Below are positions 1 to 64,000 of a stretch of 64,000 bases of DNA, in pieces. A program made the position numbers and the translations under genes. The notes beneath the pieces were generated by a model that did not search any database, was not told the origin of the DNA, and worked only from the letters and a program-made list of their open reading frames with translations. Positions within the stretch are counted from its first letter, which is position 1; each line of letters starts with the position of its first letter. The stretch comes from Phyllosticta citribraziliensis (Eukaryota), in assembly GCF_038025025.1 (NCBI RefSeq), contig NW_027117340.1, forward strand, positions 248,001-312,000, in the 5' to 3' direction.

Positions 1-1
1 C

Positions 2-2914
2 CCCCCAACTGAACGACCGCCTCGAGCTCACCAAAACTCGAGATTCGCAGACTCGTCAAGGGACCAGACTCCCCGCGCCCCGAGTCGAGCTTCAAGTCCC
101 CATCAGAGAGCATTCGAAGGTCCTGAGCCGGGAGTGGACCCTGACGCGGACATGGCATTGGATCGAGACTGGTACGGGGGCGAGGAGAACGGGCACGCAT
201 TCGGTGACGAGACGCACAACCCATTTGGGGACGAAAGCACATGGGCAGAGGCGATGCGCAACCAGGCTTTGGCGGAAAAGAAGAATAGCCAGCGGCTGAA
301 TGCACGGCAGCGGCAGAAGCAAAAGGACGTCGACGCTTGGGAAACGAATCGCATGCTCACGTCCGGAATTGCGCAGCGGCGCGACTTTGCGGGAGATTTC
401 GAGGACGATGACGACGGCACCAGGATACATTTGCTGGTCCACGACCTCAGACCCCCGTTTCTGGATGGCCGAAAGATCTTCACCAAGCAGCTCGACCCCG
501 TTTCGGCCGTCAAGGATCCGCAGAGTGACATGGCCGTCTTTAGTCGCAAAGGCAGCAAGGTTGTCAAGGAAAAGAGGCAGCAAAAAGAAAGGCAGCAGCA
601 GGCCAAGGACTCGACAAACATTGCTGGCACTGCTTTGGGCAACATCATTGGAGTCAAAGAGGAGGACGCGGATAGCGCGGCTCCCAATGCCCCTGGTGAG
701 TCGGAGAAGAAGGGTGGAAGTCAATTTGCTGAGCACTTGAAAAAGAGTGAGGGACAGAGTGACTTTAGCAAGAGCAAGAGCTTGCGGGAACAACGAGAAT
801 ACCTTCCTGCATTCGCCGTTCGAGAAGAGCTTCTGCGGGTCGTGAGGGATAACCAGGTCATCATCGTCGTCGGCCAGACTGGTTCTGGCAAGACAACACA
901 GCTCACCCAGTTTCTCTACGAGGACGGATACGGCAAATTTGGAATGATTGGCTGTACCCAGCCTCGCCGCGTCGCCGCAATGAGTGTCGCCAAGCGCGTC
1001 AGTGAAGAGATGGAGGTTGATCTGGGAGCTCTCGTCGGGTATGCGATTCGCTTCGAAGACTGCACCAGCAGCGAGACCCAAATCAAGTACATGACGGACG
1101 GAGTGTTGCTCCGCGAGTCCCTTGTGCAGCCAGATTTGGACAAGTACTCGGTGGTCATCATGGACGAGGCTCACGAAAGAGCGTTAAACACCGACGTTTT
1201 GATGGGTTTGATCAAAAAGGTCCTCGCCCGCCGCAAGGACCTCAAGCTGATCGTCACATCTGCGACCATGAATGCAGAACGGTTCTCGCGCTTCTTCGGC
1301 GGAGCTCCCGAATTCTTCATTCCCGGAAGAACGTTCCCTGTCGACATTCAATATTCGCGGTCGCCGTGCGAAGACTATGTGGATAGCGCGGTCAAGCAGG
1401 TGCTCGCTATCCACGTGTCGCAGGGTCCCGGCGACATTCTGGTCTTCATGACTGGTCAGGAGGATATCGAGGTTACATGCGAGCTGATCGACGAGCGGCT
1501 GCAGTTACTTGTCAATCCTCCGAAGCTAAGCATCCTCCCCATCTACAGTCAGATGCCGGCGGATCTGCAAGCGCGCATCTTTGAGAAAGCGGCGCCCGGA
1601 GTCCGGAAAGTGATTGTCGCAACCAACATTGCCGAGACCAGTTTGACAGTCGACGGCATCATGTACGTCGTCGACGCAGGCTTCTCCAAGCTCAAGGTGT
1701 ACAACCCTCGCATGGGAATGGATACCTTGCAAATTACGCCCATCTCCCAGGCCAACGCCTCGCAACGAGCCGGGCGTGCTGGTAGGACGGGACCTGGAAA
1801 GTCGTTCCACCTTTACACGGAGCGGGCTTTCAAGGAAGAATTGTACATTCAGACAATTCCGGAAATTCAGAGAACCAATCTCGCCAACACGGTGCTGCTG
1901 CTGAAATCTCTCGGAGTAAAAGATCTGCTGGAATTCGACTTTATGGACCCTCCCCCACAAGAGACCATCACAACGTCGCTTTTCGACTTGTGGGCGTTGG
2001 GGGCGCTCGACAACATCGGAGAACTCACGGAGCTGGGCAAGGCCATGACGGCGTTTCCAATGGATCCGCCGCTGGCAAAGTTGATCATTACTTCGAACGA
2101 GTACGGCTGCAGCGAAGAGATGCTCACGATAGTATCCATGCTGTCCGTCCCCAACGTATTCTACCGGCCCAAGGAGCGCCTCGAGGAGGCAGATGCGGCG
2201 AGGGAAAAGTTTTGTGTGCCAGAATCAGACCATCTCACGCTACTCCACGTGTACACGCAGTGGAAGGCGAACCGGTACTCGGACATGTGGTGCATCAAGC
2301 ACTTTCTGCATCCCAAGGGTCTCCGCAGAGCCAGGGAGATTCGCGAGCAGCTCGAAGACATTATGAAGATGCAAAAGATGACGCTGGTGAGCTCAGGCAC
2401 GGACTGGGACCTGATTCGCAAGTGCATCTGCTCTGGGTACTACCACCAGGCGGCGCAGGTCAAGGGCATTGGCGAGTACATTAACCTGCGGACGAGCGTG
2501 ACGGTGCAGCTGCACCCCACGAGCGCGTTACACGGGCTGGGGGTGCTGCCAGACTATGTCGTGTACCACGAGCTGATTCTCACGTCCAAGGAGTACATGT
2601 CGTACGTGACGGCCGTGGACCCGCATTGGCTGGCGGACCTGGGGGCCGTGTTTTACTCGATCAAGGAAAAGGGCTACTCTGCGCGCGACAAGCGCATCAC
2701 GGAAATCGAGTTTAACAAAAAGGCCGAGTTGGAGGCGCAAATGGCCGAAGACCGCGAGAAACAGGAGGCTCAGCGGTTGGCCAAGGAACAGCAGCAGCAG
2801 GGCGCAAAGTCAGCAGTGCGGAGGCCGGCGACGGGGAGCGCAGGGCGGCGGATTGCGACTAGCGGGACAGTCAAGAAGCCCGCCGTGGGCCGGAGGATGG
2901 GGCGGGGATTCTGA
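2..2914 (+). CDS. PRP16: Pre-mRNA splicing DEAH-box RNA helicase Prp16 (5' end outside window)
   Basis: Motifs [15 protein letters not shown] and QRAGRAGR. Prp16-type N-terminal segments [16 protein letters not shown] and PPFLDGR..FTKQ. The frame is open back to base 2. Confidence 0.96.
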
Positions 2915-3352
2915 GGTCAGAATGGTGTTTCCGTAGCCACGCGGTGCTGGAGGTTGGTTGGCATCGCGAGAGAATCGAAGCGAGGTGTTGTTCGAGTGAG
3001 TTGCAGACGGCGGGCCGTTGGTGCTCCGAGCGGTCGGGTGTGCATCTGTTGGTGCCGGTGACGTACGTTTTTTTCCCTGTCGACCAAAAAGTGTTGACGA
3101 AGAAATTGAGAGCGAGGAATCCCACCAGACAGTCGACGGCCAGGCCATGGAGGGATCAGACCAGACGACGCCGCCTGTTTTCTCCTGCGCCCGTCCAGTC
3201 ACGTGCTGCCCGCCGCCGCCGCTCCGCCGCCGTCCTCGGAGCATCCAAATCGCATTACATTATCTCACGCCTCTCCGCCGCCGCCCTCCAAGAGTCTGAC
3301 TGCGAGTCGCTCTTCAACACGCGCAGCTTCAGCCTCTCGCACCATCGCTGGC

Positions 3353-4750
3353 ATGCCGACCTGGAGCTGGAGGATCCCACACCACCGCGCCCACCACTAC
3401 CTCCCCCGTCCACAGCAGCATGCCTCCTCCAAGCTCCGAAACTCGCCCCGCCTCACTTCCATCTTTGCGGCCCCGCTGCCCTCGTCCCTCACCGACCGCC
3501 CGTCGATTGCCTCGCCATTTGAATATCGCCGTCCGTGGGCGAGTCCGGCCACGAGTATCGCCCTGCGCGCCCTCCTCCGCTTCTTCACATGGACGCCGCG
3601 CCGCAGCATTCCGCAATCGCGCCGTCGCCCGCAACTCGCCCAAGGCACCTTGACTCCGGTGCCCGACGAGTCGCGCCAGATACGGTCGCCGTCACCTTTC
3701 TACTTTGAAGCCGGCTACGCGCTCTACGCCAAGCGGGCCTCGCGGCCGTTTCCTCCGCCGTTTCTGTCGTATCCGTCGGGGTCCTTCTCCGACCCGCTCA
3801 GCACGCACAACCGCAGCCGCGACGTGGTCAATGGCGAAATGATTCGGGGCATCACCAACGGCGACGACGCCGTGCTCGTGTCGGACAACTTCATCGGCGC
3901 CAACGACGGCGTCGGCGCGTGGGCGGCCAAGGAGCGCGGCCACGCGGCGCTGTGGTCGCGGCTGATACTGCACTTTTGGGCGCTCGAGGCCGAGCGCGAC
4001 GTGTACGGCGGCGAGGACAAGGAGCCCAACCCCGTCGAGTATCTGCACCGGGCGTTTGAGGCGACCAAGGACGCGACGAGCGCGCCCAACGAGTGGTACG
4101 GCACGACGACGGCGTGCGGGGCGCTGCTCGGGTCGGACGTGGGCGGCGGCGGCGGCGGCGACAGGACAACAACAGTCAAGCGGCCGGTGCTGTGGGTGAC
4201 GCAGCTGGGCGACTCGCAGGTGCTGGTGCTGCGGCCGCGGACGGGGTCCGTCATCTTCAAGACCAAAGAGCAATGGCACTGGTTCGACTGCCCGCGGCAG
4301 CTGGGCACCAACAGCCCGGACACGCCGCGCGCCAACGCGGTGCTGGACCGGGTCGAGATCGACGAGGACGACGTGGTGCTGGCCATGTCGGACGGCGTCG
4401 TCGACAACCTGTGGGAGCACGAGGTCGTCGCCAGCGTGCTCGGCAGCATCGACAAATGGGAGAAGGGCGACGCGCGCGTGCTCCGCGGCATCGAGCCCGG
4501 CGAGCTGTGCTACGCTGACGCCATGCAGTTCGTCGCCGAGGAGCTCGTCAAGGCTGCCCGCACCGTGGCCGAGGACCCCTTTGCCGAGAGCCCGTACATG
4601 GAAAAGGCAGTCGACGAGGGTCTGTCAATTGAAGGAGGTACGTCCATCCGTTCACACTCGACATTTGCGCAGCAGTCAACTAACATCTCTGCAGGCAAAC
4701 TGGATGACATTAGCGTCGTCGCCGCCCAGTGCAAGCGCCGCAAGGTCTGA
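3353..4750 (+). CDS. PTC7: PTC7-family PP2C protein phosphatase; intron 4638-4694
   Basis: Motifs GDDA, NDGVGAW, QLGDS, EQWHWFDCPRQLG, SDGVVDNL, and GGKLDDISVV after splicing. The Arg/Ser-rich N-terminus is poor in acidic residues and resembles a mitochondrial presequence. First ATG at 3353, although the frame is open from 3203. Confidence 0.85.
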   Translation: MPTWSWRIPHHRAHHYLPRPQQHASSKLRNSPRLTSIFAAPLPSSLTDRPSIASPFEYRRPWASPATSIALRALLRFFTWTPRRSIPQSRRRPQLAQGTLTPVPDESRQIRSPSPFYFEAGYALYAKRASRPFPPPFLSYPSGSFSDPLSTHNRSRDVVNGEMIRGITNGDDAVLVSDNFIGANDGVGAWAAKERGHAALWSRLILHFWALEAERDVYGGEDKEPNPVEYLHRAFEATKDATSAPNEWYGTTTACGALLGSDVGGGGGGDRTTTVKRPVLWVTQLGDSQVLVLRPRTGSVIFKTKEQWHWFDCPRQLGTNSPDTPRANAVLDRVEIDEDDVVLAMSDGVVDNLWEHEVVASVLGSIDKWEKGDARVLRGIEPGELCYADAMQFVAEELVKAARTVAEDPFAESPYMEKAVDEGLSIEGGTSIRSHSTFAQQSTNISAGKLDDISVVAAQCKRRKV

Positions 4751-5797
4751 GGCTCCTCCAGTGACTTGAGCACGTTGCAGCAGCAGCAGCAATAGCCCCG
4801 GCACGCCTCGTTTTTGGCTCTGGCTGACAGGTCGCGGTTTGGCACAGAAGTGACGCATGACGCATGGAAGTGGATGCGACCACCTCTATACACGACCAAA
4901 TCAAAGTCCTCGTCCCGAGCGTTCCGGCAGCTCACCGTGTCATCGCATCGTCGATAGCGGCAGTCAGAAATGCCGTTGAATTGGAATCGCTCTTGTGGCT
5001 AGATGCCGCGTCTCCAGCGGCGTGCGGATTGAGCGCCCGTGAGCATCTCACCTTTCCGAGCTGTCAAGAACCACGCCCGCCGCCTGTCACCTTGCGTACC
5101 CACCTACCTGGCGGTCTATGCGCCACAGCCACGGAGCTGGTACCTTTGGGAGCATGGCAGAGCAGACCATCCAGCCCTCCCACGCACCAGAAGGAGATGT
5201 CAACACGCCAAGCGCGCGAGCAATTGGAAAGACGTTGAGAACGCATTTGCTCACTGCTTCTGGGAAGAGGGAAAGATGTGGCAGGCAGGCAGCGAGCGGG
5301 AGAAGAGCCTACAGGCAGGCAGGCAGGGAAAGAGAACGATGATGTCTAATAGAAAGACAAGGAGGATGATCGCTCAGCCTAGCTCAGCTTAGCTTTGCGC
5401 GGCGTAGTCTAGTTTAATAGTTTGCTCGATACCTATGTACCTACCTACATATCTGATACCCCCTTTTTTTACCAATAACATCACTATATCATCCATCTCA
5501 GTACGAAGGACGTACCATCGTCGTCTTCGCCCGTCTCAATCAAGTAATCTTGTTCTGTTCTGTTCTGTCTGCTAGAGTATAGAGTCCGTATCAATCAATC
5601 TCATTCTGTTACGTCTGTCTGTCTCTCTGTCTCTGTGATGAAACAATCCGAGTGCAGAGGTGGAATACAGGATAGGTAGGATAGGATAGAGCTAAGGGAG
5701 GGAGGGATCTAGGTACAGCAGCGTGGAGGGGCGGACGATCAGGACATGACAGGATAGGGGGGGTATAGGAGTATGTCATCATCGCAGCAGCAATCAC

Positions 5798-6743
5798 TCA
5801 AGACCCACCAGTAGCAGCAGCACCATCACTCCCCTCCACCCAATCATAAACGAGCCGCAGCCTCTTGACGCCCTTGCCCCCCTTGCCGCGCACAACAACA
5901 TGCCTCACGTACCGGCGCACGCCGTCGACGAGCTCGAACCCCCAGATCTGCCACGCCATCCACCCCTTGTCGACGCTCTCGACCCAGCTCTCGACCACCT
6001 CGTCGCCGTGCTGCGTGACGCTGTCATCCCAGTCGCCGTCGCGCATGAACTGGACATCGAGTTCGCGCTCCTTCGCGACGCCCTCGCCGCCCGCGTCGGG
6101 CCCAACGGCGTACTCGTCGCCGACGCGGGCCAGCGTGGTCCAGCGCGAGCGGCCGCGCAGGCTGCCGAAGACGTGGTCGACGTGGCCCGAGACGTCCCAG
6201 TTGAGGGTGCGCTTCTCCGAGGTGCCCTTGATGTTGCCGGGGGAGAGCGACTGGTCGATGTCGATGTGCACGGCGTTGGATGTGGCGTCGGCGTACTGTT
6301 TGACGTGCAGCGTGACGGTGGCGAAGGAGACGGTTTTGCGGATCAGCCAGCCGATGCCTTGGAGTTGCATCACGGCGTCTGAGTCGCCGGAGAGAGTTTT
6401 GTTCTGTGCGGGGTGGTGGTGGTGTTAGTGGGGGTGGTGGAGAAAGGGGGGGGAAGGGGTGGGGGAAGGGGGTGTTTGGGTGCTGCGGGCCCGGGACGCG
6501 GGCGGACGCTAGAAGCGCGGGTCGGCAGGGCAAATGCTTCGATGCTTCGATTCCCTGGCCACGTGGGGCATGCGGCCGTAGCGTAGCGCACGCACAGCGC
6601 GAAGTGTGGGTGGGCAGACGAGGGGCATGATGCAAGGGATGGATGGCGTGGGTAGCGGCCGTTTAGTTTCGTAGAGGAGCAACACGTACCATGACCCAAG
6701 CACCATTGAGGTTGCGCAGCGTCTTTTCCGGAGGAGCAGCCAT
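5798..6743 (-). CDS. Conserved fungal protein, probable lipocalin/FABP-like beta-barrel; exons 6743-6690 and 6403-5798
   Basis: Exon 1 MAAPPEKTLRNLNGAWVM, then GTACGT...CTAAC...CAG intron (6689-6404), then NKTLSGDSDAVMQLQGIGWLIRK. The join is in frame. The GxW motif and C-terminal beta strands (WQIWGFE..RRYVRHVVV..RLVYD) support the fold assignment, which is inference. Confidence 0.8.
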
Positions 6744-9700
6744 AGCTGGCGGGCGGGGTTGCTCTCCTATGTTTTTCAAGCGGAACGCGAGGTCTCTGGG
6801 AGGAAAGCTTTCCCTGCGGAGAGGCGAGGTGGGAGGGTCGGGTGTCGAGACCAGCGAGTGCAGGTAGAGATGGAGGTACTTGTGGTGGCGGCCGTCGTCG
6901 CCGGTTCCTGTGCTCGAGCGTCTGGTATGGGAAGAGAGTCCTGGTCGAGAATGGCCGTCGGCGGCGTGCGTCGCCCGGCTATTTAATGGTGGCCTTGGAG
7001 GCAGGATTTCGGCGAATACACGTGTATAGGTTGGAGGTTGTAGGTTCGGTGGGGACTGTTCTTGTCTTCATCCAGCATGGATGGTGTGGATTGCGAATGT
7101 GTGTGTTAGTCTCACATGTACCTAGGCTCGTCGTCACCGGCGAGGGTCGATTGCGATTGCAACGGACGCGCACCGCAGGCACCGGCGGGGTAAGCGTGGG
7201 TTGAGGGGGTAAGCAAAAGGAGCAGTGAGAGTCGTGAAACGGCCAATTGGGCAAGAGTGCGCGTCGTCTTCGTCTTCGTCTTCGTCTTCGTCCTGGTCGT
7301 CTGTGCTAGAAACAACCGGAGGCAGAGAAAGGTGTCCGTCTACTCGTCGTCGTCTTCTCCCCCACACACACGCGCGCGAATCGGGCAGTAAACGGCCACC
7401 ACATCCACATCCAACGCCGACATCTTCAACCCTCAATCCAACCCTCAACTCCGAACAAACCCCCACTCGCAAAATAAATCCAACATCACGATAGAGCCCC
7501 TCAGCCACCCAGCCCGCCGCGGCCCGGAGCACCGAGCCAAAAGCCAAATGGCAAACCCAAACAACAAGCTTAACGACCAGCTCAGCCCAGCCCAGCCCAG
7601 CCCGGCCGACGGAGCAACGACCGCTGGCCCCACGGCCGTCAGGACACCAACATGTCAGCCACCACCGAGTCGAGTCGGCCTGCAACACCACCCTTCGCCG
7701 ACTTTAGACGCCGATGCTCCGACTATCTGACCTTGGGTACTGATGGATCAGGACGTGAGTGCGGTGCGCATGTGAAGTCTCGCCGCCCTCATTGGCCCCT
7801 CCCCGCCCAACCCATCCTTGGCCTGCTCAGTAGTAGTCCCTCTGTCTGCCTGACTGCCGCTGTTCACACAACCTCGCTCAGCGCTCACGACCCGATGGCA
7901 ACCCCTATCCCTATCCCTATGATAGGTACAGGTAGCTACATTAGCCATACACTAGCCACCTCACCTCACCTGTACTGCACTGCACCCACCCCACCTCGCC
8001 CGCCGGACCCTGCATCGTGGCGTCGCCCTCTTATACCCTTCCCCTTACCTCCTATTGCTCTGCCCTGCTGTCCATTCGTCGTCTCGCCCCAGCGCCACAC
8101 CACGCAGCTAGCACCACGCACCGCACCATCTCTCGTCGACGCATCCATCCACGCGCTGAGGTGGCAGGCATGGCTTGGTCCCATCTGCCTGCTGTACCTG
8201 TCTCGCAACCGCCAACTTCGCACGCAGCAAACGCGCGCGCTAGCACCCACGCGCAGGGCTGTCGCTGCGCGTGCGCCTCCTCTGACAGATGAGCCAGGCA
8301 GCAGGGTCGGCGGCGGTGGCGCTTAGTCTGTGTGTTGTTGCGCTGGCTGGTTGGCCCGTAGGAGACATGTGGCATAACGAATGGAGGCTACGGATGCGCA
8401 CTGGGGGCGTTCGTGTGCTGCGTATGGAGGATGTGTGGGTGTGAAGAGAAGCGTCTGGAGGCTCAAACCACATGTAAAGCACCGACACGTTTTTGGTATT
8501 TCTCTGCCTTTTCAAGATCTGTAGGAGTGACGAGATGAGGATGAAGTGGTGGCAACGTGGAGTGATGGTGTTGCGCAGTGTCTAGAGTCATGGTATTGAT
8601 TGGCACTTCAAGATGACAACACAACGCCAGAACTTGAACTTGGAAATGCGAATACCAACACACCCAAAGGACCAAGCAAGTCCAAATCATCCAAGGCGCA
8701 AAGCAGTAATCTGGTGGTAGAGGTGGATTTGTCGCCGCCACCACGCACACCTCTGCGGCGCTTGTTGAATCCAGAACTTCCAGTGGCGGGAGAGGGCGAG
8801 AAGATATACCTCTCCAACAGCGCCGCGCTTGGGCCACCAAACGCATGACGGCATGAGCGGCGGCGTTCAGGTATAAACCCCCTCGTCGCTCGCGCGACTG
8901 CTTCCACATCGCACGTCGACGCACCACCCCTACGGCCATCAAAAACATTCGAACATAGGACGTCGACTTTTGGCCAAGGACTGCTTCTTCAGACTTGCTT
9001 TGGCGCGCCCTCTCGCGGTCGACATAGCTGGCGAGGTTTTTTTTACAGACTCAGGCAGAAGCTGAGGCAGTATAGTAGTATAATGGCGGCGGTCAGCATT
9101 TTAAAGTAACATCAGTCATCGACAGCACTGTGAGGAAGTGTTGATATAAATGCAGGCCACAACTACTGGTTGGAAGAAAAGTAGTGTTGACAGAGGATTG
9201 ACGGCGCGAAAGCAGTCACTCAGTTGGCATCTGGAGACCCAGTAAAAGATTCCTTGTCGTGCCCTTTCTCCAAATACTGGAGCGCTGGTGTCGAGCGAGT
9301 TGACTCTTCACGCAGGTGGGCGGCGCTTTTATATACCCCCGTGTGCTGCTAGCGCTCTGCCCCTGAACAATTAACTGATTGGCCGGCTGAAAGGCAGCAG
9401 CGCGCAGCGCCAGCGCTCTCATGCAACGCTCTTCCACGTGTTTCTGGCTGGTTCGACGCATGTGGAAGAGTGCTGGCCGGGTATAAAACTCCGCAATCCT
9501 CTCCCTCTTTCTCCTGCTCATCATGGCGAGGCGGATGAGCGCACAGATTCAGACACCGGCCTCCCTTGACTTCTGCGTTAGCATATTTCAAACCAACTCA
9601 CTAGGCGGTGGCCAGCTGCCTGCTTGAGTCTCTTCCTCGGTCGATGCGCCGGTGACTCGAATTCGTGGAAACGGTGAAGTGTGTCAGCATTCAACCAGCT

Positions 9701-11375
9701 CACCATGGTCAGCATCATCTGATCGCAGTGACTATCGTCGTAGAGTGACTTTGCAGACTGCCAGTATGAGCAGGAATGAAGCAAGGATATTTGGAGACTG
9801 CTGGAGTGAAAAAAAACGTCTCAACAAGGGAAGGAAGAAAGCCGCAAAGTGAAATCGGGTCTTGCCTTTACCGAGCAGTCCGCAATTTCTCTGCATGAGT
9901 CAAGTTGTCAAGGGCTGACGAAGCTGGATAGCTGTGAGCGAGTCGAAAGCCGGAAGTATTTATATCGCAAGCGGCCGGTCCGTGCTGGTCTGGCTCATGA
10001 CGCAGACGTGCAGTCGCGTCAGGGTCAGGGGGTCAGGAGGTCAGGAGGGTGTTCGTTGTCCATGTGCAACTCGCACGTCAAAGTATAAAAGCCCCCTACA
10101 CCTCCCTCTCTTTCGCTTCACTGTGAGACAGGCTGGAGAGGTGCTCTGGTTCCTTGGTTGGATCATGGAGTTACTGTCTGTCTTCTTCCTGAAGCCGACC
10201 AGAACGCTGATTTTCTGTCTTTTGCTCGCCAACGGCCACTTTTTCGAATTCCGGGGTGGAGTGTGTTGGGGCTGCAAAGTTAGTACCTAATGATAATGGT
10301 GAGAATCGGTGTACACCAGCTGCTGCAACCTCCCATCCTTATGCGGTGTTGATGATTCTCATCACCAGGAATCGGCAAGGCCTTCGTTCCAAGAGGCATC
10401 TAGAGATTCTTTGGGAGTGCTGAATGGGAGGCACCGGGCAACCAAAAGTGCATTGGTAGATTGGACTCGCACAAAAGAAAGTTCGGTTTCCGTAGAGGTT
10501 TGAATCCACTCAGTGAACTGAAGCTCGGTGGATGGAGCTTGAGAAATCAACGCGAGCCCGGCGATTTTTTACGAACACAGCCGGGTCAGTGCGGTCAACT
10601 TGCCCTGTCATATGCAAGCATAGATCTCTGGTCACGAGCTTGCAGATCGAGAGGCATGGCTTTCATGTGCGCTTGGTCTGAGCGTCACTTTGGCTTTATA
10701 AAAGGTCTTCGTTCATCGCTGAAGGCTCTGTTGAATTGTTCTACTGCTCTGGCTTGCTCTCGAGACGTCAGAGAAGCTTTTGCCAATCAAGATGACCTCA
10801 CTGTCCTTTGATTTTGCTGCGTACACCTTGACTTTCTCGCGACTTGTTTTGCGCCTCTTTGGTTGGAGACCGAGCAGACTTTGATTTTGGTTTCTTTAGG
10901 CAATGATGGAGATCTGCTTCAGGCCATGGTTACGACGGCGAGCGCTGTCGAACGGTAAGCTAGCAAAGCGATTGTTCTGTGCGGAGGGCCTGTTGGGGAA
11001 GAAGACGTTACATACGGATAGGTTCATTTAGTGCAAAGAAGACATTGCGTCGAAGTGATGACTCCAGACTTCCGCTTCTGAGTTGGGTTCCAAGCCAACA
11101 ACGCGACGGACACGACTCCAATTGTTGAGCTGACTGCTGACACGAGTGGCATGCAAATAAAAGACTTCTCTGAAGAGACGGTTCCCGCGTCCAAGCTTCG
11201 TTCCGATCCAAAAATGCGACGGCCACAACTCCAATTGTTGAGCTGACATGAGTGACGGCGCACGCATATAAATGTCCTTTTCCCCAAATGTCAGTTCTCT
11301 GCATCCGTAGACTGCACATACGGATTTGCCCAAGTCCACTCACCCAAACCGGTCCTCCCACCTCCTCGAAACAAC

Positions 11376-12161
11376 ATGGGGTTTCCCAGAGTCCACGAAA
11401 CCTTCGATCGACCATCCCGTTATGGCATGGAGATCACGCGTTCAGCCGACTTGTACACCGCCATTGCGGCCTCAGCTCGCGAGGGATCCTCGCTGCCTCC
11501 CCGACAGAGACGCGGCGGCATCTACCCACAGCGCGAGGCATCGCCTCCAGCTCCGACGCGCCGCCGCTTCCGGTCCTCCGTCTACTCGCAGAGGGAGCAA
11601 CAGCAGGGCCCCTCGGTCACCTCTCTGCCCACGGCGTCGTCGCTCTACTCGCAGCCTACCAACGTTGCAGAGAGTACCTTCGTCACAAGCGAGGAAGATA
11701 GAGCCGCCCGCGAACGAGTCAACGAACAATACATGAGAGCCACCCAAGAAGCGCTCTTTGGCAACTACAGCTTCCCCCAGACTACGAGGAACGGCGCGAC
11801 GAAGAAAAAAGGCGTGCTCCGTCGCGTGAAATCCAAGACGCTCGTGTTGTTCGCGTTGCTCAAAGACAGCATCATCGTCCTGGGCCGAAAGTGCCTCTTC
11901 TGGCCCGAGCGCCCTCCACCTCAGCATACCGAGGGACGTCGCGTAATCAGGGTGAACGAGGAGGGTGTGTCGCCTTGGACGACAGACGTCACGCACCCGA
12001 GCGGCACTTACGAAGTGTCGGTGAGGGAAGTCGGGGAGGCGGGCGCGGATGATGAGACCCTGCCGCCATACAATGCCACCCCTCGGCCTTATGTTTCTGT
12101 CTTTGCGGATGTGTTGGAGAACTTTCCGTTGACTGGGCCGTGGGCGTCGTATGGGAACTAG
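11376..12161 (+). CDS. Hypothetical orphan protein, 261 aa
   Basis: ATG-initiated ORF about 105 nt downstream of TATAAA (~11268), with GC-rich third positions. No recognisable domain. Confidence 0.45.
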   Translation: MGFPRVHETFDRPSRYGMEITRSADLYTAIAASAREGSSLPPRQRRGGIYPQREASPPAPTRRRFRSSVYSQREQQQGPSVTSLPTASSLYSQPTNVAESTFVTSEEDRAARERVNEQYMRATQEALFGNYSFPQTTRNGATKKKGVLRRVKSKTLVLFALLKDSIIVLGRKCLFWPERPPPQHTEGRRVIRVNEEGVSPWTTDVTHPSGTYEVSVREVGEAGADDETLPPYNATPRPYVSVFADVLENFPLTGPWASYGN

Positions 12162-12599
12162 AGCAGATTGGATCCCCGGATGGGACGATGTTCTTTCTTC
12201 GGTACCGCGGTTGTGGGACGGACGGACGGAGTTCGGCGTTGATTTCTTTCATTTCCTGTCATGGGCTGGTCACTCAGCCGGTGTCTGCTTCGAATTGCTG
12301 TTTCGCGGTCAACAAAATCTCTCATGGACTTTGAAGCTGTGCTGGGAGTCAGCAAACGGAAATAAATGGAAACATAGAAGCGAAAACCCCGGACACCACG
12401 AGCCTAATTATATGTTAGTAATTGCCGGGCTTTGATGATCCCTCACTAAGAGGCCTTTGGAAAGCTTAAAGACTCCATATTCACGCTGAATCAATACAGC
12501 TTAGAATGTTTCCTGCTGTCGACGAGTTTCGAGTGTGAATATGTCCATGTGGTAGTTGATTCGGTGATTGGAGCATTCGATGTAAATGGAGCTGCATGC

Positions 12600-14669
12600 T
12601 CAGCGTCGCCGACCTGCACCACCGCCCTCGCCTCTCTCCGCTAGGCTGACAACCTCTTGGATACCAGCTTGCTCCTGCTCATCTTCCAGCGCACGAATCT
12701 CTTCGCGGCAGTCCCACCACTTTTCTTCGGCGCGTTCAAATGCCATCGTCTTGATTTCCTTGGGCGCCCTGGCCTCGCCTCCGTAAGTCCGCGCCAGCAT
12801 ATCCATGACGACACGCTGCCAGTCGAGACCCGTACGGGCGTAGAAGTCACTGCGCGACTCAAAGGGCCGCGGGTGCGGCAGACCGTCTTCAGCCAATGCA
12901 GAAGACGACGCGTGTTTCTCAGTCGCCGTGGCGTCATCTTCGGCGTCGTTCTTCTTGGACTCCGCGGCGACGGATGGTCCTGCCGAGACGGACGTCGCAG
13001 CCGTGCTCGCGACGTCATCATCTTCTTCGTCGCTGCTGCCGGAGCCTTCGTCGTCCTCGTTTTCCTCCTCATCCTCGCTGTCCTCGTCCTCGCTGCCTTG
13101 CCAGTCTTCGAGCTCGCGCCGGAAGATTTCTTTGACGCCGTCGAGCTTGCCCAGGTCGATTGCGAACATCTCGTCAAACGTGAATTCGCGATCGCCCTTT
13201 TCAAACGTTCCGCCGTAGATGTAGAGCACGTCGTCTTGGACGGCGAGCTGGGCGTTGAAGCGCGCGTGCGGCATTTCATAAATGACGGCCTTTTCAGGAG
13301 GGCGATCCGACTGATCCTCATCCTCCGGTGTGCCAGAGGTAGATTCTTTCAGTTTGGCAGCCACACTTTCATCGTCCTCGTCGTCGCCCAATCTGCCCTT
13401 TGTCTCCAGAGCAGCCAGGTTACGTAGTAACTCCTCTTCGTCCGCCTTGCCGCGTCCCCTTCTCCCACCGCGCTCGGCATTTGTAGGCTTCTTGTTTTGC
13501 GCTCTCGGTTTCCGCAATGCCAAAGGAAAGAAGCGGTTGCGCTCAACATTCCACGCGAACAGGGTGTTGAAAAAATCCGAGTCCATGCCTTCCTCACTCT
13601 CCTCGACGTCGTGCACGCCACCAAACTGGATTCCGCGACCTTTGTGGTACGCCATGGTAGCTCCGGCCCGTGGGGGGTTCGGTGGATTGGCAGGCCGTTT
13701 ACGACGCTCCCAATGCACCTTTGGCAGGCTGTCGGCTGGCGAGTCCGAGCCAGGCGGCACGATTCGCAGGAACCACGTGTCTTGGTGGACCATGGGCTTC
13801 AACACGTTCCGCGCTGCTGGACCGCCTTTGCCGCCTTGCTTGCCTCCTGCGGTAGTCTTGATGCGGGAGTAACCGCTGAAAATTACAGCGCCCGTGTCGT
13901 GGGGAAGAAAGGTGAAGCTCGACCTAGCGTCTGGTTTCTGGGCCGTCAGGGGCAGCTTCGGCTCATGCCATTTGAAATTGGCCGTGTCATAGATCCACAC
14001 GTCGTTGAGGTACTTGGTCTGTTGGCTCGTGTCCTGGAAGCCTCCAAAGAGGATGATGTACTGCTTGAAGTACGTCATGCGGTGACCGCTGCGTGCTGGC
14101 GGGCCTTTGCCTTTGGTCTCAATACGAGCCCACTCGCGGCTGCCGGGATCAAGCCGCCAGAAATCGTTGTAGTGGTAAAATGTCCCCTGTTTGGGACTGC
14201 TGAATTCTCCGCCGAAGAGGTAGACGCCGCGGTCGTTGCCGCCGCGTGTCCATGCATGTCCGGAGCGCGGAAGGGGAGAGTTGGGCGAGGTCACTTTCCG
14301 CCACTCATCGCGGTTGATGTTGTAGACAAACAGGTCGTTGAAAAATTTGGCCAGCGCTCCGTTGTAATACTCTCCACCAAACAGAAATAGTTCATTGTCG
14401 TTTGAGGGTGAAGCCAACAGCGTTGCAGAGGCTCGAGGTGAGGGAGGATCGCTGACGACTTCGGTAATCTTGAGGAATTGCTCCTGCTGCTTGGCGTACT
14501 CTGCCAACACGGCATCAATGTCAACATCGTCGGCGTCGCTGTCGTTTCCGTCCTTGGGCCGTTTTTGTTGCTTCTTTTCCTTTTGCTTCGCTTTCTTCTC
14601 GGTCTTTTGCGCCACACGCTCTTTCTTGGCCGCGGCCTTGGTCTTTTTATCCTTCTTGTCTTTTGCCAT
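12600..14669 (-). CDS. KEL3: Kelch-repeat protein Kel3/KLHDC4 with acidic C-terminal region
   Basis: Lys-rich N-terminus, kelch repeats (LFLFGGE, YLFGGEFSSP, IILFGGF), an acidic tract, and a C-terminal PHPRPFES..FYART domain. Confidence 0.9.
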   Translation of the reverse strand: MAKDKKDKKTKAAAKKERVAQKTEKKAKQKEKKQQKRPKDGNDSDADDVDIDAVLAEYAKQQEQFLKITEVVSDPPSPRASATLLASPSNDNELFLFGGEYYNGALAKFFNDLFVYNINRDEWRKVTSPNSPLPRSGHAWTRGGNDRGVYLFGGEFSSPKQGTFYHYNDFWRLDPGSREWARIETKGKGPPARSGHRMTYFKQYIILFGGFQDTSQQTKYLNDVWIYDTANFKWHEPKLPLTAQKPDARSSFTFLPHDTGAVIFSGYSRIKTTAGGKQGGKGGPAARNVLKPMVHQDTWFLRIVPPGSDSPADSLPKVHWERRKRPANPPNPPRAGATMAYHKGRGIQFGGVHDVEESEEGMDSDFFNTLFAWNVERNRFFPLALRKPRAQNKKPTNAERGGRRGRGKADEEELLRNLAALETKGRLGDDEDDESVAAKLKESTSGTPEDEDQSDRPPEKAVIYEMPHARFNAQLAVQDDVLYIYGGTFEKGDREFTFDEMFAIDLGKLDGVKEIFRRELEDWQGSEDEDSEDEEENEDDEGSGSSDEEDDDVASTAATSVSAGPSVAAESKKNDAEDDATATEKHASSSALAEDGLPHPRPFESRSDFYARTGLDWQRVVMDMLARTYGGEARAPKEIKTMAFERAEEKWWDCREEIRALEDEQEQAGIQEVVSLAERGEGGGAGRRR

Positions 14670-15090
14670 TTTCAAGGCAAATAGATGGCTTGAAACTCAA
14701 ATTCGCGCTCCGGTTATGTAAGCTTCTTCAACAGCCCAACGTTGGTACACTATTTGGACGGTAGCCTGGAAATAAAGGAGAGTATTCCAGGTGCATTGAA
14801 GCAAAAATATGAAAAAGTTCCACTCCGGGACCAAATGCAAGTTGGTTGGCAAGTTGTTGGAAAAGAAGAAGTCAGGTGACAGGATCACCAAAAAATCAGA
14901 GCTGGCGATCTGCTCGGCTAAAGTCTTGGCGCTGCGGGAACGCTTGGGCCAGGAACCAGGGACCCCACTCCACCCCCTCGCACCCTGAGACTGCGACCAT
15001 CCACCCACTGAGCTTCCGTCTCCCAGCCTCCGTCCTCCTCTTCCTCCTCTCCTCCACAACCAATTGAGCTACTTTTCGACTCGTGACAGA

Positions 15091-16526
15091 ATGGTTTCCG
15101 CCGCAAAAATAATCGAGCAGCGCTCGCATATAGTCCCAGGTAAACACGCTCAATGCCATGTCCCCCCGCGCACTTCCCCGCTTAATCCGCTCCAGGCAAG
15201 CTCAAGATCACCGAGCACTTTTTCGAAGTGCCCACGCATTGGAACAAGCCCGACTCGCGGCCGCTACGGCTATTTGCGCGGTCAGCCCGCAAAGCCGAAA
15301 AGCCGGCGGACCCATCATCTGGTGAAGAGGAGGCCAAGAAGCAGCTGCCGTGGATGGTGTTCCTGCAGGGCGGGCCGGGCTTTGGATGCCGGTCGCCGCA
15401 CGAAATGCCGTGGGTGCATCAGGTGCTCGACCGCGGGTACCAACTCATCTGCCTCGACCAGCGCGGCACGGGGCTCAGCAGCCCCGTGTCGGCCAGCACG
15501 TTGGGCCTGAGAGGCAATGACGAGACGCAGGCCAACTATCTCAAGAGCTTTAGGGCGGATTCGATTGTCAAGGACTGCGAGGCCGTTCGGTTGGCGCTGA
15601 CGGAAGAGTACCCCGAGGAAAAGAAGCAGTGGAGCGTTGTGGGCCAGAGTTTTGGCGGCTTCTGCATCACAACGTACCTCAGCATGTTCCCCCAAGGCCT
15701 GCGAGAAGCCTTCTTCTTCGGCGGACTGCCGCCGCTCGTCAACAACCCAGACGAAGTCTACAAAAAGGCTTTCAAGAAGGTCGTTGAAAGAAACGAAGCT
15801 TACTACCGCAAATACCCCGAAGACGTCGCCCGCGTCAGGCAAATCGTCACTTTACTGCAAAGATTCGGCGACAGCACCGTGCGGCTTTCGGGCGAGGGCT
15901 CGCTATCCGCACGCCGCTTCCTGCAGCTGGGCATCAACTTCGGCTTCCACGGGGGCATCGACACGGTGCACGAGCTAGTCCTGCGGGCCTCCAACGACCT
16001 GGACGTCTTTGGCCACCTGACTCGGCCGACGCGCTCTGCCATCGAAGCCGCCTTCCCCTTCGACGACCACATCATCTACGCCATCCTCCACGAACCCATC
16101 TACTGCCAGGGGCAGCCGGCCAACTGGTCGGCGCACCGCATCCGCGAGACGCTCCCCGCATTCCACCTCGACCCGTCATCGACGGCGTCACCGCTCTACT
16201 TCACGGGCGAAATGGTGTTCCCGTGGATGCTGGACGACTACACGGAGCTGCGCGGGCTCAAGCAGCAGGCGGAGCTGCTGGCGGCGGCCGACGACTGGCC
16301 CGCGCTGTACGACGAGGAGCAGCTGGCGCGCAACGAGGTGCCAACGTACGCCGCCGTGTACATGGAGGACATGTACGTCGACTTTGACTACAGCCTGCAG
16401 ACGGCCGCCAAGATCAAGGGCTGCAAGACGTACATCACGAACGTCATGTATCATGATGCTGTTAGGAGCCGCATGGATGAGGTGTGGCGCAATGTTTGGG
16501 CGTTGAGAGACGACGTTATTGATTAG
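15091..16526 (+). CDS. Proline iminopeptidase (alpha/beta hydrolase, S33); intron 15140-15195
   Basis: Motifs LQGGPG, DQRGTG, FRADSIVKDCE, nucleophile GQSFGG, DMYV and catalytic His in MYHDA. Exon 1 MVSAAKIIEQRSHIVPG joins in frame. Confidence 0.92.
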
Positions 16527-17430
16527 AGCTGGTCTCGCGTCATGTCGTGTGAATAGATGCGTTGGCGGTAGAAGGAGTGTGTGAAAAATCAAACCATCCC
16601 GAGCAATGCAAGCACAGCCTGACTTGTTCTACCATGTAGTACTGTACATATCCAAATCTCTCCAGTCCTGCATAAGTATCTCAAACCACATCTATACAGC
16701 GCTTCAATCAGCATCGAGGAACAGACAATATTCAGCAGCAGGGGCATACGCCAAACAGTAACAGATCAAAAAGTTTGATAGGGTATATCCTTCCTCCCTT
16801 TCCCTTCCCTTCCTCTCCCTTCACTTCCATTCCTCCCTCTTCTCTGCACTTCTCCCTCCCCTTCTCGCTCCCCTTCTCGCTCCCCTCCAATCCCCCATCC
16901 CATCAATCCTACTTCACTAGTTCCAACGGCACTCACGCTCAAGCGCCCATATCTACCTACCTACGGTCTATCTAACAGCTCGCCTCACCCATGCCACTTT
17001 CGCCAACTGCTGCCCCTCAGCCCTATCCCGCTGCCTAGCCAAACCAAACCAAACCAAACCCTGACATTGCCCAACATTGCCCGACAGCTGCTGCAGCCAC
17101 CGCAACCGCCGCAACCGACCTGCGCCGCTGCTCTATTCCGCAGTCACGATATACCTACAACCCTATGTACCCCCGCGCCCCCGTGCGAAGATGTGTGCAT
17201 GAGGAAAGAAAAGGCACACGAGCAGAGCTGGCTGACCGAGTACATGACCACAGGCCGCTCGCCCGCTCGCCTCCCAACCGGCCAGCAAATAAAGCATCGA
17301 AGAAGCAAGCAAGCAAACAAGGTATGCGCAGAGTTAAAAAAGTACAGGGAGACAAAAAAGGAGGATGACGAGGATGACGTGGCAAGAGGACATGGGTAGC
17401 CGGTAAACCAGCGCAGGAAAAGGTAGCGAA

Positions 17431-17697
17431 AGCAGCAGCAGCAGCAGCAGCAGCAGGCAAGTAACCAAGGCAAAAGGCAAAGCAGCAGCAGCAACAAAAA
17501 GCACAAAAGAACAAGTCGGCCGTGACGCATTGGGAGTGGTTTCAACAAGACAGGCAGACAGCCAACAGTGGCAAGACAACAACGAGGCCACGGCCGCCCA
17601 AAACAGAGACAGTTGTAATGCCGATGCGGCACGCAGGGGACGAGATGATTGCTGTGATTTTATGCCACGCCGTGAACCAGCCGGACGGGGCAGATAT

Positions 17698-17733
<36 letters not shown>
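17431..17733. repeat. Microsatellites (AGC)n and (GATG)n downstream of BCK1
   Basis: (AGC)~8 at 17431-17456 and (GATG)n at ~17698-17733, read directly from the sequence. Confidence 0.9.
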
Positions 17734-17916
17734 AGGAATGGATGCCAGGCCCAGCTGCAACTCCCAACTCGCTTGTCGCCACCGTACTCCAAAGAAAGAT
17801 CATGATGCTCGGGCTCCAGACTCCATCTCCCTGGCAGAGCAGCGACAGGATGAGAATGACGAGTAGAAGACTGATGTAGTTGGACAGGAATAGGCGACAT
17901 GTAGCCAAGTGCGAGA

Positions 17917-20900
17917 CTAGTACTGCGTGTCGTACTGGCCCTTGATCTTGGCATACAACTCCGTATCCAAAAAGTTGTAATGCGGGTCGCTGAAGCAAAA
18001 GGGCGCGCGAAGCAACGTATCGGCAGTCGGGCGGTCCGCAGGGTCGATGGTGAAGCAGTCGCACATGAAGCTAATGGCTGCCGGGCTGATGTTTTGGCTG
18101 ACGTCGTCGGGAATGGGCGGCGCCTGGTTGAGCGAGCCCAGCTTGTAGATGGCGCCAATGGCTTCTTCCTTACTCCAGGGCCGACGGCCTGCAAACATTT
18201 CCAGCACCACGCAGCCCAGCGACCATATGTCGACCTTGGCGCTGTAGCCCTGGCCTTGCGAGCGAATCACTTCGGGCGCCATCCAGAAGACCGAGCCCTG
18301 CATGCTGTTGCTCGAGTCGTTGCCGTAAATGTTGTCCGTCTTCTTGGATATGCCAAAGTCGGAGATTTTGCACGTGCCGTCCAAGTCGAGCAGGATGTTG
18401 TCTGCCTTGAGATCGCGATGGAGGATGCCTTCGCGGTGCAGATAGGCGAGTCCTGAGAGGGTTTGACGTGTCAAAGACGAGACGACCGGTTCCTCGAATT
18501 TGCCGTGCTTGCGAAGGCACGAGCCGATGCTGCCACCGGGAATATACTCGAGGAAGATGGAAATGGAAAATTCTTTGCGCTCGCATCCGAGATACTGGAC
18601 GATGTTGGGGTGGTCCAAGTGCTGCATCGTGTCGATTTCAATGTCCAGGGCTTTCACTAGCTCTTTGATCTTGTCCTTCTCTTGACCTGCAATGTGAGGC
18701 TTGACTTCGACTTGCTTGACCGCTATCAGTTCACCAGTCGTCATGTTCATACCGAGGTAGACGCGTCCAAACGTTCCCTTTCCGATGAGTTGACCCTTCA
18801 TCCATTTGAACGTGGGCTGGCGCTGTGGGTGCTGTGCCGGAAGGGTGTCTTGAGGGATTGTGTCGAGAATCATGTGGCTGCCGCGATGGGGCTTGACTTG
18901 CTCAATCCTGGCACCAAACATCTTTGTGCTCTTCCTCCTCACAATATTGCCACCCTGTGCTGACTTGAGCGTGTTCATCCGCGGAGGCAATGACTTCTTC
19001 TCCATCGGTTGATACTGCGATTTGACGGTTTCACGGATGGACCGCGTGCGGCCAAGACCGCCCGACTTTCTCATGTTACGCGCAGCCACGGACTGAGCAA
19101 CAGACAACACAGTGTTGTCCCGCTTGAGCGATGTTTGGTCGTTTCGCGGAGCAAATTCGTCGTTTGGCGGCGGTGCAGAATGGTTGATTCCATCGCCTTG
19201 TCCTCCCACCATTCCATTCTTCTCTTCTGATGTCGGCGACGGGATGGCGTCCTCATCCATAATAGGCTGGTCGAGGTTCACGTTGGGGAAGAATTCGTCG
19301 AGGTGTTCCACGAGAGCCTCTGGGGGAGGACGATTCGCCCAAACATCACTTGCAAAAGACTCTCGCCTGACTGGGACACCCGGGATGCCGTCATCTGGTG
19401 AGTCCATCGACCATGAACCCGACGCCGCAGAAGCAGGGATGAATTGTCGAGGAAGGTCTGGATTGCGCTCTGGCGAGCTAAAGCGCACGCCTTGAGCCTT
19501 TTGCGCCCGTGATGGGGTTTCCTTGTCCACGGGCCTCGGAGTCCTTGTTGGTTCGGGGGTCTCGAGGTCCTCCACAGGTTTGCTCCGAGGAGGCGTCTTG
19601 CTCGCGAGCGGCATTGCGAAAAGCCCATCATCAGAGTCGTCATCAGTTTCTCCCGCGGATTCAAGTGAAAGCGGGCGAGCAAAAACGACGGGGTTCTCCT
19701 TAAAGTCCAGGTTGGGTCCGGTAGAGCGCGTGGACATTCCGCGGGTGAGGTCGGTGCCGGATTGGTGGCTAGGATGGGCCGAGTTGGGGCTGACGTCGTC
19801 TGGATGGAATCCCGAGTCATTCTGCTGTATCTTTTCAAAATACCGGTTCGAGGGTGCTCCGTAGTACGGGTCCGATGTGGCCGGGCGTTGTTCGAGGGCT
19901 TGAAAATAGTCAGGAATCAGGAACGGAACCTTGCCTTTGCTCATGGTGTATTCACCAGGAGTTCGGGGGGACCCACCTGGGCTGCCATGGTGCATAGCAG
20001 ACTCCGCAAAGTCCACGGAAGCCATGGTTTTGAGCGGCCTGGTTCCTCCGGGCGTCAGGACTGGAGGGGCGGGAGGCGTTCGGTTTGGTGCCCGCGTTGG
20101 AGCACCAACCAGACCACCGAGTTTGCCAGCGCCTAGAAGAGCATAACCAATACCTGACAATGCACCCGAAGGAGTGTCTGGGATGGCGGATCGGGGCTTT
20201 GGTTTGTCGCTTTCGGGCGTCTTCTTCCCAGAATTCGGCTCCTCGGTATCAAACGAGTCCCGCGTCTTACCCTCACGCTTGCTGAGCGAATTGGCTTTCA
20301 GTAATGTTTCGGTCTCAACCTTGGGGGCAGGAGGGGGCTCGCGTAGGGGCACCAGAGGCAGCTGCTTGTGTTTGCTGTCAAAAGGTTTCTTGCCATCTTC
20401 ATAGGGCGAATCTCGTCGTTGGTCAAAGTCAATGATGCCGTCACGCTTATATCCAACAGCTGTGGGGTCAATCGGGGAGTGGCCCGGGGGCCTGTTGGGA
20501 TGTCTCCTGTTGAGATATTCTTCTTGTTTGCGTTTCATCTCCAGCCGATGCTTTTCGTGAGCTGCCTCGAGCATTTCCCTGCTCTGCTCTGGTGAGATTT
20601 CAGGACCGACAGCATCCCATCGAGGTTCCATTGGACGTTCGCGGTGGGCCGGGGGTTCAACGGGCGTGTCTTCCTTCTTTCCGACGTGGGCCATGGGTTG
20701 GCCTTGGCTAGGGACGAGGGTGGATTCACCAGACTTTGGCCCAGGAGAATCCAGTGCGTTCCCAGCTGCTTTGAGCCTCTCCATGGTAGCGGGATCGATG
20801 GCTTTGCCGGTGAATGACATGCGGTATGGCGAGTTGCTGTGCTGTACTCCTAGTCCCACGTGAGCGGAAGCGGGCGGCGGTTCCTGGACGTTGACGAAAA

Positions 20901-22929
20901 TCTTCACTGTTCCCGATACATCAGTCAGCCGGCGCGCCTGCATGAGCAAGCTGTCAGTCAGCGCCTCGTCATGTTCAGTTTGGCCTGGAGAGGTGAGGTG
21001 GAGCGAAATGTCGGACGTGGGGAGCTGAAGGTTCCAGCATATCAAGTCCCGCAACTTCTGGGCCGTGTCAATTCCAGTAACGTCTACCAGACGGTAGTTC
21101 CAGCCGTCGGGCGTGACAAAGAAGAACCTCCTGGGCTCCGAATCTCGAGTGACAGCACGTGGGCGCATGGGTGGTGGGGCTGCTTCAATATCAGCTTGGG
21201 CGGATCGTCTTGACGGTGGTCGGTCGTTGAGCGAGGTGTCACTCGAATTCATACTGGACTTCATAAAGGGTGCAGTTGGCGGTAGGTGGCGGACGCCGGC
21301 AGGGCTCGTAGGAGACTCGATGGAGGATTCGTCGGGGGAAATGTGGTCGTCACCCCTCCGTTTGCTGCGAAACTGCTTTCCAATTCTGTCAAGAAACTTC
21401 TTGTGGTCTTTGACGGACTTTTCGGGGTCCTGACTGTAGGCGCGACTGTCCGGCCGGGCCCCCTCCAGCCCGTGGCGGCGGTCTGATGATTTGCCTGAGG
21501 GCGGACCTGACGGTGGATTTGAGCCATAGGAGGCAATGTTGGAGAGATTCGACTCGGAAGAATTGGCGCGGTTGTGCAGATAATAACGGGACGACGCGGA
21601 TGAGGACAGGACAGGCCTTGCGGCGCCCAGGGCAGGGCTGTGCTGAGGACTTTCTGAGCGCTGGGCGCCGTAGTCCGCAGAGGGGTTTGGAGAGTGTCTC
21701 TTGTTGGAGGACCCGTCCCCACCGCCGACCTGTCGCAAGACCTGTTCGGTGAAGGGGCTGCGGTTAGAGGCCCCGGACACGTGATCGGGGTGACTTAGGG
21801 GTGGTGCAGTGAAATTGCGCTGGGCGGCCTGGGCCGAGAAACGTCGCGGGTTGCTCGTCGCAGGCGAGTTGAGCTGAAGCTGTCCGTGCTTGCCAGGGCT
21901 GTCACTATCCCCACCGGCCGTCGTGGGCGTCGATCCGACGGCACCGTACAGATCCTGGTGGCCTAGATTCGGCGAATTCTCCATGGTCCCGTCGGTGCCG
22001 GCGCTCGAGCTGTTGCCAAACGTTCGCGACGTCCGTCGGTGCGGCAGCTTTGCGCTCGTCGGATTTCCGCCATTTTCCACGATGCTGCGCACGAGCCGTC
22101 GCAGTCGTTTGCCCTCATCTCGCTCACGCGTCAAGTCCCAGCCCGTTCCGCTCTCCTCGCACACCTCTCTCAATTGCGGGTATATCTTTGAATGCAGCAT
22201 GGCGACGTTGCCACCGGGCCCGTGTCCCCTCCCGAGATCCAGAAACTGAGCACCGTAAAGATTGAGCTGCTTGAACGTCTCTTGCCAGTCGCCCGAGAAT
22301 CCGTTTCCGGCCAGCCAAATGAGCACCCTGTCCAGCGGCCACTGCAATGCCGGATCCGAAGGAGATAGCGGGGCTTCCGTGGGAATTTCGTGTGGGGTGT
22401 GGTCGTGGTGTCGCAGGTTCTGATACGTCGGGTGGCTGGGTTCTTCGGGGGGCGTGGGCATGGAAGTAGTTCCTCTGGAGCTGGTCTCGTTGGACGAAAT
22501 GTCTTGGGGATACGGGTAGTAATAACTCTGCTCACTAGGAGTGTGCAGGGGCGGAATGCCAACGCCCGGGCCAAATGATCCGCCAGAGGGGGTGTAGGTT
22601 GCCGAAGTCAGGGGCCCATTTTCTCCCGGCACCGACATCATATTCAGCTGTTGCTGTTGCTGGTGGTAGGCTTGGTAGGCATTTGGATTGTAGGTGGGCA
22701 GCGGGCCGTTTGTTTGCGACGAAGGGTAGTTGCGATTCCAATACGTCGTCGGTGGTGCGCCAGGCGGCGGGCCCGGCAGAGGCACGCCCATGTGGGATTG
22801 GGAAGTGGGCTGGCGAGGCGGAGGAGGAGGGAATGGCATGCCATGAGCCGAAGCGCCGGTGGGCTGGGGCGGCGGAGGCGGAAGATTGTACGGTTGCCTC
22901 GAGGGATTGTGCATTTTTGCGCGGGACAA
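17917..22929 (-). CDS. BCK1: MAP kinase kinase kinase of the cell-wall-integrity pathway
   Basis: C-terminal kinase with GQLIGKGTFG, AVKQV, HRDLKADN, DFG and MQGSVFWMAPE. Bck1-type LVEHLDEFFP and RRKSTKMFG motifs. N-terminal SAM-like WPLDRVLIWL. Single 1670-aa ORF. Confidence 0.95.
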   Translation of the reverse strand: MSRAKMHNPSRQPYNLPPPPPQPTGASAHGMPFPPPPPRQPTSQSHMGVPLPGPPPGAPPTTYWNRNYPSSQTNGPLPTYNPNAYQAYHQQQQQLNMMSVPGENGPLTSATYTPSGGSFGPGVGIPPLHTPSEQSYYYPYPQDISSNETSSRGTTSMPTPPEEPSHPTYQNLRHHDHTPHEIPTEAPLSPSDPALQWPLDRVLIWLAGNGFSGDWQETFKQLNLYGAQFLDLGRGHGPGGNVAMLHSKIYPQLREVCEESGTGWDLTRERDEGKRLRRLVRSIVENGGNPTSAKLPHRRTSRTFGNSSSAGTDGTMENSPNLGHQDLYGAVGSTPTTAGGDSDSPGKHGQLQLNSPATSNPRRFSAQAAQRNFTAPPLSHPDHVSGASNRSPFTEQVLRQVGGGDGSSNKRHSPNPSADYGAQRSESPQHSPALGAARPVLSSSASSRYYLHNRANSSESNLSNIASYGSNPPSGPPSGKSSDRRHGLEGARPDSRAYSQDPEKSVKDHKKFLDRIGKQFRSKRRGDDHISPDESSIESPTSPAGVRHLPPTAPFMKSSMNSSDTSLNDRPPSRRSAQADIEAAPPPMRPRAVTRDSEPRRFFFVTPDGWNYRLVDVTGIDTAQKLRDLICWNLQLPTSDISLHLTSPGQTEHDEALTDSLLMQARRLTDVSGTVKIFVNVQEPPPASAHVGLGVQHSNSPYRMSFTGKAIDPATMERLKAAGNALDSPGPKSGESTLVPSQGQPMAHVGKKEDTPVEPPAHRERPMEPRWDAVGPEISPEQSREMLEAAHEKHRLEMKRKQEEYLNRRHPNRPPGHSPIDPTAVGYKRDGIIDFDQRRDSPYEDGKKPFDSKHKQLPLVPLREPPPAPKVETETLLKANSLSKREGKTRDSFDTEEPNSGKKTPESDKPKPRSAIPDTPSGALSGIGYALLGAGKLGGLVGAPTRAPNRTPPAPPVLTPGGTRPLKTMASVDFAESAMHHGSPGGSPRTPGEYTMSKGKVPFLIPDYFQALEQRPATSDPYYGAPSNRYFEKIQQNDSGFHPDDVSPNSAHPSHQSGTDLTRGMSTRSTGPNLDFKENPVVFARPLSLESAGETDDDSDDGLFAMPLASKTPPRSKPVEDLETPEPTRTPRPVDKETPSRAQKAQGVRFSSPERNPDLPRQFIPASAASGSWSMDSPDDGIPGVPVRRESFASDVWANRPPPEALVEHLDEFFPNVNLDQPIMDEDAIPSPTSEEKNGMVGGQGDGINHSAPPPNDEFAPRNDQTSLKRDNTVLSVAQSVAARNMRKSGGLGRTRSIRETVKSQYQPMEKKSLPPRMNTLKSAQGGNIVRRKSTKMFGARIEQVKPHRGSHMILDTIPQDTLPAQHPQRQPTFKWMKGQLIGKGTFGRVYLGMNMTTGELIAVKQVEVKPHIAGQEKDKIKELVKALDIEIDTMQHLDHPNIVQYLGCERKEFSISIFLEYIPGGSIGSCLRKHGKFEEPVVSSLTRQTLSGLAYLHREGILHRDLKADNILLDLDGTCKISDFGISKKTDNIYGNDSSNSMQGSVFWMAPEVIRSQGQGYSAKVDIWSLGCVVLEMFAGRRPWSKEEAIGAIYKLGSLNQAPPIPDDVSQNISPAAISFMCDCFTIDPADRPTADTLLRAPFCFSDPHYNFLDTELYAKIKGQYDTQY

Positions 22930-23712
22930 GAATCAGACGGATTTTGAAATGTCAAAAAGGATGGCAACAGCCGGCTGTCGTGCGATGGCTGCAGTGGTCT
23001 GGTGGCGATGGCGTACTGATGAGGGAGCGCAGACGGGCAGACTTGACGGGCTCAGGCAGACGTTGGTCGACGTCGCGCAGCGTTCATGAGCCGGTCATGA
23101 GAAGGGCTCCTGGAGGGGAGCAGAGCTGTATCGGGCGTTTGAGCACGCAGCATCGAGGACTGAAGGGAGCGCAACACGTCGGCCAAAGCGCCGTGATCCC
23201 GATGGGCAAGTGACAGAGAGAACCAGGTTGATTGTCGTCTCAGCGCATAAGGCGGGACGGCGGGGAGAGAGCGGGAGCGGGCGTGGCGATGGCAGGGCCG
23301 TGAGCTGCCTGAGAAGTGAGGTGGAGAGAGTGGAGCGACGGGAGTGGGAGCGAGGAGAGAATCTGGAGGTGATGGTTTGCGAGATGTTGGGTCCACCGAG
23401 TGTGGGCGCAGTCCAGTCGGGGGTTCCGCTGCAAGCTACGGGCTGATACGAGCCGACGGGAACAACCAAGTCGAGACGTGGCAGCCCGTGACAAAGCCAA
23501 TCACCACCAAACACCTCGCAGCAGCCTTTGACGGCCGCCCTGACCGTTGTGCTCGCAGCGTGGGAGGGCTTGGTCTTCGCCCTCGAAGCCCAGCCAGCCT
23601 GGACGCCTCTTTCTTACATCACCTCGACTCGACCTTGGACCGTCAACTCCACCACTCGACAACACCACGCCCGCCCCCTCCACCCCCATGGTCTCTCCCA
23701 CCTTTTTTCGCA

Positions 23713-25850
23713 ATGGCTGACGCGACTCCTGGCGACGCGCAGCACTCCCCTGACTCTGCGTCTCCGTCGCCCACAACGCAAGGTGACGCCGAACACAACG
23801 CCCCCAAAGACCAAGACCAAGACCAAGACGACGCGCCCTCCAGAGAGGGCACCCCGCCTCCGCTGCCTCCCCGCCCAAAGCGACTCCCTGTCCAGCCCTC
23901 GTTCGAGTCGTTCCGCCTGGGTTCCGCCTCATCCAGGGCCCCCTTGCAATCCCGCGCCACTACCGCCTTGTCTCTGCCCGACGTGCAAACTTACAACGAG
24001 CCCACCAGAGATGCCTCGGGGCCCTCCCCCACGCGCCAGTTCAGCATCGCCGGATCAACAAAGCCAGCGGCAGGAGGAAGCGATGGCGGCGACACGGCCA
24101 GCCTGCGCAGCTACGCGCCGACCCTCGAGGCGGGCGCCGAGGTCGAGAGCATACTAGGCGAGATGATGGCCGAGCAGGAGACTGTGGCGTGGAAAGCTAT
24201 GGCTCACCCGGCCGCCGGCAGCGACGCCCATGCCCTATTCCCGGAAGACCCGGCGCTCAGGGTGGCCTTTGGCCGCGAGTTTGACGACATGGACGACTTC
24301 AAGGCCGACGCGTCGAATGAAGGTCAGGCCGTCCGGCTCTTCCAGCTCGCCATGACGCTTGCTGATGTATCTTGTATCTGTAGAAGCGCTAGTCATGCAA
24401 TGGAGATCCAAATTGAAGCATTACCTGATTCTATCCTCGGCCGGCAAGCCCATCTACAGCCGCCATGGTGACGACCAGCTGATTGCCAACTCAATCGGCG
24501 TCGTACAGACGATTATATCCTTCTACCAAGATGCAGACGACACGCTCAAAGGATTCACTGCCGGCGGTGTCCGCTTCGTCGTCTTGTCCAAAGGCCCCCT
24601 GAACCTCGTGGCCGTTACAAAGCTCCCCGAGAGCGACGGCCAGCTGCGCACGCAGCTCGAATCACTTTACATGCAGATTCTTTCAACCCTCACCTTGCCC
24701 CAGATGGAACGCATGTTCCGGGCCCGAGCCTCGACTGACCTCCGCCGCCCTCTCCAGGGTACCGAGACCCTTCTGTCCGCCCTGGCAGATGGCTTTACGC
24801 GCGGGTCGCCCTCGACTCTGCTCTCTGCCCTGGAATGCCTGCGTCTGCGCAAGTCTCAGCGAAAGCTCATAGACAACACATTCCTCAAAACCCGAGCATC
24901 CAGCCTGCTATACGGTCTCATTGTGGCAGGCGGGCGATTGGTCAGCGTAATCCGGCCGAAAAAGCACAGCTTGCACCCAGGAGACCTGCAGCTCATTTTC
25001 AACATGCTCTTCGAGGCAGGCAGCGTCAAGGCAGCGGGCGGCGAGAATTGGATCCCGCTCTGCCTGCCCGGCTTCAACAACACAGGCTATCTGTACATGT
25101 ATGTCAGCTTCCTCAGCGTGAGCAGCGGCGGGACGGACCAAGAGGAAGAGCGGCCCAGCACGGCGGGCGGCGAGGACAATGAAATCGCCATCATCCTCAT
25201 CAGCGCAGACAAAGAGGGCTTCTTCGAGCTGCGCGAGATGAAGGACCAGCTGGTCAAGGTACTTTCCTCCCATCCCTGCGTGTCAAAAGCGCCACGCCCG
25301 GCTCTGACATGATTTCCAGCAACTCAGCGCCAACGGCTGCCTGACGACGATGCGCGACGCCGTCCGCCGCGGCCGGCCTCTCTGCACAGACATCGTCCCC
25401 GGCACGCCGCTCCGCCATTTCCTGTACAAGTCGCGCTCGCACGTGCAATTCACCATGCCGTCGTACAGTCCCACATTCGACTCAGCGCTAGACCGACGCC
25501 TGTAAGCCATCCACCCATCCCTCCAAACACCAACAAGAGCACAAAGAGAGTGCACATCAAAGACGCAGCCATTGACCATCGCCCGAAACAGCCTCATCAA
25601 TCTCTACACCCCGCTGCACGCAACGCTGCACACCCGGCCCTCGTCGTCGGCTGCTGCCGCTGCCAAAATTATCCACTCGTCTACGACCCATGCCACCGCT
25701 ATTGCGTGGAGCACCCCGCGCTTCGAGCTGTACGGCGTCGCGCCTGGCGCCACGAGTCGCGCTGCGCTGGCGCAGGCTGTCGGCCGCGTCGTCCAGTGGG
25801 TCCGACGTGAAGAGGAAAGGGTGTTTATCGTTGGTGGTGGTGTATTTTAG
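23713..25850 (+). CDS. MON1: Vacuolar fusion protein Mon1; introns 24323-24383, 25259-25319, 25502-25591
   Basis: [37 protein letters not shown] and terminal FIVGGGVF. Three GT-AG introns restore the frame. Confidence 0.93.
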
Positions 25851-26451
25851 GAAACTTCATGTGTTTGTGTTGTTGACGAGGTAGGAACGTAGCTGCGAGC
25901 TGGCAGTGAAGGGCTGGCGTTGTTTTGTGTAGGGTGTCTTGCCTTGTGGCTACATGGGTCTTGTGCGCGCCTATTGCATCGCATTGTGCGAGCATTGCGT
26001 CCTTGTGGTCATAAATAGAATTAACGAAGGTAGCATCGTGCCAGCGCTGGCTTCAGGAGTGAATGGCTTCTGAGATGCATATTCAGGGACGAAGGTACTA
26101 GTTGAAGCTCTATCAGGACTGGTCAGGTAGTACATGTTGGCAACTTAAGCAGATGGATAGTGAAGGCGATGGTGGCGATGATGGCGACGACACTAAGCCT
26201 AATATGCAGGTGGAAGATAATACCGCCAACCAGCGTGATTGTGTCATAGTCAACGTCAAAGAGCAAAGAGCACGAGGAGCGTTCGTCACGACAAATTGCG
26301 TTGGAACCGACAGAAAGAGGACATTGCGGCGACCAACAGGCGTGGAAAACACCACGAGCATGCGAAATACAAAAAGAAAGATATCATTGAAGAACGACGT
26401 CCATCACCACCACCAGCACCACCAGGCAAACTCAACACCAAAAGAAAGAGC

Positions 26452-26737
26452 AAAAAATCAGCGCCGAAGCACCTGCAAAGCCCCCGCGAGCAGCGACTTT
26501 CCCCGCCCGCTTTGGCGCGACGTGGTCGGACAGCGACACCGTAATTGGCGTCAGTCCGCGGAATGCCGCGAGTCCGATTCGAACTCGAGCCCCGCCGCTT
26601 TCCGGATCCAGCCCAAGCCGTTGGCACAGCGTTAGTCAGGCCTTTTCACGATTCGTAAGAATCGAGGGGTTGATGGTTCGACTACGCCAGTGTGCCGACT
26701 TGGGTGGGTGTCCGGATGCTGAGATGGACGTCGCGGT
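26452..26737 (-). ncRNA. Candidate structured non-coding RNA of unknown family (putative Pol III transcript)
   Basis: Many nested complementary helices, a cUUCGg hairpin followed by T6, B-box GTTCGAATC and A-box-like TGGCGTAGTCG. See findings. Confidence 0.55.
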
Positions 26738-28468
26738 TTGGGGTTTTATGTGGGGAGGGCGGGTGTGGTGATTGTGTCGGCGTCGGCGTCGTCGTCGTCG
26801 GCGGCGGCGGCTCCTGCTGCTGCGTCGCCGCCATCAAGGCTCTGTGGTGTTGCAGGCCTCGCCCTCACGCCATTCACCTCACCTCGTCGACATGTCTTTG
26901 GTGTCGCAGCCAACATCCACGGCTGTTGCCTTCTAGGTGTTTCTTTTGCGTCGTCCTGCCCAGACGAACATGTTTTTGATGTTGCAACCCACACTCTCTC
27001 CGCGCAACAGTCCACCCACACATGTCGCCTGCTCCTTGCTCATGAAGGTGCAGCTTCACTCGCCCTCTTCCTCTTGCGGTTGGACGTTTGTTCCCAGCTC
27101 TTGAAAAAATAGACTTGGAATCAAAGCAATTAAACGTAGGGAGCAGAAGGACAAGATTGAGTTCGTGGGCTGTTGCACATAGTCACAGACCTTTGAAAGA
27201 AGCAGCACGCGCGAAAAGATCACTGAAGAGGTTCGGAGAATAAAACAAGCGCCAACGTCGATCTTTCTGGGGTCTTCGACCTGCTCCGTCCGCCGGGTCT
27301 ACCTCCAAGCTGCTGCATAACTTGGGCGCCAGATTGTATCATTGGACTTGAAAAGGTAACTCACAAGACGAGTCTTCTTTAAGGTAGAGATGGCAGTCGG
27401 GCTGCAAGGAGAGGAAGTAGTCGTTGACGCCTGAAAAGTCGGGCGGGGATGATCTTTGATCCGCTCGCTAGTCGTCGACCACCCTTGCTCTGATCGACGC
27501 TGTCTCTTTTGACCTCACCTTCTCTTTGCCCAGCCTTTGAGTGACGCAGTGGTAAGAATCCTGCTTTGAATCACGTTGTGTATGCGTTGCCTGAGGTTTT
27601 CAAGCCTGTTCGAGCCATCATCCTTATCGAAAAATGAGAAGTTCGAGCGTTCACGAATTACGCTTCACTTTTTAGTGGGACTTCTGCTTGAATCGCATAT
27701 CGCTTCAATGTCTTTCGTATATTTACCTTTCAAGCCCCATGGCTTGGATGTTTCTCCTATGTCTTTGTCGATTTCTTTTCCGGGTTGCTGCGGAGCCACT
27801 CCACAGCCAGCAGGATCTTTTAATCTCTGCTACTAACGGCAGCTTCAATCACTCATCAAAGCATTCCGATAATCTCTTATGAGCCAGCCGCGCTGGATGG
27901 TTTAGCATGTGGTTCTTCCTGGTGTGAAAGTACAGCTTGAGGTGGCCAAAGCTTGCATGTTAACACGAGCAGAAAACGCCCCGAGGTGAAGAGAGGCGCG
28001 ATTCGCAAAGCTTCATGGTCACGAGTGTCAAAAGTGGCTGCGACAGGTGTGATGTGATTGTGCTGGTCTTTTGCGCAAGACGCCCCCAGAATGGACGCGA
28101 TGAGGTTTTCAGGTGAGGAGCCAAAGCCTCAGCCTTTTCCGCTCAATGGCACGTCATGTCAAGGTCGTAGTGGAATCAAGGTGCAAAGAAAGGGCTGTCA
28201 GTTGCAAGGGATTTGGTCGACTTTTTGCGGGCGTTGGAAAAAGAGCAGAGCCGTTGGTCAGGTTCAGTCGCCCTACCGTGGATGAATTTGCCGAATGCTC
28301 CCACCCAGATTCGACCAAGGTAAACACGTCCACGCGCGTATTTTTCCGTGCCTCGGATTCCCATTCACCTTGCCCTCTCCTACGTTTCTTCAACAACACC
28401 CCCCCCCCCCCCCCCCACCAACCCACCAGTTGTCCAACCACCAACTGGCCTCGACTGCATCAGGCGCG

Positions 28469-31400
28469 ATGGACCCTAGAAATTCTTGGCTTGGCCGGCC
28501 CGACGACAAGTGGATGGCAAGACACGGCTTCAGTCTTTCCACTGAGTTCAAAGTCGACGCGCCCGTCGTCCAGAGCTTTGATGACCCCCCGGCCCAGGAT
28601 TCTGGAGATGCCTTGTGGCGCCACTTGGGTTTCCAAGTAGAGCCTTGGTAAGAGTACCCACGCTGACGCCCGCTGTTCTGTCTTCTGACCTTGAACCTCA
28701 AGTACGACACGTCGCGAGAGGGCCATGAGGACCCACCGTTTGACGTACGAGAAGGACCCTAAGGTGGACCGCAATGACACCTTTGATTGCAACCTCACCC
28801 CCAAGCAGCAGCTCGACATGCCGAAAGAGTATAGTTGCCCCAACCTTTCTCGCTTGAAATTTCCATTGACGCGTTGACTTAGGTTTTGGTACAACCGTTG
28901 CCTGCGTTGCGGAATTCCCGAAGCTTGGTTTCCAACCAAAGACCACAACTGGCGAAACTGCAAATACCGTTGCTGGTATTGTCAGAGCATGGCGCACGCC
29001 AATCAGCCCTGTCAAGGTTATTTTCGTCAAATCATCAATGGCGTCCGCCAGGTCATCAGCGAGGAACCTCCCGGCCTTGGCTGGTACGAGCGCAATACCC
29101 GACCGCAGACACCGCCCCGAGCCTCGCCTCCTCCAGCGCTAGCTCTTCCGGAAGAGGTACGTCCAACTGAAGAATAGTCATCTTCACAGACCCAATCACA
29201 CCACTGACACTTGCTAGACTTACTACCCCACCTCAGGCGCTCCCGAGAACAAAAGAGAGCCAGAAGTCATCTCGCTTCTTTCAAGCTCGCCCTCCGCCGA
29301 CGGAAGAGACCAGGAAGAGTTGCGCGAAGTCCCTGCAGATGTGCTGGAATACCCTGCCCAAGAAGAGGAATTTGAAACGAGGGACAATCCCCAGGATCAA
29401 GGTCTGGATGCTCGGCGGTCGTACCATGGCGCTGAACAGCAAGAGTTTAGAGGCATCTATCAGCCTCAGCCGTTCAGCAAGGGCTCGTCTTGGATGTTTC
29501 CCAACTCTCTTGGAGAGGCGGATTCTGAAGACGTCTCGTACTTTCCACCACCTTCCACCCATCACGGTTTCCCAGAAGTGGTGCAATCGGTCGAGTGGGA
29601 CCCTTCGATTGAGTTTGGTGAACACGACCATGGAGCAACGAACGTCGATCATGATGGCTCGGAATCACCTCAATTGGTGCAATCGGTCGAGTGGAATCCT
29701 TCCATGGAGTTTGGCTACCACGACCCTGGAGCTACGAATGTCGACTACGATGGCCCGGAATCGCCTCAGACTGTCATTTGCATTGACAGCGACGAAGATG
29801 AGAATGAGCACGATATCGGAGACGATGTTAGCGAAAACAATGAGAGCGAGGACGATAACAGCGATTCGGATGATTATGGAAGCGAGCGCAACCACAACAG
29901 TCCAGAGGTCATTGATTTGACATCCAGCTCGTCTCCCGCTTCTGAGAACTCGTTCCATGAAGGATACGCTCCGGAGCCACAGTCTCCTCTGCAGCTTGAC
30001 GAAGAAATGGGCTTCGTGATCGATGAGTCTGAAGATCAGGAATCTGATGGCTTTCCTGAAGAAGTGCCATCCATCGAGGTAGACGAGAATGTCTCGCAGT
30101 GTGGCTCCGATGTTTATCCAAGCTCTGACACTATCATGGCCGACGATGGCGACGTGGATGATGCGCACTCTGATCGGTCAAGGCAGTACTCGCGAGGGTT
30201 GGGCTACTTAGCCCGCGACTCTCTCTCGCCCCGGCGACGAGAGCGCTCAGAGCGCCCACCTGAGCCTTCGGACAACGAGTTTTACCATTTGAGCAACCAA
30301 GCTCGCGACTGTCTCTTGGACCAACGCAAGTCTGACCCAGACGCTTCGCCAACTTCCGACAACCAATCGAATCACTCGGACCCCGTAGTCCGCACCCACC
30401 GTTCGCCTTTGCCAGAGTATTTCGAGGGCACGCCTCTGGCTTCGCAGGACAATTCATGCCATTTGGGCCTCATGGCCCGCAATTCCCTTTCGCCTCTGCG
30501 GAAGGACTTCCAGCGTTCGTTTCAGGGTTTTTACCACGGGCTACACCAGTCGCAACCCTCGGGTCGTGGATACTATGCGCCTCTCAGTGATACCCTTGAG
30601 CGCCCGTCTATTGCTCTGGACGACAGCGGATTCAACAACGAAGCCGATCTGCCATCACAGCATGAAGTCGCTGGGACACCCTATCAAGCTAGCGAATTTC
30701 TGCATCCTCAGCTTGAAAGGAGCCCCCGGTTCGCTTTGAGCTCTGATCAAGACCTTTCCTACATCACGGCCGTCGAATACATCAATCACCCGACTGAGCC
30801 CCAGTCAGATCCTCATGAACCGACTCTGGAGTTCTCCGAAGAGCTTCATACTGCATTGTCGCACTTCTTTAGCAGCCCTTCCTCGCAGAACATCCCTGAA
30901 GCGTCTGCCGTGCAGCGCGACGAGTACACGGTCTGGCCACACCAACCTCAAGATAATCACTGGGAGGCGTATTCAACGCCTTCAACGCTTCGTAATTCCA
31001 ACTCGATGACCCTTGCTGAAGAGGACTATCAAACTGTGGAGTGGGATTCGGCAGCGCAAGACAATTCGTCAAATGGCTCTTCCCTCCTTCAGCAGGATCT
31101 TGAGGCGGGGCTCCAGAATTCTTTCTCTCAGGACGACGATGACTCAAATTCGGCACCTCGCTACCAGGGAGATTTTCGATATGCGCCTACGACAGACTTG
31201 GGCGCTCCCAACACTTCTTCCACTTCGCTCGATCATGTTGAAAGCAGCTCTGAACATGGAATGCAGGCAGACGCCGACACAAAAGATGGTCTATTGTACG
31301 ACGTCGACACGATGGAGGCACAGCTCCACCATGAGCACCTAGCAGAGGACGACATCTTGCTCAATTGTCCTCCATCATCTCAGACAGTGGTTGGAGATGA

Positions 31401-33018
31401 GGAATCGCCGACTGACATCGACGGCGATGAAAGCATCGACTACGCTTCGGGATCCAGTGAATCCGGAGAGAGTGGCGTGGGCTTGAGGCCCGTGTCAGGC
31501 AAAACGTGGAACATGGATGCGCTCGAGGCCTACTATGCAAATCAACTGGAAAGCTTCGGCCATGCTTCGGGATCCAGTGAGTCCAGTGGATCCAGAGACG
31601 GAGGCGTAAGCCTGAGTCCCGTGACAGGTAAAACTTGGAACACGGATTCTCTTGAGGCCTACTACGCAAACCAAAGAGAACTGGAGAGCATACTTGGCGA
31701 CTCAGCTTCAACCACTGATGAAGAGAGCGATGACGAAGAGACCGGCACCACTTGCGGCCCGTCTCCAACCTCTGGTGAGGAGAGTGATGATGAAGAGACC
31801 GGCACAATTCGCAACACGTCTCCAAGCCCCAGCGAGGAGAGTGAGGATGAAGAGACCGGCACAGCTCGCAACATGTCTCCAGTCCCTGACGAAGAGAGCG
31901 ACGATGAGGGCACTGTCGTCATTCACTACCTGTCTCCAGTCTCTGGGACGGAGAGGGATGAAGACTCTGACGATTACGTGCGGTACGACGAGGATGCGGA
32001 CACTGACGATGAACACCACATCGAACGCTCCCCGTACGACAAAAGACGAATGGCGGGCCTGTACTCAGATGACGATATCCACGAGGAGCAAGATTCTGGA
32101 GACGTCCAGGCTTACGAAGATGAGGACTGCGAAGATCACGAGGAATATGACGGCAGCTCCGACAGCTCCGACACTGTTGAAGCGGACCATGAGAATGACG
32201 ACGTGAGATGGACCAATTACACCTATGACACGATGGCGAGTCTATACCAAGGACGCTCCGGAACTGCCGCCAACACCATGATGGAAGACGACGAAGAGAA
32301 GAGGGCCAGGGCACCCAGCTCTGTCACAGCCAACAACAATCAGCAGAACAACATTCCTGAGTGGCTGTTCGCGAGCCAAACAACCCCCCAGCAACAGCAG
32401 CAGCCGCCCACCAACACCATCAACATCCACGCAGCCCAGCACTACATCGCCTCGCCAGCGCCCGCGCTCTCGCGCTCTCCCCTCTCAACAGCGACTACCG
32501 AGTCCGCCGACGGCCCCGCCTACGACGCAGACCACACCTGGGAGCGCGCCGTCACGGACGGCATTCCCGACGCCGTCGAGGAAATCAGCATCGACGAGCT
32601 GCACGCCCTGGCGCAGACGGGCCACACCGACGCCATGCGGGTCTGCTACGTCAACCGCACCGAGGCCATGGTCGACGCCGCGGCCGCAAACGCCCTTGTT
32701 ATGCTCCTCGCCGACGACCAACAGCAGCAGCAGATCGAGGACCACCAGCAGCAGCAGCCGCCGCCACCTTCACACTTCCCTGAGCTTTCGACGCGCTCGC
32801 CGTCACCCCTCTCGTCGCCCTCTGCCCAGCAGCTGCAGAGCGAGACGTGGCGCGCGTCCTCTGCTCCCGCCGCCGCGCCGCGCGCTCGTTCGTCGCGCAG
32901 CTACGGCGAGTTGGGCGAGCAGCAGACGCGCCGTGGTGTGCCGAGGGCGCGGACGCGCAGTCGGTCGCCCGAGCGCTGGCGTGTTCCGTCGTTTGAGGAT
33001 TACCGCCAGCGCGAGTGA
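28469..33018 (+). CDS. Large acidic, disordered orphan protein with N-terminal tandem zinc knuckles; exons 28469-28647, 28703-28828, 28883-29156, 29218-33018
   Basis: Three GT-AG introns (CTGAC/TTGAC branch sites) join the small 5' exons in frame to the 1232-aa ORF. Exon 3 encodes CLRCGIPEAWFPTKDHNWRNC and CWYCQSMAHANQPC. Confidence 0.72.
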
Positions 33019-33444
33019 GCTGGAGGGCTGGTTAGCTAGTTCTTTACTCTTGAAAGGGGCGAGTCTGGTGGAAGGGGGATTGGGAGGTGGAGAGGCTGGT
33101 TGTTGAGAGGGTGGTGAGGAGCGCGTGCTTTGGATTTAACGGGTTTTGCTTCCGTTGGCTCTGTGTCATTTTGACAAGCGTTCCATTCGATTGAATTACG
33201 ACATGGGCCTGGCGGCTTGGTCTTCGGTAGATTCACTGCAAGACTGAAGCAAACGGTAATCCAGCACAATGAAAAAAGGTTGAAACTTGTCTTCCCATAC
33301 TCTATGATGAATCGCCAACGCGCTTTTATCGCTCCGAGTGCGATCTAACCATGAACACGCTTCCAATAGTCCTATCCTGACAAAAGTTTCTCTTCAACCA
33401 CGACACATCCCCCATCCAAGCGCATACATCCAAGTGCTTTCGCC

Positions 33445-36400
33445 TCACGCCTGGGGTCCACCGAAGCGCGTCACCTTGACGCCCCTCGCCGCAACCGCTT
33501 CCTTGACCTTGCCAGCCACAAACTTCTTCTTCTCGCTCTTCCTGACGTACGCCTTGACCTCGGCCTTTGTGACCAAGCCACTGCCAATGCCAGTGCCATC
33601 GCCACCCTCGATCGACATGCGCGCTGGCAGCGGGCTGCCATTCTCCCAATCCAAGAGGCGCTGGCTGCGTCCCGTGCCAGGCGTGCTGCCCCTGACGCTG
33701 CGGCGCATGCCGCTGGGCGGCGTGGCCCACACGGCAGGGCTGCTCTCGCGGCTGTGGCGGCCGAGGCTGGAGCGCAGAGTCATGGCAGTCAGACCTGCAG
33801 TGATGTCCTCGGGGTCCTCCGCCGGAGCGGGCTCGTAGTCGTCCTCGTCGTCAAAAGCACCGAGGATTTTTGCCTTGCGCATCTTGGCTTCAATGACGTC
33901 GAGGTCGCCGCTCTTTGCCTCGACCATGGCAGTCATTCTGCGAACGGTGCTTTCGACAGCTTCCGCGGTTGGAGTGGCTGTTGAACTGGACGAGCCGCCG
34001 TTGGCACCTTTAGCTGCTGCGGCAGAGGCGAGCTTGGCTTTCAATAATATGATGCCTTCCTCGGCCTGAGAGAGGAGCTTCTGTGTCTCGGCAAACGTGT
34101 TTCGCAAAGCAATCTGCTGTGTAGATTGCTCTTCGCTCAGCGGGGTAGCGCGAAGTTGCCTCTGCTTTTCGGGGTCACGGCGAGACTCGATGGTCTTGCG
34201 GACGTCAATGAGGCGACGGCGCAACTGTGCAACCTCCTTGCTGAGACGAACAAGCTCCGATATCTTGGACCTGACGTCGGCCACCCTGCCAGTCTCGAGA
34301 TTGCGCTCGATGGAGTCTTCGACCTTGGAAAGGTCCTCAATCTCAGCTAGCACCCAGTCATTCTCCTCTCCATCAACATCAATATCGAGATCCTCTCGAG
34401 TGCGGCCCTCGTGGGTTATGGAGTTGTGACCCTTGATGAAACCAGCCAGTTCGAGTGCGTTGAGGCCAACGGTGTCGACCATGTCCTGGATGTCCCGATA
34501 CAACTGTTCCATCGAGCCTGCGACGCTATTGGATCCTGGTTTGCCGACATAGTCTTGGTGCACATAGAGTTCACCGAGCTTGGTCTTGGCTTGCGGCGAC
34601 GAGGATAGCCGTGCCTGGGTGTCATCGAATTGTCTATCATCCTCGGCCCATTCCATAAAGTCTGGCTCAGGCTCAGCAGGAGGACGGGAAGTTTGACGCT
34701 TGAGCGGTGTTGGTGGGGGAAGGGTGATGGGCTGATGTCTCCTTGGCCCAGGGCTCAGCAGCGATGTGGAGGCTGCACGGACTGGACTCGGAGATCGGAA
34801 CGGCTCCTTTTTAGGGGGTGAGAAAACTGGATTGTAGGTCTTTGGCATGCCGGCTGGAGTCGTCGAGGCTCTAAAATCGGGGGTCGGGGGGTCGGTTAGC
34901 TTAAAGGGACTGCGCGGCTTGGGCGATTCTGGAGCCTCGGTTTTGGAGGGGACGCTTCCAAAACCCCAGGTGCTTTTCGGCTTCGTCGAAGAGCCATCAT
35001 ACAAGTCCTCCTTGTCACCCTCGGGGGAGTCTGGAATCTCGACTTCGACAGGAGGACTTCCTGCAATAGCCTCTTCATTGTCCTTTGTTTCCTTTGGCTT
35101 TGCAGCGAAATCCGGAGGCAGAGGCGCGTCCTCTGGTGAGGAAGGTGCCGACTGTTCTTGAGGGTCTGGTGGCAGAGGTGCATCTTCTGGAGTCTCCTTC
35201 TTGCCAGGTGTAGCTGTAAAATCAGGTGGAAGAGGCGCGTCGTCCACTTCGGGCTTGGTCTTTGCTTCAGGTTTCGTAAAGTCGGGGGGCAACGGAGCAT
35301 CCTCCACTTTCTCAGCAGGAGGGGATTCGGGCGACTCGGCAGTCTTGGGAGGAAACGAAAGTCCTGATGAGGGTGCGCCGAATGGCGTAGATGGTTTGCC
35401 GAGGTTTGGGAACAGGGGCTTCTGCTCGGTCTTCTCGGGAGCCTTTCCAAAGCCAAAGCCAAAGCTGCTGGGCGTTTCTGGCTGCGTGGGCTTCGAAGCG
35501 GCTTCACCAAGAGCTTGACCAAACGAGGATCCAAGTCCAAAGCTCCCAGAAGGCTCGGCAGGTTTTGGCAAATCGTCTTTGGCGGATCCATCTGGCTTGA
35601 AGCTGGACTCCAACTTGAATCCCTTCATGCCCAAGCCGGAAGAAGTGGGTTCCTCTTTCGGGGCGGTGTTTGCAGTTGCAGCCGGTTCGTCACCAACATC
35701 ACCCATCTCCGACTCTTGAGTCTTTGGCTCCTCTACCTTTTGACCAAAAGCGCTCGTTTGGGGGGCTGCGGAAGCAAAGGGACTTTTACCAAAGCTACTC
35801 GTTCCGGCGGGCTTACCAAAAGCGCTTCCTGGTGCCGAGGGTTGACCAAACGTGGACCCGCTGCTGCCCGCGCCCGCGAATGCAGGTTGGCTAGTCTTGT
35901 TCAAACCTCCAAAAGGCGACTGGCCAGTTTGTCCGGCGGAAGCAAAGGGCGATGCCCCAGCCTGTTGGCCGAATTTTGAAAATGGCGATTCCTTTGCTGC
36001 CGACCCGGAGCCAAAAGGTTGCTGGGGCTGGCTCGGCGACTGACCAAAGGTTGATCCTGGCATCGAGGCTTGTCCAAATGAAGTCTGTCCAAAGGCAGGT
36101 TTTGAAGGAAGGGAGGGAGAGCCAAAGCCAGGCTGACCAAAGGCTGGCTTGGATGGAGTGCCAAAGCTCGCTTGTCCAAAGGCTGGTTGAGAAGGTTGGC
36201 CAAATGCAGGCTTGGTGGCGGATCCAAAAGTCGATCCAGCTGCTTGTCCAAACGGCGAGGCCTTTGGAGCACTGCTGCCAAATGCGCTTTGTCCAAATGC
36301 AGTGGCGGACGATGCCGAGTTCGACCAAGGACTGGAAGCAGCTGGTTGTTGCGGCTGGGCCTGGGTCTGTGATGTCTGCAAAACCCCGTTTGCCGATGTG

Positions 36401-37882
36401 AGACCATCAAACGGGGTTTCAGACTCGACCGAGTCAGCGTAGACGACCCACCAGGCACCCAAAACACCTTCGTAGTTGAGTACGAAGACTGCGGGAAGGG
36501 GTACCGGTGACCATTCGAGGTCGCTCTTTGCCACTGGTCTGTACACCTTCTCGGTGCCAGAGAGGTCCAAAGACATGCCGATCATCGACGGTGGGTCTGG
36601 ATTCTCCGGGTCCACGACGCTCATGGGGAAGTCAGCCTGACAAGAGTCTATGCCGATATTGGTAGCTGTGTATGTGTTGACGATGGGGTCATCTCTGGAG
36701 AGGGCTTTGGAAGACTTGGTGATGATGCCGACTTTGTCACCAGCCGTAGACGCAGTCAAGATGAGATCGTCCAAATTCGGTTTCCAGCCACGGAGGCGAG
36801 AAAAGAAGTACTGCGACGGCGGCCGCTGTCCGTTGAATGCCAGACAAGGTTCATATAATTTGTGGAAAGTAAAGTTTTGTGAGCCCTTTTCCCTTTGGAT
36901 GTAGTGGAATGTGGTTTCTAAAGTTTCGTCCGGTCCAGAGGTAGGGGACGTGTGTCCGATGAGAAACTCATCGTTCGACAGCCAGCAGATGGAAGAAACT
37001 GCTCATGTTAGGACCACACGTCGCAAATTCCGAGCACCAAACTTACCCATTTTTTCTCCCGGCACATCGGGAGGTCGAGGGACAACTGCCTGCGGTGAGC
37101 CGTCGGGCTTCATTTGGACAGCCGTGCCATCTCGAAGGCCCGCGGTGAGCTGTTTTCCCTTGTTGCTCCAAGCGACACATGTAGCACCATCTTTCAGGAC
37201 CGCAGCATTTTGCCCGTTCATGAACCTTTGCTCCTTAAGATTCGCTATCATCAGCTGGCCTCCAGTGAGCACCACAGCAACATTCTCGGCCGATTCTGGC
37301 ATAGGGTTTGGGCATAGGCAACGAACTGCCACATTCTCTGTGCCGAGTTGAAACTTGGAGTCTTTGTTTCCCTGCATGAGGACGTCCACGTCGTGGACAG
37401 CCAGTCCGCCTCCATCCTCTGCTGAAACCACCAGATGCTGTTCGTCTGCGGTAAACGCGACCTGGGAGAGCCGGGGCATGGGTATCGTGAGATCTGGCTG
37501 AAATTCAACCCATTCGTCTTGTTTCTCTGCATCCTTGTCGCCCAGTTTCTGGCGTAGCCTTTCCGTGCTGGTCACCACCAGAGAGTCGGGGCCGGCGGCA
37601 GCAATGACTCCCTTGCGCGATGCGACGGCAAGCAAGCTTGCGTAAGACGGAGGGAGCCTGTCGGAAGGCCAAGGTTGTGGGAGGAGCTTGATTTGGTTGG
37701 TGCCAGATGACTTGTTGCGCGCGGCAATGGTCTTGAATTGAATGCCCTGCAAAACAACGAGATTAACCTAATTGTCAATCTACCGACTCGGAGCTGCTGA
37801 CCTCGGTCTCGATTTCTTCAACCTCGTCGCCTAGTCTAGCTTGTGGGCCAGCGCCGGCAGCGCCGCTCAAGGAGAACGCCAT
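33445..37882 (-). CDS. NUP159: Nucleoporin Nup159; introns 37801-37747 and 37046-36999
   Basis: N-terminal beta-propeller (ASLLAV, WSNKGKQL), central PAFG/SPFG FG repeats, DAPLPPDF repeats and a C-terminal coiled coil (LYRDIQDMVDTVGLNA). Confidence 0.92.
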
Positions 37883-38051
37883 GTTTGTAGTCTTCAGGGA
37901 CGCGGACTGGGTGTCGTCGCGTGCAAATGCGAAGCTCTGGCGTCGAGACGCGCCTCGACCATGCGCTTTTGGCGGAGATGTCGAACAAAGGTCTAAGATG
38001 GAGGAGTTGTGTTCAAGCGCGACTGGCTGTTGGTGAACCTGGAGGATTGGC

Positions 38052-38243
38052 GGAGCTGGGCCAGCAAACGACGTAGGAGGGTATTTTAGAAGGAACAGCG
38101 GCCGCGGAGGGGAATGAAAGGCGGCGTGGCGCGCGGCGGGTGTTGTTGACGCAGCGCGAACTGGAGCGTCGGCGAAGCGGTCCTGGTGAAATCGAAAAGC
38201 TCGGGCCACTTGCTTGCTGCGTCGTTTCGCGTTGCCTGGAGCT
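38052..38243 (+). promoter_or_regulatory. Two GGAGCT elements in the NUP159/PUP1 divergent promoter (putative Rpn4-orthologue sites)
   Basis: GGAGCT at 38052-38057 and 38238-38243. From memory, this hexamer is enriched upstream of proteasome genes in filamentous ascomycetes. Confidence 0.4.
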
Positions 38244-38452
38244 TGACACCACCACGCAGCTCTCGACACGACATCAACCTCTCCGCCTCGACGCCCCTCT
38301 TGAACATCGCCCTCTTGCTCCTCTCCGTCGCAGCTACCGCTTCCGACTAGCTCATCGCTTGCCCTGACTACCGACGATTGCCTCCTGGGCTGACAACACC
38401 ACCGCAACCTCTCCACACCCAAGAAGGCAATCACCTGCAACACTCATCAACC

Positions 38453-39339
38453 ATGGGCGGCTTCGATTTCTCCAACTACAACCGCAATGCGGCCCTGCAC
38501 GCTCAGGGCGTTCCCCTGCCAAAGGCCACTAGCACCGGTACCACCATCGTCGGATGCTTGTTTGAGGGCGGCGTCGTCATTGCCGCCGACACGAGGGCAA
38601 CGAGCGGACCCATCGTAGCTGACAAGGCATGTTCATACCTCGACCGAAATGATCAAGTAGATCATGCTAACACGATTCTCAGAACTGCGAGAAGCTGCAC
38701 TACATTGCGCCGCAGATCTGGTGTGCGGGTGCCGGTACCGCCGCCGACACGGAATTCACCACGGCCATCATCTCGTCCAACCTCGAACTGCACTCGCTGT
38801 CGACGGGCCGCAAGCCGCGCGTCGTCACCTGCATGACGATGCTGAAGCAGCACCTTTTCCGATACCAAGGCCACATTGGAGCGTACCTGGTCGTTGCGGG
38901 CGTCGACCCAACGGGCGCGCACCTCTTCACCGTCCACGCACACGGTTCCACGGACAAGCTGCCTTACGTCACCATGGGATCGGGCTCGTTGGCGGCCATG
39001 TCGGTCTTTGAGACGCAGTGGAAGCCGCAGCTGACGCGCGACGACGCCATCAAGCTGGCTTCGGATGCCATCCAGGCCGGTATCTGGAACGACCTGGGCT
39101 CCGGTAGCAATGTCGACGTGTCGGTCATCACCGACGAGAAGACGACTCTGCTCCGCAACTACATTACGCCAAACGTCCGCGAGACCAAGCAGCGCAACTA
39201 CAAGTTTGCGCGCGGCACCACGGCCGTTTTGAACGAGAAGGTCATCAAGAAGGAGGACATTAGCCAGTACGTCACGGTACACGAGCTCAAGGACGACAAT
39301 GTCTCGCAAGCGGCGGAGAAGATGGAGGTCGATCCGTAG
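38453..39339 (+). CDS. PUP1: 20S proteasome beta-2 subunit; GC-AG intron 38627-38682
   Basis: Propeptide [12 protein letters not shown], catalytic TGTTIVG, ADK|NCEKLHY across the intron, GSGSLAAM and [10 protein letters not shown]. Confidence 0.97.
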
Positions 39340-39764
39340 GGCGGTCACGGGCTGGAGGTGTACAGATAGCACGCGGCGTAATCGGCATGATAGACAAGGC
39401 ATGGCTGTACGGGGTGCTAAATGAGATGATTTTGAACGAACTTGTCAGTCCGAGACAGAGATGGCATAACAATGTATCCGAAGAGATTCAGTGATGAGAT
39501 CAACCACCTTTCTTCACGCTCCGCTGTGTTTGGCATCGAGCTGTCCGGAACGCTTAGGCCTCGACTTGCGGCTGACTAATCGCCAAATCAAAGGTCAACA
39601 GCCCACGACGCAAACCCTCTGCTGCATCAAACCATCGCTCAAACAATCGATGCCGCCCTCAAAAGCCTGCGCAAGATTCCTAGACTGCCATAAAGCTGAA
39701 GAGGGGCCAAATTCCCTTCGGCACCGCAAGACAATTAGTATATATTTTACAAAAGCGAGTTGAA

Positions 39765-39872
39765 ATTGTTGGCGTGGTAGGCCGTAAAGAACTCATTTCT
39801 TGCCTTTTACCAGAAGTGACCGTGTGGCCGCCACAACACGCCATTTACAATTCTTTGGAAATCTCAATGAGG
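39765..39872 (+). ncRNA. U5: U5 spliceosomal snRNA
   Basis: Invariant loop 1 GCCTTTTAC (39802-39810) closed by TCATTTCT/AGAAGTGA, followed by CCG. Outer stems GGCC/GGCC and TGGCGTG/CACGCCA. Sm-like AATTCTTTGG (39849-39858), a short 3' hairpin, and TATATA about 25 nt upstream. Ends are approximate. Confidence 0.88.
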
Positions 39873-40379
39873 CAACTCGACCTGCGCAAGGTCGAGTCCC
39901 GTTTTGCGCGGCGTTTTCTTTTTGCGTTTTTGCGACGCTAGCCGAGCGGCTGGCTGGCTGGCTGGCTGGGTTTTGCGTGCTTGTTTCCTCTTGCTGTCTG
40001 GTCGACTGCTGCTTTTGAGTGCTGCGTTCGCCACGCTGTGCACAAGATTGCTGAAGAAGAAGCAGCGTGCGGTTGTCCTTTCTACGCGGCTGTGGTGCCG
40101 GCCGACGGGAGATATGATTTCTTTCGAGGCCCGTCACCTCGCAGTCTGGCGAAGCGTTGCCGGGACACGCAGTATTGATCCCACGTATTACTAACGACGG
40201 CGCAAAAGACGGGGCGTGGGGAAAATGTTGATGCGTACGACAGAAAGCGAAAGAAGAAGACAAATGTACCCAAACAACCACTCGCAAAACCACAAAACCA
40301 CAGCATCTCTCCTTCGTCCACCACATTATCAACCTGTCTAGACATCTCCTCCAGCCAATTCTACATTTTCCTCTCCGCC

Positions 40380-43172
40380 TTACCCAAACCCCTGCACGAC
40401 ACGCCCCACAAAGCCCTCCAGCCCTACAAGTCCCCTTCTCCCTCCATCAGCAGAAGCGCCAGCGGCATCCGCATCGGCGCCCGAGCTCGACCGCATCCGA
40501 GCAGCCGACGCCGCGGACCCAGAAGCTTGCGTTCTGCCGCCTCCGCCCTCCATGATCAGCACCTGCGCGCCCGGCTCCAGAAACTCGCGCGTGGCGACGA
40601 ATTGGAAGGTAACGAGCGTGGCCTCGCTTTCGCTGAGGTCGTCGACATTCGAGTCGTCGTCGTCGTCGTCGTCGTCGTCTCCGGCGCCAAAGAAGCCAAA
40701 TGCATCGTCGTTGTTGTCGTCATGGCGGATGCTCCTGGCGGTCCGCTCGCTTTCATCGTCGTCGTCAATGGCAATGGCCACGACTTTGGCGCTTGCACGG
40801 ACACTGGCGATGTAGGTGACGACAAGGCTGCCGACGATGAGGTTGCGGACGGCGGCCGTGGCGAAGCGGGCGACGAAGGAGCGATGAGAAGGGGGATTGG
40901 CCGGACCAAGCACGAGTACCATGCCTTTCCGGATGCGAGCGTGGTGCGCAACGGCCGGTGAAGTTGTGGTCGGGGCAACAGTAGGGTTGGGAGACAAGGG
41001 CAGAATACCCAGTGTGCCTACCTGACCAGCATGCAGGGTGCGCACTGGAAGACGCAGGTTGCGGATGGACGTAATGCGAACGCGGCGCCACTCTTGCTGC
41101 TTCATGGTGCGAGTCAAACTAGACGCCTGCGTTGTGGGATCTAGACGAGAGGCCAGGTCGAGGTGTCTATGAAGTGCCCCTGGAAACGAACGGCTTGCTG
41201 TCAGTTGGTCAGAAGGTTTTGGAGAGCTGCTGCTGCTGTCGCTGTCATCGGCGACATTCCCAGTGGGGAACGGGCCTAGGAGGAGCTCATCGCCAAGGTG
41301 GAGAACACCGTGGCGCAGATGACCACTGATGATGGATGCTCCCGGACTGTCACCCGCGGCTCCGCTGAGGTTCAATTTGTAGATGTCCTCAATATGGTAG
41401 AGGGCAGTAATACGTGAACTCCCAGAACGCGACGCTGTTTCTCCGGCCCGCGGATAATCCAGCGGCTGGGGGATTTGGATTTCGTTCAAAAGGGCATGCA
41501 GCTTGCGAATGCCATTGCCTTTGACAGCGCTCGTCAAGACAATTGGCACTGTGCCAAGAGGGTCGAGTGCAAGCTCATCGGCAATGCCTCGAGCAATTTG
41601 CACGTCAGAGGCTGGAACGATGTGCAGGTCATCCTCCGTGATCAGAGTGCCAATATCAGATATGATTCTTGGAGTTCTTCCTGCTCGCTTCAACGCGGAT
41701 AGAAGTTTGGACATGGTCCGCACCATGCCTGCCTTCGAGGCTAGGTCCAGCTTGGTGAAGACAACGATCAGAGGCAGTTTGAGATTCAGGCAGAGTTCCA
41801 GATGAGCCTCTGACAAGTCGACATCTGCCACGGCAGAGCCAAGCATTTCCTCTGTAGAAGGCGTGCTGCCGATTTTCCCAGACGTATCTTCGTCATTATC
41901 CGCTGGCATACACAAAAGGGTCCAGTGGGGAGCCCATCCCATAAGTCCGCGGACAGCAGTGCGCCGATACCTTGGATGGCCCGCCGAGTCAGAAAGGAAG
42001 ACAAGTCGACCGGCTTGACAAGCAGAGTGAATGTCGGTCCACGAGTCAATGTTACCAGATGCATAGTTGACAACATGAATCTCTCCAGACTCGTCATCGA
42101 CATTGTACCCAATGAGCTCCTGGGTGACTGAACTCGTCATTCCAGAGGCTATTTCGTGCCTGTGCTTTAGCAGACTCAAACGGCTCTTGCCTCGGCCGTT
42201 GTCCAATGTCGCAGTAGAGAGACTGCCCAGTAGACTGGACTTGCCTGACATGGTGGCACCAGTCAAGGACAAGCGAAGCTGTGCAGAGGCCTGCTTGCTG
42301 TCCTCAAGGTCCATCTGATGCAGCGATTCGACCACTGGGTCGAGCTGAGCAGTTGGGCTAGGCGTTCCCGAGCCAGCCACCTCTGGCCTCACAAAAGCCT
42401 CAGCAACCCAAAGGGGACCACTGCGGGAATTTTGATCAACATCGTCAGACCACGTGCAGTCGCCCACGGGAATCATGCGGAGCACCTTGACGCTGCAGCC
42501 CAAGCTTGCCGCCATGGCGCGGAGATTTGTTAGGCTCTCCTCCATTTCGTCCTCTGCGAGTCCCACAAAGGTGCCATCGTCGGCGACACCAATCTCGTAC
42601 AGGGCGCCTTGGCTTTCCTCCAGGCCTGGTAGCACCTTTGCAAGAGGCTGACTTTTGAGCTGAGGGGTGGCTTCTGGAAGCTGAGGGACGACCAGCTCAT
42701 TGGCAGAGGTGGAGTGGTAGGGCGATGATTGCTGCAAACGCCACAGAAGCTGCGTCGTCAGCTGCTCCAGACGGTGCTGGCGCGACTGGCTCGAGGTCTG
42801 CTTTGGCGGTGTGTGAGAACCACCCGATTCAGACACAGTCCGAGTAGTCGGGATGCCCAAGGCGGTGCGATGGGATCCCGCCACGTGACGGGCGGTGCTT
42901 GTAAAGTTAAAGGACCTGCGCGGACGCAGAAGCAGATGTAGCTTGTACTCTGTTGGGCCCTCTTGGGGCTCAGCGTCCAGCTTGGTAACGGAGCTATCAG
43001 TCTCAAGAACGGCGCGTGGCGTCAAGCCGCTGGTGGCAAAGGCATTGTTGGATGTGAGGGTGGCTGCGGTTCCCGCCGAAGAGGTTGGCTTTTGAGGCGT
43101 TGTCGAGCGCGGAGTCGACCAAGGAGATGCCACGCGGGGCGGATCAGGGTCGAATGTAAAGATGGAGGCCAT
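40380..43172 (-). CDS. GTPBP1/GTPBP2-like translational GTPase
   Basis: N-terminal EPQEGPTEYKL and ALYEIGVADDG. G1 GATMSGKSS, LDNGRG, RHEIASG.TSS, G3 DSAGH, G4 TKLD, G5 SAV. Confidence 0.88.
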   Translation of the reverse strand: MASIFTFDPDPPRVASPWSTPRSTTPQKPTSSAGTAATLTSNNAFATSGLTPRAVLETDSSVTKLDAEPQEGPTEYKLHLLLRPRRSFNFTSTARHVAGSHRTALGIPTTRTVSESGGSHTPPKQTSSQSRQHRLEQLTTQLLWRLQQSSPYHSTSANELVVPQLPEATPQLKSQPLAKVLPGLEESQGALYEIGVADDGTFVGLAEDEMEESLTNLRAMAASLGCSVKVLRMIPVGDCTWSDDVDQNSRSGPLWVAEAFVRPEVAGSGTPSPTAQLDPVVESLHQMDLEDSKQASAQLRLSLTGATMSGKSSLLGSLSTATLDNGRGKSRLSLLKHRHEIASGMTSSVTQELIGYNVDDESGEIHVVNYASGNIDSWTDIHSACQAGRLVFLSDSAGHPRYRRTAVRGLMGWAPHWTLLCMPADNDEDTSGKIGSTPSTEEMLGSAVADVDLSEAHLELCLNLKLPLIVVFTKLDLASKAGMVRTMSKLLSALKRAGRTPRIISDIGTLITEDDLHIVPASDVQIARGIADELALDPLGTVPIVLTSAVKGNGIRKLHALLNEIQIPQPLDYPRAGETASRSGSSRITALYHIEDIYKLNLSGAAGDSPGASIISGHLRHGVLHLGDELLLGPFPTGNVADDSDSSSSSPKPSDQLTASRSFPGALHRHLDLASRLDPTTQASSLTRTMKQQEWRRVRITSIRNLRLPVRTLHAGQVGTLGILPLSPNPTVAPTTTSPAVAHHARIRKGMVLVLGPANPPSHRSFVARFATAAVRNLIVGSLVVTYIASVRASAKVVAIAIDDDDESERTARSIRHDDNNDDAFGFFGAGDDDDDDDDDSNVDDLSESEATLVTFQFVATREFLEPGAQVLIMEGGGGRTQASGSAASAARMRSSSGADADAAGASADGGRRGLVGLEGFVGRVVQGFG

Positions 43173-43599
43173 GATTTGTTTCTTATGGTAAAGCCGATAA
43201 ATACGGGGCTAACAAAGCAGTTATGGACAAACGCCTTAATCGAAATGCAGTGGAGCGTAGAAGGGGCATTTTGGCAGCGGTTGACGGCTGGAGGTCAGGG
43301 GGCGGTTGTCAGAGCGAGCGACGGGTGGCGAGATCAGTAACGGGGCGCCATGATGGAAGCGTTGAAATGAAGAGATGGAAGTTGATGATGATGACTGCTC
43401 ATGGCTGGCTGGCAGGATACCTTGGGGAGTCGGAGTCGAAGCCAGGACCTGGACAGCCAGGGCCGGGGCCGGAACAACGTTGAGGAACGCCACACGCCAC
43501 GAGCCACAGCTTCCCTTGGGTGCAGGTGGGTTGAGGCTCGGTCAGGTCTCTGCACGTGAGTCTCACTAGCTGCGTCCGGGTGTCGGGTGGTCCCTGCTG

Positions 43600-43728
43600 T
43601 TTCTCGTTTAGGCCGTCCGCATCTTGGCTCGCTTACCCTTCCTCAGGTCCGCCCGCTCCCTGTCGCCCTCCGCGCTCTCTCTCTGCCCTTCGACGACATG
43701 TTCCAATCGTTCTTTTCTGACCTCCCGT

Positions 43729-43759
<31 letters not shown>

Positions 43760-46700
43760 AGACCCAGACCCAGAACCTCCTGCGGCGCGGCACGGCCGTC
43801 ATGGCATGGCGTCATTTTCTGCGCCGCAACCAAGACCATATCCACCTCTGCTGCACCCTCAACGCTGTCGCATGACTCCCTACTTCAGCCCTCGATCTCC
43901 TGCCTCAGCGCGCCTCTCACCGCCCGTGACTGTGACGAGGTTGTTGCCTGACGCCTGACGGCCGTTTGACCCGCATTCACCTGCATCTTGGACATCCGCC
44001 CCCATCAACCCACACGTCGACACCTCCGCTGCTACACGCCGACGCGCGCTAGCATTCCAAACCATGTCACTCGTCGAAACAGAAGCTGAGGGAAACTAGT
44101 TGTCTGCCCTGCGACATGACAGGCGCCGAGGTTTGCGCAACAAGCTGAGCTAAGCGCCGCGTCTACGACCGTACCCCCATCCGGCTACTAACTACACCTT
44201 GGCCGCTCCGCCGTTTGCCCCCGGCTGTGTACGCGTCCACACATGACGGGACCGTCCCGTCTCGTCTATCCCGCGCTGCCCGCACATGCCAACCACACCC
44301 AACAGACGGTCGTTTTTTCTTCTGGAGCCAAGTCGGCCATTGCTCCGTAGCAGCAGCAACACGACAGCAGCGCCAGCATGCTCAAATATCGCCAAGCCCA
44401 GGGCCAGCCGTCCATCCCGGCGAACCCCGGCCCGTCTTAGCCGGCCGGGGGGAACCACCTCTCACAAACTCAGATCTGCTCAGGTCGCGAGTTATCAGCT
44501 CGTCCGTCAGCAGTGGAACGGCTGCCAGACCAACCACTGCTCATCATCATCCACACAGTCAGCACTCTGTTTAGACGCCGATGCCATTGTCGACCAAATG
44601 GGTCAAGAGACCAGCCAGCCGACCAGCCAGCCAGTCAACTAGCCAGTCAACTAGCCAGCCAACCTGTGGTAAGCCAAGCAAGGTCGTAATGTGATGAGAG
44701 CAGAATGAGGGGCACGCGGACGCTGTCGTCCCTTCTCGTTCTCTTTCCTTTGCGTCCATTCTATTAATACACTCCGTCTTCTACATGAAGTCCATTCGTC
44801 TTTTTCTTGGCCCCCACACTGAAAATCCGCTTCCCCATCATTGACGAGCAAAGCCAAGCAAAGCTCAACAACAAAGTGACGCAGACGAGGGGCACGAGCG
44901 GCGAACACGGTGCTGTTCCATCTTTCTCCATGACTTTTCTTTTTCTAATAATACCCTCTTCGGTCTCTTATTCTCCATATGCGCTTGCTCGCGTGTCCGT
45001 TCGAACTTTGGCCCCCACCTGCATCCACCCCGTTCTACCTCACGTCACCTACGCACGTTTGGATTTTGGCCCCCACCGGCAAACTTCGCTTTCCATGCCA
45101 TTGCTGGACGCAGACCACGTCAATACATACGCCCCAGGCGAGAGAGGCGTGCGGGCAATTCGGAACTCGCCTGGGCTGCCCTGGCCCTGGCCTGAGGGGG
45201 CGGATGCGCGTCTATCTGTCTGTATCGTCCGCGGAGGCCCGTTTGCTGGTCTAGCCCCCATCATCACCCATCAATTCTGTTGCCTCCCAATTTTCCTTTT
45301 TTTTTTTTTTTTTTTCTCTCTTCTTCGTCGTCGTTCGCCCCTCGCTCGCTCTCTTCCAAGCCTATTTACATCCAAGCGAAGCGAAGCCAGCCAGCCAACC
45401 TGCCATCTCTGTCGTGGAGTGAGCCAGGTGGAACTATCCGCGCGCATTGTGTGGAGAAACACGGACACACGGACGTGTGGACGGACGGACGAACGGTACA
45501 GACGACGGCGACGACAGGCGCCAAAAAAATTAAAAAATTAAAAAAGCAAAGGTGATGCACGGCCCGCGGCAAACAAAGTCATGGCGGCGGAAGTTACTCC
45601 GTCGTTTGTTCGTCGTGATGGTATGAGTTGCGGCGGATTGAGCGTAGCGTTGGGGCCAGTGGAATGGCGTGGCGTGGTATGGTGTGGGGTTCTTCCGTCA
45701 ATCATGACTGTCGGCTGGGCTGGTGAGTAGTAGAGTAGGTACGTACATACCTGTGTAGACAAGCGGGAGAGAAAGAGAGGCAGAGAAGTTGCAAGGTAGC
45801 GAGGAGAGCGTTTCCAAATACCATCTAGTTCGCAGAAGACAATGGCAACCGTCGTTGATATGCAGGTGGTACATACATGGTAGAAGAAGAAGTAGTAGTA
45901 GACTGGCATAGTCCCTTGTCTATTTTCGCATTTTCTAGCACTCGCACTATACGATGTGGGCAGGCAATGCAAGTACATCTATCTATCTATGCCTAGCTAT
46001 CTGTCTGTCTGTCTGTCTGTCGCCACGCCATCCTATGCTGACTAACTAGCCAACTAACAACCTGAGCATAGCACGCACGCACGCGCCCCAGACAGACAAA
46101 CATCTTTCTATCCATCCATCTGCCATCTGTTATCCGTTGTGTTAAACCAAGCCCAGCTTTATCACGCCATCTTTCTCCCAGCTCGTCATAGAACTCCAAA
46201 AAAAATGGGTGAGCACGTCGGCCGCCTCCTGGATCGGCCTTGCTGCTACCCGATGCACTCGTCGAGCCATCTAACGCGCGCAAAATAGACGGAAGCAAAG
46301 CAAAGCAAACGCGAGGAGAGAGAACGAACGATAGCTAAACGCCTGTGCCTGGAGGTGTGCAGCATGCGAGCGATGAACGCAACGAATGCAACAGGAACCA
46401 GCCATCCCAGCAATGCCAACGATGCCATGCCAGCCCATCGACCGGGGCGGGAGAGGCGCGAATTGTGCGGACTTGACGAAAAGAAAAAGAGAAAAGAGAA
46501 TGTGTGTAGGTAAATGGTAAACGGTGAGTGCAGCGCAAGCGCCGGCATTAAAATATTGGTCTGCTTCTTCTACTGCCTCTTCTACTGCTGCTTCTTCTTC
46601 TTCTCCTTGTTCATTTCCATCTTCTTCTTTCTGACCGCCATCTCCCATCTTTCGGCCGGCCGGCCGGTCTCTGTCTTTCTCTCTCTTTCTGCAATAATCG

Positions 46701-47800
46701 CGCCGGCGCGCGTGTCAACCCGTAACACCACCACCACCACCACCACCACCACCACGAACAACGACAACGACACCATTGCGCCGAGCTATGCTACATAGAC
46801 AATATGCTTCTGCCGTGCTGTGCGCCGAGCCCGGGCGATGCGATGCGATGCGATGCGATTTGATGCGATGTGGCCAGAAAAAGAGTGGGGAACAACAGGG
46901 AAGCCGGAGCCGGAGCAGAGGAGAAGAGGAAAGAGAACAAAGAAGAAGCAGAGGAAGAAGCGAAAGAATTAGAGTCGGTATGTACTAGTAGTGGTGATGA
47001 AGGCGGGCGAGCCAGCGATGACCATGACCATGGCCGGTGGGGGTGGGCGCAAGTCGTGTCGTGTCGTGTTGTGGCAGCCGAGACAACCGTTCGTCCAGCC
47101 ATCGGTGAGTCCGGTACAATACGGTACGTGTTGTGTTGGTCGAGCGTGCGGAATGGAGTGAGTATGTGGGTAGTTGGTGGTGTGGTCCTGGCCTGATGCT
47201 GATGCCGATGCTGATGCTTATGCTGTGGAAATTGGAACAAACAGTCGAGAAGAGGCGGGCGGTGCGGTGGTGGTGGTGGTGGTGGTGGTGGTGTAGTCCA
47301 GGTGTGTAGAGGAAACTCGTATGCATGTCGTTACAACCAAAAAGAAAAGCAAAGCAAAACAAAGCAAAAAGTTCAACCAAAGCGAAAGAAAAAAAGATCA
47401 AATCGCCACCCCTTTCCAACAACAACAACGATGATTTGCCCCTGCTTCCTTGGCCCTGTCGAAGCTGCTGGGCTACGCCGTTGCCTGGCTGGCTGGCTGG
47501 CTGGGTCCGATGGTGTGGACTTGTTGTTCCCTTATCCTGATGCGCCGAATGCTGCTAATGTCGCTGCTGTCGCTGCTGCTGTGCTGTACAATTCTCTCGT
47601 TCCGACGTTGCTTGCTGCCTGGGTATACATTACAATGATGATGATGATGATGATGACGGTGTGGTAATGTCAAAAGAGGTGATGGTGGTAGCATGGTGGA
47701 GAGATATTCCCGTTCCTTTTTTTGCGCTCGCTCGGCAGCTTCTCGTTCCCGTCGTCCGGTCCGGCCGTAGTTCATCTCTCCCGGGGAAATGGTTAGGTGT
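43600..47800. repeat. Microsatellite-rich non-coding region between the GTPase and C2H2 TF genes
   Basis: (CCCCGA)n, (CAGC)n, T19 at 45297-45315, and (ACC)n, (TGG)n, (GAT)n and (GCGAT)n tracts. No credible ORF. Confidence 0.8.
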
Positions 47801-47834
47801 GTGTCGTTGTCAGGTCGTCGGTCCTGTCGCGTCA

Positions 47835-48871
47835 TCACGAGGCGTCCGATGCCTTGCGCGGCTTGCACTTTTCATGCGCCATGTGCCCATTGCGCGCCGT
47901 GGTGCGCGTAAACTCGGCGCCACAGCGCGGGCAGTACGACTTGGCCGCCGTGCCCGACTTTTCGCGTTGGTGTCGCAGCAGGTTGCTAAACGTCGAAAAC
48001 TGCCGTCCGTTGCACCCATGTTCCCAGCACTGCGGCTTTGGCCGCGAGTTGAGCACCCGCACGCCCCGGTCTGGTGCGCCCAGCGCCGCGGCCGCGGCCG
48101 ACGGATCCTGTCCAGGCGCTCCTGGGTAAGGCTGCGAGTAGTGCGGTGGCGCCGGATACATTTGCTGTGCTGACTGTGCAGGGGGATAGGCCATGTTGCC
48201 GTAGCCAGCCGTGTTGTAGGGCTGTGATCTGGAAAGGGTTAGGTCTCATCTCAGAATTTGGCGCGCGCGAACAAAAAAGTCTCACGTCGTGTAGTTGGTT
48301 CCGTAGGGCATCGCGCCAGGTGCAGGGAGATTTGGGTGGATGGGCGGGTACTGCGACGTCTGACCTGTTGCCCCTGAGAGGGCAGAAGGGTCGTTGGTTC
48401 CAGGCATGTATCCTGCGGATGCTGCAGATGCGAGCGAGCTGTGTCTCGAGACACCATAATCGGCGCCGGGGCTGCTTCTCAAGACCTGTGCCGGAGGGTA
48501 GGACTGCATGTAAGGCGAAGGCGCGCCGCTGCTCTGGGGGTAGGTAGGTTGCTGGGAAGTGGAATGTTGCGACTGCTCCTGGGGATAGCCTTGTCGAGCG
48601 TTAGCGCATGAAGTTATTCGTTTGACAAGGCATGGTCTTTAATGCAAGAGGCCGAGTTTCGAAACTTTTTTTTGGACGACATGGAAAAAGGAAATACAGG
48701 GAAGGAGAAGAAAAAAAAAAAAAAGTGCAGGGAAAAGGCTTACCGTAGGGATCAAAGCTGGTCCCCGAGGGAGTGAAAGAACCGTACTGAGTGGGCATCA
48801 TGTAGCCAAGCGAGCTGGATGCGGATGAGTGATTGATGAGTGGGAGGGCCGGCAGGATCCTGTTACCTCAT
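47835..48871 (-). CDS. Fungal C2H2 zinc-finger transcription factor; introns 48866-48815, 48743-48590, 48285-48229
   Basis: C-terminal [52 protein letters not shown] with a Q/P/Y/S-rich N-terminus. Splice joins were checked in frame. The start is 48871 ([10 protein letters not shown]) or 48801 (MMPT). Confidence 0.85.
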
Positions 48872-51800
48872 GTCTTGTGCGTCGGGGCAAGGATGAGGTT
48901 CGGCGGCAGCGGGAGGAGGATAGACGATGTGGTCGAGAGGATCAATCGAGGCTTGGTCGAGGTCGCCACTGGGGCGTGGAGCTGGAGCGGCAGCAGCAGC
49001 AGCAGAGTGGGGATCTCGGGTAGATGAGGATCTTGAAGGAGGAGGAAGAGGAGCCATGGTCAGTACGGACGAGATCCTTTTGGTGGAGAGGGAGCAGTAG
49101 GAGGGTGTAGTGGTAGCTTACTCTTGTAGGGTGTGTATTTGAGAGCGTCAGTGTGGAGCTGGTGGTAGTGATGCTAAAAACTGGCACCTTCGGATAGCAA
49201 ATGCCTGCGCCATGCCCAGGGGGGGCGGAGGGTACATCATATACAAGCCTAAGTCCTCAGTAAGAACCAACAGACGTCTGGTTGGCCCCGTGCGCCGAAG
49301 GATCGCGATCCCTGCCGGCACGCTTGGGGGGAACCCCCGTGCGGGCCATATCGTGAGCAGGTAGGCAGGGCAGGCAAATTCGACAAGAGATTAGGTCAAG
49401 CTTTGGGCGCTAGCGAGGGACCCAACGGCGCCGCATTCAGCAGTGGGTGCCTTTTAGGTTTGGCATGGGCGGTGTCACTATGTTTCGCGGGCGACTTAGC
49501 CCTGAGGATACCGCCCTTGTGGGGTGTTGGTGGCGTTGGAGAGATGGTTTCAGACTGGCTGAAGGCACATTCGGCCGGTGTTCCGTCCAAGCTGTGTGAC
49601 CAAAATAGGCTGGTGATCCATCTCCACTGCGCCACGGCGGCCTTTGTTTAGAAGCGTCGCCGGCGATAACGCAGGGCTGAAGAAGACGCGGACGAGATGG
49701 GACTGACGTTGCCGGGGCATTGGTGATTCTGGTCGTCGGGTTGGCGACGAGAGAGGCGAGACGGGAGGCGTGGCGTGGCCAGCGTGAGACGAGGGCATTG
49801 AGGTCAGCTCCAAGTCATCAATTGCAGAGGTCAGGTAGTATGACAACCACCAGAGAAGCAAGGGATAGCATGGCGTTGCGAGCTGTCGTTTCGACCCGTC
49901 TTGTCGTCTCTCTCTCTCTCTCTCTCGTCCTGTGCTGTCGCTTTTGTCTTTGCGCGTCGCTGTGACTGTGACGTTTTGATTTTTTTCTTCTTTCCGCATT
50001 TGATCCCTGCGTTGCTGCCTGGGAGCAGGGCTGTTCAGAGTGAGCAGGGTGAGGTGTTTGGTCTGGTGCCCGTCGGGAGTCCGAGTCCGAAGGGTCGGTG
50101 CGGTGGGTGGGTAGGTAGGGTACAGCGGAGCTATTTCCCTGCCCCCGGCCTCTCTCCCGTCGCTCAGGTCGCGTCTTCCGCTGCCTCACTCGACCTGACC
50201 TCGACCACCTACCACCTCCACCTCCTCCTCCACCACCACCACATCAAATCTCACCTGCCTTACTCCAGAACTTCGTCCCTGCCCCGCGCTATCCCGCTCA
50301 TGACCCAGCTCGGTTTCGCTTTTGGCGCTACCTTGCCGGTCTACCGTGTGACCGTCTGCTCATCTTCACGAGGCTGCCATGCGTTCCCCACCTCGTCTCC
50401 TCGCTGGGGTAACCGCACGTCTCATCATGTCTGTCATGGCACAGACACCTCTCGAGTGCAACACGGACACATGACAGCCCAGAAACCCTTGCAGCAGGCG
50501 GCCCAATGCAAACCTGGTTGCCTCCACGAGGCTGGCGGTGCCCATCACGTCGGTGGTGCTCTAATGAGTCTGCGACCCATGGGCGACAGACGTGCTGGCC
50601 TCCACTGGCATTTGCCGCGTGCCACGCCCGCCGGCGCGGCGCTTGTCATCGACCTTTTCCGCGACCGGTTCTCATTCACGTCAGCCGGTCCACGTCACGG
50701 CGGCTGGGCCACCAGCAAGTCGTCGTGGTGCGCGGGGCTAGCTTGCTGATACATGATCTCATTAGAGGCCGAGATGAAAGTATAATTTGGCCGCCACGAG
50801 CAACTATCGCGCCTCGCGCCACTGCGGTTCAATGTTTGCCCAGACCGCGGAGCCGTAATGGAAGGTGAGATGGCCGTCGCAGTGGCTGGGGCGGACGAGG
50901 GTTCCGTCGAAATGGGCCCGTCGTGGGTAGGGTGGATGAGTACATGGCCCAGCAGCACCCAGAACCGTGGCCGTGGCTCACTAAAGGGCTGGCTAGCAGT
51001 AGCTGTACCTTGGGCGTCGCCGATTCTGACCTCAGCCTTTGTCCAGGGGTCTTGAAAGCAGCGAGTAGGTACAGCACTCGCAAGGGTTGCTTGGACAAAC
51101 GCATTGACTGCCAAAGTGCCGGCCACAGCGGGCCTTTCCAGCTCCCGGTTGCCAGAGCGGCGCCCTCACTCCTTCAGCCCAGCAAACCGGTGCGTCAAGC
51201 ATTCCTTCCCGCAGCGCCGCACGTGAGGGCGCGTCGGATCCAATTTCCATCGTTGTTATGAACGACGCCGGTCGGACTTGGGCCGGTACGAGACCACGTA
51301 CGAGGTCCGCCGGCCGTTGGGTTGGCGAACGACGGGCAAGTGAGACGAAACGGTGCCGGTGGACCCGGACTTCTCAATCAAGACGGTCCATGTTATTTCG
51401 CAGCGAGAAGAGGATGACGCTGATGATGTATGGATTGTCGGAGACGATTCCGAGTCGCTGGCCGTGCGAAATAAGAGGTGAAGAGCGGGTGAGGATGTTG
51501 GATGGGATCATCGCCAAGGGTCATGCACAGCAGATCGACCTCTGAACCGAGATGGCGGGAGATTTTGGATTGGGGACGCTGCGATGCCCGCAAACGAGAT
51601 TGCAAGGGTCCCTGTGCTCGGGGAAGTCGGCTTAGGTTCGCTGAGGTCGACGTCGAAACGGCTCCCGTCGAGTCTGTTGCGGCTCCGTCACCACCTCAGC
51701 GTCTTCGTCACAGCAACCGCCGGCTTCTTCCTACGCCACAGCACGCTCCCTCTCCACGCCCTTCTCTTCACCACCACAGTTCAACTGTCTCCGTCTCCGT

Positions 51801-53426
51801 CTCCTTCTCCTCTCCGCCGTCTCCACCGCGTCTCTCTCTCTCTCTCCACAAAAAAACACCCAGACCGCTTGCGCTTCCACTTCCCAACCGCCTCCCATTC
51901 GTCTCTTTGCTCTCTTGTTTCCATCCCCTTCGCCCTCGCCTACACGCTCTGTTCTCGATCCCCAAGTCAACATCCCCCTCTTGCTCATCGTCTCCACCAC
52001 CCGCCGCCCGCGCCGCCCGCTCGCTCGGATATCGTCCTCTTTTCTGCTCATGTCGCGCGCACGCGCACGCGCGCGCCGCTCGCTGTCTTTGCCGCGCTAG
52101 CCGCGTACCCGCGCGCGCGCGCCCCCCATCACATCCTCCCATCCATTCGTCCCCAGAATGCTGCTCTGCTGTTCCCTACGCTCTCGCCGCTGCTGCCCTT
52201 GCTAGCCTGCCTGTACACACTGTACCCACGGCCAAGGCACAGCAGGCAGGCAGGCAGCCGAGAGGGGCGCTTGCTTGCTTGCATACACGCGCCGCATTCT
52301 CGTCCGTCCTGCATCCCCGCTACGTGTGTGCATGTGTACACATACGTCTATGCATACACGTATGCATACGCACGTATACACAGGCGTATATGCGCGTATA
52401 CGGCGGCGGCGGCGGCGACCCCACTCGGGACGGGATGCACCACCCACCCACCGCCGCTATGTTGTCGTCTCCGCTCCGCACCGCACAGCGCAGGACGTTG
52501 TTGATTGCCGCCCGCTCGCTTGCCCGCTGGCGTCAGCTTTGCAGAGCCGCATGTCCAGCTGCGGAAAAAGGCAGGTACGGGACGCTGTACCTGCTTTCTG
52601 TGTCACGGGGGTCGATATGCCCTTCAACAGCCTCTCCGCAGATCCTCAGAGCCACTGACCGTGGAAAAGGTATTGAAGCATGGAGACGCGACGCAACAGT
52701 GCAGCCCCGCTGCTTTGCGCCGACGACGCGGAGGTTAGAGAGTGAGGCATCTTGAGTCAAGTGGTGCCCGCGTTAGGCTAGGTTGGCCGGTAGGTATATC
52801 CACTACGTGTATCAGAGAGGTATCGCCAGCAACGTATCTACAGGTAGGTACATGTATTTAAATACCTGTGCCCTTCACCCCACGACTTCGCATCCCTACT
52901 CGGATCAGATCGGTAGACGACAAAGAACGCACGCGCCGCATTGAATCATCCCAATCAGCGCGCCCGATCAAAGCGCTTCGGGATGGAAAGTCTACAATTC
53001 AATCAATCAATCAATCAATACCGACCCCTCCGCCTGCTCGCTCGCCCCTATATATACTGCACCCATCCACTGCAGCCCAACCAGGTGCATATCGTCATCT
53101 CCGTCGTTGTTGAAAAAACGCTCCACCCATCGCATCCCATCCACTTTCGCCGGCCAGCTAGCCAGCCAGCCAGCCAGCCAGCGCGCAACCAAACAAACAA
53201 ACAAAGAAAGGCCAGTGCCGTTGCTGTTTTGCTTTTATACAAGGCCGTTTTGGGGAGTGGGGTATAAAACTCCACCCATTCATTCATTCAGTGTGCAGCA
53301 ATCGCTCCGCCCAAGTTTGTTCAGGGTTGAATCAATCAGTCAATCAGTCAGTCAAGTTGGTAGGTAGTCGGTCTGTCAATTTACACGTGCATTCGTGTGC
53401 TGAGGTCGTCGGCGTTCTCCACGGTA

Positions 53427-55492
53427 TCATGCCTCGACAGCGGCCTCCGGGGGCCCCATGGCCGCGAGTGCGCGATTGAACGTGGCGACGAGCTCGTCCG
53501 TGTCTTCGAGGCCGACGCTGAAGCGGACGAGGTTGGACTCGACGCCGTAGGAAGCCGCCTGCCACATTGCATCACATTAGCCCCTGCTGCTGCTGCCCTA
53601 GACGTAATCCAAACCCAAACAAGAGGAACGCTTACCCAGTCGAGCTCCGTAAAGTGCGCCAGCAGGACGTAGGGCGAGCTGAGGGTGAAGTTGGTGCCCA
53701 GGCTGGGCCCCTTGGCCGTGTCGAGGTTGTCGAAGAAGTTGATGGCGTCGGCCGTCGAGTAGAACGTCGCCGACAAGAGGCCGCCGTAGCCGCCGTTGGG
53801 CCGCTTGCACCGGTCGTAGTTGGGCCGCGTGGGGCTGTATTTCGGGTAGTTGACTTGCTTGACTGTCATTGCGTTGAGCGTTAGTCTCGTAATGGGGTGA
53901 TGTTGCAGCTGTGAATGTGGCTTCCGGCAGCTTGCTTACCCCTTGGATGCTTCATGAGCACGGCGCAAATGGCTTCGGCGTTGATGTTGATGCGCTCGAT
54001 GCGCGGCACAAAGTCGCGGCTGTTGCGCTCGAGGAAGATGGCGTCCTCGGGCCACAAGTTGTCCTCGTACTCGCTGGCCAATGTCTTCTTCAGCTGATCA
54101 TAGTGGCGGCCCTTGGGGTTGAGAATGGCGCTACCGCCCATGACGTTGCTGTCGCCGCTGAAGATCTTGGTCAGACTGCTGACCACGACGTCGGCGAACG
54201 GCAGCACGTGGACGTTGAGGAAGTTGCCGATAGTCTCGTCCACCACGACGCAAAAGTCGTACTTGTCGGCCAGAGCGCGAATGCGCTGGAGATCGGGAGA
54301 CTTGAGCAGTGGGTTTCCTGGGAACTCGCAAAACAGCGCCAGGAACTTTTCTCCGCCTTCGAGTCTCTTCTCAAATTCGTCCAGCTCCTCATCTGAACCG
54401 AAACCAAAGAAGACGACGCCTGGGCCAAACTTTTCCAGAATCTTGAGCGTGTCAATGTAGGGGAAACCGTAGCTGACGCTCTTTTTCTGACCCAATGTGG
54501 CCATCATACACCTGTGAGTGTTGAAAATAGCACTCATTCCCGTCGGGAAGAGGTAGACGTCGTCCTCTGAAAAGCCCGCAACTTGCCGCGTCCGATCCTG
54601 GTCTGCCTCGAGCTTCAAGGCCTCTTCGAGAGCGACGTTAGCAGTCAGCGACCCTGCGATCCTTCTCCGAATGGCCAACTTGGCGTTATCGGCGAAACCA
54701 ACGTCCAGATTTCTTCCGAATCTTTCCTCGACAAATCGCAGCGGGTCTTGGCCATCTGGTTCTCTTTCGGGAGCCGTGTGGTGCCCATTTGCACCTGGCG
54801 CCTTGGAATCCACGGAGCCTCTCTTTTGATATCTCTTTGGTCCCTTGACCATGCGTTGATCCGCCTGGCTTTTCTCCACCAATACCCCATCTTCGAACGC
54901 TTTGTGGCAATATTCGGCCCTGCGACTGGACACGCCGTCACCGGCGTGCTGCCAGAAAGCCTTTGCAATCTTGAAACGATCCTTGGGAAAGATGACTGCC
55001 GAAACCTTGGGCAAGACACGGTCTGTGGAATGGCGATGGTCAAGGTTGGGCACCAGATCGATGAGGCGGAGGCGATTGGGGCCGAGCTCGGGCGCTTGCT
55101 TGCGGAACCATTCTAGACAGCGGTTGGCGATGACATGGGACGGGAAGAGCATAGCAGAGTCATCTGCTTGGCCGTAGGTCGCAACAATGGCTTCGGCGAA
55201 GCGCTGGATGGATTTGTGGACGAAGAATCTACGCGCGTCAGAACGAGGTTTCGAGCGTGTGTATGAGCAGCGCACCGTGGGTATCCAGTCTTCATGCGTC
55301 CGACCACATCGGGTCTGCCTTCTTCGTAGCCAACATTGGCATCCCAAGTTGGGAGCGACACGCTCACGGCCTGAATACGTCAGTGCTGGTGCCCCGCGAA
55401 GCCCCGCGGAAAAAGGTGTAGGCGGGCCTTACATGCGCAGTGAGGGGAGGAATGGTTTCTCCAACGTCGTTTTCGCGAGGCGAGGCGGCCAT
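53427..55492 (-). CDS. STR2: Cystathionine gamma-synthase; introns 55432-55371, 55275-55229, 53939-53863, 53635-53559
   Basis: HAVSVSLPTW..NVGYEEG, GYPRFF, CEFPGNPLL, PLP-lysine SLTKIFSG, KGPSLGTNFTL and RFSVGLED. Confidence 0.92.
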
Positions 55493-55615
55493 GGTCAAGT
55501 CCAGTCTGGATCCGGGAGTCAATGGGCGAGAGCGGGAATGGGCGAATTGGACATGCGGAGACCCTCTGACACAAAGAAGTCTCTCCGATCCCGGTGCGAG
55601 TAATGGGATTGTCTC

Positions 55616-55660
55616 CTTATCGATAAGAGCTCGCGTGCAAGGGTTCGGTCGGGAAATTTT
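55616..55660. promoter_or_regulatory. Palindrome CTTATCGATAAG plus AAATTTT in the STR2/UTP22 divergent promoter
   Basis: Perfect 12-bp palindrome at 55616-55627 and RRPE-like AAATTTT at 55654-55660. Confidence 0.45.
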
Positions 55661-55729
55661 GTTGCCCAAGCCGCGACAACTTTTGTCTCTCGCGCGCCAG
55701 ATTCGAAACCCGCGCGACAACACCCCAAA

Positions 55730-58700
55730 ATGGCTCCACCAGCAGTCAAGCGCAGAAAGCTCAGCCACGACTCGGACGAAGACAGCAGCGACGGCGGCGT
55801 TGACGTCGGCGTCGTCGGCAGCGGCTCCGACGCTGATAGCGTCGACAGCGACACAGGGAGCCTAGAAGACGTTGAGATGGGAAATGTGGGACAAGCAGAG
55901 CAATCTGATGAGGATGATGGAGCCGAGGAGGATGAAGAGGTGGAACAGTCGCAGCCCAAGGCGCAAGATGGAAAATCGCAGGAAAAGTCTCTGAAGACCA
56001 AACAGGAGCCTCGAAAGCCGAAGCGAGACATCGACATGGCCGAGATGACGGGCGCATACACCGGCGAAGTCTACAAGTCCAACATGTTCAAATTGCAGGT
56101 GGACGAGTTGCTGGCACAAGTCAGACCGAAACATGGCAAGAAGGAAGTCGCCGCGGAAAAGGCACTGCGCGATCTCAAATCAATCATCGAAAAGATTCCT
56201 TCGAGGGACCCCTCTTCGGTGAGTCGCATTGTCCCAGCCCCACTGTTGCTAGGCTAATTCGGTCCAGGTGATTGAGGCCGAAAGGTCCTTGATCAAACAT
56301 AGCAAGGTTGCCGTGCCTTTTCCTCACCCTCGCCCTCCAAAAGACGCCAAGTACACCTTGCAATACTCGAAGCCGATTGCCATCAACCCTGTCGGTAGCT
56401 ACCCGTTGAAAATAAACGCTAGGACTGGAGATGAATACGCCATTGACCTCATGGTCGTTATGCCGCCGACCGTGTTCCAGGAGAAGGACTACCTGAACTA
56501 TCGCTACTTTTACAAGAGGGCATACTACCTGGCTGCAATTGCGGCTGGAATCAAGAGCACAAAGGGCCACAATCTCAAGCTCAGCTTCGACTACCTCAAC
56601 GGCAATGAATTGCAACCTATCATTGTCGTTCAAGGCGGCGGCAACGACGACCTCTCCACCTCGAACTACCGGATTCACATTATCCCTGCCGTTCCGGATG
56701 GTGTTTTCCCCGAGGACAAGACGCTCCCGGAGAAGAACTGCGTACGGCCCAAGCAAACTGGCGACGAATCGCCAACTCTCAAGCCAACCCCATTTTACAA
56801 CGCGTCTTTGCGTGCAGATTGCCAGACGACGGCCTACTTGAAGCTACTCCACGGCGCTCTGAGCAGATCTGAAGCCTTCAAGGACGCTTGCGTCCTCGGC
56901 CGCACTTGGTTGCGCCAGCGTGGTTTTGGCAGCAGGATCCGCAATGGAGGTTTCGGCAACTTCGAATGGGCCTCCATCATGGCACTCTTGATGGAGGGCG
57001 GCGGTCCCGCCGGAAGGCCTCTCTTCGCCGCGGGTTACAGCAGCTACCAGCTTTTCAAGGGCATGCTGCAGTTTCTTGCCTCGAGAGATCTCACGGAACA
57101 GCCGCAGCTTTACGAAGCCCATGGGATCTCGGTCCCGAGGGAGGATGCCGTTCCCACCTTCTTCGACGGTCCTCGCTCTCTCAACGTTTTGTACAAAATG
57201 ACTCCTTGGGCATACAAGCTTCTGCGACGGGAGGCGAAGACGACAGTCTCGTCGCTTGGAGATTCGGCTTTTGATCAGTTCGAGGCCACATTTGTCCTCA
57301 AAACGGACCATGTTCTGTACAGGTACGATGCCGTGGCCGAAATTCCCGTCTCCGCGTTTGGAATCAACTTCGAAGACGAAGACCACAATCAGAAGATCAC
57401 AAAGAGCTTCCACAAGCTCTATCGCGTGCTCAAGCGTGGCTTGGGTGATCGCGCCGAACTCGTTTCTTTGATACTGCCAGAAGCTCCCTCTTTCCCTCTC
57501 GGCAACGCAAAGACGACCATTCCACGAAATGCAACGCTTCAGGTTGGCTTCGTCGTCGATCCAGCCAATGCGCTCCGGGCTGTCGATCATGGTCCCTCTG
57601 CTGAGAGCAAGAAAGAAGCTGCGCTGTTCCGTCAGTTCTGGGGCGAAAAGGCTGAGCTGCGTCGATTCAAGGACGGAAGCATTCTGGAGAGTCTTGTGTG
57701 GTCTACCAAGGACTCGAACACTTCGATCTTCGAGCAAATCATCCAGTACGTCTTGAACCGCCACCTAGGAAAGGATGTTGCCGAGAGCACCAAGCTCTTT
57801 GGAGAAAACTTCTCGCGGCTTGTCACGGGCAATGGACAGGTTGGACATGACCTGTTCTTGCCCTTTAAGAAGGCATTCGACAATTTGGAGCGAGACATTC
57901 GCTCCTTGGAGGGCATGCCCCTGTCGACCCGTCATGTATTCGCAGCGGACCCGAAACTTCGATATGCATCTGTCGACGTGCCTCTACAGCTTAGGCAGGC
58001 TCCCGAACCGGCCGACGTCATGATTGAGTTTGAAGGGTCCGCACGCTGGCCAGATGATCTGAGAGCAATCCAAATGACCAAGGTCGCCTTTTTACTCAAG
58101 ATGGGCGAGCTTCTCCAGGAGTCTGCCAAAGGCGTCACGACTCGAGTCGGCCTCGAAAACCAAGGCTTTGACATCATGAACCAGTCTTTCATGGATGTCG
58201 TCTATCAGTCTGGTGCAATCTTCCGCCTCAGAGTGTATCACGACCGCGAGCAGACTCTCCTTGAGCGCCGTCTCAAAGACAAGAGTCTGGACACGGCGAC
58301 GAGAGAAGCTACTGCGCTTGCCTTGGCTACGCACAAGCGCCTGTCCCAGCGCGTTCCCTCTCACACACAAGCTATCCAGGCTCTTTCGACCCGCCTTCCG
58401 GCCCTCTCCCCGTCTATTCGTCTCCTCAAGAAGTGGTTCGCGGCCCACCTTCTTTCGTCTCACTTTGCCCCTGAACTCATTGAATTGATGGTCGTGCGAA
58501 CGTTTTTGAATTCATACCCTTGGGAGCCGCCTACCAGCGCCATGACCGGCTTCCTACGCACCTTGTCTTTCCTCGCTCGCTGGGACTGGCGCAACGAGCC
58601 CCTCATCGTCGACTTGAGCAGCGAAATGAAGACGCAGGACGTCGCCGCAATCAACACTCGCTACGAAGCCTGGCGAAAGATTGACCCAGCCTTGAACCGC

Positions 58701-59288
58701 GTCGTCATATTCGCCGCCACGAACGTCGACCCGGAGGGTACGACATGGACGGACCACGCGCGCCCGGCCAAGGTCGTTGCTGCGCGGATGACGGCGCTCG
58801 CCAAAGCAGCGTCGCAGGCAGTCCGAGAAACCGGCGTACGCATTGAGCCCGAGTCACTCTTCTCTAGCCCGCTTTCCGACTACGACTTTGTCCTGCGCAT
58901 CAGCCCGCAGCACAGCAAGAGCGGGCGCAAAGACAAGACGGCCAAGGCGCAGTTCAAAAACCTCGCGCTCCAAGCTGAGCCCGCGCAAAACGTCGACATG
59001 GCAGGTTTCGACCCGGTGCGCCTCTACCTTGCCGAGCTGCGCGAAATCTACGGCCACGTCGTTATCTTTTTCCACGACGGCGACGGCGGCGATGTCGTTG
59101 CTGGCCTGTGGAACCCTGCTAATACGGTGAGGAGGAAGTGGAAGGTCAGGATGGGATACTCGAGCGTGCCGGTTGCGGGGGCAGGCGAGGAGGACGCCCA
59201 GGCTGATGTCAATAAGGAGGCGATTTTGGCTGAGATGGCAAGGCTGGGAGGAGAGCTGGTGAGGAAAGTCGACGTGAACAGGCGATGA
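55730..59288 (+). CDS. UTP22: U3 snoRNA-associated protein 22 (Nrap family); intron 56219-56267
   Basis: FKLQVDELL, FQEKDYLNYRYFYKRAYYLA, WLRQRGF, FWGEKAELRRFKDGSILES and FEGSARWPDD. Confidence 0.95.
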
Positions 59289-59671
59289 TCTGCATCTACA
59301 ATCGTACATTGTGTCTTGAATCATTCCAAATCAGCGTCAACTTGGCGCCGTCATGACGAGAGCCGTCACGCATGTTGAAACCATACTTGTAATCCACTCA
59401 ACCTACGTCAAGCCAGCCACTACTGCCAAGATTGGAACCCAGAGCAGGGCGGAGACGTGAACCCGGAAGATGTCCCACGTCATTGCTACCAGCGACCAAA
59501 TATGCGTCGTCATCTTTCTTCATTGATCTATTTTTCCAAAACCAAACGCACAAACTGCCTACCCATGGAAGAAGAGACAAGTCAAATATTACAAGAAGCA
59601 TATTACACGCTCATCTCTCACCTTCTCTACCACGCTGCCCACTTCTTTCTCTCACTTGCTAGTCAGATGTC

Positions 59672-61480
59672 TCAGTAATCCATGCTATCGCTCGCGCCCT
59701 TGGCATCCCGCGCCAACTTGCCATCCAAATCCGTCGTCTGGCTACCCTCCCTCGGATGCCCCAGGGCGACACTCATCTCACGCGTCGCCCGACAACTCAA
59801 ACTACGGCGCTGGCTCATGCGCTCCATTTTCGTCTTGCCAGTAATGAACACCAAGCGCTGGCGCTGGCCGTCCTCGGCGCCGCTCCACGTCTTCCACTCC
59901 GGACTGCCGGCATCGCGCTCCTTGTTCGGATCCAGCTGCTTGACGAAGCTGAGCCAGTACTTGCGAATGACGGGCGCGATGCCCTCGTTGGCGCCTTTGG
60001 GCAGGTACGACGGTGGCGCCCCGTTGTCCGTGTTGTTGGGCCCCCATAGCGCGTACTGCTCGACAATGTGCCACGTGCCGTAGCCGGCGTTTTCGTCGTC
60101 CTCGTCCGTGACGGCGTAGCGGTAGTTCCACGTCGGCGGGCTGAGGTCGCCGCTGCTGCTACCGCGCGGCGGCGCCACGGCGTTTTTGACGATGCTGTTT
60201 TGCAGCTCGTAGACGATGCAGTTGGTGCCGATGTCGCCGATGGCGTCGGCCGTTTGCCGCCACTTGCGACCGGACTTGGAGTAGTAAGGGGCAGGCCGGT
60301 TAATGTAAAGGTCGTCGAGGATGTCGAGCGAGCCGCGGGTGAGCGCGCCGTCCTGCTTCTTGAGATACGTGTGCGCCTGCTCGGCCGTGTCGGTGTCCTG
60401 CGGCGCGACGTACTTCGTGCCTTCGTTGTTGCAGAAGCCCATGATGGTGGGCACCTTGGCGAAGGCGCCGTCCGAAAACATGTCGAGCAGGGGTTTGGGG
60501 AACATTTGGTCGTCGATGCCCGGGTCAAACCAGCACCCGGAAGTGCGCAGCTCCGGTTCGGGTTTCGAGCGCAGGCAGGCTAGCGTGTCAATGTTGTCGG
60601 TGCACTTGGTTGCGTTGAGCAGGCACTCGTACTGCTCTTCGCCTTGCTTCATGTTGCGCATCGTGACCCAGCCTCCTGACTCAATGATGGCGCCCGCAAA
60701 AGGAGGGCGCTTTGTGTCGCGGTATACCACCATGAGGAGGGCAGAAGCAGTGCCGCCGGCACTAATTCCATTGAGAACGATTTGATCCGAGTCACCACCA
60801 AACTGAAACCAGTCAATACGGGCTGGAAGCACGTGCAAAAGAAGAGGGAAATCTTACCGCCGCAATGTGATCTTTTGTCCATTCGAGCGCCTTCTTGATG
60901 TCCAAGATCCCCGCATTCAGTGCTCCCTTCCTCTTAATCTCGTCGCTGTGTGCAAATCCAGTCGGACCAACGCGGTAATTGAACAAGACCACAATGATTT
61001 CGCCGTCTTTTACGAGGTTCTCTGGGTTCCAATTGGAATTGGAGTTTGACTTGAAGCTCCCACCCTGAATGAAGAACATGACCGGAAGACGAGTACTTCT
61101 GGGATTCTCTGGTGCAAATACTGAAATGTACAGACAGTCTTCATCCACGCGGAAGCGGTCTGTTTTTCCTTGTGCGGTATAGTCGTCGGGGGTTTGAGGC
61201 GGGCAGATAGCACCAAACTTTTCTTGTCAGCATGTCTGCAGTAAGGAGAAGAGCACGAGCATACCTTGTCAGCTTTGATCACCTCTTCACTCTTCGGAGG
61301 GTCTTGCGGTGCAGCAAAGCGGTTATTCCCAGTCGGCTTGTCCGCATACCGCATCCCGAGCCATTTGAGAACACCGTTTTCTCTAACTCCCTCATATTTG
61401 GAGTACCCCAGATCCACAAAGGGAGAACCGGCATTGACAACACTGGCAGCGGCCAGGAGGGAAACAATAGTTTTCCACAT
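59672..61480 (-). CDS. Secreted type-B carboxylesterase/lipase; introns 61264-61218 and 60857-60803
   Basis: Signal peptide MWKTIVSLLAAASVVNA, WLGMRYA, EDCLY, IQGGSF, NYRVG, nucleophile GISAG, NEG and catalytic His in WHIVE. Confidence 0.9.
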
Positions 61481-63756
61481 TGAACTGGGTAGACAAAACA
61501 GCCAAGGAGCGTTGTGGTCGGAGTGAAATAAAAATTAGTACGACACAAAGCAACGACGATGAAGGAGTGACTGTCTGCACACGCAAAACAGGAGAGACGA
61601 GGCCAGCTCCACCCCATAAAAACATTTTGCTCTGTGCAGCAACAAGTACAGAGCAATCGTAATTAGCGAAGCGGTCAGGATCCAGGGACTTTAGCCGCAC
61701 TGCACTAACAAGGATATGGTAGGTGATGCGGATTAGAGCGGCCGCTAAACTTTATTTCGCGCCGGCAGATCTTCTCGCGCAATATGTGGCCTGAGTCGAG
61801 CCTCATCGAGCTGCCTTAGGCGCTCAGTCCCTTAAACAACATGCTGGGGCTGTGGTTATCCCCGACTGTTAGACTGCCTGGTCCGGTGGTTGATGTGGTG
61901 TGCAATTGATGTACGCTGGTTCGCTTTAGCCCGATACGCTTGATCATATGCTTAATACGCCGCTCTAACAGTATGCAGGCTAAAGGACGGAGCATAGAAA
62001 TCTTGTGGCAGTCGACGCTGTCTTCTTACTGAATCGGGACAGTCGCAGACCGGAATCGAGCATTTCCCTCGTGAAAGATCTCGAGGTGTAGGACGCCACC
62101 TATTTCGGGCCATCTTGGCGCTCCATATACTGCAAACACATGGTAATTTGATCCACGAGTCGCTTTTTTTGGCGATCGAGAGAGGTACAGGATCATGCAT
62201 CGTTCGGAACCAGGGGACTGCCTTTTACAGATTAGAGTAGCTGCTGTACCCAAGACGGCGGCGCCGGGTTCCACATGGAGACACATGGTGATCTGCGCTG
62301 CTTTGGCTGCCGGGCTGCTGCTGGTGCATAAGAATCGTCTCCGCGACCATCCCGGTAGAGAGGCTGTACAGTGCAACAGCTGGTTCTGAAGATTGGAGCT
62401 TCCGAATACGAAGTAGCCTTTGCTGTCCGTGAGCATTCTTGCTTTGAACGAACCAGCTAACAATCCAAACGAAAGCGCGGTTGCTGGACATTGGTGTTTT
62501 GCGCTAGCTTCGCAACGAAAGGTCCTCCTATTCCCACTTTATCTCAGTAGCTTTCCAAGTCTGTTCGATGCATTTGTCTTTCTTCACCCGAAATGGATCG
62601 GAAAGCCCGATCGTTGCCAAACTGGCCCGTGGTCCCAGGTATTCCTGTCGTTCGGAGCGTTGGTATCCAACGGCGACCATGTGAAAAAGGTTGTACCGTT
62701 GCCGAAAACATGAAATTCGGAAATCCTGAAGCTCGCGATGTTTGAAGAACACCGTTATCAATCTTTTAGTCTGGTGCTGATTGAAAACCTCAGGTCGAAG
62801 CGGTTCTCGAGATCCACTGGTTGGCCAGGGCGCCTGCACGGTTCGCACATAAATGGGAAGGTTCCAAGCTACGGGCACTCGACAAGGGTCTTGGATCTCT
62901 ATTCCTTTGACGCGCATCCATTTCTACGGTACGCCTGCCACTCAGACTGCACCATCGGTGCTCTTTGACGTCCGACTTTTGTGCCGCCATAAAGTCGCAA
63001 CGTCGGGACGCAGCATTGATTCGGACATTCGGAACTCGTCGCTTGGAGTAGTGCGTGAAAGTCGCGGCAACGACTAGTGTCAACGTCAGGAACGAGGGTG
63101 TCTCGGTGTCCCAGTCGTGGCAGCGGGCACGGATATGACAAGGGCCCCCAGGCTGTTTTGTGGGATGGAATCAGGAACATTTGTCTCCTAAAAAATGACT
63201 ACGTGTAGTGCTTGAATCTCTTGGAACTACGGGCTCGAGAGTAGAGAGCTACCACACATGTCGCTGGCTAGAACGTTCAGATCTAAAGCGGTTGAGTGCC
63301 TCTGAGTTGGATTGATATCGTTTTACGGCGTCTAACGGAGTTGGAGGGAGGAGTCTAGTCCGGCCTTTAACAGTCGAATTGAGCAATGAATATATGCAGC
63401 AACAGAGGTGTCCAGTTGCGTGAGGCGGTTTCAGGCGGATCCGATGCAATCCGCACCCCGTCCCGGATGATCCAAACCACGAGCACCCAATCTGTTCTCT
63501 TTGTGGCCCACAGACAATGAGCTTAGTTGCGCAAAGCATTCATGTGGTTTTGTGTTTCGATCGTCCACATGTAGAATACTGAGTGAAGCTTGATCTCGAG
63601 AATGCTTTGAATTCACGTGCGCCCGTGGATACAGCGGGGGAGCTGAAGCGGCTTAGGCATAGCCAAGTCTGCCCCGTATGGCGGGGACGCAAGTAGCCGT
63701 GTTTCGTTTGGCTTCCGCTGTAGAGGGCTGGAAACACCTTCTTCAACTTGAACAAC

Positions 63757-64000
63757 ATGGCGACAAAGTACCCGTCGCCCGAGGAAATCAAAGCCATTTT
63801 CAAGCCCATGGAAGAGGGTGAGGCTGAAAAGGTGTTTGAGAGAGTCCATCCGCATGTCGACTGGACTGTCATGGGTACACCAGACACTTTGCGGAGCTTG
63901 TTCTGTTAGATGGCTGACCGAATGCGATCAAGGTACTCATCCCATTGCTGGGCGATACACGAGCCTGGAAGATTTCTTGAACAGCACGTTGAAGCGTTTG
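63757..64000 (+). CDS. SnoaL/NTF2-like (ketosteroid-isomerase-like) protein, 3'-truncated; intron 63875-63932
   Basis: MATKYPSPEEIKAIFKPMEEGEAEKVFERVHPHVDWTVMG|THPIAGRYTSLEDFLNSTLKRL. The DWTVMGTHP.AG.Y pattern is typical of fungal SnoaL-like proteins. Not in the ORF track. Confidence 0.75.

Follow-up and report, generated by a model that had tools for sequence, protein, structure and literature searches.

A structured non-coding locus downstream of MON1 as a candidate small RNA gene of RNA polymerase III type in a filamentous ascomycete

Introduction

Does a GC-rich, strongly folded stretch of intergenic DNA downstream of MON1 encode a small RNA, or is it an inverted repeat that resembles a gene? 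To our knowledge, few non-tRNA genes of RNA polymerase III (Pol III) are known in filamentous fungi. Lineage-specific Pol III genes, such as the Neurospora milRNA loci, provide the main view of the origin of new small-RNA genes in these organisms. The locus discussed here lies within the window, i.e. the whole 64-kb stretch of DNA that was analysed, which overall is GC-rich fungal DNA. An initial annotation, made from the letters of the window, had described a structured RNA candidate with Pol III signals on the minus strand at 26452-26737, and read it as either an undescribed non-coding RNA (ncRNA) or a tRNA-derived SINE-like element.

Setting and parts of the locus

The candidate (26452-26737, minus strand) sits inside the 2.6-kb gap that separates MON1 from the next plus-strand gene. 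MON1 is a multi-exon gene on the plus strand that ends at 25850, and its last exon matches the Pfam family Fuz_longin_3 (E 9.5e-13). By our own reading of the sequence, the next plus-strand gene starts near 28466. The GC content reaches 59-64% over 26400-27000, as against 45-52% in the flanks. The parts of the locus, with the basis on which each was placed, are as follows.

26744-26749, minus: TATA-like element AUAAAA, ~25-30 nt upstream of a putative start near 26720
26600-26717, no strand assigned: imperfect hairpin of 118 nt (the rod), the sole strongly significant structure and strand-symmetric; pairs verified
26679-26689, minus: A-box-like UGGCGUAGUCG, one mismatch to the consensus used; motif scan
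26575-26585, minus: B-box-like AGUUCGAAUCG, two mismatches to the consensus used; motif scan
26526-26577, minus: three-way junction, made of helix 26526-31/26572-77 with hairpins 26557-70 and 26535-52; pairs verified
26516-26735, minus: 8-bp closing helix 26728-35/26516-23, doubtful; pairs verified
26486-26510, minus: hairpin GCGGGCGG-GGAAAGU-CGCUGCUCGC; fold and pair check
26452-26473, minus: GGUGC-UUCG-GCGCU hairpin, then GAUUUUUU (T6, Pol III terminator-like); sequence and pair check
26751-27061, no strand assigned: upstream half of the GC-rich alignable block, less conserved, with a variable GCC/GAC repeat
26363-26451, no strand assigned: alignable stretch past T6, whole in the related organism C and reaching 26417-26433 in the related organism B

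The candidate stretch is non-coding. None of the 10 open reading frames in the gap downstream of MON1 has a Pfam match, and none of the six frames over 26420-27060 has coding-like codon usage, with scores of -0.12 to -0.55 bits per codon as compared with +0.23 and +0.25 for the correct frames of MON1 and of the upstream kinase gene. When the 23 upstream substitutions of organism B are sorted by codon-position class they fall 9/5/9, with no period-3 pattern (hand count). A coding gene is rejected on the lack of a Pfam match, the negative codon scores and the 2-nt indels in organism B.

Copy number and conservation

A search of one run of organism A (X2) with 26000-27200 at a likeness of at least 80% returns three records. 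One contig spans the whole stretch, and the other two match the GCC repeat at 26777-26818 only. No paralogue of the candidate occurs in the 64-kb window. The candidate is single-copy in run X2 of organism A, and the copy-number check that the initial annotation had advised brought up no dispersed copies in that run.

Five public runs contain the stretch (two of organism A, two of B and one of C), as contigs of uncertain kind, and four of them were compared (X2-X5). Organism A shares all sampled words with the window, organism B a fraction of 0.14 and organism C 0.54, from which divergences of ~6% for B and ~2% for C are estimated. The listed differences for B and C comprise all bar 28 substitution entries and 7 indel entries. 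On these listed events, the candidate is ~2.4-fold better kept than the adjoining upstream DNA in both relatives. Organism B is alignable from 26417 or 26433 to 27061. Its 299 nt at 26452-26750 carry 12 listed events (10 substitutions and two 2-nt insertions, at 26531 and 26624), as compared with 30 (23 substitutions and 7 indel entries) in the 311 nt at 26751-27061; the binomial p of 0.006 on listed events would become 0.04-0.13 if 4-8 further substitutions all fell in the candidate. Organism C is alignable over 26363-27003 plus 27067-27120. Here 14 listed events (12 substitutions and 2 indels) fall in the 366 nt at 26363-26728, as compared with at least 27 (26 substitutions plus gaps, including a 42-nt skip) in the 305 nt at 26699-27003, with p 0.009 on listed events.

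The edges of this island coincide with the proposed signals. Beyond its edges, the nearest listed changes are those at 26751 and 26447 in B and those at 26753 and 26425 in C, so that the best-kept part extends from the TATA-like element to T6. Neither B nor C has a listed change in the TATA-like region (26738-26750), in the B-box-like region (26571-26623) or in the last hairpin with T6 (26452-26487). In the A-box-like motif of organism B, the G>A change at 26688 still gives R, and the change at 26680 affects a position that already mismatches. The GC-rich alignable block goes on to ~27061, which suggests a larger unit.

Organism C has 176 letters of unrelated sequence where the window has 26181-26363. 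A contig of run X5 passes from 26711-53 to 26258-98 through 75 letters, as compared with 412 in the window, a junction which indicates that some related locus lacks most of the element.

A search of metagenomes with 21 nt from around the B-box came back empty. Synteny was sampled in 80 metagenomic MON1 loci (69-85% identity to the 245-aa exon), 54 of which have at least 1 kb downstream. The initial annotation had looked to syntenic orthologues next to MON1 for confirmation; blastn, nhmmer and tblastx find none of the candidate in these 80 loci, and no similarity to any part of 25851-29300 either. Rfam has no matches in the 14 of these loci that were searched, and ARAGORN calls a tRNA in 0/80. 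Among the compared loci, long conserved stretches downstream of MON1 match one another, not the window, and local synteny downstream of MON1 looks lost. With no homologue in the MON1 loci, and with downstream regions unlike that of the window, the locus would therefore be either young or in a rearranged neighbourhood.

Fold of the candidate

The helices drawn in the initial annotation can be formed as described. All 45 pairs are complementary on the minus strand and 44/45 on the plus strand, and the hairpins at 26535-52, 26557-70, 26486-26510 and 26460-73 (GGUGC-UUCG-GCGCU) are all present, together with T6 at 26452-57, the B-box-like GUUCGAAUC at 26576-84 and the A-box-like UGGCGUAGUCG at 26679-89. 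A single one of the 45 long-helix pairs is G-U, which leaves the small hairpins as the basis of the argument that G-U pairs favour the minus strand.

Comparison with dinucleotide shuffles, also advised there, came out in favour of the minus-strand candidate. The minimum free energy (MFE) of 26452-26740 on the minus strand is -130.6 kcal/mol (z -4.45), and 0/200 dinucleotide shuffles are as good. Without the 5' strand of its closing helix, the candidate (26452-26722, minus) has z -5.09 against such shuffles, and the plus strand of the candidate gives z -2.43. When sliding windows of 280 nt are taken over the 64 kb on both strands (n=1822), the candidate ranks 10th by composition-corrected MFE. 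Three other top-scoring loci, with z of -4.03, -2.84 and -4.15 when folded, are all simple-repeat hairpins, unlike the candidate. The fold belongs to the extreme tail, yet as the best of many windows; the observation is more than chance.

The fold signal comes mainly from the 118-nt rod (26600-26717), which has z -5.74 on the minus and -5.29 on the plus strand. Its MFE is -58.6 kcal/mol on plus versus -53.1 kcal/mol on minus, the plus strand being the more stable. Because it is about as stable on both strands, the rod says nothing about which of them would be transcribed. In the DNA it forms an imperfect inverted repeat, closed at its tip by an apical hairpin with a 6-nt loop. The remaining parts differ in strand preference: the segment with the three-way junction (26524-26599) has z -2.78 on minus and -0.58 on plus, and the 3' part (26458-26523) has -0.66 on minus and -2.03 on plus. 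The 8-bp closing helix is doubtful, since GACGUC is self-complementary and since 26723-33 also pairs perfectly with 26395-405.

The listed substitutions were also placed on the fold. There are 10 in the candidate in B and 4 in C, with no compensatory double changes. Five changes keep a pair as G-U on the minus strand (26488, 26570, 26672, 26680 and 26653); among them, 26488 C>U occurs in both B and C, in hairpin 26486-26510. Positions 26563, 26655 and 26688 are unpaired in both fold models, and 26527 in the minimum-energy fold only. Rod pairs are broken by 26673 and 26628. The change 26729 G>C, found in B and C, breaks the 8-bp closing helix and also the 11-bp pairing 26723-33/26395-405, in which 26397 in C falls as well. 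In all, pair-breaking listed changes number three in the minimum-energy fold, and four with 26527 in the model of the initial annotation. According to the latter model, the three-way junction of B has one pair turned into G-U (26570), one change in a loop (26563) and one broken pair (26527). The 6-nt insertion of organism C lies in the loop of hairpin 26535-52.

An energy test was made on the listed substitutions within 26452-26722 (9 in B and 3 in C). They cost the fold no less than random sets of the same kind, the share of random sets (n=300) that spare the fold as much being 29-30% for B and 51-68% for C. The listed changes respect the fold only weakly, and the energy test, with few changes and partial lists, lends this no support.

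Their distribution along the rod is uneven. The apical 65 nt (26624-26688) hold 8/8 of the changes listed for B and C, and the basal 53 nt are free of them (p 0.008, post hoc and on listed changes only). Hairpins of the miRNA type evolve in this manner. An invariant base with a variable tip makes the rod comparable to Dicer-type hairpin precursors, and hence to the milRNA genes of Neurospora crassa. The rod also has the shape of a milRNA-type precursor, namely an imperfect hairpin of ~70-200 nt that is more stable than its shuffles. What speaks against a small RNA gene is that the plus strand of the rod is as stable as the minus strand, so that the rod may be no more than an inverted repeat in the DNA.

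Pol III-like signals

Judged by its letters, the candidate has the order of a Pol III type-2 gene, with A box, B box and oligo-T on one strand. The consensus sequences used were TRGCNNAGTGG for the A-box and GGTTCGANTCC for the B-box. Taken singly, such sites occur in the window at chance frequency (24 A-box-like sites observed versus 26 expected, and 65 B-box-like sites versus 69), and runs of T6 or longer number 19 on the minus strand of the 64 kb. The ordered triple, defined on one strand as an A-box with at most 1 mismatch, 30-120 nt, a B-box with at most 2 mismatches, 20-250 nt and T6, is found in the window at the candidate locus only. Dinucleotide shuffles contain 0.025 such triples per shuffled window (1/40 shuffles), and 584,803 nt of related fungal loci (partly redundant) contain none. 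Since the spacing limits were set after the locus was seen, this rarity offers moderate support, not proof, for a Pol III-type layout.

Distances are unusual. The A-box-like motif lies ~30 nt from the putative start and 93 nt from the B-box-like one, both distances being longer than in tRNA genes. AUAAAA at 26744-49, presumably a promoter element, would place the start near 26720. The B-box consensus is also matched, with 1 mismatch, on the opposite (plus) strand of this DNA at 26675-85. The T6 run is 145 nt beyond the hairpin and not directly after it, an observation that stands against a small RNA gene of the kind proposed.

The same T6 run also reads as an Sm-site-like AUUUUUUG with a hairpin before it, Sm sites having an AUUUUUG-like form. 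No convincing 3' stem-loop follows the site, and Rfam gives no match to U1, U2, U4 or U5 there.

A proposed small RNA gene and its alternatives

The fold, the single copy in run X2, the non-coding character, the conservation within the island and the scarcity of the ordered signals are directly supported. With these in hand, we tentatively favour, as the most economical explanation, a small ncRNA gene of Pol III type that is independent, occurs once, is confined to this lineage and lies on the minus strand in the gap downstream of MON1, a possible reading that we grade as plausible, if unproven. The 'undescribed ncRNA' of the initial annotation survives in so far as the candidate has no Rfam match, is non-coding, forms a conserved island and carries a rare set of signals; it fares less well on its structure, with no compensatory change and with the closing helix broken.

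That the locus is transcribed, by which polymerase, with which ends and with what processing is our inference from this material. Pol III would start near 26720, guided by the TATA-like element (26744-49), the A-box-like motif (26679-89) and the B-box-like motif (26575-85), and would stop at T6 (26452-57). The predicted product is an RNA of about 265-285 nt with an oligo-U end, in which the 118-nt imperfect hairpin would be followed by a small three-way junction and, towards the 3' end, by two further hairpins. The 118-nt hairpin is the part most likely to do the work, perhaps as a milRNA-type precursor; alternatively, the RNA may serve as a stable RNP scaffold. It is tempting to go further and to imagine a new family of ~270-nt Pol III RNAs, restricted to a small clade of filamentous ascomycetes and born from an inverted duplication, in which a widely spaced tRNA-type promoter is combined with a TATA-like element, the hairpin feeds the milRNA pathway, and the 3' junction and oligo-U give a stable RNP. 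This fuller picture is distinctly unlikely to be right in all its parts.

The strongest alternative, itself somewhat unlikely, holds that the locus has no RNA function. It would be an inverted repeat in GC-rich DNA with chance matches to the boxes, kept by close kinship or as protein-binding or regulatory DNA; TFIIIC-bound sites without transcription (ETC-type) exemplify the protein-binding version. Much of what is described above fits such a view. The substitutions do not spare the structure and show no covariation, the rod is strand-symmetric, and the boxes singly are at chance frequency. A z of about -4 is also attained by 3-4 further loci of the 64 kb, so that the initial annotation had picked the best of many. 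The element is also missing or replaced in one related contig, and neither the 21-nt metagenome scan nor the 80 MON1 loci yield a deeper homologue. On the other hand, chance does not readily account for an island of low divergence with its edges at the TATA-like element and T6, or for the rare ordered triple. Nor does it fit well that the other high-z loci are simple repeats and the candidate is not, and that the three-way junction prefers the minus strand.

A longer Pol II transcript, either an lncRNA or an snRNA-like RNA, is an unlikely alternative to the small Pol III gene. It would run over the GC block at ~26420-27075, with the candidate as its 3' part and AUUUUUUG as an internal Sm-like site. 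The alignable block is indeed wider than the candidate (26417/26433-27061 in B, and 26363-27003 plus 27067-27120 in C), with GC of 59-64% across 26400-27000 versus 45-52% around it, and conservation in C continues ~90 nt past T6. The upstream half folds moderately (z -2.86 on minus), the minus strand reads TATTTTTT just upstream of the block, at ~27104-27111, and 26723-33 has a perfect partner past T6, at 26395-405. Against this, the upstream half is ~2.4 times more diverged and includes a simple repeat of variable length, and listed changes fall within the 11-bp long-range pairing, at 26729 in B and C and at 26397 in C. In addition, no Rfam family appears at E<=10 over 25850-28150, and no 3' stem-loop is seen after the Sm-like site.

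Could the candidate be a known RNA in disguise? The initial annotation had seen no diagnostic motifs of known RNAs in it. Rfam 15, proposed there as a check, has 0 matches in the candidate at gathering score. With permissive filters and E<=10, no relevant match appears on 26300-26900, 25850-28150 or 26555-26725 (601, 2301 and 171 nt), where only chance-level bacterial and miRNA matches turn up, all outside the candidate. U5 at 39768-39874, in the same window, is recovered by Rfam with 60.6 bits. ARAGORN finds no tRNA genes in the window at default thresholds. When relaxed to 75-90% it gives 32-163 calls in the window, and three intron-containing calls that overlap the region (26693-26832, 26313-27017 with a 622-nt intron, and 26544-26692) are counted as background. 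The Rfam tRNA model finds nothing on the 171 nt of 26555-26725 at E<=10. An anticodon-arm reading of the rod tip is rejected, the loop having 6 nt and not 7. C/D and H/ACA snoRNAs are likewise rejected, as there is no C box, and no H or ACA box at the right places.

Telomerase RNA carries a template complementary to ~1.5 telomere repeats (TTAGGG). Among 9-10-mers of (CCCTAA)n with at most one mismatch, the region 25800-29400 contains none but CTAAGCCTAA, at 26193 on the plus strand and within the DNA that is replaced in organism C. Telomerase RNA is rejected, as the template is missing on the right strand.

That a known essential RNA (SRP, RNase P or MRP, snRNA, U3 or telomerase RNA) has diverged beyond recognition by Rfam is highly improbable. 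In its favour are two loose resemblances, of GGGGAAAGUC to CR-I and of CCGGAAAGCGG to the tip of SRP helix 8. Against it, nothing is found at E<=10 on the 601, 2301 and 171 nt although U5 is found easily, GGAAAGU is in a hairpin loop near the 3' end where no P3 precedes it, an SRP54 motif of AGCA type is lacking, and no telomere template lies within 1 mismatch on the right strand. Deeper conservation than the element appears to have would also be expected. Least probable of all, a tRNA-derived SINE, as proposed in the initial annotation, or a decayed tRNA gene, either of them suggested by the A-box-like and B-box-like motifs on minus and the 1-mismatch B-box on plus, can be dismissed on its single copy in run X2, the lack of a paralogue in the window, the absence of a default ARAGORN call or of an Rfam tRNA match at E<=10, and the 6-nt apical loop in place of a 7-nt anticodon loop.

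Comparison with known systems

What the locus could teach depends on its transcription. If it is transcribed as proposed, it would offer a clean, single-copy and young Pol III gene with a datable origin: three close organisms have it, one related contig lacks it or has other DNA in its place, and more distant relatives do not have it beside MON1. The milRNA loci of N. crassa are evolutionarily young too. If it is not transcribed, it is a caution, showing that a z near -5 and textbook A and B boxes can come from a GC-rich intergenic inverted repeat.

Among Pol III genes, the yeast SCR1, RPR1 and SNR52 have a TATA-like element upstream, internal A and B boxes and a run of T as terminator, and their products measure a few hundred nt. 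The candidate resembles this layout in its TATA-like element, its A-box-like and B-box-like motifs, its T run and a predicted product of a few hundred nt. Unlike SCR1 and RPR1, it has no match in Rfam to SRP or RNase P RNA, in sequence or structure. Unlike SNR52, a C/D snoRNA, it has no C box downstream of the B-box, although CUGA precedes T6. With tRNA-derived SINEs it has in common the A-box-like and B-box-like motifs and a length of a few hundred nt, but it differs from them by its single copy in run X2, by the lack of a tRNA-like fold and by an end in a T run instead of an A-rich or repeat tail.

Closer in kind, by description, are Afu-182, Afu-202 and Afu-309 of Aspergillus fumigatus, reported as unassigned intergenic ncRNAs of 220-340 nt that are conserved in the genus (Jöchl et al. 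2008, PMC2377427). Like these, the candidate is intergenic, of similar length and from a filamentous ascomycete. The Afu RNAs were cloned as cDNA and seen on Northern blots (PMC2377427), whereas the candidate is a prediction from sequence.

The nearest parallel is offered by N. crassa, where Pol III makes the major milRNAs (Yang et al. 2013, PMC3547838). According to the passages of that paper on these loci, a T cluster downstream of the milRNA sequence is common to milR-1 to milR-4, and the milR-1 locus is described with TATA-like elements and no A or B box (PMC3547838). The candidate shares with the milR genes so described a filamentous ascomycete host, an intergenic stem-loop and a downstream T run, and with milR-1 a TATA-like element, Pol III being at work there and proposed here. 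It departs from them in two respects. The T cluster directly follows the milRNA in N. crassa, whereas T6 comes here 145 nt past the hairpin, after the three-way junction and two hairpins; and in contrast to milR-1, for which the description gives neither box (PMC3547838), the present locus has both A-box-like and B-box-like motifs.

Sequence variation at the candidate locus

One contig of run X5, a public sequencing run with contigs aligned to positions 26000-27200, lacks most of the candidate ncRNA. This contig (record 11), whose depth is double that of the main contig, links positions 26258-26298 to 26711-26753, with 75 letters replacing 412. It represents a site in a relative that is empty or replaced, or else a paralogue without the element. 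A second variable feature adjoins the candidate:

26777-26822, GCC/GAC trinucleotide repeat of variable length, directly upstream of the candidate

In run X5, a pair of haplotype-like contigs with depths of 12.7 and 66.9 diverges at exactly this repeat. Among the close relatives that keep the candidate, organism B has several small deletions in the repeat and organism C carries a variant with a 42-nt skip.

Within the candidate, the plus strand at 26675-26685 gives a B-box reading, GGTTCGACTAC, with one mismatch, and the same DNA gives an A-box reading on the minus strand. The strand of box-like motifs in this palindromic stretch is therefore ambiguous.

Other structured loci

Strong folding and an snRNA gene are also found elsewhere in the window:

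52151-52500, both strands, top-stability 280-nt windows of the entire folding scan (z -4.03)
44381-44660, minus strand, perfect 24-bp hairpin from tandem repeats of GGCTGGCTAGTTGACT type (z -4.15)
39768-39874, plus strand, U5 snRNA gene (Rfam RF00020, 60.6 bits, E 1.3e-07)

The first is made of GCAGGCAGG, CGTATGCATAC and GGC repeats, so it has the look of simple-repeat hairpin DNA, not of an RNA gene. The U5 snRNA gene is preceded, ∼20-28 nt 5′, by a strong TATATATTTTA box (39740-39750).

Neighbouring genes

MON1, on the plus strand, is arranged head to head with a kinase frame, of which the N-terminal part is long and of low complexity:

17917-22932, minus strand, open frame of 1671 codons encoding a protein-kinase domain at the C terminus (HRDLKADNILLD ... 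DFG seen in translation)

Two MON1 exons lie ∼356 nt apart in the window versus ∼730-1100 nt in metagenomic loci encoding MON1 relatives (L002, L005-L010, L013-L015, L022 and L023), and this wider spacing points to a far larger intron or insert in the metagenomic genes.
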